From Octopus vulgaris (taxonomy: Eukaryota), in the NCBI GenBank assembly GCA_951406725.2, contig OX597815.1, positions 66,464,001 through 66,528,000 on the forward strand: 64,000 bases of DNA, in the 5' to 3' direction. Below the pieces are notes generated by a model. That model did no database searches and was not told the DNA's origin. It saw nothing but the letters and a program-made list of their open reading frames with translations. Every line of letters begins with the position of its first letter. Positions within the stretch are counted from its first letter, which is position 1. The translations under genes and the position numbers were made by a program. Shown here in pieces: positions 1 through 64,000 of the stretch.

Positions 1-80
1 TAAAGGAACTTGACTTAGACATTTTCCAAAAAAGTGAAAGCTAGCTGTCACAACAGCATTACCAATGGTAGTTTAAATTA

Positions 81-710
81 ATCATCATCATCATCATTGT
101 TTAACATCCGTTTTCTATGCTAGCATGGGTTGGACGGTTCGACCGGGGTCTGGGAAGCCAGGAGGCTGCACCAGGCTTCAGTCCGATCTGGCAGTGTTTC
201 TACAGGTGGATGCCCTTCCCAACGCCAGCCACTCCATGAGTGTAGTGAGTGCTTTTTACATGCCATTGGCACTGGTATCACAACTACAATTTCCATTGAT
301 CTTTTTTATCAATTTCAATTTCACTTGCCTCAGCAGGTCTTCACAAGCAGTTTTATGTCCAAAGAAGGAAAGGTATGCATAAGTGGACTGGCTACATCTC
401 AGGTAAAGGCCATGGGTCTCACTTGTCCTGCCGGGTCTTCTCACGCACAGCATATTTCCAAAGGTCTCAGTCACTAGTCATTGCCTCAGTGAGACCTAAT
501 GTTCGAAGGTCATGCTTCACCACCTCGTCCCAGGTTTTCCTGGGTCTACCTCTTACACAGGTTCCCCGCAACAGCTAGGGTGTGGCACTTTTTCACAACC
601 TATCTTCATCCATTCTCGCCACATGACCATACCAGCGCAATCATCTCTCTTGCACACCACAACTGATGCTTCTTAAGTCCAACTTTTCTCTCAAGGTACT
701 TACACTCTGT
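81..710 (-). mobile_element. 5'-truncated RTE-clade LINE (ORF C-terminus, 3' UTR and (GAT)n tail)
   Basis: Near-identical to the 3' parts of the longer copies at 10.8-12.6 kb and 46.7-48.5 kb. The minus strand encodes GRPRKTWDEVVKHDLRTLGL, and (CAT)n at 81-97 is the tail. Confidence 0.9.
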
Positions 711-787
711 ATTAAAAAAATGGGTTGTATTAACAGGTTCAATGAAGTTGCTCAGAGGTGGGGCCGATCAGCTTCATTCCATTTATT

Positions 788-1006
788 CATCATCATCATC
801 CTCATCATTTAACGTCCGCTTTCCATGCTAGCAGGGGTTGGACGATTTGACTGAGGACTGGTGAACAAGATGGCTGCACCAGTCTCCAATCTTGATCTGG
901 CAGAGTTTCTACAGCTGGATGCCCTTCCTAACGCCAACCACTCTGAGAGTGTAGTGAGTACTTTTACGTGCCACCGGCACGAGGGCCAGTCAGGTGGTAC
1001 TGGCAA
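788..1006 (-). mobile_element. RTE LINE 3' end fragment
   Basis: Shares the 3' UTR core (tttctacagctggatgcccttcctaacgccaacc) and the (CAT)n tail with the other copies. Confidence 0.85.
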
Positions 1007-1101
1007 TTATATTCATCTTTTCTATTAGTTTTGTTTTTTTGTCCCCACCTTGTGTTGTCCTCTCTAAGCACAGCCTTCATGGCCAATTTCATGAAATAAA
1101 G

Positions 1102-1441
1102 AAGCTTGCTTCCCAACCACATGGTTCTAGGTTCAGTCCTATTGTGTGGAACCTTGGGCAAGTGTCTTCTACTATAGCCTCAGGCCTTGTGAGTGGATTT
1201 GGTAGACGGAAACTGAAAGAAGCCTGTCGTATATATTATATATATGTGCGTGTGTGTGTTGTCCCCCACCATGACTTGACAACTGATGTTGGTATGTTTA
1301 CATCCCCATAACTTGGCGGTTCGACAAAAGAGACCAATATAATACTAAGCTTGCAAAGAATAAATCCTGGGATTGATTTGTTCAACTAAAGGCAGAGCTC
1401 CAGCATGGTCGCAGTCAAATGACTGAAACGAATAAAAGAAT
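1102..1441 (+). mobile_element. tRNA-derived SINE (CORE-like segment, internal TA/TG microsatellite), slightly 5'-truncated
   Basis: Colinear with the full copy at 46278-46680: ccttgggcaagtgtctt, ggaaactgaaagaagcc, and the 3' end atgactgaaac. Confidence 0.85.
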
Positions 1442-1782
1442 ATACACACACACACACACACGTGTGCAACAGGCTTCTTTCAGTATCCACTTACAAGTCT
1501 TTGGTCAGGCAGAGGCTGTAGCAGACAACACTTCCACAAAGTGCAGCATGAACCCAGGGCCGTATGGTTGGGGAGCAAGTTTCTTACCCACAAAGCTACT
1601 CCTATGCTTATACCACAATCACAAATACCAACAATGAACAGGTTTACAATATTCCTCTTGTCTACTGCATTTCCTATTTCTGATGATGCCACTGCTGTCC
1701 TTGGCACTGGGAATTACTCCTTAAAATATAACCTGATGTTCTAAACCAATAACAATATAGTTCCAACCATTTTTTACTGTAA

Positions 1783-2020
1783 AGACATATGGTCTAGTGG
1801 TTAGAGTGTTGCCCTCACAATCACAAGATTGTAGTTTTGATTCCTGGACCAAACAGTGTGTTGTGTTCATGAGCAAACACACTTCATTTTCACATTGCTC
1901 AAGTTCACTTTGTAAATGAGTAACTCTGCAATGAACTAACATTCTGTTCAGGAGGAAAGTTGTGATCTCAGTCAATTATGTGCTATGGAAACCAGGTGTC
2001 TGACTTAGTGAGTTCTAAAA
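1783..2020 (+). mobile_element. tRNA-derived SINE, second family
   Basis: A-box-like tggtctagtggtt and B-box-like gttttgattcc, followed by ttgtgttcatgagcaa. A related copy lies at about 55682-55890. Confidence 0.65.
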
Positions 2021-4185
2021 ATCAAGACAGTAATGTCCAGGTGATGATTAAGATTTATCTGTTCCTTTTATTGAATCACAACTAAATACTTTGGTAACAA
2101 CTTTCATTTTACTGAGGAAGCACACAAATGATTAAAGAAACAAAAACTGAAGAAAAACAACTTTATTATCAGATTTATCTTTCCCAAAAACTTTTGTGCA
2201 AGAATATTGAAATGGATAAAAAAAAAACAAACAATTTTGGTAAATAAACAAGAAAAAGAATAAAGAGTAGGGGTAATCTCCGGTAAATATTCAAACAATA
2301 TGAAAAGAAACTTTTGCAACAAACGAACTGAAAACATTACAAATATGGAAGGGCAAGAGCCTGCACTCTACTAGCTACTTGACTCTTGTATCAAGTGGAA
2401 TGTTTCACACTGTAGAAGTAACATATTTTGTATCAGCTCCTATTATCACAGTGTACGACTATCATTGCTCTCAAAAACTTTGCCCACACAAAATATTTTT
2501 ATTGCTAGCTTCATTTTATTTCTGGGTCGCAACCCTTACTATTATATTCATTTATTTATAGAGTAGAGGTGCTAGGCTGTCCCGACGTACAAAATCTGCA
2601 AACCGGTTTCGAATACTGATTGGAACCTTTCCTCGTCACGTATACCATTGTGCTCTTAGGAAATGCATGAACATCAAAACTTCTTATTTATCTATCGATC
2701 ACAAAAATACAAGCTTCATGCTTATACAATAAATAATTTAATATTTTAAAATCGTAAAAAATGTTTTTGCTGTTGTTGTTGTTACTGTTGCTTCTGCGGC
2801 TGTGGTGTTGCTAATATTACTTTTACAATATCCACATCTGTTACTTTGGGTTGTTTTTTAGGGAAGGTCATCCTGACATATCGAAGAAATTATTTATAAG
2901 ATCTCAGTAGAAGATAGAGGGGACGACCCCCAAAATAACAACATACTAATTAAACTGAATATATAGTATACATAGATATATAGTATATATACACATACAC
3001 ACATACATACACACCTACAGTTACACAGTGTTAGGTGTAATAAAGATATTACCGTAAAAGACTTATAAAATATGGTTGACCAGAATAATCCCACAGCCAA
3101 AGTGAATTGGTCAGATTCGAGAGAGAAAAAGGAAAGAGTTTGTTTAAAAGTCCCATCATATTAAAACTACACACCAAATAAGTATGGAATACTATAGTCA
3201 TTATATATTTAATCGGAATATGCAATAGATAAAACAAAAACTAGAGATTTTTCGACAACTTTGCTGGTTTAGTGGACGAAAACAACAATAAAAAGAACCA
3301 TACATTACCAGTGTAAAAGTAGCGTTGGGTGAGTCCCTGGTCTATCCACCGCAAACTAATTTATTGAGAAGGCTAATTGTCATGTTGATTAATAACATAA
3401 AACACACATTGATAGGAGGAATACTACTAATAATAATTTGATCGTGTTAAATATTTGATGAAAGAAAGAGGAGAGTTACGAAGTTGAGAGAGACAAAAGT
3501 TTTCCAAATATATCTTGGAGCTGCAGCATCAGCATGGTCATAAGCAGCAGCAGGGTAAAACCTGTGCAAGAATTAATACACTGTATGCTTGCGAGCGTGT
3601 GTGTGTATAAATATATTTATATTTATATATACATATAGACACGCTATCGCAAACTACTTGAGAATGCCTAACACGGGAGCAGTCCTTAACGAGGCCATGT
3701 TGATCATTACATTTCCCATCAACAAATGCAAGAACACAGTCAACAAATTCTAAAATGTTGCATCGCCGTTAAAAAGAAATCGAATTACTTCAACAAATGT
3801 CAGGACAGGGTAAATAAAAGGAAACATTAACATATTTATTCGATATGGGCGTAGATATATTAAAGTGGGTGGTGTAGGATAGTTGGAGCGCTCCCTACGT
3901 AACTGGTCAGATTCGGACATGTTTTGCCAATTAACACCAAGCAGAGCTGTTGCTGTTTATTGTGTGTGTATTCGTATATTTAGACAAGTTATTTAAGAGA
4001 TGACAGATCGATAAAACATCTGCTATAAATGCTTTAAATATTCTACTGCTAGTAATTAAATATAATAAAATCTTACGCATGTAAAGTTTTTTTTTTAATT
4101 CAGATGTTGAACAATGTTAGAAATTTGACGCACAGAATTAAAATAAAAAGAAGATAAAGTAATTTAACTAAAAATACACGATCGT

Positions 4186-4320
4186 CTTACCTCAAATGAG
4201 GGTGATTTCTTCTTGCCACCAGCCTAGTTGAGGACTGTATACACTAACATTGCTTGCTGTTAGTCTTGTAAATGTAATTAAATGTTAATTAAACTCTCAA
4301 AGTGCAAAGGGACATAAACT
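4186..4320 (-). promoter_or_regulatory. Candidate first exon/promoter of a minus-strand transcript
   Basis: Unique CpG-retaining DNA with a minus-strand donor AG|GTAAG (plus cttacct, about 4186-4192) and the motif AAGGGACATAA at 4307-4317. Confidence 0.4.
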
Positions 4321-4865
4321 CGCCAACATCTTTGGGACGGGCACCTGCTTCTTGACATTTGTTTCATCTATTTTATTGCCGTTTCAGATAAATATTGATT
4401 TATTGATCAAAACGCTCGGTGAAATATTTTGTTTCTTTTTCAGAATTTTGTTTGTTTTTATTATGTTTTCATTTTGAAATAAAATCATTGTGCACGGTTA
4501 TACCACAATATGGAGTTATTTTCTTACTAAGTCAAATACTGAATATATATATATATATACACGTATGCATGTGTGTGTGTGTATCTTTTACTTCTTTCAG
4601 TCATTAGACTGTGGCCATGCTGGGGCACTGCTTGGAAGAATTTTAGTGAAGCGAATCGATCTCAGAACTGACACATAAACGTGTGTGTGTGTTAGTTTCC
4701 GCCTCCCAAATTCACTCATAAGGCACGAAGTTATAGAAGCAGAAGACATTTATTCAAGGTATCACACAGTTGGATTGAACTAGGAATTGGGAAGCAAACT
4801 CCTTACCACGCGGCCACGACTGCGCCTTAGATCTATATATGTGTATAATACGCACACACACACGC

Positions 4866-4906
<41 letters not shown>

Positions 4907-4908
<2 letters not shown>

Positions 4909-6006
4909 GGGTGTTCAGACTAAATCTGATGGTATTTTTATGTCTCCTTCATGGGAACAGCTAGATGTATTGGTGAACAGTCAACAGCATTGGAGAGTAT
5001 AAACATTAAAGTTATATACAAATATGCTGATAATTTATTTTCAAACACACAGACGCCATAAACATTTGGTAAATTACCCTTACAAAGCAGAAAAAACTTG
5101 GGCTGTTTGCTGACAAATGTTTCCGCTTTGTAAGGGTAATTTACCCAATGTTTCTGCTGTTCTAACAGTGTCTCTGCATTCGAAAATAAATTATCATCTC
5201 ATTTGTATGTTAATATACACATTTCGGCGCTTATACAAAAAACGAATGTTAGTTTGTTTATATTTATATACACATGATTAAAGTTACAGTTGAGAAAAAG
5301 TTAACAGACATGGAGAAATGGAAGACATCTAAGTATTGGAAAAGAGTTGTTTGTATCATGATAATTCGTGCTAGGTATCAAAATGCCAACATCAATGTTG
5401 CTCAATGCTGTGTGAGCACTGTAAACAGTTGTAAGACATGATATGGATAGTTGCAACGGAAACCCAACAGGTGTTTTAATTGCATCTGCATGCCTGGATT
5501 CATCCCCACATATCTGAATGTGGCCTTAGGCTCAATTATGTGAAACTGCTGAGAAATGTGGTCAATCCTTGGCTGGGAGGGTTGCTGTTGGAAGGCCATA
5601 TGTATGACAGCAGGATTGGGGTCCTTGCCATACCTCAGGAAAGAGTCAGAAGTGGTTGTCAGAGGATTTTTATAACAACACCAGTTCTAATTTCTGGCCT
5701 CCTAATATCTGCAATTGTAATCTCATGAGTTGCTATGAGTGGGGTGCAGTTGAGAGGGATACCAACCACTCTGCCAGCAATACCAAGGCTGAGCTGGTGG
5801 CCAAAATCAAGGAGGTGTTCAAAGATCTTCTCAAGGACACAGTGAGGAATTCATGCACCAAGTTCCAAAATCTATCTTGAGGCCACGGTAGAACCTGAGG
5901 GTGGCTATACTGAATAAACTGTTAACTCCCAGCCTTAATCTAGTTGAAATTTTTGTGTTTTTAAAATACTTTTATGCAAACTGTCAAATTTAGCCCAAAC
6001 ACCCAG
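4907..6006 (+). mobile_element. Decayed Tc1/mariner element (DD37D/maT-like) with an internal fold-back
   Basis: Imperfect TIRs cagggtgttcagactaaatctgatggt and actgtcaaatttagcccaaacacccag in TA/CA flanks. Transposase remnant NFWPPN..CN....WGAVERDTN. Inverted duplication at 5016-5208. Confidence 0.8.
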
Positions 6007-6121
6007 TATATATATATATATAATACACACACATAGTGCGTATGTGTATATATGTATGTATATATATATATACTACATATATATAAGCACACACATGCAT
6101 ACACGTGCATGTGTGTGTGTG

Positions 6122-6176
<55 letters not shown>

Positions 6177-7002
6177 GCATATATACACGCATATATATAC
6201 ATGTGTATGTAGTGTGTGTACATACAAGTATATGTGCATGAGTACATGTGTATGTGTGTGTTTGTGTATGTGTTGACAAATTCTAAAATATCAGTTTGAG
6301 AACCACGTAAGAAATTCACACCTAATAATTTATAAACATTTAAAAATTAAGGTGGTAAAATTATCAGAAAAGCCATTTCTATTCATTTTGTCAAATATGT
6401 ATGTATGTGTGTGTGTGTGTGTATATATATACACGGACTATTTACTACATGTTCACACAGACTGTCCATATCCTTCCAACTGATTTGGAGTACTTAATTC
6501 ATGGATTTCTTGCTCTACCCCTGGATTACATTATCTTTAAATTTCTTCAGAGTACATCATTTCTGCACCTTTGATTGTAATATATATATATACACATGCT
6601 GAAATATATATACACATACATACATTAAATATATATATATATACATGCACACACAAATACACATATGTGCAAGAATGTGTATGTAAGAATGTATGTACAT
6701 GTCTGTATACATGTTTATGTTTGTGTGTGCGTGTGAGAGAGAGAGTGTGTGTGTGTTCGTATGTGTAGGTGGGTGTGTGTGTGTATGTTTGTGTATATGA
6801 ATGGATATGTGAGTGTTAGGGATTTAGGTAGGGGCTTACTAAAAGAGAAATAAATAGTGGAATGACCACTCCCAAATGAAACCCAAGAAATAGAACAAAA
6901 CAAACTGATAGAAAAAATTTATAAACAAAAAAGAATTATCAAATTACACACACACACACACATATATATATACTACATATATATATACATACACACATAT
7001 AT

Positions 7003-7060
<58 letters not shown>

Positions 7061-7504
7061 CATACATGCATATATAAATGATTACTTCATCTTGTCAGAT
7101 GATAAGCCGTGTAACATTCAGCCAAGAAATAAAATGAGCGAGACATCTATATATATCATTGGTTTTAAGTGACAAAAGCTTTGCCAGTCTCTCAGTTGTC
7201 GTAGTAGATTCCAGTGACAAAAATTGCAAGATGACTGGTGCCATTTTGACTGTAAATTTTATGTCAGATATCTTTCTTCTGGGAGAGCTGCCTTCCCTGT
7301 GGCTTAGTCAGAAATAATGGAAGCCTCCTCTACCCCAGAGAAATCTATTTAACCCATAAAACGGACTCTGACAGCTACTACCATTCTGGGATGGAACAGA
7401 CTGGGGGGTAAGAGCTGACTCCACGTTCTCTGCAACTCCAGAACTATCAAACTGGAGTTACACCACTGGATGTAGTTTAATATTTTATGCAAGACATACA
7501 TATA

Positions 7505-7721
7505 CAAGGGGTGCTGAAAAGTTCCTGGCTTCAAGGGTGTTGTGAAAGGCCTGGTTGGAGACCTAACCTTCTGAGTTCTTTTACAGGGCTTAAAAATCTG
7601 AAGGACTGCTGCAATAAGTGTGTAAATCTGAGAAGGGAATATGTTGAATAAAATCATAATTAATTGATCCTCCTTTATTTTCTTTTATCTAAAGCCAAGA
7701 ACTTTTCAGCCACCCACCCTG
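7505..7721. mobile_element. mariner-type MITE
   Basis: TIRs caaggggtgctgaaaagttcctggct and agccaagaacttttcagccacccaccctg with TA flanks. Confidence 0.75.
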
Positions 7722-7868
7722 TATGTATCTATGTATATATATGTATATATAGATATATACATGTATAGATATATATGTGCATGCATATATACATACACAT
7801 ACACATATATATATATATGTGTATGTATATATGCATGCATATATATATATATCCATAAATACAAACAT

Positions 7869-7995
7869 GCATACATACATACATACATACATACATACAT
7901 ACATACATACATACATACATACATACATACATACATACATACATACATACATACATACATACATACATACATACATACGTACATACATACACACA
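7869..7995. repeat. (ACAT)n tetranucleotide microsatellite
   Basis: Read directly from the sequence. Confidence 0.97.
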
Positions 7996-8450
7996 CAGGA
8001 AGTCAGTCGGCTCAGTTGCTAGAGAAGTAGGCAAAATGTTGTATGGTATATTCCAACTCACTGAGTCCACAGTTCAAATCCCATCAATGTCAACTCTGCT
8101 TTTCATTTTGAAGTCAAGAAAGGTTAAACCTAGAGAGTTTTTATCCTTCCTTTTCTAGGGACATTTCAGGATTAGGGTATGCATCATAATCCCTAAACAG
8201 CATTGCTTAGTCATGTGAGTCACTCTTCAGTGTATTCATGACCACCACACACAAATCATCAACAGACAGATTTCTCAGCAACACCTACCAATTTCTCCTT
8301 CTTGCCACCTTCACAATTTATCTCTCACCACTAAGCTTTTCCCCACCCTGAACATTAGTATCACTACAGGGTAAGATGCCTCATGTACTCAAGAGCAGAC
8401 ATATACATCATCTCAGTCCTCAAGCCCATAACCCAACAGAACATCAAATA

Positions 8451-8899
8451 CAATGGTAGACTGAAAAGTTCATAGGCTAACCAAGATACTATCATGGAAC
8501 ATGACCAAATGAGGTTTATTCTTTGATATAGACCCCTTGTAGTTCCCACACTTCTTCCATTGGTGTTGTGGTGCTTGGATTTCTTTGGTGAAGAAGTTTT
8601 CTTCTTGTTGATCAAAAAAGTCATCTATAGCAGATATCATCATTGTGATACTGGTTGATTCCTAACCAAGAGGTTTTTCACATTGGGGAACAGACGACAG
8701 TCAGATGGGGCCAAATCAGGAGAATAATTGAGGGTGGGGTGATCAACCAGTTTTCTGCAGGTACTTGATAACATCACAATGCCAATTTTTTTCCCTTTTT
8801 AAGAGCATCTGCTACTAGACAGATTTAATGCATGCAAGATTTCACAGCTCAAACATCACTCCTTTATAGTCAGCTTATGAACACTTCAGTCTACCAGTG
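8451..8899. mobile_element. mariner-derived non-autonomous element
   Basis: Imperfect TIRs ggtagactgaaaagttcataggctaac and gtcagcttatgaacacttcagtctacc. Confidence 0.65.
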
Positions 8900-9184
8900 T
8901 GCATGACAGCAGGAGGAAGAGAAACCTGCTTCTATTTAACATGTATTTGAAAGCAAGGGTTACTTGAAGGTGACCTTATCAGCCTTGACATAACACATTA
9001 TTGGACATGCAAAACCTCTTTTATTGTTATGGAACAAGCAGCACTAGCCATACTGCTGCTCTTGTCCACAACTGCTAATTAGCCATAAAACTGGTTTATT
9101 CGTGGCTGACCTTTATATCTAGAGAAGTTCCACCATGCTTGACTTGTGACCCCCCCCCTTACACACACAGTACACTGCTACAAG

Positions 9185-9339
<155 letters not shown>

Positions 9340-10279
9340 CAGGGTGCGCAAGTTACTTGAGGACAAATTCTTTTTTTTTTTTTTAGAATATATGATAACA
9401 GAAAATAACTTTATTAATGAAAACGTTTGTACATATAAACTAGATTGTCTTCTTTATGATCTTATTCAATGTAGCCACCTTCAGCATCAATAACTGCTTT
9501 TATGCAAGATCTGATTCATCTACATGCCTGAATCAAATGGTTCCAGTTCATATCAGACATTACTTTCACTTTGGTGGCTTTCAAAGAATCCTTAATATTA
9601 TGGGAATGTTGATTGACCTCTCTTTCAATGACACTTCACACATAGTAGTCCAATGGATTGAAATCTGATGAGTTTGGAGGCCAAATGTTTGGGGTTATGT
9701 GGTCCTGGTCAAAGCTTTCTCATCTGAGAAAAATCAAATTTAGTCATGTTCTTCTGCATTTTTAACTTTGTTTAATAACCTTTCAGACCTGAGCAAAACA
9801 ATTTTCCTTTTTTTTTTTTTTTTTTTAATACATGTATTGACCTCTCCTCATCATGTTAGACTTGTGCTGGATGTTTTTGTGGACAACATTTCAGATTGTC
9901 CTTCCTGACTCATGGAGATCTTTTGCAATTGACCTCACAGATTTTTGGGGATTTCCGTCAGTGATCTGTTAAACTTATCAAATAAATTTGGGTGTTCTGA
10001 GGGTATTGGGGCATAGGGAATGTGTTTTGCATTTCAATACTGGTGATACCTTTCAAATTGAGGCTTCTAACTTCTTGCAAACTTTGTAGACAAAAGATCA
10101 GGTGACTTTAAAAAACTGACCTGTCTCTAAATCACTCTGTTCAGCCTTTAAGGTCTCAGTTACAGCAGGCCTTCTCATCTCTTGACTAAGCTGAGTGTCT
10201 GCCATTATTATCTTCTGAAACGTAAATGACAGAGTTATAACTAAAAAATGTCATGTTCTCAAATACCCTATGCACCATG
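9340..10279 (-). mobile_element. Decayed Tc1/mariner element (DD37D-like)
   Basis: TA-flanked ends cagggtgcgca and tgcaccatg. The minus strand encodes DHITPNIWPPNSSDFNPLDYYV. Confidence 0.8.
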
Positions 10280-10292
10280 TATGTGTGTGTGT

Positions 10293-10334
<42 letters not shown>

Positions 10335-10407
10335 TATAACATTTTTGAATAGCACAACAATGCAAATTGGACTATAATAACTGTTATAATTAAATTATTC
10401 ATAGTCT

Positions 10408-10454
10408 GATATGACATAATATTTCAGAATATAAAAATTCCTTCTTCAGATATC
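10408..10454 (-). ncRNA. Type I hammerhead ribozyme (left arm)
   Basis: gatat CTGAAGA aggaatttttatattct GAAA tattatg TC atatc: helix I gatat/atatc, intact core, GUC cleavage triplet. Confidence 0.7.
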
Positions 10455-10570
10455 ACTAAGAATTAATCAAGTCACCACTATAATCAGTTTTCCAATGGCT
10501 TTTCTGAAAAAAAAAATTTCAGTAACCATTAAAAAACTGATTATAGCAGGGACTTGACCAATTCCTAGCA

Positions 10571-10616
10571 ATATCTGAAGAAGGAATTTCTATATTCTGA
10601 AATATTACATCATATC
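10571..10616 (+). ncRNA. Type I hammerhead ribozyme (right arm, helix III weakened)
   Basis: atat CTGAAGA aggaatttctatattct GAAA tattaca TC atatc. Confidence 0.6.
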
Positions 10617-10726
10617 AGTTTATGAATACTTAAATTATAACAATTATTATAGTCCACTCTGCATTGTTGCGCCATTCAAGACACATTACATTTCACAAAC
10701 AATGCACAAAGGTTCAAGTGAACTAC

Positions 10727-10766
<40 letters not shown>

Positions 10767-10768
10767 AT

Positions 10769-12571
10769 ATCATCATCATCGTTTAACGTCCACTTTCCAT
10801 GCTAGCATGAGTTGGAAGATTTTGACTGAGGGCTGGTGAACCAGATGGTTGTACCAGTCTCCAATCTTGATTTGGCAGAGTTTCTACAGCAGGATGCCCT
10901 TCCTAACGCTAACCACTCTGAGAGTGTAGTGGGTGCTTTTTACATGCGACTGGCACAGGGGCCAGCCAGGCGGTACTAGCAATGACCTCGCTCGAATCCT
11001 TTTACACATGCCACCAACTCAGGTGCCAGTAAGACGACTTTGGTAATGATCACGCTCGAATGGTGCCCTTTTACGTGCCACTGGCATGGAAGCCAGTTGG
11101 CTGCTCTGGCAATGATCACACTCAGATGGTGCTCTTGGCACCCTACTAGCACGAGCACAAGTGCCAGTAAGGCGACACTAGTAACGATCACACTCGAATG
11201 GTGCCCTTTAAATGCCACTGTCACAGAAGCCGGTTAGCCGCTCTGTCAATAATCATGCTCGTATGGTGCTCTTTGCACCCTGGCAGCATGGACGCAAGTC
11301 ATCGAATTTGATTTTGATTTTGCTTTTGATTGATTTGATTTGATTTCACTTGCCTCAGCAGGTCTTCGCAAGCAGAGCTTTAGTGACCAAAGAAGGAAAA
11401 GGTTACGTACAAGTGGGCTGGTTACGCCCCTGGCATAGGCCATGAGATTATGCTTTCACTTGGCTTGCCGAGTCTTCTCATGCATGGCATATTTCCAAAG
11501 GTCTTGGTCACTAGTCATTTCCTTGGTGAGGCCTAATGTTCGAAGGTCGTGCTTCACCACTTCATCCCAGGTCTTCCTGGGTCTACCTCTTCCACAGGTT
11601 CCCTCAACCGCTAGGGTGTGGCACTTTTTCACACAGCTGTCCTCATCCCTTCTCGCCACATGACCATACCAGCGCAGTTGTCTCTCTTGCGCACCACATC
11701 TGATGCTTCTTAGGTCCAACTTTTCTCTCAAGGTACTTACACTCTGTCGAGTATGAACACTAACATTACACATCCATCGGAGCATACTGGTTTCATTCCT
11801 TGCGAGCTTACGCATGTCCTCAGCAGTCACAGCCCATGTTTCACTGCCGTGTAGCATGGTTGTTCGTACACAAGCGTCATACAGTCTACCTTTTACTCTG
11901 AGCAAGAGGCCCTCTGTCACCAGCAGAGGTAAGAGCTCTCTGAACTTTGCCCAAGCTATTCTTATTCTAGCAGCTACACTTTCAGCGCACCCTCCTCCGT
12001 TACTGACTTGGTCCCCTAGGTAACTGAAGCTATCTACTACTTCTAGTTTTTCTCCCTGGAATGAGGCGGAAGCTGGTCTCTGTGCATTTTCAGCGTTTAT
12101 TGCTCCTGAGCATCTGCCACATACAAAAACTATCTTCCCAGTTAGCCTTCCTTTGATATTACTGCACCTCTTATGTGTCCATAGCTTACACTGGGTACAT
12201 CTTATAGAGTTTCTACCTACACCTCTACTACAGATTGAGCAGGGCCATCTATCTGAAGGGATTTGTGGTTTGCCTGCCTTCCTACATATTAGGACTTTGG
12301 TTTTAGCTAGGTTGACTCTAAGGCCCTTCGATTCTAATCCTTGTCTCCACACTTGAAACTTTGCCTCTAGTTCTGATAGTGCCTCAGCAATTAGAGCGAG
12401 GTCATCAGCATATAGGAGCTCCCAGGGGCTTCCTGTCTTGAATTCCTCTGTTATTGCCTAGAGGACTATGATAAATAGGAGGGGGCTGAGGACTGAACCT
12501 TGGTGGACTCCTACATCTACCCTGAATTCTTCAGTGTACTTGTTGCCAACCCTCACCTTACTTACAGCATC
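10769..12571 (-). mobile_element. 5'-truncated RTE LINE (RT C-half, PHD-like finger, C-terminal domain, long repetitive 3' UTR)
   Basis: ORF 11456-12352 has GLRVNLAKTKV, FSYLGD, MLHGSETW and LRWYGHV. Upstream the minus strand reads GVHQGSVLSPLLF and LLYADDL. Confidence 0.95.
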
Positions 12572-12817
12572 TTATATATATATAAGCTCTTATATATATA
12601 TATACTGCACTTGGTGAGTGTCTGCCATTATCATCATTACAATTTTAGCATCTACTTTTCTATGACTGGATGTCCTATCCATTACCAACATTCACCTGTT
12701 CCCAAGCAAGGTAATATTTCCCTTTGGCTAGACATGCTTTTGCACAATACAAGAAATGAATAAAAGCCATTTACGACTATCACAAGATGTCAAGATGTCA
12801 AGAGGAGACACAAACAT

Positions 12818-12879
<62 letters not shown>

Positions 12880-15619
12880 ACACAAAGCAAAGCAAAGGAA
12901 AACAGGAGTGAGTCAAGAAGGAGGTGGTAAGTGGAAGTACATAAAAGGAGAGGGATGGAGAATAACAGTTTAATAAAACTGTAGATGGAGAAGAAATAGG
13001 GAGATGTGGTAAAGTGTTTGGAGTGGGAGAGAGAGAGGGGGGATACAAAATGAGAGAGATGGAGGTCAGGGGTAAGTAGGAGGTATAGTGAGTGACAAAG
13101 GTGAGCAGGGTGACAATGGCAGATATAAGAGGGTGTTCAGGACAAAAAAGGTGGTCAGTGGAAAACAAGTGATAAGAGTTATTGTTGAAGACATGGAATG
13201 GGTGACAAAGAAAGTTGTTCCAAAGAGAAAAATAACTTGTAGCACAGAAGGAGTATGAAACTTGTGCAGTTCTACTCTTATTACAGCAGCTGAGGAAATA
13301 ATGTCATAGTTAGAGGTGTGATGGAGGGATGAGTGTTAGAAAGATGAATTGTTGGGAAAGCTTTGCAGGAACAGAATGGGTACAGAACCATGGACAAAAA
13401 AGAAATGCTTTTAGGACCTCATTTTTGCTGAGATGAACATAATAAATCACCTATCACTGTGGTTTCTTTTTGTTACCTCCTTAGTCTTAGGCCAAGTGCA
13501 AGATGACCAGTGTTTGTGCCATAGTAAAATGCATCCAGTACACTCTGTAAAGTAGCTGGTGTTAGGAAATACATCCAGCTTTAGAAACCATGTCAAAGCT
13601 GAGATTATAGTCAGATGTGGTCCTTTTGACATACTGGATCTTTGTTAAACCATCTAACCCATTCCAGCATGGAAAATGGATGCTAAATGATGATGATGAT
13701 GATGATGGTGATGATGATATACTTTTATTTTTTTGTGTGTCTGGAGGAAGGGACAGTGCTCATTACCTTCACAGATTCTCCAAGACCAGTAAGACTTAAT
13801 GTCATTAATCTTCTTGAACCTGTAGCATGTCAGGAAAGCCATCTTAGTTGTTGTGTCATAGAACAGTTGTGCTATGGCATTCTCCATCCAATCAGGGCTG
13901 GGCGTGTATGAATACTAGAGGTAGTTCCCTGCCCATGAAGTGAAGCATGCATTTCAATTAGTTAGCGGATAGACTGCAGACCACCAACATTGCTTCTTCA
14001 TCATGGAACAGCCTCTTTGTTTTCCACATCAACTTTGCATGGCTAACTCTGAATTATATCAGCTCTCAACTTGTCCCATCATGAACAGCCTATTTCATTT
14101 ATGCTAACATCACTCTGAAAAATTCTGGATGACATCAGCCACAACTCTGCCTCATAATGGACAGTATATTTTTGTTTAAGCTAGCTCTGTTTCCTGTTAG
14201 CTCATAGTGACTTCCAACTGAATCTATTTTTCAAACGTAATTTATAATGCTTTCCCTGACTCATGCATACACACAAGCAATGCTCTTTTTACTTGTTAGC
14301 TCTTGTGATAATTTAATAAATTAAATTGTTTAAAACTACCTTCTAATATTCCATCACACATGCTTCTCAAAAGCTCATTTACTGGACTTTTCCACAAACA
14401 CTTTTATACAATAAATTAGTGAACATGCTCACTAAGGGAATTCCAGAGGAATTATATTCTGGGAGAGAAGGAATTGGAATAATGATTGGAGTGGGGCCTT
14501 GAGTATGGTCTGGGGTGATGAGAGATGTAGAGATGAGTTGGGAATGTTTTAACATCAGTGACACTATCATTGATAGCTTCAAACAATAGAAGTCAGCATA
14601 GTAGCCATAGATAAAACAAAAAGAGGACACAACATGCCTGTGAGCTCAAGGATGGAATGTTTTTGTGAGTGGATTTATGCCAATTTGTCAGGTGGTTTTT
14701 TTCTGGATGTGATCTAGGACATCTGTAACAGCAGCACTGCCACACGAGAGAGAAATACTTCATTGTGAGTCTCATCTGAGTTTTGTAGGGTATCAGTAAT
14801 TATTTCGGTTCTGAAGAGAAGGACCAGTCATTGGAAAGTGGTCCTAGCTAAGATAAGGATGTACTTTCACCAGAAGTACTAAAGATACAGCACTTGGAGT
14901 GAATCTGAGGACTCTAATTGAGTGCTGTTATATGATTAAGGTGGTTGTGGTGCAATGATGTTTTGATATGAGGAGTTGGGGGTAGTTGTTGATGTTGAAA
15001 GAGATGAGATTGATATATTGCTATTATAGGATGTTTCAAAGCCTCTCTTTATGGAGTTTATGTGTAGGGTCTTGGTTGTGAGTGAATGATGCATAGTTAG
15101 AGAATAAAGAGTAGTGTCATCACATCTGTGTAAGAGTGAATGTTGTTAGACATGGTGGCAAGTAAAACATTGTCATGTAGAGAGAAGGAAGAGAGTGGAA
15201 AGAGACAAAATCGAATCTTGGGACATGCTGAAGTTGACAGCAAGAGGAATACAAATATTTATGAGTACATACATCCACACAACCTGGCAAGCTGACAAAA
15301 ACTTTAGCATGATAAACAAAATGCTTGGTGGCATATCTTCTGGCTCTTTATGTTCTGAGCTCAAATCCCACTGAGATCAACTTTCATTCCTTTGACAGTG
15401 ATAAAATAAAGTACTAAGTCAAGTATTAGAGTCAATGTAATTGACTCTCCGCTAAAATTGTTGGCTTTGAAGCCTGCAATGGACTGGCATCTAATTCAAG
15501 GGGATGTTATGATCTTTGTCACTTATATGCCATGCAAACTGATAAACCTGTTTTATAAGTCTTATGGCTCACGAAAAATGATTTTAAAAAATACATGCAC
15601 ACACATACAACACCCACAT

Positions 15620-15655
<36 letters not shown>

Positions 15656-15782
15656 CACTAAATAGACAACTTTCTATGACCAAGTGACAATAAAGTATAA
15701 AGTTTTAGCAAAAGGAAACAAGAAAATTGACTTTGCCTTTCACCCTTCATGGTCAACAAAATAGAATATCAGTCAAATACTG

Positions 15783-15970
15783 GTGTCAGAATCATTGCTG
15801 CATCAGGCTAAATGCTCAGTGACATTTTGTCCTTCTTTACATCCTGAGTCGACTTTGCCTTTCATCCTTTCAAAATCAATAAAACAAGTACCATTTGAGC
15901 ACTGGGGTGGATGTAATCAACTTACTCCTCCCCAAAAATTGCTGGCCTTCTGTCAAAATTTGAAACCAAT
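15783..15970 (+). mobile_element. Nin-domain tRNA SINE (CpG-decayed copy)
   Basis: gtcgactttgcctttcatcctttcaaaatcaataaaacaagtacc matches the family core seen intact at 58.1 kb and 62.0 kb. Confidence 0.75.
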
Positions 15971-16027
15971 ATAATCAACAACCCTGCCTCCCACAAGCCT
16001 TATACTTAAATTAAAAGTTATTATATA

Positions 16028-16193
16028 CTGTATTTGTTCATGTATAAGCCACACTCTTAATTGAACATTAAGTCTTGGTATAAAACCATTTCCCTTCATA
16101 GTTTTAGCTTTTTTGCATGTATAAGTGGCACTCCAGTATTTTCAGTTAAAATCAAGTATAAAATAGCGTGACATATACATGAGTAAATAAGGT
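16028..16193. mobile_element. pogo/Tigger-type MITE
   Basis: TA-flanked TIRs ctgtatttgttcatgtata and tatacatgagtaaataagg. A sister copy lies at 22748-22888. Confidence 0.65.
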
Positions 16194-16424
16194 AATTAAT
16201 AACCTTTCTTTGTGGCTTTCTGCCTGTATTAGAAACCATTGAGGGACAATGAATGGACAGACAGATCAATGGATGGATATGTCTGAATGAATGAGTAGAA
16301 ATATTATGTGTGAATGGATACAACTGCGGGTGCCAGCTATCTAACTTGCTAAAGACAAATATTACTTCATTAAAACAAAAGTTAGCGATATTTAGTTAAA
16401 TCAGCAATTAGACTGTGTAACATG

Positions 16425-16850
16425 GTTTTTGTCCTTGGGTAGCAACTGTTATTTCCTATTTGCTTACCCCTTGAGAGTATGAAAAATAGCTAATATTTCC
16501 TTCAAACTTTGCTTTTGTTATATTTATTCAAACCCCAAAGAATCCCTCTCAACACATGACTATGATACTCTCCCACTACTCCTGCTCATGATCAGAGATG
16601 CACATATTGTCAGTCACTAAGAAACATTCTCAAGTGATTAAGGTCAAGCAACTGACAAGCAAATCTGTGGTATTGAGCAGAATATTTTCTATAATGATAT
16701 TTCTGCTTCAGCAAATCCATGCTGAATCAGTCTGAAATATGGAAAATAGGTAAGTTTCAAAACATTGATGTCCAGGTCACAAAAGCAAGGTTTGAAGGGA
16801 ATAGTACTTATTTCTTTTGATTTCTAGATAGGAACAAATAGGAAAGAACA
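16425..16850. mobile_element. Fold-back/MITE whose right arm is interrupted by the Gypsy provirus
   Basis: taatatttccttcaaactttgcttttgt is inverted as acaaaagcaaggtttgaagggaatagta. The inverted similarity extends up to the Gypsy TSD and resumes weakly after 21446. Confidence 0.55.
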
Positions 16851-17358
16851 TGTAGTGATGCTACTGTGTAGGGTTCAGCGCGCATGCGCAGAATGGGACT
16901 ACTTCCGGGTGGCCACCGGAAGTCTTCCCCATGCGCATGTGCGGGAAAACGTTCCTTTACCCGCCAAACTCAAATCTACCTCTCCGGCTCCACAGCTCAT
17001 CGCGATCGGACATACATTCAACGGGCTCTGACAACCTCACGACTTAGCCGCCAACGACCATCAACAAACTTCAACAAACTAACAAGAAGCTGCACATCAG
17101 GGGTTGTCCTTCTCCCATCAGACACACGTACGACATCGCAATAAATAAACGAACACACACACATTCATTTTTTTTCCTTTTCTGTATTTTGTTTTCCTTT
17201 GTACACACACACTTATTTTTGCTACCCACGAGGTGCACACACAAACACTACGGTACACAAAACACAATTTTGATTTGCTTTGTCGGTTCCACGTGTTCTC
17301 CCTCCATTTCTTGATCATACCTTCTGCCCCTTTCTCACAGATTCCTTCCGACAAAGGC

Positions 17359-18036
17359 ATGGCTTCAGGTTTGCCTTCATTCACGGGGGACATGGGTCTG
17401 TGGTTTGCCCAGGTGGAGTGGTATTTTGATGCACATGCCATTTCTCCACAGCAGCAGTTGCACCTGCTATATTCCGGCATACATCCCCGACTCGCCGCAT
17501 CGATCAGGGATCTAATAATAAGTCCCCACCCAGACGCCACATACGCGTCCGTGAAAGCAGAAATCCTCCGCCGCAACACACGGTCGGGGGAGAGCAATAT
17601 TCAGGAGCTGATGGCCGACGAGCAGTTGCGGGACAGAACTTCATCCCAGTTCCTGCACCATCTAAGGGAGCTTAGCGGCAATGCAGCGGATGCGCTGCTC
17701 TTACGGAGGATATTTTTCTCCAGGTTGCCTGCCCATGTGCAGACAATGCTGGCCACGGTACTGGAGTCTGTGTCAGTTGATCAGATTGCCACGATGGCCG
17801 ATAGAATACTGGAATTTCCGAATCTATCTCCATCGCGAGGCCTGTATGCATGAATAGGGCCCCCTCCAACAGTTTCCCCTGTGCAAATTTCACTAACCGA
17901 GCAGATCGATGCGCTCACGCGGCGAATCGATGATCTGTCCCGTGCGATCGAGCGCCGACAACGCAGTCGTAGTTGCTCTGCCGAAAGGGCAGATCGGTGT
18001 ACCCAGCCATGCACTTTCAAGCCCTCGGAAAACTAA
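17359..18036 (+). pseudogene. gag: Gypsy gag with one in-frame TGA at 17851
   Basis: MASGLPSFTGDMGLWFAQVEWYF... reads through the TGA in the same frame to CTQPCTFKPSEN*. The zinc knuckle appears partly deleted. Confidence 0.85.
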
Positions 18037-21000
18037 ATCCGGAGGAGGTGAGCACGTCACCTTCTTCCATCTCGTTTCCCAAACATCGTGCATTCTTTGT
18101 AAAAGATCTGGTGTCGAAGAAATTCTTCATGGTGGACACCGGCTCCTGTTGCAGCATCTGGCCCCTTCGTCTGGCTGCAGACAAGCCCAAGCGCTCTTCG
18201 ATTGTCTTGCATGCTATTGACTCGTCTCCCATAACCACTTACGGTCAGATTTCGCTGCGCCTCGACCTCAACCTTCGTCGGGACTTTCAATGGGTTTTCG
18301 TCATCGCTGACATCCCGCATCCTATTCTCGGCGCTGATTTCCTGGATAGGTTTAATCTGTTGGTGGATGTCAGGCGTCGGAGGCTTCTTGATAGCATGAC
18401 GTCGCTCTCTACACCGACTGGGAGTTCCACCACTGCGGTCCTTAGCCCGACATTCTTTGTTGCCACCTCAGAGACCCTTTTCACTCTCTTTTGGTTTCAT
18501 TTCCGGAGCTAGTGGACATTGCCTTTAAACCGGAAAAGCCTACCCACTCGACCCTCCATTTCATCACCACCAATGGGCCGCCTGTATTCTCACGCCCCCG
18601 GCGCCTTGCGCCAGACCAACTAAAAACGGCCAGGGCCGAGTTTGAGCACATGCTTCAACTTGGCCTTATACGCCCCTCCACCAGCCCATGGGCATCTCCA
18701 CTTCATTTGGCGCGAAAGGGCGAGTCTGATTTTCGCCCGGTTGGAGACTATCGACGCCTCAATGCCGTAACTATAGCCGACAGATACCCGATTAGAAATC
18801 TCCGGGACTTTACGGCAAATCTCCATGGTTGTACCATTTTTTCGAAGGTCGACCTTATACGCGCGTACCATCAAATACCGGTCAACCCAGCCAACGTTCT
18901 GAAAACTGCGATCACTACCCCCTTTGGGTGTTTTGAGTTTTTATATGTGAGTTTCGGTTTACGGAATGCTACTAGCACCTTCCAGCGTTTCATTGATGAG
19001 GTTGTCCGCGGTCTTGACTTTGTGTTTGCCTATGTCGATGATATACTCATTGCGAGCGACACACGTGAAAATCATCTCCAGTACCTCTCTCAGCTTTTTC
19101 AGCGTCTTCGCGCTTATAGCATATGTGTAAATCCCGACAAGTGTATTTTCGGACGCTCTTCCCTAGATTTTCTAGGCCATCATATTGATTCGACTGGAAT
19201 CAGCCCCCTCTCGTCAAAAGTCGATGCCATTCAACGCATCGCACCCCCCACTTCCTTGCGCCAGCTCAGGCATTATCTAGGGATGATCAATTTCTACAGA
19301 CGTTTCATTCCCGGTTGTGCAGATAAGCTGCTACCTCTCACCAGGCTATTAAAGGACTCTCCTAGAAAGGACAGTCAAGTCACCCTCTCTGTTGAGGCAG
19401 TGACAGCCTTTGAGTCCATTAAGAAGGAGCTGGCTTCTGTTTCTTTGCTTGCACATCCAGTTCCTGGTGCTTCTCTCTCTTTGACTGTGGACGCATCGGA
19501 CACTGCGATTGGCGCTGTGTTACAACACACAGTGGATGATCATATTCGACCTCTAGCTTTCTTTTCCCGTCAACTGCAACCAGCTGAACGACGATACAGC
19601 ACCTTTGATCGTGAGCTCCTAGCGATCTATCTATCTATCGGTTCGTCATTTCCAGCATCAACTTGAAGGGCGAGATTTTGTGATCTATACGGATCACAAG
19701 CCCCTTACGTTTGCCCTGTGTTCAAAAACGGACAAACTCTCACCCCGTGCTTTTCGGCACCTGGATTTTATCTCTCAATTCACTAGCAACATTCGACACA
19801 TACCTGGAAAAGAGAACGTTCCTGCTGATGCTCTCTCTCGCCTTCCAGTTTGCGCCCTTTCGTCTCTTGCTGCTATCGACTTAGCTGCCATCTCGCAGGA
19901 GCAGCCACCTTTGGCATCGTTAGACTTAACTTTTTCCAAGTTCTCCTGTTGCCAGTTTTCCTACCTTCTGCTTCCGTCAGCCGAAGGCACCATTCTTTGT
20001 GATACTTCCACTGGTTCTCCCAGGCCACTGGTGCCTGAGAACCATCAACGCTCAGTGTTTGAAGCACTGCACTCCTTATCACATCCTGGCATCGCTGCCA
20101 CCCTTAAACTAATCACTGGTCGGTTTTTCTGGCCGAATATGCGTCGCACTATTACTTCTTGGACACGCACCTGCTCCAAGTGTCAACGGTCCAAGATTCA
20201 ACGGCACGTTCGTGCCCCGCTTGGACAATTTCCCCCCACGGAGGCCCGTTTTCGCCATGTCCACATCGATCTGGTTGGACCATGGCCTGTGAGTCGCGGG
20301 TTCTCTTATCTGTTAACTTGTGTCGATCGCTTCTCCCGCTGGCCAGAAGCCATTCCAATAGCAGACATTTCTGCTGAGACTGTTGCGCGAGCTTTCGTTT
20401 CAAACTGGATTTCTCGCTTCGGAGTCCCGTCCCGATTGACAACTGATCATGGACGTCAGTTTGAGGCCTCGCTATTTCGTGAATTGTCGCGAATTTTGGG
20501 TATGCACCATATCCACACTACAAGCTACCATCCAGCGTCTAATGGACTGGTTGAGCAGTTCCATAGACAGCTCAAGGCCGCTCTTCGTGCCTCTTCAGAC
20601 CCACAGTCCTGGATTGAATTTCTGCCCATTGTGCTTCTCGGCTGTCGGACTGCTGTCAAGGCAGACCTGGGGTTTTCTGCTGCAGAGCTGCTGTATGGTA
20701 CCACACTGGCATTGCCTGGTACGATGTTGGTGCCAGACACTTCCCAGCCCCATGATCCGGCGACCTATGTCACCAGACTGCGTGCATACTTTTCGAACCT
20801 TCCACCCATGGTTCCCAGAAAGCAATCTCCACCGTCCCATCTTCCACCGGATATGAACACCTGGTCGCATGTTTTTTTTTCGGGACGACTCTGTGAAGGG
20901 CCCACTTGTTTCTCCCTATAAAGGACCTTTCCGTGTGCTTTCTCGCACACCAAAGGTTTTCACGATTGAGATAAATGGTCGTTCGGAGACCGTTTCCGTG

Positions 21001-21216
21001 GACCGTTTAAAAAAGGCACATTTTGAGACGTCTTCATCTTTTGATGACAACCTTGACACACCCACCTATGCACCTTTAACAACGCCTTCACCTGCACTAA
21101 CACCTTCACCTGCACAAACGCCTTCACCTGCACAAACACCTTCACCTGCACAGACGCCTTTGCCCTCTCCGGCTCCACGGCTCATCGCAATCGGACGTAC
21201 ATTCAACGGGCTCTGA
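18024..21216 (+). pseudogene. pol: Gypsy pol (protease, RT, RNase H, integrase), frameshifted
   Basis: Motifs FMVDTGS, ILGADFL, DLIRAYHQ, FGLRNA, YVDDIL, VDASD, TDHKPL, H-H-C-C, HIDLVG, TTDHG and PYKGPF. Frameshifts near 18490, 19640 and 20875. Confidence 0.95.
21081..21160 (+). repeat. 18-bp tandem repeat (TPSPAQ) in the integrase tail
   Basis: About 4.5 copies of acRccttcacctgcacWR. Confidence 0.9.
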
Positions 21217-21800
21217 CAACCTCACGACATAGCCACCAACAAACTTCAACAAACTAACACGAAGCTGTATATCAGAGGCTGTCTTTCTCCCATCAGACAC
21301 ACGTACGACATCGCAATAAATAAACGAACTGCTGTCTTTTTACCTACAACCTGACTTGGTCTGTATTGTCTTATAAAATTGTATGTGACTAGATCGGATA
21401 TCGACACCCTTTCAGTGAATCGATAACAGATCCTTCATTACAAACACTTAGTGACCAAAGATAAAAAAAATTAAAATTTTCTTACACAGTGTTATCATAA
21501 TCTAACTCTAGTTTTACAGCAACTGATTATTGTTAGTAGCTGTAAAACTGGGATTAACCCAGACAGCTTTGATTGTACAAATCTATGAACAAAGGCATTC
21601 CAGCTACAACCATTCTGACTTTTTCTTGTACAGAAGACTCAGAAACACATTATTCGTGCCAGTGGGATGCAATTTCAGGGAGATTTGGCTGCTATTTCTA
21701 GTAGGCCCATGTACAGTCTCCACCGTGGCTTATATTATTGTTGTTGTTATTGTTTAGCTCTGGTCAGTTACATTTCTTCCCCAACTTAGAAATCAACGAA

Positions 21801-21854
<54 letters not shown>

Positions 21855-22747
21855 CGTGCGTGTGCGTGCGCGCGTGTACATGAGTACTAGTGTGTGTAAC
21901 AGAGGATCAGGGTAGAGAATGATGTGAAGTACTTTAATTAAAATTATATAACTTATAATTAATGACATAATGAAGTCTCCACTAAAACATAAACTACACA
22001 ATCAAATTAATCGAGTGATTTTTCTGAATGTTTTAGGGTTATAAGCATAAAGTTTTTTTCTCAACAATTAGCATATTTAATTTTATATACATACATACAT
22101 ATATGCGTGTTTGCACACGTAGATACATACAGATATACAGACATTCATACATATATGCATACACACATATACATACACAGACACACACACATACATGCAT
22201 GCATACATATATACAAACATACATATATACATTCAAACATAGATACATATAAATCGATCAGCTAACATACACATTACACGTACAATCTGTAAGCATAACA
22301 GTAAAGGCATGAATGACTTTTCTCAAGTCCAAAATGTGACATTCGTTTTTGCTATTTATATTCCAACAATGGAATTTTGTATCTTTGTTAGAAACTAGCA
22401 TCTTCCTTACAGGAAGACACCACCCAAGATGTCATGTTGGAGGATCGAATCTGGGATCCGGTGGTTACAAAGCAAACTTAACTATTTGGCCATGTAATGA
22501 GATAAAAGTAAAGAAAAATGTAACAAGAAGTCAGTAAGTAAATAAAGTAAAGCATGCACATTTCCCCAACAGAAATTTTTGAGATGTCCCATTAATTATA
22601 AACTACCGGGGCCCAGCTGTGTGATTCCTGAAGCGATTCAGTCATCTCAAAACCCTACAGATTCCTGCCAGTCGATGTGGAATACAAAACTTCAAAATAA
22701 TAAACCCATTCTCCGTTCTTTTACAGTTTAAATATTTCTTAAACATA

Positions 22748-22888
22748 CCTTATTAACTCGTGCATAAGCCGTACTCGTGAATAAGCTCCACCCCTAATTT
22801 AGGATTAATTTTTTTCCTTTGTTGAACCTACGTTTTCTCAGTTAAAATCAAGTATACTAAAATGCGACTTATACACGGGTAAATATGG
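22748..22888. mobile_element. pogo/Tigger-type MITE (CpG-retaining copy)
   Basis: TA-flanked TIRs ccttattaactcgtgcataagccg and cgacttatacacgggtaaatatgg. Confidence 0.65.
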
Positions 22889-22970
22889 TATAAATAAATA
22901 TATTTTAGATTTAATAGACCTAATTTAACATCCAGATGATTTATAGCAATAAGCTGGTTACTTTATCTTC

Positions 22971-23110
22971 ACTTACTACGCTAAGGTCTTTAAGAAAGGA
23001 ACGAACATCGCCACAGTATGATTCCTTAGCTTAAGATTTATAGCTTTAAAAGTCCCTGAGTCCTCTCCCTTGTAATATGTATGAATTACTTCCCTTGGGT
23101 TCGATAACTG
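22971..23110 (-). promoter_or_regulatory. Candidate first exon/promoter of a minus-strand transcript
   Basis: Minus-strand donor GTAAGT (plus acttac 22971-22976), TCCCTT motifs at 23061-23071 and 23086-23096, and local CpG retention. Confidence 0.4.
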
Positions 23111-23329
23111 AGATGGGGAAGCTTGGTTTAAACAAATTCACACAAAGACCCTAATGCCGAAGAGGCTAGTTTACCCACCTGTGTGTAGTTCGGCTCTGTT
23201 ATGTTAATGCGAAACGTGAATGCTTTACAGAAATCAGAAAACTGAAAGCCCTCCATATTCGTTTGCCGCAACATATTTTTGTGTTATGAAGAGAATAAAG
23301 TACTAGAAACTATGGCAGTAAGCTGCACG

Positions 23330-23365
<36 letters not shown>

Positions 23366-23559
23366 GCAGTAGCTTCAAAACCGCTCTCTCTCTCTCTCTC
23401 TCTCTCCAGATCATGATATCTGGAACAATAAAAATCTGCAAGACTTTCTTAAGATTTAAAGGATGAAGAACAAAATAAGATGTCTTTCTTTACAATCTTG
23501 CTACCAAGCAGGTGGCCAGGCAAAATTAACTCTAGATTAAAAAGAGGAAAAGAATATAT

Positions 23560-24440
23560 GATGATGGCCATCCACTCATAACCGAGGAAGACCATTGCTA
23601 ACCTTCAGGGACATTGTGCACTCTAGGACTAACTTAAATTTTGCATTTGTGGCTCCATTGGTGGCTAATGAGCCCTGCTCTTGAAAAGCATACATCACTG
23701 CAAACATTGCAGACCAAGCTTTCTCCATTCACTACACCAGCAGTGTGTTTTCGAGCAGCACGCTTATATTCTTCATGCAGAATACGTGCTCTCTCAAAGG
23801 TATCGACCCCCTCCTTAACCTGCTTCCTCCATCTGTGGCGATGACAGGCATTGTTCTCCTAGTCAGTCTCCTGCATATCACAGGTCTTTAATGGAGGATT
23901 TGACACAGTCCTTAAATCGGAACCTTGGTTTCTCTTTCCATTCACAAGTTCCCCATATAGCATTTGTTTAGGGATCCTGCTGTCCTTCATTCTAATAAGG
24001 AGTCCACTCCAATGTAACCGGCGCTTATGCACATCGCCTCAGTACTCAAGATATCAGCTGTCCTCAGGACCTATGTCTGGAGTTTTGAAGGTTCAGCCAA
24101 CATTCAGAATGTGTCTGATACATCTCTGATGAAAGCATTCAAGGACCCTTACATGACGTTTGTAAAGGGCCCATGTCTCACATGAGTAAAGGAGTAATGT
24201 CAGTACACAGTAATTTTTGTTTACCTTGTGATGCCATGCTGGGACCCGACACAAAACTGAAGAGACCAGAAGGAATCAGTTGCTCACTGCATCCTGAAAG
24301 ATATTTCATCATCTGGGGAGCAAGAACAGCTGAGTGTGCAGCCCAGATAGACAAACTTTTCAGAATTGTTCCTTCAACTAAGATAGCTGGTTCCATGTAA
24401 GGATTTCCTGGTGCAGGCTGGAACATTACAACAGTGTTGT
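23560..24440 (-). mobile_element. Old RTE (BovB-like) LINE remnant
   Basis: The minus strand encodes RLHWSGLLIRMKDSRIPKQMLYGELVNGKRNQG. Confidence 0.8.
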
Positions 24441-25799
24441 CCAGATACATATATCATCGTCATCATTATTATTTTAACATCCAGGTTCTACGTTGGCATC
24501 GATTAGACAGCTTAACAAAGATGCGATGAGTCCAAGGACTGCACTGAGCTCCAGTGTTGGCTTTAGTATGGTTTCTATGGCCGGATGCCCTTCCTAATGC
24601 TAACCAGTTTACAGTGTATACTGAGTGCTTGTTTTGGTACCACTGGCACTACTGAGGTTGCTTTGCAGCTTTCAAATCTACAAAACGTGACAAAGGAGGG
24701 GGACTGTGTTGTTATGTTAGATAATGGTTGAGATTTGAGAAAAAAGGTTGGGGTAGAGCAGGTTCATATTGTAAAGAAGCTAACTGGCTACTCACATTTA
24801 GGAGAGTAAGAATGAAATGGTGGTATCTCCAAAGCGATAAATAATGGTGATGAGGTGTCCAGGTGGCATCTCAAGGTATGAATGAGTAGTAGTAGGTGGG
24901 TGGAAGTTACAAGTGAGTATGGGCAAAGGAAGGGATAGGGGAAATGGACAAGTAGGGGTTGGCAATATCTGTAAAGTTTGAGAACAGTTGAAGGTGGGGT
25001 GAGAGGGCTGCTAGCAATATGGTAGTTATAATGATGATGCCATTGATAAGGAGAGAAGAGAGATGACACATTTGGATAGGCTGTAGGAATGAGAGAGAAA
25101 GACAAGCATAATGCATGAAGAGAAATAATTTAATGGCCTGAGTGGGGGATGGGAGGGCCAATGTAATGTGGGTGTAGAGAAACAATATTATTTCTCTTTT
25201 ACCTTTTACTTGTTTCAGTTATTAGACTGCGGACATGCTGGGGCACCACCTTAAAGAATTTTAGTCAAATGAATTATTGGTGTGATTGATGTCAATGTTA
25301 TGGTAGAGCTGTTGCAAATCAATAACTGCAGGGAAGAGATTCCAGAGGCTTAACATTCTGAGGTAGGAGCTGAACATATATAAGTAAGACAGCTCAACAT
25401 ATCCATGCAACTAAGACATGCAACATAGAGGTAAACACAAACAGGTAAGATGGTTAGATACACCTGAAAAGAAAACAGCCAGGTACATACATTAGTAAAC
25501 AACAATAAAAAACAAATTTCCAAATTTGAATTTTTGAAGTATTTTTTTAATTCTATTCATCTGTATTTCATGGAATTAATTCTTGAACATACACAATTCA
25601 GAAGAAAATTTCTATTTATGACTTCTTATTTTTCAACTGAAGATTATCATCTTTCTCAAGACATGATGTTAGTTTAATGTAGTTTCTTAGTTCTGCTGCT
25701 GATTATTGGTATTTTAAAATATTGATTCTCTTCAGCACAAGAAAATATTAGGCTTAACTACCATACAATCAGTCTTAAACTAAAAAGCTACCTGTTTAA

Positions 25800-26016
25800 C
25801 TATTTTGTTACCACATTTCTGTTGAGTACATTACCTTTGTTTTAATTAATATTGAAAATAATGAAGAATTTAAGCAAAATAACTGCCATTATTCAAGTTT
25901 TTGGAACATAAATTAACATGAAATTCTAAATGACGATATTAATTTAGATAATTTTAAAACAGGGAGTTTGAATCATAGAAATAGGGGCAGTCACAGGTGG
26001 CTTGCTATTAAAAGGG
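25800..26016. mobile_element. piggyBac-type MITE (TTAA-flanked); sister copy at 27881-28099
   Basis: ttaa|ctattttgttacc ... tattaaaaggg|ttaa, colinear with the second copy. Confidence 0.6.
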
Positions 26017-26287
26017 TTAAAATAGTTTCATCATTTCCTAACTAACCTCTTAGCTAAGCAGTCTTTTTCAGTGTATCCATTCATTATGTCTACTAGTGTT
26101 GGTGTACCCCTGGTGAAGAATATATTCTAAACTGATTAGAAACCATAAAACAGACAATAGAGGATGCCATTTTATGAATAGCATAAATCAATTTTCATAT
26201 AATTTGTAATTAATTATTACATTAATTGTTATTTATCATTGTTTCAAAGTCATGTTTTTCACACTGTAAAAGATGACATACATATAT

Positions 26288-26822
26288 ATCATCATCATTT
26301 AACATCCGTCGTTCATGCTGGCATGGATTGGATGGTTTGACCAGAGCTGGCAAGCTGCACAAGACTCCAGTCTGATTTGGCATGGTTTCTACAGCTGGAT
26401 GCCCTTCCTAATGCCAGTGCTTTTATATAACACCATTTAGGTGCATTTATGTGGAACCACATAGACTCTTTTATGTGTTAATACACAGTCGCTTTTACAT
26501 GACACGACATGGGTACTTTTATGTGGTACCAACATGAGTGCTTTACACCACGAAAAGGCTGCTGTGGAGTACGGGTCGTCTTGAGTACATCAAGGCACCA
26601 GGCATCTTGGTCTTTTGTCATCTTGCCTGAAAGGTTCAGCATCTTAAGGCCATTCTTCAGTACTTCATCACATGTCTTCCTGGGTCTCCCACTTCCATGT
26701 GGTCCATCCACTTTGAGAGATCCACCCACATCGCATGACCAAACCAGTGCAGTCTTCCCTCTTGCACACAGCAACCAATTCCTTTTATGCCTAACTTCTC
26801 TCTCAGAACACTAGCACTCTGT
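26288..26822 (-). mobile_element. RTE LINE 3' fragment (divergent subfamily)
   Basis: GSGRPRKTCDEVLKNGLKMLNL plus the conserved 3' UTR core and (CAT)n tail. Confidence 0.8.
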
Positions 26823-26849
26823 CAAAATGTGTGTGTGTATGTGTGTACA

Positions 26850-27683
26850 AATTTTGCGCATGCGCATTGTTTGTTTTTGATTTTGTCAACTACACAGTAT
26901 AGTAGGGTCAGTTGGACACTGTCTGTGAGAAAAACAGCACCATGACACAATTCAGTCTGCCAGAAATTTGGAAACATGTTGTACTGCTTGGCATTCACAC
27001 TGAAAGCTCCAATACAAACATTTCAGAATGTCTGGGTGTCAATCTGAGGACATCTACCAAGAGTGATAAAAATCAAACATCCAGTCAACATCATAGTGTT
27101 TGGAGTGATCACTAGTGATGGCAACGTTATGCCTCCATTCATCTTCCAACACAGCCTCAGACTCAATACAGAGGCCAACGTCAAGTGCCTGGAGGAGGTC
27201 ATGCTGCCCTGGGTCAAGAGGGTAGCTGCTGGAAGACCCTATGTGTGGTAAAAGGTTTCTGCACGATGCCACACAAGCAGGAGAACCCAGTCATGGCAGT
27301 CAGACAATTTCTGCGACCACATCACCCCTAACTTCTGACCACCTAACTCCCCAGACTGCAACCCCCTTGATTATTATATGTGGGATGCAGTTGAGAGAGA
27401 GACCAACAAAACTCCATGTAACACCAAAGATGAACTGAAGGCAGGGATTATGGCAGCATTCACCAACTTAAGCAAGGAAACCATCCAGAAAAATTGCAGG
27501 AGATTCCAAAGTCGTCTGGAGGCAGTGGTTAAAGCTAATGGCGATTTTATTGAATAAATTTACTCATTAGTATTTCAAGATTTTTTATATAATTTTGGTA
27601 AATGAGACATCAGAGTTATTTTTATTAAAATGAGACATCAGTGTTATTTTTATTTTTGCGACAATAGTTTATTCACTGCACCC

Positions 27684-27685
<2 letters not shown>
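26850..27685 (+). mobile_element. Tc1/mariner DD37D (maT/mori-type) transposon, internally deleted
   Basis: VFGVITSDGNVMPPFIF...RPYVW...CHTSRRTQ...PPNSPDCNPLDYY. The reconstructed spacing between the 2nd and 3rd Asp is about 37 aa. Right end caccctg. Confidence 0.85.
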
Positions 27686-27737
<52 letters not shown>

Positions 27738-29169
27738 TAGCACTAGGAAGAGTATCCAGCCATAACTATGCCAAAAGAGACAGTGGAGCTCAACACACCC
27801 TCTGACCTGTTGGACCCTATCAAACCGTTCATTCCATGCTGGCATGGATTGAGCAGTTTGACAAAATCCAACATTATTAACCATTTGTTACCATACTTCT
27901 GTTTAAATACACAGCCTTTGTTTCAGTTAATTTTTAAAATAATAAAGGATTTATTAAATAAATTTTTCATTATTAAGTTGATGTTTGGAACATAAATGAA
28001 CAAGAGATTTTGATGGAAAGTTTTAATTAAGGTCATTTTATAATAGAAAATTTGTATCACAGAACCAGGAGTGCCTAAGAAGGGTTAGTATCAAAAGCAT
28101 TAATGGAATAAATAAACAGTCACATTTTCTAGTTCCTTTTTTTAAAACATCAAATAATTGAAGAGAAAGGACATTAATTAAAAGTTGCATTGTTAATAAA
28201 TAAAAGAGCTTTCTCAGAGGATCTTCCTTTTTTCATAGTGTTTGCTTTAAGACAGGCTCTCAAAATTGTGGAGGTAACTCCTTAAATGGTTGCAGTATCA
28301 TAATTTGGTTAAATTTGCCTATGATAAACTTCATATACCAGAATCTTAATAGTTGGCACTGTTACAATAGATTTTGAATCATTAAATGTCAGGTTTCTTT
28401 TCTTTATATGAATCATAGAACTTCGCCCACATTACGCTTCCTTTTGATTACTTGACTATAATAACAAAGGATCAGAAGTTTCTAGTCATGTCCTTAGGTT
28501 TCATCATAGCATATATCAATGGCACAATCTCCAACATTCCTTCTATCAATTTGAGTATACATTATGGGTTAATTATCTATCTTACACTTAATTGCCCTCA
28601 TCACATTCACCCAATGTGTTAAATATTTCTCTGATATTTAATTGCCCTAGTGACATTCATCTCTAACGTCATACACTTTGTTAACAAGACCATAGGATAC
28701 CTCCTCTCTTTCTCATCCTCAGCCCTTATTCATACAAAAATTCAACACTTTTCAGTAGGTGTGTATACTGTGTGAACAGAGACTCAAAAAATGGCCAACA
28801 GTGGAGGTATGGTAACCTAGTTACCAAAACAGACAATATATAGTAACAAGAAAACAGTTCTCATTACACCTAAAGCCAATTGGATTGTCTACAGATGTTA
28901 AAGACTTACAATCTCTAAAGGCTTTCATGGCAACCACTGGTGAAATAAATATTGAAGATGCTTTGCCCCATGCAGAAACTGTTGGGTTACTCAGATGTAT
29001 TGCAAGCTCTTCTAGATCCATCACAATGTCAGAAACTCTTCCATATCATCAGCAGGTATCTCAGAGTGATAAGCATTTCATTCCTTAACCTGTACACTTT
29101 ACCTGAGTGGGGCAGTGAGGACATTATTTTTTGCCTGCAGAAAGGTTCCATTTCCAATCAGACAACCAC

Positions 29170-29402
29170 AGCCACCTTGAGCAGGTTTCAGCTGCCATGC
29201 CAATTTTAGGCTTTCTTCAGCTGTTTGGGTTCCAGGCCAGTTGTCTACAGAAAATAGCACACCAATCTTGTGGCAAATCCACAGCAATTCACTTCAATAA
29301 GGAATGAGGCTGCATGCCATTCCTTGACAGAGGTCTTATTAACCAAGTCCTGATATTTTTTTAGCTGATGAGGAATATCAAATCTGTCCTCCCAACAGCA
29401 CA
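29170..29402 (-). mobile_element. Non-LTR retrotransposon remnant, restriction-like endonuclease (RLE) domain, split by the pogo element
   Basis: CWEDRF...KKYQDLV...WHAASFLIEVNCCGFAT matches the RLE signature E-x(n)-KY...W...EVGxRG. It continues briefly beyond 31088. Confidence 0.7.
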
Positions 29403-29404
29403 TA

Positions 29405-31086
29405 CCATGTTTCCCCGAAAATAAGACTTGGTCTTTAATAATTTTGCATCCAAAATCCGCATTAGGGTTTATTTCTGAGGAATGTCTTAAATTTTTGCGG
29501 AAAAAATCCAAGAAAGACAAAAAGTTTCATGTCCTCATGTAAAAGGAAAAAATTGTAAAAAGGATACCTATGATTTTACTTATCAAAAGTTAATTTATTT
29601 GCTTATTGTTTTTAGTCAAGTAGAAACATTTTGTCCTCTTCTGGAACATAGTCATAAATCATCAAACCCTGAACTTCAGACTGAATGTCTTGCAAATCCA
29701 CTTCTTGTAGAATCATGGACTCCAATCTCTCATGCTTGGCAATATAATTTTCCTTAAATGAACACTTTTTGTCCAAGTACCTTGCTTGTAGTCCATTGGC
29801 AATGCGACTGTCAGTAATTTTATTCCATGAATTCCTCACCCAATTCACAACTTCTTTGAGGATGGGTTTGACAAAGTTTCCACGCTGATTTCTCTCCATT
29901 CTATGTTTGATATAGTCATTCACTTCCATCTGCAAATAATCCTTGAAGAGCTTGTTTATTACAAGACCTAATGTTTGTAGATATGAAGTCATTCCCATGA
30001 GAATCATTATGTGGTCAATTCTTCTTTTAAAAATGAAGGTTTACATATTTTTTGCAGGATGAGTACTGGCCAAATCCCAGAATAAAAGACCTCTTGAGAA
30101 CCATGTAAAACAAGTGGCATAGTTAAAATCAACTCATTTTCTTTCTAACAGCTTGTGTGCACCAAGCCTTTTCCGTTTCAAGGACATAAATGCCCGAAAC
30201 GCATTCTATTTTCTCTTTTTTGGCCTTTGTGATAAGACAAATTGGTAAAATACAAGTAATTCTTGCACTTTTGTAACCCATTGAGGCAATGTAGATTGAT
30301 GAGGCACTTGTCTGTTCAACAGTCATTTTAGATCCTTGGCCTATAAATACTGCAGTCTCATCCATAGCAATTATATTGGAGAGATTGTATTTTAAAAAGT
30401 CAATACCATCAATGAAGGACTTGAATGCAAGTCCACGTTGAATCACTTCAGCATCCTCCAGCTTGAACAGTGTTGTCGATCTTATTAGAGAGAGCTCATA
30501 TCACTAAGGGAAGTTATCCAATCAATGAGTGATGCTTTGAATATCTCTGGGGGTATATCTGACTGTGGTACCATTGCAAGAACAAATTCTTGAATATCAA
30601 CCCTATGTACAACCAAAGCCTTTGTTCTTCTGTCAGCAATCCATCCCGGAGTGATATCTTCCAGCTCCAAAAATAATGGTTGTCAACCTGATACAAACTT
30701 GTGCTTCTTAGCACTTCCCTCATCTAACTGTCTGCTGAGATTATTGTACTCTGCTCACCATTTTCGAACCATTCAGAGATCTAACATCATCTCCTTACAG
30801 ATAGCCGTAAGATTCTTGTTATGTGACTCTATCACAATTCCTTTCTTGTACTCCACAGAATAACTCTTTCTTTCTGCACTCATCTTTTCTGGGGGACAAG
30901 GGAGTCAACTCCGTGTATGCTTAGTGCAGACTTTAGCCAAGCTGCGCTAGTAGGCTTACTTTGCAAACATCACATGGTCTTGCTAACAAGCTGATGCATT
31001 TTTGACTAGGTCTTATTTTGGGGGTAGGGCTTACATTAAAAACATTCTGAAAAATCATGGTAGGGCTTATTTTCGGGGAAACATGG
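29405..31086 (-). mobile_element. pogo/Tigger DNA transposon with decayed transposase
   Basis: Perfect TIR ccatgtttccccgaaaataag with TA TSD. Minus-strand MSAERKSYSVEYKK...VRKW (Brinker-like), CENP-B-like HTH, AMDETAV, and GMTSYLQTL...INKLFKDYL. Confidence 0.93.
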
Positions 31087-31398
31087 TAGCTAAGTCTGCA
31101 TCACAGAAAATACTCCAGCCATTGCACTGTTAATGCTTTGTAAGATAATTTATATTTATAACGGCACTGTCACCATGTTCTGGTGGTGACAAGTATCAAA
31201 GAAAACATGAAGGTTTAAGAATATTTTGATTCTTCCTCAGATTAAATTACACAAAAAAGTCTATACACAGAATGTAGTTCTTCTTTGCTGATTTCTGCTT
31301 TTGCAATAAGGATTTAAGAGATGCATGCAGCCCACAAATAACCTGGCCTTTATAGTTTCCTGTTTAGTTAGTAAAATTCCTTCAGAAGTAAAATGCAT

Positions 31399-34300
31399 TC
31401 ATATTTGGTAAAAGCAGATAGCACTATCACCTTCAACAAATTGTCCAAACAAAATCAAACTGAAATCTGCAGCATGTAAATCGTGAACTGTAATAATTTC
31501 TCTATTGTCTGTAGTGATATATCTCTCGCAATAACCATCAATGGAGACACGATATATGATACCATACCAGTCAAAGTAGTAAGCATACTGTCCAAAGGCT
31601 GTGATTCGTTTTGGATTTCCAATTACAGGTACTACTATTATCTTGATGATATCATGGTTGAACCAACAAACTGAATCTTTACCTTGAAATTCTCCACTCA
31701 CTACAACATCACCAGCTAACATCACAGCTATATCGTATATAATACCATCAGTTATATCATTCTGACTCTTGTAAACATAAGTGCTATCTTCAATGAGCAA
31801 TATATCTATACAGGCACCACTATATATCTCACTGCTCCCTAATCTATTTACTCCACCTCCTCTACAACATACCAAGCAATTATTGCTGGTTTTGCCAATA
31901 TACTCATAGCTTTTGTCTGTACAGATTCTTTCCTGTAAAGAGAAATCAGAATTATAAAATACAAATTGTTTTTCTGAAGGAAGACAAAAAACAAGACTCT
32001 CCTGCTTCCATTGACAAAGGTTACTAACTTCAGCATCAGTTTTGAATTTGTGTAAATTTTCAGATGTTTCCATTGCTGTTTCTTTAGTTCTTACTACTAT
32101 TACATTGTCATTATAACTTACAACCATTTTATTGTTGTCCAGAAGAAGAAAATGTGCTCCATAGTGAGAGGTTTCTAAAGTTTTATCTACTGAATGAGGA
32201 ATGCAAACAATTTCCTTTCTCCGTGGCAATTTCCTTACTGCTACAATATTTGATCCCTCTCTACAACTTGCAATATAATCACCAGCTTGTTTGAGCAATC
32301 TCTTATTACAATTTCTGGATCTTTTTATAGCTTGGATGTACAAATCTGGACTATTTCGCAATTTCCTTTCTTGGTTAAATCTATTTTTCTCTTCTTCAGA
32401 ATTGAACCAAAACTGATATTCAGGATGTTGGATAAGCAGAATTTTCTGAATAATTACAATAGTGTTATTATTTTCTATTTTAACAAGATGACATTCAGTT
32501 GATTCTAAATCCTGACACCAATAATGATTGTGGATTTTTCGGTATATTTTACAATATGGTATTTCAGTATTAAATACCCTCTTAACACTTAAAGTGTTTT
32601 TACTCAACTCATGTATTTCTCTTATCTGGGGAACAGTGATTAGAATATTCCCTGTCTCAATGAAACATAACCCTCCCACTATGAAATTAATTTTCTTGTG
32701 ACACAAAAACAATCCACCACTTCTAAAACATTTAACAATGTCATTCTTTCTGTCATAGATAACAATCTGACCTCTCTCAGATACATCAAAATCTTTCACT
32801 TGTACTGGGAAGTTATCACATTGGAGATGAGATACTGAAAATATTTCTCTATTAAGAGACAACAATCCTTCTGTATAAAGATTATTGCTACTGTTGACCA
32901 TAACAAATCGTGGTCCCCGACAGTTCATAGCAGTTAACACTGATTCGTCAATTAACTCATGCGGATGAAGAAACATGCTGTGATATTTGCCATCCATCGA
33001 CAAACGTGTGACCCTGTAATAGTAGTCAATTGGTTGACTTGTTATTATGTAAATATAAAGTTTATCACTAGTGATACTAATAGGCATGGACATATTAAGA
33101 GGAGTTACTTGCTTTGTGATTTGACCATGGATATTTAAGAATATTACTTCACTAAAAGTATCATCTTCATCATAACAGTGAACCACTATTTCATCATTGG
33201 GAGTAACTGTCATATCATGAATAGTTTTCCTCCTTATTTCATTCCAACCATTTATGTGCTTTTCCATAAAAACAGATGATTTTAAATCAACTATACTTAG
33301 ACCACAGCTTCCATTGTCTGTCCAGCTACATACTAAACGTCCATCTGAGAATGAAGCAATGCATCTGTAGTTCTTACATGTTTTAAAGCTGACATATGTT
33401 AAAGGAAACTGAACTTGAACTGTTAACAGTTTGTCTGTGTTGGTGGAAATAGCAAAACTATTGGATAAACAACGACAAATCCCTGTAGGTGATGAGTTCA
33501 AATCCAACGTATCAATTAGTTCACCCTTAAAAGTTAATATCTTTATGCTGCAGTTGTTTTTATCACAGATTACTATTAAATTGTTATCTGTAATTAACAG
33601 AGCTGAAATAATGATCCTCTTTGTGTCTTTATAGGTATGTGGTACTTGATAGACATGTTTATTTAATGTCATTGATATATCATGACGATGTACTACAGAT
33701 GATAATGTATCAGTAACAACTGCTGTACAGGAGAAGATATCAAGTTGATCAATGAAAGATTTAAGCTGCTGGCAAGACACATAATCACAAACCATTAATG
33801 TTTCTTCATTGAATGAAAGCATTTGTGAGTCATCAATTAAATATATGGCTGTTTTGTCAGAACATACATCATACAGACATCTTCCAGAACCAAATTTGGG
33901 ATACAAAATAGTAGGAGAACCACAAAAAGAAGTGTTGTATTTCAACAATTGACTTTTGGTAAGTGCCAGAATATTGTTGTGCCACAAATGTAAAGATCTG
34001 ATATAACTGGGACATATAGCTAAACGTCTGGTTGGTTGTTGACTAGTGAGTTTTATTGTAACTATATCTAGACACTTAGATTTGTCACAGTAGCAAATAG
34101 CCCTGTCATTGTCTAACTTATGTATGAGAACATATGGCTGTTCAAAAGATCTTACTCTAATATAATTTGAAACATAATCAAAAATCCAGAGTTGTTTTTC
34201 AAGAGGTAATGTTAATCCTAAATTGTTGCAATCCCATCGACAGATATCAGTAATTGGAGATGGTACGCTAAGCTGATGGTTAATATTTCCTTTCTTGCAA

Positions 34301-36423
34301 CATAGTAACAATTTATTTTCTCCCCACTCAGCAATAGCTAACTGACCATTGGGCACAAGACATACAGAACCAATAATAGCTTTGATTTGATTTTGGTCAT
34401 CATAAATTATATCAGTGCTTGTGGTATCTTTAAGAGTCTTCACTGGAACTTGATACCCATCACCACAAAGAAATTTATAGCAATGAAGTATACTGTTTAT
34501 TGGGTCCACAATGGTAACTGTCCCTTTCTGAACACCAATTACTGGCAGAAAATGACGTGGAATTTTCCACTCTCTCTTTAGCTGTCCAAATATATTATAT
34601 ATCTTAATTGAGTTGTTGTTAGAAATTATATAAAAATAAAGGATGTCTGAATACACTTTCCTTGGCTGTTCAATCACAGGAAGCTGTATTTGAAATAATT
34701 GTTCTCCATCAGTAGAAAAAACCACAAGTTTTTCATCCATTTTGTCCACTACCATTAAATTGAGTGGGGAGGCTGCAATGGAGACATTTCCATGCTCCAA
34801 ATTTATAAACTCAATAGGTTCAATTTTACTTTCTGTCACACATATGATATGTAGTTGAGCTTTATGTCCATCTACTAAACATACAAATTTGTCAGATATA
34901 ATATGACTAATTTGGATGTAAATTTCACTTGCAGTCGCTTGTATATTTGTTGCAACAAGATTATAATTGTCCCAGGAGATCTTTTGGAATTTCCTGCCAA
35001 ATGAAACAATGATCTTGTCCTCAGCCCATCGAGAGACATCAATCAAAGGTGATTCCAGGGTTAAAGAATGTTCAATAATTTTCTTTTCATCACGAAGAAT
35101 GAGTAACTTTATGAAATTTTCTAAATAAATAATTATAAAACAATGTCTTGATATTGGTATTACAGCCCTTATATCACGTGCATTTTCAATATCTAGACTG
35201 GTGAGATACCTTGGACTTTGATTATGAGAAAAATAGGTTTGTCGTGGCCAGAAATTAGGGGTGATAATTTGATATTTAAAATTACTGAATAAAACAAGAT
35301 TGTTTTGGTGAAGATAAATCTTTTGAGGAGTTCTTTCAACTATTCTCTTAGAAATGCCACCAAATTCTGAAACCTTGAAAATATTATTGTTTTCAAAGAA
35401 ATAGAAATATTTTTGGTTGGCTACAATTTCTATCAGTTTATCATTGAATGGAACATCAAACTGGAATAATTTTCTGCCCTGGAGATTATAACAGGTAACA
35501 CAAGGAATGATACTGAAAGCCACCAGAATAAGTTTTCGAGGTCCAACAGCAATTGATGAAATGAAGTGATTAATGTTAAATAAAGCGTGTATATCTCTTT
35601 GAATCCAGTCCACAAGGTAAATGGTTTTAGAAAACAACTTCACACCAACAAATTTTGTTCCTTCTACATAGGAAAGTTTATAAAAACCATGGTCAAGAGT
35701 TATCAATTCCAGACTGAAAGGATGAATTAAGATGATTTTATTCCTGAAAGGAAGACTTCCCATAACAGTATGCTCTCCCACTTGTGTCATATCTGTGATG
35801 GGAGAGTTAAAATAGTAAGTTTCACAAAGTCCATCTTGATTAATGTAATTTATAGACAAGCTGTAGGAGTCATAAATGACAGCAACATCATAAAGCATCA
35901 AAATCTTTGTTATATTAATAAATGATAACTGTTCAGAAAGAAGGTTGAAATTCACAAAATGAGTTGTAATTTTTTGAAGTGGTCGAAATTTTACTTTGTG
36001 ATGTAACATTTGAAATGGTGGGTTTGAACCATGATGGATTTTGCTCAATTTCTTTAAGTAGCAAATGGTTTTTGGCAGACTTGTATAATTCCATGAGGCA
36101 ATTCCCCTTATAACTGATTTTATCTTCACCAGAGCTTTCTTGTGAAACTCTGAATCACTTACATTATCTCTCATAGCAAATAACTCACAAAGGAAATTTG
36201 TTAAATATATTTTACGCAAATCAATTTGATTATTAATCCATAGATTACAACCTTGTTTTTCTGAAACAATTTTAGTAATTGTTTTAAATGAAGCTTTTTT
36301 TCTTACTTTATGTGGAATTATATCTTCCAAACTTGGTTTAGAAATGATTTTACGTGATGCCGTTTTTTGTACTTTACTGGGAATCATACAATCCAAACGC
36401 GAATGTTTTCGCTTTTGTGACAT
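31399..36423 (-). CDS. Uncharacterised 1674-aa intronless protein with about six tandem NHL/SGL-like beta-propeller units and a basic N-terminus
   Basis: A 5-kb stop-free frame with no mobile-element motifs. Blade motifs (SPITDIC.W, G.L.I.D..N..IK, Y..I....LVC) recur about every 250-270 aa. The first in-frame ATG is at 36423, after an in-frame TAA. A splice acceptor (polypyrimidine tract plus TGTAG) is at 36593. Confidence 0.9.
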   Translation of the reverse strand: MSQKRKHSRLDCMIPSKVQKTASRKIISKPSLEDIIPHKVRKKASFKTITKIVSEKQGCNLWINNQIDLRKIYLTNFLCELFAMRDNVSDSEFHKKALVKIKSVIRGIASWNYTSLPKTICYLKKLSKIHHGSNPPFQMLHHKVKFRPLQKITTHFVNFNLLSEQLSFINITKILMLYDVAVIYDSYSLSINYINQDGLCETYYFNSPITDMTQVGEHTVMGSLPFRNKIILIHPFSLELITLDHGFYKLSYVEGTKFVGVKLFSKTIYLVDWIQRDIHALFNINHFISSIAVGPRKLILVAFSIIPCVTCYNLQGRKLFQFDVPFNDKLIEIVANQKYFYFFENNNIFKVSEFGGISKRIVERTPQKIYLHQNNLVLFSNFKYQIITPNFWPRQTYFSHNQSPRYLTSLDIENARDIRAVIPISRHCFIIIYLENFIKLLILRDEKKIIEHSLTLESPLIDVSRWAEDKIIVSFGRKFQKISWDNYNLVATNIQATASEIYIQISHIISDKFVCLVDGHKAQLHIICVTESKIEPIEFINLEHGNVSIAASPLNLMVVDKMDEKLVVFSTDGEQLFQIQLPVIEQPRKVYSDILYFYIISNNNSIKIYNIFGQLKREWKIPRHFLPVIGVQKGTVTIVDPINSILHCYKFLCGDGYQVPVKTLKDTTSTDIIYDDQNQIKAIIGSVCLVPNGQLAIAEWGENKLLLCCKKGNINHQLSVPSPITDICRWDCNNLGLTLPLEKQLWIFDYVSNYIRVRSFEQPYVLIHKLDNDRAICYCDKSKCLDIVTIKLTSQQPTRRLAICPSYIRSLHLWHNNILALTKSQLLKYNTSFCGSPTILYPKFGSGRCLYDVCSDKTAIYLIDDSQMLSFNEETLMVCDYVSCQQLKSFIDQLDIFSCTAVVTDTLSSVVHRHDISMTLNKHVYQVPHTYKDTKRIIISALLITDNNLIVICDKNNCSIKILTFKGELIDTLDLNSSPTGICRCLSNSFAISTNTDKLLTVQVQFPLTYVSFKTCKNYRCIASFSDGRLVCSWTDNGSCGLSIVDLKSSVFMEKHINGWNEIRRKTIHDMTVTPNDEIVVHCYDEDDTFSEVIFLNIHGQITKQVTPLNMSMPISITSDKLYIYIITSQPIDYYYRVTRLSMDGKYHSMFLHPHELIDESVLTAMNCRGPRFVMVNSSNNLYTEGLLSLNREIFSVSHLQCDNFPVQVKDFDVSERGQIVIYDRKNDIVKCFRSGGLFLCHKKINFIVGGLCFIETGNILITVPQIREIHELSKNTLSVKRVFNTEIPYCKIYRKIHNHYWCQDLESTECHLVKIENNNTIVIIQKILLIQHPEYQFWFNSEEEKNRFNQERKLRNSPDLYIQAIKRSRNCNKRLLKQAGDYIASCREGSNIVAVRKLPRRKEIVCIPHSVDKTLETSHYGAHFLLLDNNKMVVSYNDNVIVVRTKETAMETSENLHKFKTDAEVSNLCQWKQESLVFCLPSEKQFVFYNSDFSLQERICTDKSYEYIGKTSNNCLVCCRGGGVNRLGSSEIYSGACIDILLIEDSTYVYKSQNDITDGIIYDIAVMLAGDVVVSGEFQGKDSVCWFNHDIIKIIVVPVIGNPKRITAFGQYAYYFDWYGIIYRVSIDGYCERYITTDNREIITVHDLHAADFSLILFGQFVEGDSAICFYQI

Positions 36424-36592
36424 TTTTAACAATTTTCCAGATTCTCCTTCCTTAAAATTCAGTTCATATTCCAATGCTTAAACCGATTTCCATTGTTGTT
36501 TACTAAAGATGATATATAAAAATTATGTCCATCTCAAAAGGTTGGCTTCATTTCTTCTAATGCGCACATGGTCAACTTCCAACAAGAATATA

Positions 36593-36620
36593 CTACAATA
36601 AATAGAAGGAAAGAAAGAAT
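36593..36620 (-). promoter_or_regulatory. 3' splice acceptor of the large coding exon
   Basis: Minus strand attctttctttccttctatttattgtAG, so the exon would begin at 36592. Confidence 0.65.
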
Positions 36621-39365
36621 TGCAATGGAAATTAAAAAGAAAGACAGAGAATAGAATATGTTAGTTTGGCATTAAGTTTAACAATTTATGGACAAGATAA
36701 TTATTATCTAGATTAGGAAGCTAAATATTTAATGGCTATTTATTTTTTATCTATTACCTTCAACAATTTATATAACAGAAATACTTGAATCCTTATTGAT
36801 TTACTGATAGATTAAAATATTGAAACAACAATAATTCTTATAAAGAATTATCTAAGCAGGAACATTAAATATGTACTTATATATGTATACATAACTAGGT
36901 TTACAAAAAGACAAAGAAGATAAGATAATAAAGAGGTAAGAAAAAGGAAAATACAGGGAACAACATAAATATTAGACTCTGAATCAACAGACACACCGGG
37001 AGATAAAGAGTAACTAGATTGCACTTATTACTCTTTGGTCATTGACCCTACATACTCTTGCTGGGTGGGTTGTATGTAAACCCACAGAATTTTTTCAGAG
37101 CAAGACAAAGATATGTAAACTTGTAATAGGATTAATTCATATACTCTATGATGTCACATGCAGAAGAACAGTTGTCAAAAATCTATAAAATTCTATATCT
37201 ATCATCATATCGTGTTTATTATAGCCCCTTATGTCTCTATATCTCCTTCTCCACTGCTCCTACAATTTGCGCATAATCCCACCTCTTTCTGATCTATTCC
37301 CCTTCTTAAGCCACTCCTATATCTCCCATCTCACCCCTCTCCATATTGGTATTTCCCTTTCAACTGTACCCCCACCTTAGTTCCTCACTCATATTAAACT
37401 CTACCTACACCTGTTTATTTCCCCCTCACACTCTTATGAAAGTATCCACTCTCTCATCCCCTTTAACCCTTTGTCTTTTAAACCGGCCATATCTGGCCCA
37501 AAATATTCTACCTGTTTTACATTCAAACTGACTGGATCCAGCCTCTTACATTAATCCTACAATGCCATGCTAAAAATAAACAATAACATCATCAAAATCT
37601 CAAAGCTACAAGATAATGCATGAGTTATTTAAATCAACATAAATAAATAAGCATTACACTTCACAAAATATTCTGAATACTAAAGGGTTAAAACTACTAA
37701 GTACAAATAGGGAGAAAAGCCCTGCAGTGATGGAGAAGTGCCAAAATGACAGGTACTGGATAGTACTGGCAGTTGCGGTCCCAACCCTACATGTAAGCAG
37801 CTGCTCTTCCTCATGATCTTCTGACAGAAAGAACTGCCATCTCTTTCTCTTTCTCTCTGTCTCACACACACACACACAAGACATTGAGGGAAAGAGAAAT
37901 GTAGTGACAGTCAAGAAACATATGAGTGTGCATATATGTGTGCATTATATAAGTTGATAGTCTACTCCAGAGTTTTGCTCAAGGATAAGCTGTTCATGAC
38001 TGTGAAGTTAAAGTGTTTGCAATTTTTTACAAGGATAGGTAGACTTTAAATGTATCTAGATGGGTAGGATAATAAAAGTTTTTGGATATTAATTCTAAAG
38101 ATGTAAGGATTGCATTACAAAGTTATTAAGACGTGTGCTTGTATGTATGGGTAGGGATACTCTTACTCTCTTCTAATTGTAAAGCAGCATCTTGAGACTT
38201 AATTGGAAATTTTGTAGGTTAAATTTTGGGGGTTGACCGTTGTTCTGGTTCAGAGAACAAGGCTTAATTGGAATTTTTGAAGTGCATACCTGGATATATA
38301 TGGATTACTATATGTGTATTGGTGTAATTGTGTATCTGTATACATGTTCCCACTATTGCTTTTTACTGCGTTGTCCCTGGTTCTCTACTGTTACACTGCT
38401 CATTTCCATATCTCCACAATATAAGTTGTCTTCATAACTAATTCTTTTTGTGGTTGTTTGATGTATTGTACTTACATACCTTTCTTTCCTTCTCCTCAGT
38501 GTTCTAAATTTTCTTTTAACTATCTTTTTTAGTGGTTATAAGAGGAATACATCTATTTTCCTGTTAGATATTATAGCTATATGGGGTAGTGAAAATGGAG
38601 AGAAGTAGAAAAAGAAAGAGGGTGAGGAGAGAATATACCTTGAATATACAGAGAGAATGTTACCCTGATATCAATGGCTATTTTAGAAAGATGTGAGAGA
38701 TGGAGTTAAGTAGCTAGCAATAAGTGAGGAGAGAAAACAAGGAAAAGGACATGACAGATAGAGAGAAAGCATGAATACAAGAGAGAAAGAGATGGGAAGA
38801 GGGGGACAAAGGGTATACATGCTCTCTGAGAATGAGAGTGTTATAAAGTGTCTCTACATTGTTTGACTTTTCTTCTGGCTCTTTGTATTCAAACTCCATC
38901 AAGGTCAACTTTGCTTCCCATTTCTTTGGGGATCAATGAAATAAAATATTGGGGTTTTACATAATTGACTTGCCCCTCCTGCCAAAATTACTGGCCTTGA
39001 ACCCTGCGACAGATGTGTTCAGGAGAATGTTATGATCTCAGTGACTTCTACACCATAGAAATAAGGTAACCAACCTTATGAATCTTAGGGCAAGAAAAAA
39101 ACTTTTTTGAAAATCATAGTTTGACAGCCGAGAGAGAGAACCCAGAAGCAAGTCTTGTGGAAACTGGGTGGAGGAGTATGAATATGACATCGCTGGTGTT
39201 TGTATGTTTTTTGATGCAAACTATGATTTTATAAAGTACATATCTGACTGTTTCTGATTCTTGTCATGAAACTTATTTTTATGAAATAAAATCAATAAAT
39301 ACACAAAAAATATATAGACCTAAAAGAAATCAGTCTTATGTTACATATTTGAACATGTACATATA

Positions 39366-39829
39366 CCATAAATCCTCGAGTATACTCCACATTTTTTCCC
39401 CAAAATTTAAAGGTCAAAATCCCTAGTGCGTACTATATAAGAGGTTAAAAATGAAAATTATTTTTTAAGCAATGTCCGAGTCACTATTTGCTGTCCGGCA
39501 ATGTTTATTCAAATGCATTTTGTGATTTTGTGATGTCAGGCACGAAAATACCTTAAGCTAAGCCTGAAAGCAATGATGTCATAAAAGAATCATCCATAAC
39601 TTGCAGTAAGCAACATTTATTAAAATAAAAATATTCAGAACACAGAATAACATGTAACAAAAACAATTTGCAAATATATTTACATTCCCATATAACAGTT
39701 AAGAACATCACCATTATTGTATTACGCATGCGCGGAAGTGTTTGTTCGGCTAGGTTTTTCAGAAGTACAGCGCCCTAAAAATCCTCTGCGTATTATACTT
39801 AAGGGCGGACTATACTCGAGGATTTACGG
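39366..39829. mobile_element. pogo/Tigger-type MITE
   Basis: TIRs ccataaatcctcgagtata and tatactcgaggatttacgg. Confidence 0.85.
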
Positions 39830-40269
39830 AACACACAGAGTCAACACCAAAGGTGTGTGCATATGTACACACACACAAACGCACATGCACACACACAATG
39901 CACACTCATACATACACACACACAGAGGATGCAGACTATTCATTTGCAATTTTCAACTGCTAATTTTTACAAATACTTTTTTTACTTTCATTGGGTCTCA
40001 CAGAGGCAATGACAAATGACTGAGGCCTTTGACAATATGCCATGCTTGAGTAGAAGACCCATCAAACCAAGTGCAATTGTAGTTGTGGAAGATACTGGTG
40101 TCATGCAACTAGCACCCATGCCAGTGACATGTAAAAGCACCCATTATGCTTACAGAATGGTTGGCGTTAAGAAGGGCATCCAGCCATAGAAACTACGCAA
40201 AATAAAACTGTTCAACCTATGCCAGCATGGATAATAGACATTAAATGATGATGATGATGATGATGAGTG

Positions 40270-41400
40270 TCAGTCTTTTTCATTTTAAAAACAATAACCA
40301 TTTTTGATTTATTCTTTGACAGAATATTGACAATGGAAAATTCTGAGACCCCACTCCTACCCAATTTATGGAAGAGGCATGGAGCTCTCCTTGGAATCAT
40401 GCTGGAAGGACAAACAAAGAGATTTCAGACTTCCTCAATATCAGCATAAGAATGGTAGAAAAGGTCAGAAAGGAGCTGGTAGATTTCTGGATTCAACTAC
40501 AAGGCAACAAGAGAAGAAAACCCATGATTTAATGCCATCAGAATACCAGAATTTGTCACAGAAATTCAAATCAACAATGACCCCAGCAAGTCGATGCATG
40601 CCATTGTATGGGAGAAAGCTGTGGATAAAAAGCTCATCAAGTTAGTGGTGCATGGAGATATTCATTACATTTCATACAAGATGTGGAAGGGAAAATTTCT
40701 GTCCAAGGCAATGCAGGAAAAGCAACTCAAGCATGCCAAGAAGCTGATTAACAAGTTGAAACACATTTTGGAGCCAGACATGCTACAGTTCTCCTTCAAA
40801 ATGAATTTCTGTCAAGACCAGAAGATCAACTCCCAGAACAACAGATGGCTCACTGTCTCACCCAAGGATGTGCCCAGAGTCATGCAGACAAAATTTCCAG
40901 TGACAATCATGGTCTTCAGTGTCGTCAGCAGTGAAGGTTATATCATGCCACTCTACTTCTTCTCTGAGAGTCTTATGCTAAACATGACAATTACATCCTT
41001 ATTCTGAGCAAAGAGGTGAAGCCCTGGATCAACAAGGTAGCTGCAGGAAGGCCATATATGTGGCATCAAGACTCTGCACCCTGTCTCACCAGAAGGAAAA
41101 ACCCAGGCCTGACTGTCAGAGAATTTCTTCGATCACACAGCACCTGACATTTGGCTCTGAACTTGCCTGACTGCAGCCTCCTCAACTTCTTTGTGTGGGG
41201 TACGGTGGAATGAGAGATCAACAAATCCAGCTGCAACACAAGGGACGAGCTGAGGCCCAGGATTACCAGGGCCTTCAGAGATCTAAAACAGGAGAGAGTG
41301 ATGGAAGCCTGTAGATGGTTCTGAAGTTGCCTAGAGGCTGTCATCAAGGCCAAAGGTGGGTTCATCAAGTGAAATCAACATGACAAACTGACCCAATTAT
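40270..41400 (+). mobile_element. Tc1/mariner DD37D-like transposase remnant
   Basis: NFCQDQKINSQNNRWL...TKFPVTIMVFSVVSSEG...WHQDSAPC. Confidence 0.85.
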
Positions 41401-41401
41401 T

Positions 41402-41560
41402 TAAATTATTTACAACTGATGGATATTTGTCCTCATCTTGTTTGTTGTTAACACTTACGTTAACAACATAACACTTATGTTACAATTGACGGACAAATAT
41501 CCGTCAATTGTAAATAATGTAAATAATGTACATAATTCCCCATCTCTTAAATATAGAACA
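41402..41560. repeat. Short inverted repeat, probable Penelope pLTR remnant
   Basis: tttacaactgatggatatttgtcc (41409-41432) is inverted as ggacaaatatccgtcaattgtaaa (41491-41514). Confidence 0.5.
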
Positions 41561-42258
41561 GAAACTGACCCAAATTTAACAAGTATATCTCAAAAAATAA
41601 AAACACTTTTATTTAAACCTGAGACAGTCATCATGCAAACAAGTACTGTCTACACCTTCTATAAAGGTAACTGATGATGAAATGTAAGATCTATATCGTG
41701 TGTGTGTGGGGGGTGGGGGGTGAGGAGTATTGTATGACTAAAGTTAGTAATACAAACCAAGAGCTATGGTGAAAAGAATGAAAAAGAAAACAAGGTCAGC
41801 TGTATTTCTACCTTGCACAAATAAGAAGGTAGGAGTTGAAGCAGGTAGTCTTTAGTAAGGTTGTTGAGAACAAAGAAAAGCAATATAGGAGAGAACAAAC
41901 AACACAGGTGAGTATTGACAAGTAAGACTTGTAGTAGGAAAAAAAAGCACCCAGTATGTAAATAAGGAAAAAGTACAGGGAATTGAGATAGAAAACTGAG
42001 AGAAAGGAACAGTCAAACATTAAAATGTTACACCAAATCTGTATTTTTTAGACACACACACACACACTAGGACAAACATGGCAGTGTCATTAAGAGGCTT
42101 GTTTGCCAACCACATGGTCTCAAGTTCAGTTCCACTGCACAACATCTTGGGCAAGAGTCTTCTACTGAAGCTCCATGCTGATTGTTGTCTTGTGAGTGAA
42201 TTTGGTAGATGGAAACTGTGTGGAAGCTCGTCACACACACACACACACACATATATAT

Positions 42259-42370
42259 CCAAACTGAAGGCGTGGAACAGTAAAATCCAGGCTACATATG
42301 TTTCTTAGCCAGTTAGCTAGAAAACATATGTAGCCTGGATGATTTTACCTGTTCCGCTTCCTCAATCTGG
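42259..42370. repeat. Palindrome with about 50-bp arms containing the 3' half of a hammerhead motif
   Basis: atccaggctacatatgttt is inverted as aaacatatgtagcctggat. Confidence 0.7.
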
Positions 42371-42931
42371 ATTTTTATTTCCAAGGAAAGCCTCAGTCAT
42401 TTACAATGGCAATTAGACTGAAAAACAATCAATATTTTCTAACTTCTTTACTTTCAACAATGGAGAAGAGGGAAAGAAATTTAGTAAAGAATAGAGGGAA
42501 AGTCTTTCAGGTATTTAAGTTTTTATTCTGGAAGTTCCAGAACAATCAACTGTTAGTTCTCTCTTCTTTCCCCCACTCCTGGTACTTATTCGCCTTCTTT
42601 CAGAGTTCATCGTGTCTTTTAGTTGGTGGGGAAAGAACATATTTTTATTTCAGGCATGTTTAACGTTTTCTCAACAAACTACAAACAAGCACCCCTCCCT
42701 TTTTTTTATATTTCATACAAAAACTTGAGGAAATTTCAAATAGGGTATAGCTGTGAAAAGAGCCCAGAAAATTGGGCACCCCCCCCCACAAAATGGGGGG
42801 GGGGGAGTTGCCAACACATAGCTGCATGAAATTCAACTCTATACTTTAAAGAGTGTCTTCTACTATAGCCTCGGGCCGACCAAAGCCTCGTCAGTGAATG
42901 TGGTAGATGGAAACTGAAAGAAGCTCGTCAT

Positions 42932-42965
<34 letters not shown>

Positions 42966-43810
42966 TATATTTTTATGTGTGTGTGTTTATGTCTGTGTTT
43001 GTCCCCTACCACTATTGTTTGACAACCGATGTTGGTGTGTTTGCATCCCTGTAACTTAGTTGTTCGGCAGAAGAGACAACTAGAATAAGCAACAGGCTTA
43101 CAGAGAATAAGGCGCAGGGGTCGATTTCTTTGACTAAAGGGTGGCACTCCAGCATGGCTACCATCAAATGACTGAAACAAATAAAAGAATACCAGAAGAA
43201 CGTTCCATACCACTAAACCAAAAAGGTTCTTTGAATATGAACAATGTATTTTATGGCTAAATAGTAATTCTGTTTACGTTTGTGTAACTGAGATATTTTG
43301 GTTGGATTATATAGTTATCAGTTTTACACATCTTTCTATATTCTGTAACTGTCACAATATAGAAATATTTCTCATGGCACCAGCACAATTTACAGATGCT
43401 TACATTTTTTATATTTTCCGTGAATTTTTCACAAGTCCAGCTACTAAATTATTATTATTCCTGAATGTTGTTTTTTATACCTTCCACCAAATTAAACAAG
43501 GAGAACGTCCTGAAGAAATGCAGAAGATTCCGAAGTCGTCTGCAGGCCGTGGATGAAGCCAATGGTGATTTTATTGAATAAATTTACTCATTACTATTTC
43601 AAGATATTTTTATGCAATTTTGGTAAATATATCTGTTAAAATGAGATGTCAGTGTTATTTTCCTTTTTGCGTAATTTAGACAACAATAATTCATGGCACT
43701 GTATGTATACATCAGGTAAGCACATAAGTGGAAAACATAGTGGGAAAAATAGTAGTCAAATATCAAAAGTAGAGTAATATGCTTTTATTAAAGCTGCAAA
43801 ATTATCACAA

Positions 43811-43920
43811 AAACTGTGATTCAGAGTTTCACTTTCCTCTGTTCATCAGACAACTGTGATGAAAATTTTTTCATCAGAACTATCTGATAAGCAGGAACAT
43901 GAAACTCTGAGTAACAGTTT
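43811..43920. mobile_element. Palindromic pLTR remnant with two decayed hammerheads
   Basis: Arms of about 55 bp. Minus: tgt CTGATGA...GAAA ctctgaa TC aca. Plus: aactat CTGATAA...GAAA ctctgag TA acagtt. Confidence 0.65.
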
Positions 43921-44619
43921 ATATATATGTGTGTGTGTGTGTATACACACACACACATGGACGAGGACAGCTGTGTGAAGAAGTGCTGATCTCTAACTGT
44001 GGAGGAAACCTGTGCAAGAGGTAGACCCAGGAAGACATGGTACAAGATGACATTCAAATGTTGGACTTTACGGAGACAATGACAATTGATAGAGATCTTT
44101 GATGACATGTTATGCTTCAGAAGATCGTCAAGCCAAGTGAAATTGCAGTCATAGCCAATGCCAGTGTTATGTAACTGGCACTCATGTCTTTGTTCAGGTA
44201 GCTCCTGATTTGTTTTTGTCAGAAAACTAACCCCATTCCTTCTCTGATGCATAAACAATTAATTTCCACCATTATGTGCACACACATTGTGACCCCACAT
44301 GACCTCAAAACCGACACTAACAGTGAACATCTGGCACTGGCCAGGTATACCATAGAATGGGACCGCTTGAACCTGCCGCCAACCAAGACCCACAATTTCT
44401 CCAACTTTACTTCATATGGTTCTGATCTGCGCTGGGCTGAGGAGTAAGGTGTTGAAATCAGAAGAGCATTGCACGAACGCAGTAGCCAAGGTAGAGCTCA
44501 AAAAATTTTCTCAAGTGTAAGGCTCAACTTTCCGCAGTTGAATGGTAATTTATTAAGACCCGTGCAATGCCAGCTACATAATATATATATTTGTATATGT
44601 ACATATATATATCTCTATA

Positions 44620-44711
<92 letters not shown>

Positions 44712-44739
44712 ATATATATATCTGTATGTGTGTGTGTAT

Positions 44740-46265
44740 ATATATATATAAAAGAGGCTTTGTGTCAAAATTGTGAGCACATTTTGCTACGTCAGAGGTT
44801 GGCGGCCAGAGCAGTGGTCGGATTGAGCTGAAAATTGACACAGGCATAGAAGGCATGATAAGGCAGAGAGTTGAGTAGGTTAAAACTCGCCATCTGGAAA
44901 GATGCGGTTCCTATGGTGAGAAGAGTGATTTTTTATCCATTCAAGGGGGCTCTAAGCCCCTCCAGATTGGCGTGATTGGCATCTAATGCCCAACAGCATG
45001 CACTTTGGGCTGTTGTGCTTTATAATCATGCATTTTGTTGCGAAATTCAGACTACTAAGCAAAGATTTTTCATTGTGAAAGAACGAGTGCTTTTTGCCCT
45101 CATTTTCTTAAAAATTTTTTCTTATCACATTGTAAGCCTTTCCAGGAAAAAAATTACATCTGCATGTAGCCCTTGAGAAGGGCTATAATGCACATTTTTA
45201 GTTGACGCGAAATTTTGCTTTTAAGGTTGAAAAAGTTTGAAAATTAAACAAAAATGTTGAATTTTTCCTGGCACATAATGCTTCAAATGACGTCATCGCT
45301 GTGAGCTGCAACTTTGCTGCAAAAGCATTATCAATTTTTTTCACGGCTACATAAACTTATCAAGCTAAAGCGCTAGCAACCTCATGTAAGCTGCCGGTGA
45401 CTAATCTTTTTATAAAAGTGAAAGGATTTTGTCTATTTATTTCTGCTGTCCACATACAACAGTGATTCAATTGACTAGGAAAACTACGTATACATGATGA
45501 ATATCCAATACCAAACTATCTTAATCTACATATTGAAACTGCATTAACCTTTGACAAGCTTACCTTACCTATTCTGAGTTACTTGAAAGGTGATGTCCCC
45601 TTCCCTCTCTTCTGTTTGTTGATATCTATTTTTACCTTTGATACCATTGTTTCACTTTAAGGATGCTTCTTTACCCATCCATTATGATATTTCGACTGCT
45701 GTCCATTGTTTCAAATACGTTTTAACATTGTCATTCTAGCCTTTTTTAAACACTCACATATGGTTCATCCCAAAGAATCAACCTTTAAATAAGAGCTTTG
45801 CTTCCACTAGCGAAAGCTATACGTATCTTTCAGGAAGCTCCATACCAATTTAACTTTATGCAGCATTCGTTGTTAGTTTGTTAGCTTTTCTCTCCGAAAA
45901 AAATAAACTCACAGTGGGGAAGTTTCAACATTTTCCTTCAACTTCCTTACACCATTTATGTGGCTGTTTCTGACAAGAAATTTCACTTTCATGTAAAACA
46001 ACTATATTTTGTAGTCATTATCTGTAATCCACTTCCAAAACACTTCGGTAGCTCTACTTTACATGGCTTGCAAACTTATATGTTCTACAATCATTAAAAG
46101 TGCAATGACCTTCACAATAACCAGCTTTCAATTTGATTTTCCATTCCTAGGTTAATCGGAAACAGATTGCTGTGCTACATATAAACCTTCTCTGTAGTTC
46201 AATTATTTGGTGAAAAAATATCACGAAGCAACTTAAACCTTCCAAAGGACGGGAGCGTTTGCTAG
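44740..46265 (+). mobile_element. Non-autonomous Helitron-like element
   Basis: 5' TATATATAAAA start, 3' imperfect hairpin ccttccaaaggacggg, then CTAG|T at 46262-46265. Confidence 0.6.
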
Positions 46266-46277
46266 TATATATATATA

Positions 46278-46680
46278 GGCACAGGAGTGGCTGTGTGGTA
46301 AGTAGCTTGCTAACCAATCACATGGTTCCGGGTTCAGTCCCACTGCGTGGCATCTTGGGCAAGTGTCTTCTGCTATAGCCCCGGGCCGACCAATGCCTTG
46401 TGAGTGGATTTGGTAGACGGAAACTGAAAGAAGCCTGTCGTATATATGTATATATATATGTATGTGTGTGTATGTGTTTGTGTGTCTGTGTTTGTCCCCC
46501 TAGCATTGCTTGACAACCGATGCTGGTGTGTTTACGTCCCTGTTACTTAGCGGTTCGGCAAAAGAGACCGATAAAATAAGTACTGGGCTTACAAAGAATA
46601 AGTCCCGGGGTCGATTTGCTCGACTAAAAGGCGGTGCTCCAGCATGGCCGCAGTCAAATGACTGAAACAAGTAAAGAGTA
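46278..46680 (+). mobile_element. Full-length tRNA-derived SINE with internal microsatellite
   Basis: A-box tggctgtgtggt, B-box ggttcagtccc, CORE-like cttgggcaagtg, and 3' tail gtaaagagta. Confidence 0.9.
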
Positions 46681-46681
46681 T

Positions 46682-48513
46682 ATCATCATCATCATCATCG
46701 TTTAACGTCCGCTTTCCATGCTGGCAAGAGTTGGACGATTTGACTGAGGACTGGCAAGCCAGATGGCTGCACCAGGCCCCAGCCTGATCTGACAGTTTCT
46801 ACAGCTTGATGCCCTTCTTAACACCAACCACTCCAAGAGTGTAGTGGGTGCTTTTACGTGCCACCAGCACAAGTGCCAGTAAAGCGATGCTGGTAACGAT
46901 CACGCTCAAATGGTGCTTTTTATGTGCCACTGGCACAGGAGCCAGTCAGTGGCCCTGGCAATGATCATGCTCGGATGGTGCTCTTAGTGCTGCCATCGAA
47001 TTTGATTTCGATTTCACTTGCCTCAACAGATCTTCGCAAACAGTTTAGAGTCCAATGAAGGGTATGCACAAGTGAGCTGGTTACAACCCTGGCATAGGCC
47101 ACGGGTTATGGTCTCACTTGGCTTGCCAGGTCTTCTCAAGTACAGCATATTTCCAAAGGTTTCGCTCACTAGTCCATTGCCTCAGTGAGGCCTAATGTTC
47201 GAAGGTCATGCTTCACGACCTCATCTCAGGTCTTCCTGGTTTTACCTCTTCTACAGGTTCCCTCAACAGCTAAGGTGTGGCACTTTTTCACACAGCTATC
47301 CTCATCCATTCTCACCACATAACCATACCAGCGCAGTCATCTCTCTTGCACACCACATCTGATGCTTCTTAGGTCCAATTTTTCTCTCAAGGTACTTACA
47401 CTCTGTCGAGTATGCACACTGACATTACACATCCAGTGGAGCATACTGGCTTCATTCCTTGTGAGCTTATGCATGTCCTCAACAGTTATGGCCCATGTTT
47501 CACTACCATGTAGCATGGCTGTTCGTACACATGTGTCATACAGTCTATCTTTTGCTCTGAGCGAGAGGCACTTTGTCACCAGCAGAGGTAAGAGCTCTCT
47601 GAACTTTGCCCAAGCTATTCTTATTCTAGCAGCTACACTTTCAGCGCACCTTCTTCCACTACTGACTTGGTCACCTAGGTAACGGAGGCTATCAACTACT
47701 TCTAGTTTTTCTCCCTGGAATGAGGCGGAAGTTGGTCTCTGCGCATTTTCAGTGTTTATTGCTCCTGAGCATCTGCCACATACAAAAACTATCTTCCCAG
47801 TTAGCCTTCCTTTGATATTACTGCACCTCTTATGTGTCCATAGCTTACACTGGGTACATCTTATAGAGTTTCTACCTACGCCTTTTCTACAGATCGAGCA
47901 GGGCCAACTACCTGAAAGGATTTGAGGTTTGCCTGCCTTCCTACTTATTAGGACTTTGGTTTTAGCTAGGTCGACTCTAAGGCCCTTTGATTCTAATCCT
48001 TGTTTCCACACCTGAAACTTCTCCAGTTCTGATAGTGACTCAGCAATTAGAGCAAGGTTGTCAGCATAGAGGAGCTCCCAGGGGCATCCTGTCTTGAATT
48101 CCTCTGTTATTGCCTGGAGGATTATGATAAACAGGAGAGGGCTGATGATTGAACCTTGATGGACCCCTACCTCTACCTGGAATTCTTCACTGTACTCGCT
48201 GCCAACCCTCACCTTACTGACAGCGTCCCTGTACATGGCTTGCACAGCTCTTATACTAACCATTCATCTATCCCTAGTTTCCTCATTAACCACCAGATAA
48301 GGAACTGGGGGACCCTGTCAAAGGCTTTCTCCATGTCAACGAAAGCCAGGTACAGAGGTTTATCTTTGGCTAGGTATTTCTCCTGCAGCTGTCTTACCAG
48401 AAATATAGCATCAGTGGTACTTTTCCCTGGCACAAACCCAAACTGCATCTCATCTAAACTGACTCTCTCCCTAATTCATTGGGCTATGATCCTCTCTGTG
48501 ACCTTCATTACCT
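46682..48513 (-). mobile_element. 5'-truncated RTE LINE
   Basis: QFGFVPGKSTTDAIF, FVDMEKAFDRVP, GVHQGS, LLYADNL, PHD-like finger and (GAT)n tail. Confidence 0.95.
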
Positions 48514-48589
48514 CATGGGTTTCCGCCCCGACATCCAAAACTCGGAGTTTTATCATGGCTACCGAATAATTGTCACATATTATATTTAC

Positions 48590-48620
<31 letters not shown>

Positions 48621-48920
48621 GTACAAAGTAAGATAGAGCTTATGAGGGTAACCCACTATGGTGAAGCACCCAAATGCTAAGTACATAAATGCTTATAATT
48701 GCAATGCAATTAATTCATTTATTGTATCGGATGGGCGAAGGTAAAATATTTTACCGTAAATTCATAATACAAATAAGAAAATGGAGGAATAAATTCATTT
48801 CAATCATCAACTTACAGATAATACCATTTCATATTATTTATTAACTATATAAATAGGAACATCCAAATCGAACAAAACAATATACATCAATATATATATA
48901 TACATATACACATATACACC

Positions 48921-48962
<42 letters not shown>

Positions 48963-48965
<3 letters not shown>

Positions 48966-51538
48966 ATAAATGAAAGAATGGAGTCGAACGAAGATGTTAA
49001 CAAAATTCCTTTACTCTCGACACATGTTTCGAAGACAGCATATTTTCATTCCAAAGGAATAAAGGGTGCATTATGCAATCTTCTCATCAGGAAAGAAAGG
49101 GAGCCTCTCTCAACAAGACACACAAAAATTTCGATGATTGCCTACATGGTAAACAAAGCGATAATGAGTGTTTTTTTTTAAAAATCCGTTAGAAGAATTG
49201 ACGTCAAAAATAGATAGTAGGAGGAAGAGAAGGGATAAAGTAATAATAGGTAGGGAACAGTATGTTTGCTGTATGTATGGAAATGTGTGGGTGTGTGCTT
49301 GTGTTAATGAGTGCGTGTGTTTGTGTGTGTGTATAACTGCATTTGTGTCTGTGTGTGTGATTTTGTGTGTGAGAGAGAGACATCCGTCAAAGATAGATAG
49401 TAGGAAGGGAAGGTATAAGGGAATAATAGGTAGGGAACAAGTGGAGAGGGAAGGGTACGTTGATTGAAAGAATGTTCCAAGGCTTAGTAAAGAATTTCTC
49501 TATAGCAGTGGGGTGGACGTGAAGCTAATTGTTCAAACCACAGTGACTATCGTTATCATTTATATGAGTAGAAAGTGTGTTTCTGCCAGTGTTTACATTT
49601 GTACGTTTTTCTATGAGTGTGTTTACTAGGGGAACCTTATCGAAAAGAATATGGAAGAGTTCAGAGTTACAAATGTTACAAAATCTCCTGCCCTTATTAA
49701 AAGGAAAGGATACAGACGATATGAACCAATCTAACTTGAAAATTATATTGTTGTCTTTAAGACGCCAAACTAATTTACTTAGCCCTGTACTATGTCGTTT
49801 TTTCCTATCCCTGAATGTTGAATAGTGGTTTGAAATTCTCTTGGATAACTGGGAAGTGGACACTCCTATATAGAAGACATCGGTACCAGAAGAAATTCTA
49901 CACTGGTAAATGGAATTCTTAATCTTAGAATTACTAGACAAAAATTTAATTCTGTTGGGGTTGTCCTCCGAGATCGAGACGAAGTTTTTATTGTTATGAT
50001 TGTTGTTACTATTATTATTAGCGCTAACAACTACACTATTTCTATTATTATTAGTATTATTAATGGTATTACAACCAGCAATACCACCGACAATAATACC
50101 GTTATTGTTGTTACCATCAACACTACCATTGTTATTAACACGATTAATACTATTTTTAATATTATCATTGTTAACACTTTCGCTGCTACTAATGCTGCTA
50201 CTATTAATACTATTCCTATTATTATGATTGTATGATGGGTTGGAATTAGCAAGATTAGTGTTGGAACTCCCGGGTGAAGAATCTTTGTTTAGCAGCTTGG
50301 TATTGTGGGAAGATATAACTTGTGAACGATTCCTAGTGTTAGAGAAAGCTATTCTGACCTTGTGGGAATTGATAATAGAATGATATCTAGAATTTCTGGG
50401 AAAGTTCCTAGCAACGGCTTCACGGAACTGTAAGGGAAGGTTCGATTTAATTTGTTTTCCGAAAGGTATTACAAACCAGATACAGTTTTTTGTGGCCTTT
50501 GAATTGTTCTTACAGTTGTTTGTGATAGTAAGGGGAAAATTTCTGGGTTGGAAATTTGGGGTTGCATGGTGCTTACCTCCCCTAGTCCGTAAAGAATTTA
50601 TTTTATGTACAGGGTTGCTGGCACTATTAGAATTGAAATCATTATTCCTATTACGAGTAACTTTACTATCTGGAGAAGCAGATGTTGGTTTAGAATGAGC
50701 TGGGTTGATGTATGACACTTTCTCCTTATAACCGGCTCTTGACAAGGCGGCGTTATAGAAGTCTGCCTTTTGGTTAAAGATGTCGACATTAGCAGATAAT
50801 TTGGACAGTCTCAGAGATATGTTTTTAACTAAATTATCGGTAATTGGCTTGGCATGATTACTGAAAATGCTGATATACTTAAGATTAGTGGAAGGTTTAT
50901 GATAAAACCGGCAACATATATAAGCTTACCAAGAGCCATTATTTAGAACTGCTCAAAAAGGAGATACATAAGAATTACAGGACCACCAGTAGGAATACTC
51001 TCAGGCAAACCAACTTAGAAACTAAGCAGATTATGGAGACTTACGGATTACAGATGAAGACGGAACCATTGAACCCCAGGCAACCCAGATTCATCTTAAA
51101 GGACCACAAACAGAACTTTCATACTAACCCAGCATTGCGGCTCATATGCCCTTCCAGTTCAGACATCGGTACCCTTAGTAAATACATATTAGATAAGTAT
51201 ATCCCTATATTAATTAATAAATTAAAACTTAGCTTATGGTCCAATTCTGTTCAAGTCGTAGATTGGTTTACTTCTATTACTGATAAGGCCAACACTAAAT
51301 TTATCCAATTCGATATATCTAGTTTCTATTCTTCAATCAACCCTATTATACTTAATAAGGCCCTATGGCACGCACACAATAAGGCAGGCCTCTCCAGGGA
51401 GGAAATTAGTGTGACATTGACTGCTAGGAAATCTTTCATCCAGTTCGATAGCAAGTTGTGGGTCCGTAGAGATACCCCTAATGCGTTTGATGTACTAATG
51501 GGACGTACAGACAGCGCCCAGATAGCCGATTTGGCTAT
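48963..51538. mobile_element. Penelope-like element (Naiad-like) with inverted 5' segment
   Basis: Minus strand about 50915-49525: RT thumb/linker (YHKP..SNH, IWF..PF) and GIY-YIG endonuclease (SIY..YIG..KRISNH..STGLSK.VW..CNIC.E). Plus strand about 50918-51538: RT N-half (LKDHK, RLICP, FDISSFYSSI, FDVLMG). Both ends abut TA/CA microsatellites. Confidence 0.9.
49008..49100 (-). ncRNA. Type I hammerhead ribozyme in the PLE 3' region
   Basis: cctttctttc CTGATGA gaagattgcata...tatgctgtcttc GAAA catgtg TC gagagtaaagg. All three helices pair and helix III is palindromic (ACATGT). Confidence 0.88.
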
Positions 51539-52920
51539 ATATACACATATACATATATACATACATATATGCACATATGTATACACACACATATACACAC
51601 ACATATATATACACACATACACACACACTTATATAAACAGTTATGAGGGAAAAAATTGGATCTTGTGAATTTTCCCAAGTCCTCTCTCCCCACCCTTTGG
51701 AAAAGATTTTCCTCACAAATTTATAATCGTAATGTATGCCGTTTGAAATGTATTTAATCTTTTACTCTTTTACTTGTTTCATGACTGCGGCCATGCTGGA
51801 GAACCCGGAACCATGAGGATGGTAAGCAAGCTACTTACCACACAGCCCCTCCTGCGCCTATTTCTATAAAATTTCATTGAAAAAACCCATTCTACTAAAA
51901 GTTACGAGGGAAAAACTCGGATTTTGTGGATTTCCCCACAAATTTCATCCCAATCTTCGCCTTTTTCTACGTATTTCATAAAAAAAAAATTGGGAAAATT
52001 TCCGGGAAAAGTGAAAAATGAAGAGTGGGAGGGTGAACTGAAGTTTTGAAAATGCGATTTTTTTAAAAAAAATTTCAGAATCGGATCCTCCATAACCAAA
52101 AACGTGGGATCCCGTAAAAAAAATCAATATATATCCATTTTCCCGAAAGTTATGACGGAAAAATCGAATCTTGTGAAGTTACTGAAAGTCCTCTCCCCAT
52201 CCCCCAGGTTCGTTTTTGTCATATTCGTTTTCTACACAATTGTTAACACCCAGCAGGCTGGGGATTTTGTGTTTTTGTTAACGGGTGAAGATCTTTATAT
52301 TAACCCACAAAGGTTACCCATTCCTGCACTAAACTTTAAAATACCACGTTTAACTTTCAGTTTTCCAAAAGCTTTTACAGAACCCAATTCCCACTCTAAA
52401 TCAGTGGTGGGGAACCCCCGCGGGCTGATACATTCGTCTGTACAAAATATAGTAAACTTTTCGATTATAAAATTTATACAATATTCGTATACCTATTTGC
52501 GACATAGGTCGCATTTCCACTGCGATTTAAAATGGTTAGACTCGAACAGAAAATCGTCTGGTAATTGCCAAGTGAATCGACATTTTATTTTCATTATAAA
52601 ACACATATTACTTTCACTATAAAACACCCACTTGAGACCCAACTACACTCTAGCTGAAAAATAAAGAATATCTCGAAAGTAATATAAACGTCCTAAATTC
52701 GGTGGCGGCCTTAATGAGATGTTGCGCGTTAACTTAATGTGTTAATCTTATCTTTATTAATGTATATCGAATTATACATAGATATATGCAAGATTTACAC
52801 AGTTAGAACTTGTGATCCACCCGCGATCCTTTTTCTTTGGAAATTTTTACCCGCCGCACTAAAAAGTTTCCCCACTCCTGCTCTAAATAGATAATAAATA
52901 ATAAGATAAATAAATTCTCC

Positions 52921-53205
52921 ACTCACCTTCGATGTAAAAAATGCAAAAGTTGTTGTCGATTAAGTTTTGCACGGGAGAAAAACTTTGTCGGATGTTTTTT
53001 GTTGTTTTTTCTTTTAGGTAAACAATAAAGAATCCAATGAAGCAAAAAGTCGATATAAGCAAACAGTAAATAGAAGTTCATAGAGCGAAATAAACTAATT
53101 TGCCGGAAGAAGGAAATGTTTATCAGAAACACTAAATGGATTTGAAGTGACAGAAAGAAAACAAAAGAAAGAAGAAATTGACAGTGTCTAAGGGAAATAA
53201 GCAAG
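52921..53205 (-). promoter_or_regulatory. Probable non-coding first exon/promoter of the propeller gene
   Basis: Consensus donor GAAG|GTGAGT (exon end 52927), CpG-rich unique DNA at 52.4-53.25 kb, and AAGGGAAATAA at 53190-53200. Confidence 0.5.
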
Positions 53206-53289
53206 GAGGACTACGTATCATTATCTTTGCCGTCAGCTGTCACGACTGTGACTGTTCGTGGCTTTGGCATGACTTAAACTTTCTCCAAA

Positions 53290-55650
53290 TTCGTCTGTTT
53301 TTCACTTGGGTTTGCTATTTATTATGATCAATTCCTTTCCACCTCACATTCCTTTTTGTAGTATATTTGAATCTCAGTCTAGATTTTCTATAGTTTCTTT
53401 TCCTCTTGCATAGTTGGAAGTAAAGGATTTGTCTGGGGAATTTGTTTTTCATCTTGTGTACGTGACCCAACCAACGTAAATTTCTATCAATGAGGATTTC
53501 CATCATAGGAGGTAGACCAACACGCCGTAAGGTCTTTTCATTCTTGATCTTGTCAAGGAGAGCGATATTCATAATTCGTCGTATCTGTCTCTTCATATAT
53601 GCATGTAACTTGTCTACTTTAGCTTTGCAGACCGTTCAGGTTTTAGCACATTGCAGCAGGGAAGAAATCATTATAGCCTGGTATACCTTACATTTGACAC
53701 GTATAGAAACATTTCTATTTTTCCACAGCCTCCCCTACAGCCTGCTCATTTTGTGTGATTTTTTTTGGTCCAGTCGTGCATTATGTGAGATGGTGCTGCC
53801 TGGGTATTTGAATGCTTTGCACTGGGCCAACCTTACATCTCTAATAGCAATATTTTCTCTGTTACAGGAAAGTTAGGTTCTCCATATGTTGGTAAAGACA
53901 TTCGATTTTTCTGAGGTTAATCTTTAAGTTGAACTGTTGTGCAACTCTAGCAAAGTTAATTTCCAGTTTCTGTATACCTTCAGCAGTGTGGGCAACAAAG
54001 CACACTATCATCAGCGAACAGTATCTCTCGTACAAGGGCCTTCGTAGTGCGCGTCTTGGCTTTACATTGAACGGATCAGCATTATACCTGCTCCGGGTGT
54101 AAATCCCACCTCCAATTCCCTCAAAGGCAACTTCCAACACTGCTGCCAGATTGAAAAACGGTGCTGGAGCTAGTACGATTCACGGAATGCTGTGTCAAAA
54201 TCCCTTGTGAAATATATGAATACTGCATATCAGTGGCGGCTCGTAGATAAAATTAGTGGGGGCGCTGCTTCAGAAAATTTTTAGCCGTTGTTTTAATATT
54301 GTGTAAAAGGAAACAAACATATAAAACGAAAATTTATACATAAATTTGATCGGATGGTGTCTAATCCACTGCCAGGTAGTGTGTTTCATTTATTCACTGA
54401 ACATCACTACGAATTCCCCCTAAATCACAAAATAAGGGGGTGGAAATCTGCCCTATTTTTCAAATCCTGACAGCAAGACTATAACTGGAAGAAGGATGAT
54501 AATCTGATTCAACACTTTATCACATTCAAGAATATAAACACGTTTTAAAGCACAACACACGCGGAGTCAAAAAGAAACACTACCTTTCACCAGCACACCA
54601 GGGTCGGCACTGTCTGAATCACAGTACTCTCTCTCCCTAGCGTGCAGTTTCCTATCTCGGACATGTGCGCATGCATACAACAGCCAAACACCGCGATGCT
54701 GGAACTGTGAAGCGCACAGTTCCATACAAGGATTTTTGCATTTTTTTAATAAACTAGGGGATGACTACTGATATTAAGCTTGAGGATTATATAATGTACA
54801 AGCATAAAGAAAGAATTAAAGAAATAAGGACTCATTATATTGAATGTTATCAATAATATCGAGTGAAAATAGGGGGTGCAGCAGTTCCGCAGTGCCTATA
54901 CACGAGCCGCCACTGCTGCATACATAGGCATGTCCTGCTCAATGCATTTTTCCTGAATTTGGCGAAAACAGAAGACATGCACACAGTGCTTCTACCGCGA
55001 CGGAAGTCACACTGAGTCTGAGGTAAGACATTTGGACAGATATACTAATTTAGTCTGTTCAGTAGAATATTAGCCAAGATCTCAGTTATTGATAAAAGTG
55101 ATATTTCTCAGTAGATTCCACAGTCCGTTCTACAAACTTTTTTGAAGATAGGAACGATACCTGCGTCTTTCCAGTCTTGTGGAACTGTTTCCGTTCCCCA
55201 GATCTGGAGCACAATGCTTTAGAGGCTTTCAATAAGCTTCACACCTCCATGCTTCCCGACTGCAGCGGGTATGTTACATTTGCCTGGTGCTTTACCTTCT
55301 TTCATTTGTTTGATTGCATCATTGAATTCCTTGTAAATAGTTTGTCATCTAAGGATTGGATGGCTAGTTGTTGTGTAACCTTCTCAAAGGCGGTATAGTC
55401 CATAAAACCTGAGATATCAAGTAACCTGTTAAAATGATTGGTAAAGCTATCTAAGATCTCTGATTTTCATGGAGTACCGTTTTGCCGTCAAGAGCTATCA
55501 GTTTTGTTGTGCCTCTTCTCGAAGTTCTGAGTAAAATGCTTTCATATCGTTTTTATCTGCATAGTACCGTACCTCTTCAGCTTTGGCCTCTCACCAATCT
55601 GATTTCAGTTTTGTGGCAACTTCCTTCTTGCTTCTACCAGTTTTCCTTTG
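53290..55650 (-). mobile_element. Old RTE (BovB-like) LINE remnant interrupted by a hAT MITE
   Basis: LRWLGHVHKM..FPRQILY, VAHTAEGIQKL...FNLKINLRK, and FRQIQEKCIEQ...F..FT..FDT spanning the MITE insertion. Confidence 0.8.
54231..54915. mobile_element. hAT-type MITE
   Basis: 14-bp perfect TIR cagtggcggctcgt and 8-bp TSD ctgcatat/ctgcatac. Confidence 0.9.
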
Positions 55651-56228
55651 TTTGAATATTTTTTATATTTAACTTTAGTCAAACGTGTGTCCTTGTGGTT
55701 AAGATGTTGCACTCACGATTGGAAGCCTGGGTGGGGTTGTGTTCTTGAGCAAAATATTTTATTTTACATTGCTCCAGTTCACTCAGCTGCTAATTAATTG
55801 ACCCTGCGGCAAAATAACGTTGTGATCTCGGACAATAATACGCTTTGCAAAACAGGTAAACGGTCCTATGAGTCTTAGGAATCGAGACTTTAATGCCCAG
55901 GGGTTGTTGATGATTAGTTACATCCCAGTGTAAAACTGACAGAATCGTTAGGGCTTTGTACCTTTTGATCTGATTCTCTACGAATTGCGTTAAAATTTCA
56001 CCAACTTTCTTTTCTGCTTTTTCTTTTTGTCCTTTTTTTGTATCAATGAGATAGTACCAATCCAGATCCAGGAAATTTTAAGCAGTTTTTGTTCTGAGCT
56101 TTTGTACTCTAGCAATAGTTTCAAACTTTGATACAAAACCAGCAACTTTAGAGGAGGAGGAAGACGCTTACAATTTTATTTAATATGGTCGAGTAGTATT
56201 CGGACATGCAAACATGTAAAGATAATAC

Positions 56229-57196
56229 TGTAGCGCAACTGATATCCTCACTGTTTGAGAGACACATTAAGAATAATCTCGTGTGAGATTACAACCATCT
56301 TTGGCTAGTTTGACTCTGTTGTGTCCACTGCTCTGATTGGTTGGCATTTGGCGCGGTTTGTCTTTCGACTTATTTCGCGCCAGTGTGTAAGCCAACCAAT
56401 CACAGTCTTCGGATAAGGTCTGCTTCATTTGAGCCTACCCCAGGCTTTAAAAGGGCGAGATCAACAACCGTCCAGGTCTTTGGCTCTAGAACTTCTAAGG
56501 TCTAGTCACTGACCACCGAGCTACTCAGCCATGTTCCAGTTCCAGCGACAGATGACCAGCCAGACAGCCATGCTCCTGCTTCAGCCATGACGACGCTAAT
56601 ATACACCAGCAGCGTAGGACGTCTCCACCATTACCACCGTCAACTTCAAATATGTACACAACAACATCGTCCAGGTTTAAATTCCACGCTGTTTGTGAAT
56701 ATTTCAGCGAGGTAAAACAGTTACAGTCTACCTGAAAGAACTTTCTGTATCAAGAGACTCGACACGGCATTGAAGCCACAAACCGCTGCACGACATGTAC
56801 CCAACCGGCCTCTGCCTAGTGTCCACAACATCTTGTTATAGAACTCTTGCTATCGTGTACGTCACTTACGAACTGGTAAATAAATTCCCTCTTAACTCAA
56901 TATGCTGATCTTATGCTCTGTATTCTGTTTTATACGTATACACCTCTGTCGCATACACCTATGCGCATGCATTCAGACACTACACTTTGCTAGCACCCAT
57001 ACTTTATCTCTGTACACATTGTAAATAAAGTCTTCTTCTCTCTCAAACAGTAGAACGGTTTGTCGTCCTCATTTATTCCTTTTGGCATTGTGTTTTATAT
57101 TATGTATTTGGCTTCTTATTTTGTTAGGGGCGACCGTGCGGCGTTAAAAAAGAGACATTTGTCACCAACTCCTTACGTACGGTCGTATTCCCTACA
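56229..57196 (+). mobile_element. Solo LTR (968 bp)
   Basis: TGTAG...CTACA termini, 4-bp TSD ATAC, CCAAT boxes, a TTTAAAA box and AATAAA near 57024. Confidence 0.88.
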
Positions 57197-57469
57197 ATAC
57201 GAACGCTGCACAATTCTCCTTATAGGACAATAAAAATCTGAATCAGTTGGTGATATAATACGTATTAGATAATTACTGGCATTGATTCTTACCTTTCCAC
57301 GAGATTTTTATTTATACCACAGCCATTTTCACTTAAGATAAGGTTTCTATGATCACCATCTCTCTCTACCCTTCTCCCCCCCTCTCTCTCTCTCTCTCTC
57401 TCTTTCTCCCCACTCTCTCGTTTCTTTGTTATAATAGATCAACCATAACGTTATCTTATTTGGTAGAGT

Positions 57470-57838
57470 AGGGAGGCACAATGGCCCAGTAGTTAAGGCA
57501 GCGGTCTCGCAGTTTCGATTCCCAGACCAAGCGTTATAAGTGTTTATTGAGCGAAAACACCTCAATCTCCACTAGGCTCTGGCAGGGGGTAATGGCGAAA
57601 CCTGCTGTACTCTTTCACAACAACTTGCTCTCGCTCTTTCTTCCTGTTTCTGCTGTACCTGTATTTCAAAGGGCCAGCCTTGTCACACTCTGTGTCACGC
57701 TGAATCTCCCTGAGAACTACGTTAAAGGTATACGTGTCTGTGGAGTGCTCAGCCACTTGCACGTTAATTTCATGAGCAAGTTGTTCCATTGATCGGATCA
57801 ACTGGAACCCTCGTCGTCGTATCTGACCGAGTGCCACG
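57470..57838 (+). mobile_element. tRNA-derived SINE, third family
   Basis: Head ggaggcacaatggcccagtagttaagg...gtttcgattccc. Confidence 0.7.
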
Positions 57839-57854
57839 TATTTTGCAGAGTCTA

Positions 57855-58260
57855 AGGTGGTGAGCTGGCAGAATCCTTAGTGGTGAGAATTTACAATTAA
57901 AAAAAAAGACGAAGATGGGTCTGTAAACAACAAACAGATGTATTAGTTTAACGCTCGGGAAGTGAGAAAGTCTTTTACGTTTCGAACCTACGCTCTTCGA
58001 CAGAAAGGAACATAGAAATAAATAGGGAGAGAAAATAGAAAAAGGTATAATGGCTAGTGATCTATCATACGTCGGGCGAAATGCTTAGCGATATTTAGTC
58101 CGCCATGGCGGTCTGAGTTCAAATTCCGCCGAGGTCGACTTTGTCTTACATCCTTTCGGGGTCAATAAATTAAGTACCAGTGAAACACTGGGGTCCATTT
58201 AATCGACTAGTCCCTTCCCCCAAAATTTCAGGCCTTGTGTCTTTAGTAGAAAGGATTATT
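57855..58260 (+). mobile_element. Nin-domain SINE interrupted (57881-58068) by a hammerhead-bearing fragment
   Basis: Head ggtggtgagctggcagaatccttag resumes as acgtcgggcgaaatgcttagcg...gaggtcgactttg...catcctttcggggtcaataa. Confidence 0.8.
57972..58007 (-). ncRNA. Minimal hammerhead-like motif with variant core (CUGUCGA)
   Basis: cttt CTGTCGA a gagc gtag gttc GAAA cg TA aaag. Confidence 0.5.
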
Positions 58261-58879
58261 TGGTAGAGTCAAGGCGGTGATTCAACAGAATCGTTAGCGC
58301 GTCAGACAAAATGCTTAGTGGCATTTTTTCCGGCTCAACTTTGCCCTTTCATCCGTTTGGGGTCAATAAAATAAAATACCAATCAGGAACTAGGACCAAT
58401 GTAAACAACTATTACTCTCCCACAAGAAATTGCTGGCCTTGTGCCGACATTTAAAATCATTATTTGGCAGAATAATCAGAGCATGGGACAAAATCATTTG
58501 CAGTATCTGTTCCGACATTTTATGCTCTGAGTTCAAATCCCACTGCAATCAAGTATGCACTGTGTCGTTTCGGTGCCGATAAAATCAAGTATCAGTCAAG
58601 TTCTGGAGTCGCTATAATCGACTTCTCCTCTCAAAAATTATTGGTTTTGTGCCTAAATTAGAAATAAATATTTGGCAGAATCGTTTGAGCGTCGAGTAAA
58701 ATGCCTTGCGATATTTGTTGTGGCATTTTGTTTTGAGTTCTAATCCCACCGTGGAATAGTTTGCTTTTATCAGTGAATTTCTGAGGTTGAATACCTTCTT
58801 AATCTGTCAGATATTATGGTGTTAATATAATATGTATTCTACATCATTTGCACAATATGAAGTATATGCCACTAGCATT

Positions 58880-59290
58880 GCCCAAACAACCTTAACAGCA
58901 AATTCGTAATCCATCAAAGGCTAGGACCCCGTACCATATGCCCCCCCACACCCACACACATACACAATTCACACTCATAACACATAAATACAATGCAACA
59001 CAATTACTTTTCCTCAACAGTCCCGGCTCTGTTTAACATTACCCCAAAACAAATCAAAGAAAAAGATTCCATAGCTTTCAAACGAAATCTGGACAAATTT
59101 CTTCAAGGGATACTAAACAAACCACTTCTACCTGGATACATCCCAGTCAACAACAACTCCCTATTTGAATGGGTCATGCTACTACAAAAGTTGACTTTAA
59201 AATGACCTAATAGATTCTATCAGGTGGTGCTACTAAGTTAGACGTATCCGGGACCAGCTGTTGGTCGAAACATATCTAAGTTTATTTTAT
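58880..59290 (+). mobile_element. CR1-like LINE 3' remnant
   Basis: PALFNITPKQI...FKRNLDKFL...PGY...NNSL.EW, typical of a CR1-group ORF2 C-terminus. Confidence 0.6.
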
Positions 59291-59342
59291 TCTATGTAAC
59301 AATCAGAATAGACAAATAACGCAACCAGATATCTACTTTATA

Positions 59343-60928
59343 ATAATACGTTACACCATTTAACACTTATTGATTTAGGAGCACGTACTGTAAAATCAGA
59401 GAAGATAAGATCTTAGCAAATTGAGATTATGATTCCTAATTCTAAGTGAATAATTCAACAAACATATATCAGCAATACTATCATTCCTTGTTTGTGGGGG
59501 TGGTGTAGTACCTACGCATTACAGTTCCTCATTTTGGAATGAGACACTTGGGAACAATTGTGTGGAAGGAAACGGTTTGGCACACCTGGATGGGCATTCT
59601 CTTTTAGCGTCAGTAGTTTTTGATGACAGAGGCAAAAACACAAAAAAAAGTCTCGCGCGTGCACATATATATACATGCATACAGCACGCGCGCGCACACG
59701 AGTACAGAAATATACACATAGAAAGAAAAGGAAAGAGAGAGAGAGAAAGAGAGAGGGGGATTATTAATTGAATACAATTGGCATTAACGCTTTCCCTCCC
59801 CATTCACTTAAAGAGAAGTACACGTAGGCACATAAGCAGAGAGAAAGGTGGGTGAGGAGAGAAACATTTTAACAAGTGAAACATTAAAACGTCTAATGTC
59901 AAATGAATCAGCGTCGAAACGGCATCTATTGAGATCTCTACTAAAACCTACTACTATTGTACCATTGTGTCAAGAAAAAACGCAATATTTATTTTGCTAG
60001 GAGAAGTAGCTACTACCATCAAATTCTCAAGTCATCTCTTCGAAGTCGATAAATAAATACGAAATTGATAAAATAAAAAAGACGTTCCCTGAAAAATGAC
60101 AGTTTTATCCTGGTAAACGAAATAAGTGCTCTCCCTTGCTTATCTCTTTAAAAGTTATTTCCCTTGGCTGTATTGGTTAAAAATAGGTACCGGATCGGAT
60201 TTATTCTGCAACGATAGCGAGCTAGCAGAATCATGAGAGACAAAAACAAAATGCTTTGTGGTATTTCGGCTTGGTGATAATTCCTTCGAGGTCAGCTTTT
60301 CTTTTCATCTTTTTGAGGTCGATAAAATGAAGTACCAGTCAAGTACTGGAGTGAGTGTGGTTGGCAAAACATTTCCTCAGAATTGTTGGCCTTATGCCTG
60401 AATAAGAAATAAATATTTAGAGGTCGATTTTGCCCTTCATTCTTTCAGGGTAAATAAAAATAGACGGCAGTCACACGTAGAAGATTGAATCGGCTGTTTC
60501 CTACATATAGAAATCAATACAGGACAAGGGAACTATGCAAAGCAAAGAGGACTGACCCAAAGCAATTTGCAAAAAAAAAAAAGATGGAAAAAAGACCGTA
60601 TATTTAACAAACAAAGAAAATGTTACAGCGCGTTCGCAACTCTGACGATGGGAGCAGATTTTATGCTTTACGATAATGCGTTACATCATTTAACATTTGT
60701 TGATTTAGGAACTCGAACTGTAAAATTAGAGAAGATAAGATCTTGGCAAATTGAGATAATGACTCTCGATTCTAAGTAAATAATTCAACTGATACATACC
60801 ATAATTCCCTGTTTGTGGGGTGGTGTAGTTCCCCATTATAGTTCGCATTATAGTTCCTCATTTTGAAATGAGACAGTTGGATGCAGCTGAGTGAACGGAA
60901 ACGGTTTGGCACACCTGGATGGATATTC
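59343..60928. repeat. Diverged direct duplication of about 256 bp (59343-59599 and 60673-60928)
   Basis: Colinear copies sharing the identical block ggaaacggtttggcacacctggatgg. Confidence 0.9.
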
Positions 60929-61083
60929 AGCCTATGAGTATAATACCACACACCCACACTCTCACATAGACACATGTATGTATGTATGTATGTATGTATG
61001 TATGTATGTATGTATGTATGTATGTATGTATGTATGTATGTATGTATGTATATATGTATGTATGTATGCATGTATGTATGTCA

Positions 61084-61614
61084 GGTCACTTTCGAGTGCT
61101 ACTGGTAACCCAGTACAACCTGCTGCATGGTCGGGTCGTCGGAGACTAAACCGGCAACCCCACCAACTTGCTTGGTGAAGAGGGTGTTTATTGGACACCC
61201 TGCGGGATGAAAAACAAAACCCGTCAAAGGGCGGAGGAACTCTTGAGAGTCAACGGCCATCCACTAAAGTTCTTAAGGCTGTATCATGCGCGGGGACAGA
61301 GAAATAATCGGACTGAATACCCGATGGCGCGGTTAAACCATTGGGAGTGAAGGACTCCTAGCCTTTGTTAGGGCATCCTTATAGGAGAAGGTAACTCAGG
61401 TAACTGGGATAACTCCGACATAAAACCTGCGGCTCAGTGGTTACCGATGATGTTGACTTGTTCTTCTTTTCGGATTATGGCTGATGTTGCTTAGTGAGTG
61501 GGATTGACTCAGTGCACAGCCTTTTCTCACTTTAAAGTGCACAGGCATTGCACGATAACAACATTGATTAAGCTTCGTACAATGGCCATACTCAATAACG
61601 AGGGAGCAGCCACC

Positions 61615-61616
<2 letters not shown>
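61084..61616 (+). mobile_element. RTE 5'-UTR-like non-autonomous retroelement inserted in a (TATG)n tract
   Basis: GC- and CpG-rich 530-bp block between (TATG)n arrays with agggcatcc...ggagaagg motifs resembling RTE 5' UTRs. Confidence 0.5.
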
Positions 61617-61647
<31 letters not shown>

Positions 61648-61845
61648 TGTATGTATGTATGTATGTATGTATGTACGTACGTACGTACGTACGTACGTAC
61701 GTACGTATGTATGTATGTATGTATGTATGTGAAGAAACTGATAGCTTCTTCAATTATACAGATTGAATAAGCCATAGGCAAAACGCGCGCGCACACACAC
61801 ATACTGCATGCATACATGCGTACGTAGTACGTACATACATACATA

Positions 61846-62750
61846 CAGCTCTACCTCAACAAAGCTGTCCTTAAGGAAGTCAAGCAACATAACCTATTTC
61901 TTTACAACCCACAAGGGGTTAAAAACAGAGAGGACAAACAAAGACAGACAAAGAGACTAAGTCGATTACATCGACCCCAGGGTGTAACTGGTACTTATTT
62001 AATCGAGCCCGAAAGGATGAAAGGCAAAGTCGACCTCGGCGGAATTTAAACTCAGAACGTAACGGCAGACGAAATACGGCTACGCATTTCGCCCGGTGTG
62101 CTAACGTTTCTGCGAGCTCGCCGCCTTACGTTAAGGAAGTCAAGCAACATAACCGTAATCTCTTAACAATATGGCTAGACTACAAGAAGGCGTTCGACTC
62201 AGTACCTCACTTATGGATGATAGAATTAGTACACCTTGCCAAAGTACCAGCTGCTATAGTGAATGCCATTGAAAGACTGGCCACATGGTCCACCCAGGTA
62301 TCACTGATAACTACTAAAGCAACAGAATTAAGCTATCAGCAGGCATATTCCAGGGTGATAGTTTATCTATGATGTTGTTTGTACTGGCAGTGAACCCCGT
62401 ATCAGCCCTGTTAACGAAATGCCAAGGTTACATACTGAGATAGGCAAAAAAGAATAAAAGTAATATTATTCCGACATTTTTTTGTTGATGACCTAAATCA
62501 TAATCTTGTAATACGAAGGACATCTTTTTGACAATTAAAACTAATCACAGCATTCTCACAAGACATAAGAATGTAGTTTGGACAAGATAAATGCTCATAC
62601 ATGATAATCAACTGAGGAGAAATTCTCGTTCAGAGAGCATGTACACCACTGGCTTGTCTATCTCCCCTAACAGTAATGATGAAAGCTACAAGTATCTTGA
62701 AATCGACGAGAATGTTGGATACGTTGGTGTTGTGACTAAAGTCAGATTAG
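61846..62750 (+). mobile_element. Decayed non-LTR RT (R4/Dong-like), split by a SINE
   Basis: WLDYKKAFDSVPH, GIFQGDSLS, FFVDDL, FSQDIRM.FG.DKC and YKYL. Confidence 0.8.
61895..62130 (-). mobile_element. Young Nin-domain SINE with 24-bp TSD
   Basis: ttaaggaagtcaagcaacataacc is duplicated at 61871-61894 and 62131-62154. Confidence 0.92.
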
Positions 62751-62860
<110 letters not shown>

Positions 62861-63690
62861 TTGAGGGAATATTATTCCAAACTTACAGGGGAAAAATTCA
62901 ATTTAGAAATACTAAATCAAATTTCACAAAATATAATATATATTTATAAATTAGAAAAAAACCCCACCTTTTATCAATTAAAAATGAAAAATTAAATTGC
63001 ACCATCTAGAAAATTACATATAATAGAAATATTAAATATAAGATAAAAAAAATACCGATGATTAAGTAATGTGCAAAATAATAAATAAAACGTATATATT
63101 TAGTAGAATAACGACACGTGTTTCGTGGCTATATTTAAGAAATGATTATAGTAAAAATATTAGTAGTAGTAGTAGTAAAATCACTTCAATATAAATATAG
63201 CCACTCATCAGGTTAAAAATAACTACAATAATAAAATAATTTATTAATAAATATACGTAAATAATCTTTTAAAATATAAATATATTCTTTAAAATAGATA
63301 TCTATATTTATATAGGGTACACTTCGAATAAAATTAAATCTAGAATATCTCAACATATGTATTCTAAAAGAATACATATGTTGAGATATTCTTGATTAAT
63401 AAAACTCTTATAAATTCAACAGGTCTCAGTAAATATATTTGGGACATTAAATCTAGATCCATTAAATACAAATTAAATTGGGGGATTATTTGTAGGGGTA
63501 AATCATATTCTATAGGGAGTAATTATTGTTCACTATGTAATAACGAATTTAAAGAAATATTATTTAATAGCTATTATGCGTTAGTAAATGCATTGGAGGA
63601 ACGAAACAATAAATGTAAATATAAATTAAAATAAATAATTTTATTAATTTTAAAGATATATTTGTTATAACAATATAAATTAATTTGAAC
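62861..63690. mobile_element. Second Naiad-like Penelope fragment: hammerhead 3' region (minus) joined to an inverted GIY-YIG segment (plus)
   Basis: Plus 63294-63634: YIGYTSNKIKSRISQHM...STGLSKYIWDIK...CSLCNNE...VN..EE...CK. Hammerhead on the minus strand. The left end abuts (TA)n(AAT)n. Confidence 0.85.
63103..63226 (-). ncRNA. Type I hammerhead ribozyme
   Basis: taac CTGATGA gtggctatattta...taaatatagccac GAAA cacgtg TC gtta, with a 13-bp perfect helix II and palindromic helix III (ACACGTGT). Confidence 0.9.
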
Positions 63691-63691
63691 A

Positions 63692-64000
63692 TCTCTCTCT
63701 ATATAAACGGCAGTTTGTCTGTCTGTGTGTCTGTGTGTCTGTCAGGTTGTACCCTCACCCTGACCACGGCTTTCAACCGATTCTGATGAAACTTGACACA
63801 CACATAGCCCAATGTCATAATTCAAAACTAACGCAGCAAAAATTTTGAAAAGTTCCCCCTTTCTGAAAAAAATCTATAAATTCGACATGGGGTCGAGAAT
63901 CTAAGCTTTTTATATGCAACACATTTTCTGTTGTAGTTTTCGCAACTTGCAATCGATTTTCACCAAACTCATGGTGAAGCTTAATGTTACCCTAAGAAAC
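63692..64000 (+). mobile_element. Helitron-like element 5' end (runs off the window)
   Basis: A|TC start, CTATATAAA, (GTCT/GTGT)n and accgattctgatgaaactt, typical of non-autonomous Helitrons. Confidence 0.65.

Follow-up and report, generated by a model that had tools for sequence, protein, structure and literature searches.

The window examined here, a stretch of 64,000 nucleotides from Octopus vulgaris, carries a conserved gene that branches deeply within an octopod family of proteins built from six propeller units. In the clustered paralogs of this gene, the top face of unit 4, which is the predicted ligand face, is under diversifying selection. Birth-and-death copies, positive selection on the ligand face and exchange of domains are found together in the cluster, and the window copy is conserved.

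The window gene and its transcript

The coding sequence is a single stop-free frame of 1674 codons, as given in the preliminary description of this DNA, and a frame of this length has a chance probability of approximately 1e-59 at the local base composition. The gene and the parts of its product are as follows.

36593-36640 (-), polypyrimidine tract and TAG acceptor site, likely of an intron in the 5' UTR (sequence; contig ends)
31399-36423 (-), coding sequence, 1674 aa in one exon (stop-free ORF; Octopus bimaculoides orthologue gap-free over the full length)
36262-36423 (-), aa 1-54, basic N-terminal tail of low confidence with a duplication of 22-aa period (sequence), possibly a nuclear localisation signal
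36031-36261 (-), aa 55-131, predicted four-helix domain, swapped among paralogs (model, pLDDT approximately 45-73 per block)
35248-35976 (-), unit 1, predicted six-bladed NHL-type propeller (model; TRIM-NHL profile 98.3%)
34459-35226 (-), unit 2, predicted six-bladed propeller (model; TRIM-NHL profile 97.1%)
33658-34401 (-), unit 3, predicted propeller with approximately five blades modelled and the sixth at pLDDT <50 (model; TRIM-NHL profile 98.4%)
32854-33657 (-), unit 4, predicted six-bladed propeller, the unit nearest to the ancestral NHL domain (model; structural match to the Brat NHL domain)
32224-32826 (-), unit 5, truncated, predicted to have three blades, then an insert of low confidence and a single closing blade (model)
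31402-32211 (-), unit 6, predicted six-bladed propeller (model; TRIM-NHL profile 98.9%; rows 17 and 46 of the VIA list)
28000-31398 (-), likely long 3' UTR of at least 3.4 kb with a decayed DDE transposase remnant (X8 contig; DDE_1 match)

The gene had been described as intronless, which is correct for the coding part, but an intron in the 5' UTR is most likely. A pyrimidine tract with TAG is located 170 nt upstream of the ATG, the first exon base downstream of the acceptor being 36592, and one contig in each of two runs from different studies (X1 and X17) stops at 36594, with 13 and 305 non-matching letters, respectively, which is the pattern expected from splicing to an exon outside the compared stretch. 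The segment from the acceptor to the ATG has five short upstream ORFs, and an in-frame stop located 18 codons before the ATG blocks an upstream coding exon at the observed acceptor. The contigs come from four small runs, three presumed to be RNA, one unlabelled and none recorded as RNA, and they span 28000-36594. One of them (28000-31994, run X8) bridges the stop codon, extending from inside the ORF to 28000, and the likely 3' UTR includes a DDE_1 match at 29615-30040 (E 1.6e-4). These observations hint at, but do not prove, splicing of the window gene's transcript and a long 3' UTR. A CpG scan for a promoter of this gene gave no clear candidate. Four variants inside the ORF (31715, 34126, 35065 and 36099), two synonymous and two amino-acid changing, are common to X1 and X17.

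Elsewhere in the window, the remains of an LTR retrotransposon in several frames (DUF7041, reverse transcriptase, RNase H and integrase) occupy a GC- and CpG-rich segment at 17149-20921 (+), and two copies of a retroelement fragment that encodes a reverse transcriptase followed by a PHD finger are found at 47337-48263 (-) and 11459-12457 (-). A stop-free frame of 466 codons with no Pfam match at 49528-50925 (-) adjoins a reverse transcriptase-PHD fragment and possibly belongs to the same element, and a further weak reverse transcriptase match is at 61923-62369. C2H2 zinc-finger genes were seen at two of all the loci examined, just left of the window (L121:2229-4361, -) and beside one paralog (L019:8422-9753, -).

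Architecture of the protein

The protein is predicted to consist of a basic tail and a four-helix domain followed by five full NHL propellers and one partial propeller. Two AlphaFold2 models were built, one of aa 45-1190 (mean pLDDT 64, pTM 0.34) and one of aa 655-1674 (mean pLDDT 70.5, pTM 0.43), and at these low pTM values the spatial arrangement of the units is not predicted. Units 1, 2, 4 and 6 are all-beta in the models, with approximately 23 strands each and pLDDT near 80. Six tandem propeller-like units had been proposed, with repeated propellers in a predicted structure as the test, and both the models and the profiles show them. The proposed unit starts fall within approximately 55 nt of the model-based boundaries, and the motifs quoted in support of the repeats were located at aa 207, 458, 722 and 977, with further copies at 1248 and 1465. 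There are thus six homologous units, but unit 5, noted earlier as shorter, is a partial propeller in which approximately two blades are missing according to model and profile, and it aligns to the TRIM-NHL profile over 95 columns only. Self-BLAST of the protein revealed no internal similarity, and profile methods were needed. When profiles of the paralog alignments were compared with one another, 7 of the 15 unit pairs exceeded 80% probability, and the 15 reversed controls reached at most 3.6%.

The duplicated motif reported in the N-terminal tail is real, with copies at aa 14 and 36 (period 22 aa, 39/60 nt identical). Of 43 family members, 29 have a basic motif within the first 80 aa, compared with 17% of body windows, and the tail possibly acts as a nuclear localisation signal. 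The four-helix domain (aa ~55-131), which the model places ahead of the propellers, was missing from the earlier layout of units. It is modelled as four short helices and gave no match to a profile of TRIM coiled-coil regions (0.4%), that profile being shallow. A Pfam search of the N-domains found no family common to more than one of 14 members, and comparison with solved structures, where the domain was searched as part of a longer model, returned generic helical matches only. Neither a signal peptide nor a membrane span is apparent, as had been stated, the N-terminus being basic and the highest 19-residue hydropathy, 1.8, being located in beta-strands.

Relationship to NHL propellers

When unit 4 was compared with 48,161 representative chains, the best match was the NHL domain of Brat (Z 26.2, rmsd 2.7, 250 residues aligned), followed by Mei-P26 (Z 24.3), TRIM2 (23.7), TRIM71 (23.2) and PknD (23.2), and PAL scored 22.0. 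These structural match lists bear mainly on unit 4, the other units being barely covered. Against a profile of ten TRIM-NHL-type domains, each of the six units scores 94.6-99.8%, and because these domains were picked from matches to units 1-4, only units 5 and 6 are independent tests. The Pfam NHL model scores 21.2 bits (cut-off 20) on aa 45-1190 and 18.5 on the whole protein, a sequence search of solved structures retrieved TRIM71 only (E 0.8), and a search of the Atlas features returned NHL clusters at 0.79, which is a lead only. Foldseek matches to proteins with several propellers (LRP2/LRP4, ROS1/Sevenless and DDB1) were rejected as generic (8-11% identity, TM 0.12-0.17, rmsd approximately 30).

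The earlier proposal that a TRIM head has been lost is supported. Pfam found no RING or B-box in the window protein (P0001) or in 24 aligned family members, the Cys/His pattern is present in the first 250 aa of 0/43 family members, and the 17 B-box matches in the genome (73/73 candidates scored) include none on contig C28, the nearest to the window gene being approximately 25 Mb away on contig C2. Nor was there a Pfam match to a NACHT or NB-ARC NTPase, for which the models leave no space, or to EGF or FN3 spacers, and no catalytic, ligase or NTPase domain was found in the family proteins.

Origin and distribution

A profile of aa 45-1190 was compared with 1.84 billion representatives, yielding 48 matches, 27 at E <1e-10. 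Twenty of these 27 were identified, 19 as Octopus or Argonauta family members and one as a cuttlefish RING-B-box-NHL protein, and the remaining seven are short fragments. The cuttlefish protein (CAE1315789.1, P0029) is the best match outside the family (E 4e-12) and is matched by unit 4 only. As far as sampled, full-length relatives appear to be confined to Octopus and Argonauta, in line with the suggestion that the gene is lineage-specific, the absence from squid resting on one profile search. The orthologue in O. bimaculoides (P0088, LOC106882419) shares 93.8% identity over 1674 aa with no gaps, and other close relatives are P0087 from O. sinensis (99.6% over 1118 aa) and P0003 (85%).

A molluscan TRIM-NHL propeller had been suggested as the source of the units, and the cuttlefish match, the unit profile matches and a locus in the same genome all argue for this origin. 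That locus, L115, was the best of eight same-genome B-box loci tested against the unit profiles (unit 4, E 2e-15) and runs from B-box to NHL in one 634-codon frame; L114 was weak and the other six gave no match. Tandem duplication of an NHL segment encoded by one exon of a molluscan TRIM-NHL gene may have produced the six units, with loss of the ubiquitin-ligase head, and we would date both events to the ancestor of Octopus and Argonauta or earlier.

A further locus, L111, with a B-box frame of 1838 codons, was considered as a headed ancestor and rejected as it has no family propeller inside. Its frame (L111:3471-8984, +, contig C21) includes a RING and a B-box and has a long C-terminal part without a Pfam match at E 0.001.

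Multi-NHL proteins occur in other organisms too, e.g. P0045, and what appears unreported is the six-unit architecture with its expansion and selection pattern, not multi-NHL proteins as such. A search of the open literature for the family or its locus identifiers found no description, and the main text of PMC9068888 does not contain the words propeller, NHL or TRIM, though its supplements could list such arrays. The family has probably been overlooked, as Pfam barely detects its members and databases label them uncharacterized.

A clustered gene family

At least 103 distinct related loci were found (111 of 199 candidates scored), and a second search gave a similar result and added short fragments. 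Most are on contig C28 (81 loci), with eight on C27, seven on C31 and one each on C1, C2 (the window gene), C4, C9, C25, C29 and C39. Among the 100 loci examined, 33 have one unbroken frame, 36 having passed a loose rule from which three with a 5' frameshift were dropped. The other 67 are split and may be real pseudogenes or assembly errors, and copies that are 98-99% identical may be alleles that were assembled twice. Homopolymer errors as the sole cause of the broken copies were unsupported, as such indels are the only ones in 3/67, and many of the indels listed are alignment artefacts. Frame breaks recur near profile positions ~350, 465, 597, 961, 1086, 1570 and 1623 in several split loci (L018-L110), and common ancestry, conversion and error hot spots are candidate readings of this recurrence. 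Extra short frames that repeat the last blade region after the stop, up to twice, are present at L015, L016, L017 and L036, and L030, L091 and other C31-type copies form a subfamily that starts at the first propeller without an N-domain.

No member is more divergent than the window protein, which shares 30-32% identity with each of the 33 intact copies. In a tree of 37 sequences, with six near-duplicates dropped and a midpoint root only, it branches deepest, outside the Argonauta protein. Among the paralogs, L042, L055 and L060 have N-domains of three types that are 16-40% identical and units 1-3 that are 94-95% identical, the extreme being L042/L060 (16% in the N-domain versus 94% in units 1-3). 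Such dissimilar N-domains on near-identical bodies indicate exchange by recombination.

Selection on the top face of unit 4

PMC4015489 describes the ligand face of the Brat NHL domain as the top face, formed by the b-c and d-a loops. The models served to sort codons into top (b-c and d-a loops), bottom and core classes, the assignment of loops to the top face being predicted. The analysis covered 23 intact copies of a young clade and left out ten intact copies that are older or more distant. Purifying selection is seen in units 1-3 (omega 0.35, 0.59 and 0.49, respectively), and whole-unit omega for units 4-6 is 0.76-0.99. Within unit 4, omega is 1.89 for the top (LRT 20.6, p 6e-6) and 0.30 for the bottom. 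The unit 4 top is the only one of the 18 classes significantly above 1, the value for the unit 5 bottom being 2.1 (p 0.07). After gap-free realignment and removal of gap-flanking sites, the top of unit 4 remains at 1.50 (p 0.026) and the bottom at 0.31, and the realigned top value exceeds those of all 60 random site sets.

Using our own implementation of M1a/M2a, the LRT for unit 4 was 220 with 13 sites above 0.95, of which seven are in the top, four at strand ends, two in insert columns and 0/47 in the bottom. As M2a was significant in the other five units too (LRT 10.6-96, with the 17 sites of unit 5 lying off the top face), part of the tree-based signal may be due to gene conversion or base errors. 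A count that itself uses no tree was made in seven disjoint close pairs, themselves picked from the tree, and gave pN/pS of 2.5 for the unit 4 top (p 3e-6) and 0.31 for the bottom (p 8e-4).

This signal comes from the paralogs and not from the window gene, the conservation of which was assessed by protein comparison. The selected sites that could be mapped are identical in P0088 (11/11) and nearly so in P0003 (10/11), 78/81 positions of the unit 4 top are identical to the O. bimaculoides orthologue, and the protein is evenly conserved.

Possible roles of the family

The reading that we favour, and hold to be somewhat probable, is that this RING-less, NHL-derived family is a repertoire of intracellular binders in which the top face of unit 4 recognises a changing target of pathogen or selfish-element origin. 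Unit 4 would have stayed the ligand-binding module, its top face meeting a moving target in the cell, and the other units may provide a scaffold, co-binding surfaces or avidity. The swappable four-helix domain could couple binding to a partner or effector, and, as these proteins have no RING, any ubiquitination by them would depend on a partner. For the window copy, in which the sites variable in the cluster are fixed, binding of a constant ligand or a host partner is likely, in a founder or helper role. A bolder version, which we consider rather doubtful, is that a TRIM-NHL gene gave rise in octopods to a system of intracellular receptors for immunity or against transposons. It would comprise about a hundred proteins of six propellers, with antibody-like hypervariable loops on a single propeller and interchangeable four-helix signalling heads; the window gene would be founder or shared helper, and the logic would be NLR-like without an NTPase.

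An alternative that overlaps with the favoured reading, differing in that it names RNA as the ligand, is that the propellers, unit 4 above all, bind RNA as Brat and LIN-41 do, diversification following the transcripts of transposons, viruses or the host, with the nucleus or germline as possible sites. The RNA-binding NHL domains of Brat, Mei-P26, TRIM2 and TRIM71 are the top structural matches (Z 26.2, 24.3, 23.7 and 23.2), NHL RNA-binding surfaces evolve fast according to PMC5908797, and basic N-terminal tails are accompanied by 7-9 arginines in the unit 4 top loops of the three cluster copies counted. By residue count, the charge of the top loops is mixed among the paralogs. However, propellers that do not bind RNA are within 3-4 Z units (PknD 23.2 and PAL 22.0), and the top loops of the window protein are neutral to acidic rather than electropositive (net +1, -5, +1, -4, -4 and -5 for units 1-6 by a crude residue count), which weakens Brat-like RNA binding for the window copy. 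Overall, RNA as the ligand seems unlikely to us.

It could also be argued that the window gene has a housekeeping or developmental role as a scaffold, the cluster being mostly a decaying by-product of segmental duplication, with variation arising from drift and gene conversion. The 67/100 broken loci, the whole-unit omega of units 4-6 and the even conservation of the window gene would fit, but drift does not produce pN > pS on one face together with strong constraint on the other in the tree-free pairs, and units 1-3 are under purifying selection, making this account improbable. Reproductive proteins are often under positive selection, and diversification could accordingly serve self-recognition or reproduction (a gamete, germline or neuronal identity code, like the octopus protocadherin arrays) instead of defence. 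Large lineage-specific tandem arrays are a known coleoid pattern (PMC9068888), though a surface code is excluded for proteins with no signal peptide or membrane span, and descent from a TRIM gene also speaks against this role, which we regard as very improbable.

Work on cephalopod genomes stresses protocadherin, C2H2 and other arrays, and the present family, of at least 103 loci, adds a clear arms-race signature. As a candidate for variable recognition inside octopus cells it is concrete, with the domain and the face to test named and natural variants alongside a conserved control gene, and it is an example of one NHL exon turned into a new multi-domain protein.

Comparison with known systems

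The TRIM-NHL proteins (Brat 1Q7F, Mei-P26 7NYQ, TRIM2 7QRV, and TRIM71/LIN-41 9JUR and 6FPT) share the six-bladed NHL propeller with unit 4, approximately 250 residues aligning at rmsd 2.7-3.3. In contrast to them, the octopod family has no RING, B-box or filamin domain, has six units rather than one, and has a top face that is diversifying across about 100 copies, the top loops of the window copy not being basic. With the head absent the family is not a member of the TRIM-NHL group, but it is built from the NHL module of that group. The molluscan RING/B-box-NHL proteins (CAE1315789.1 and L115) have the blade-2 motif in common with it, and the profile matches all six units, but they keep the head and have one propeller where the octopod proteins are headless with six units. 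Several propellers per chain are also found in LRP2/LRP4, ROS1/Sevenless and DDB1, with which only the building block is common, and the receptors of the LRP/ROS1 type, unlike the octopod proteins, have EGF or FN3 spacers and are secreted or bound to the membrane.

Plant NLRs and fungal HET-E WD40 proteins are variable receptors of intracellular immunity, the hypervariable part being a repeat or propeller face. The octopod proteins differ from these in having no NACHT/NB-ARC and in using NHL instead of LRR or WD40, and the likeness is in evolutionary behaviour only, namely copies that are clustered and often broken, selection that acts on the ligand face, and N-terminal domains that are exchanged.
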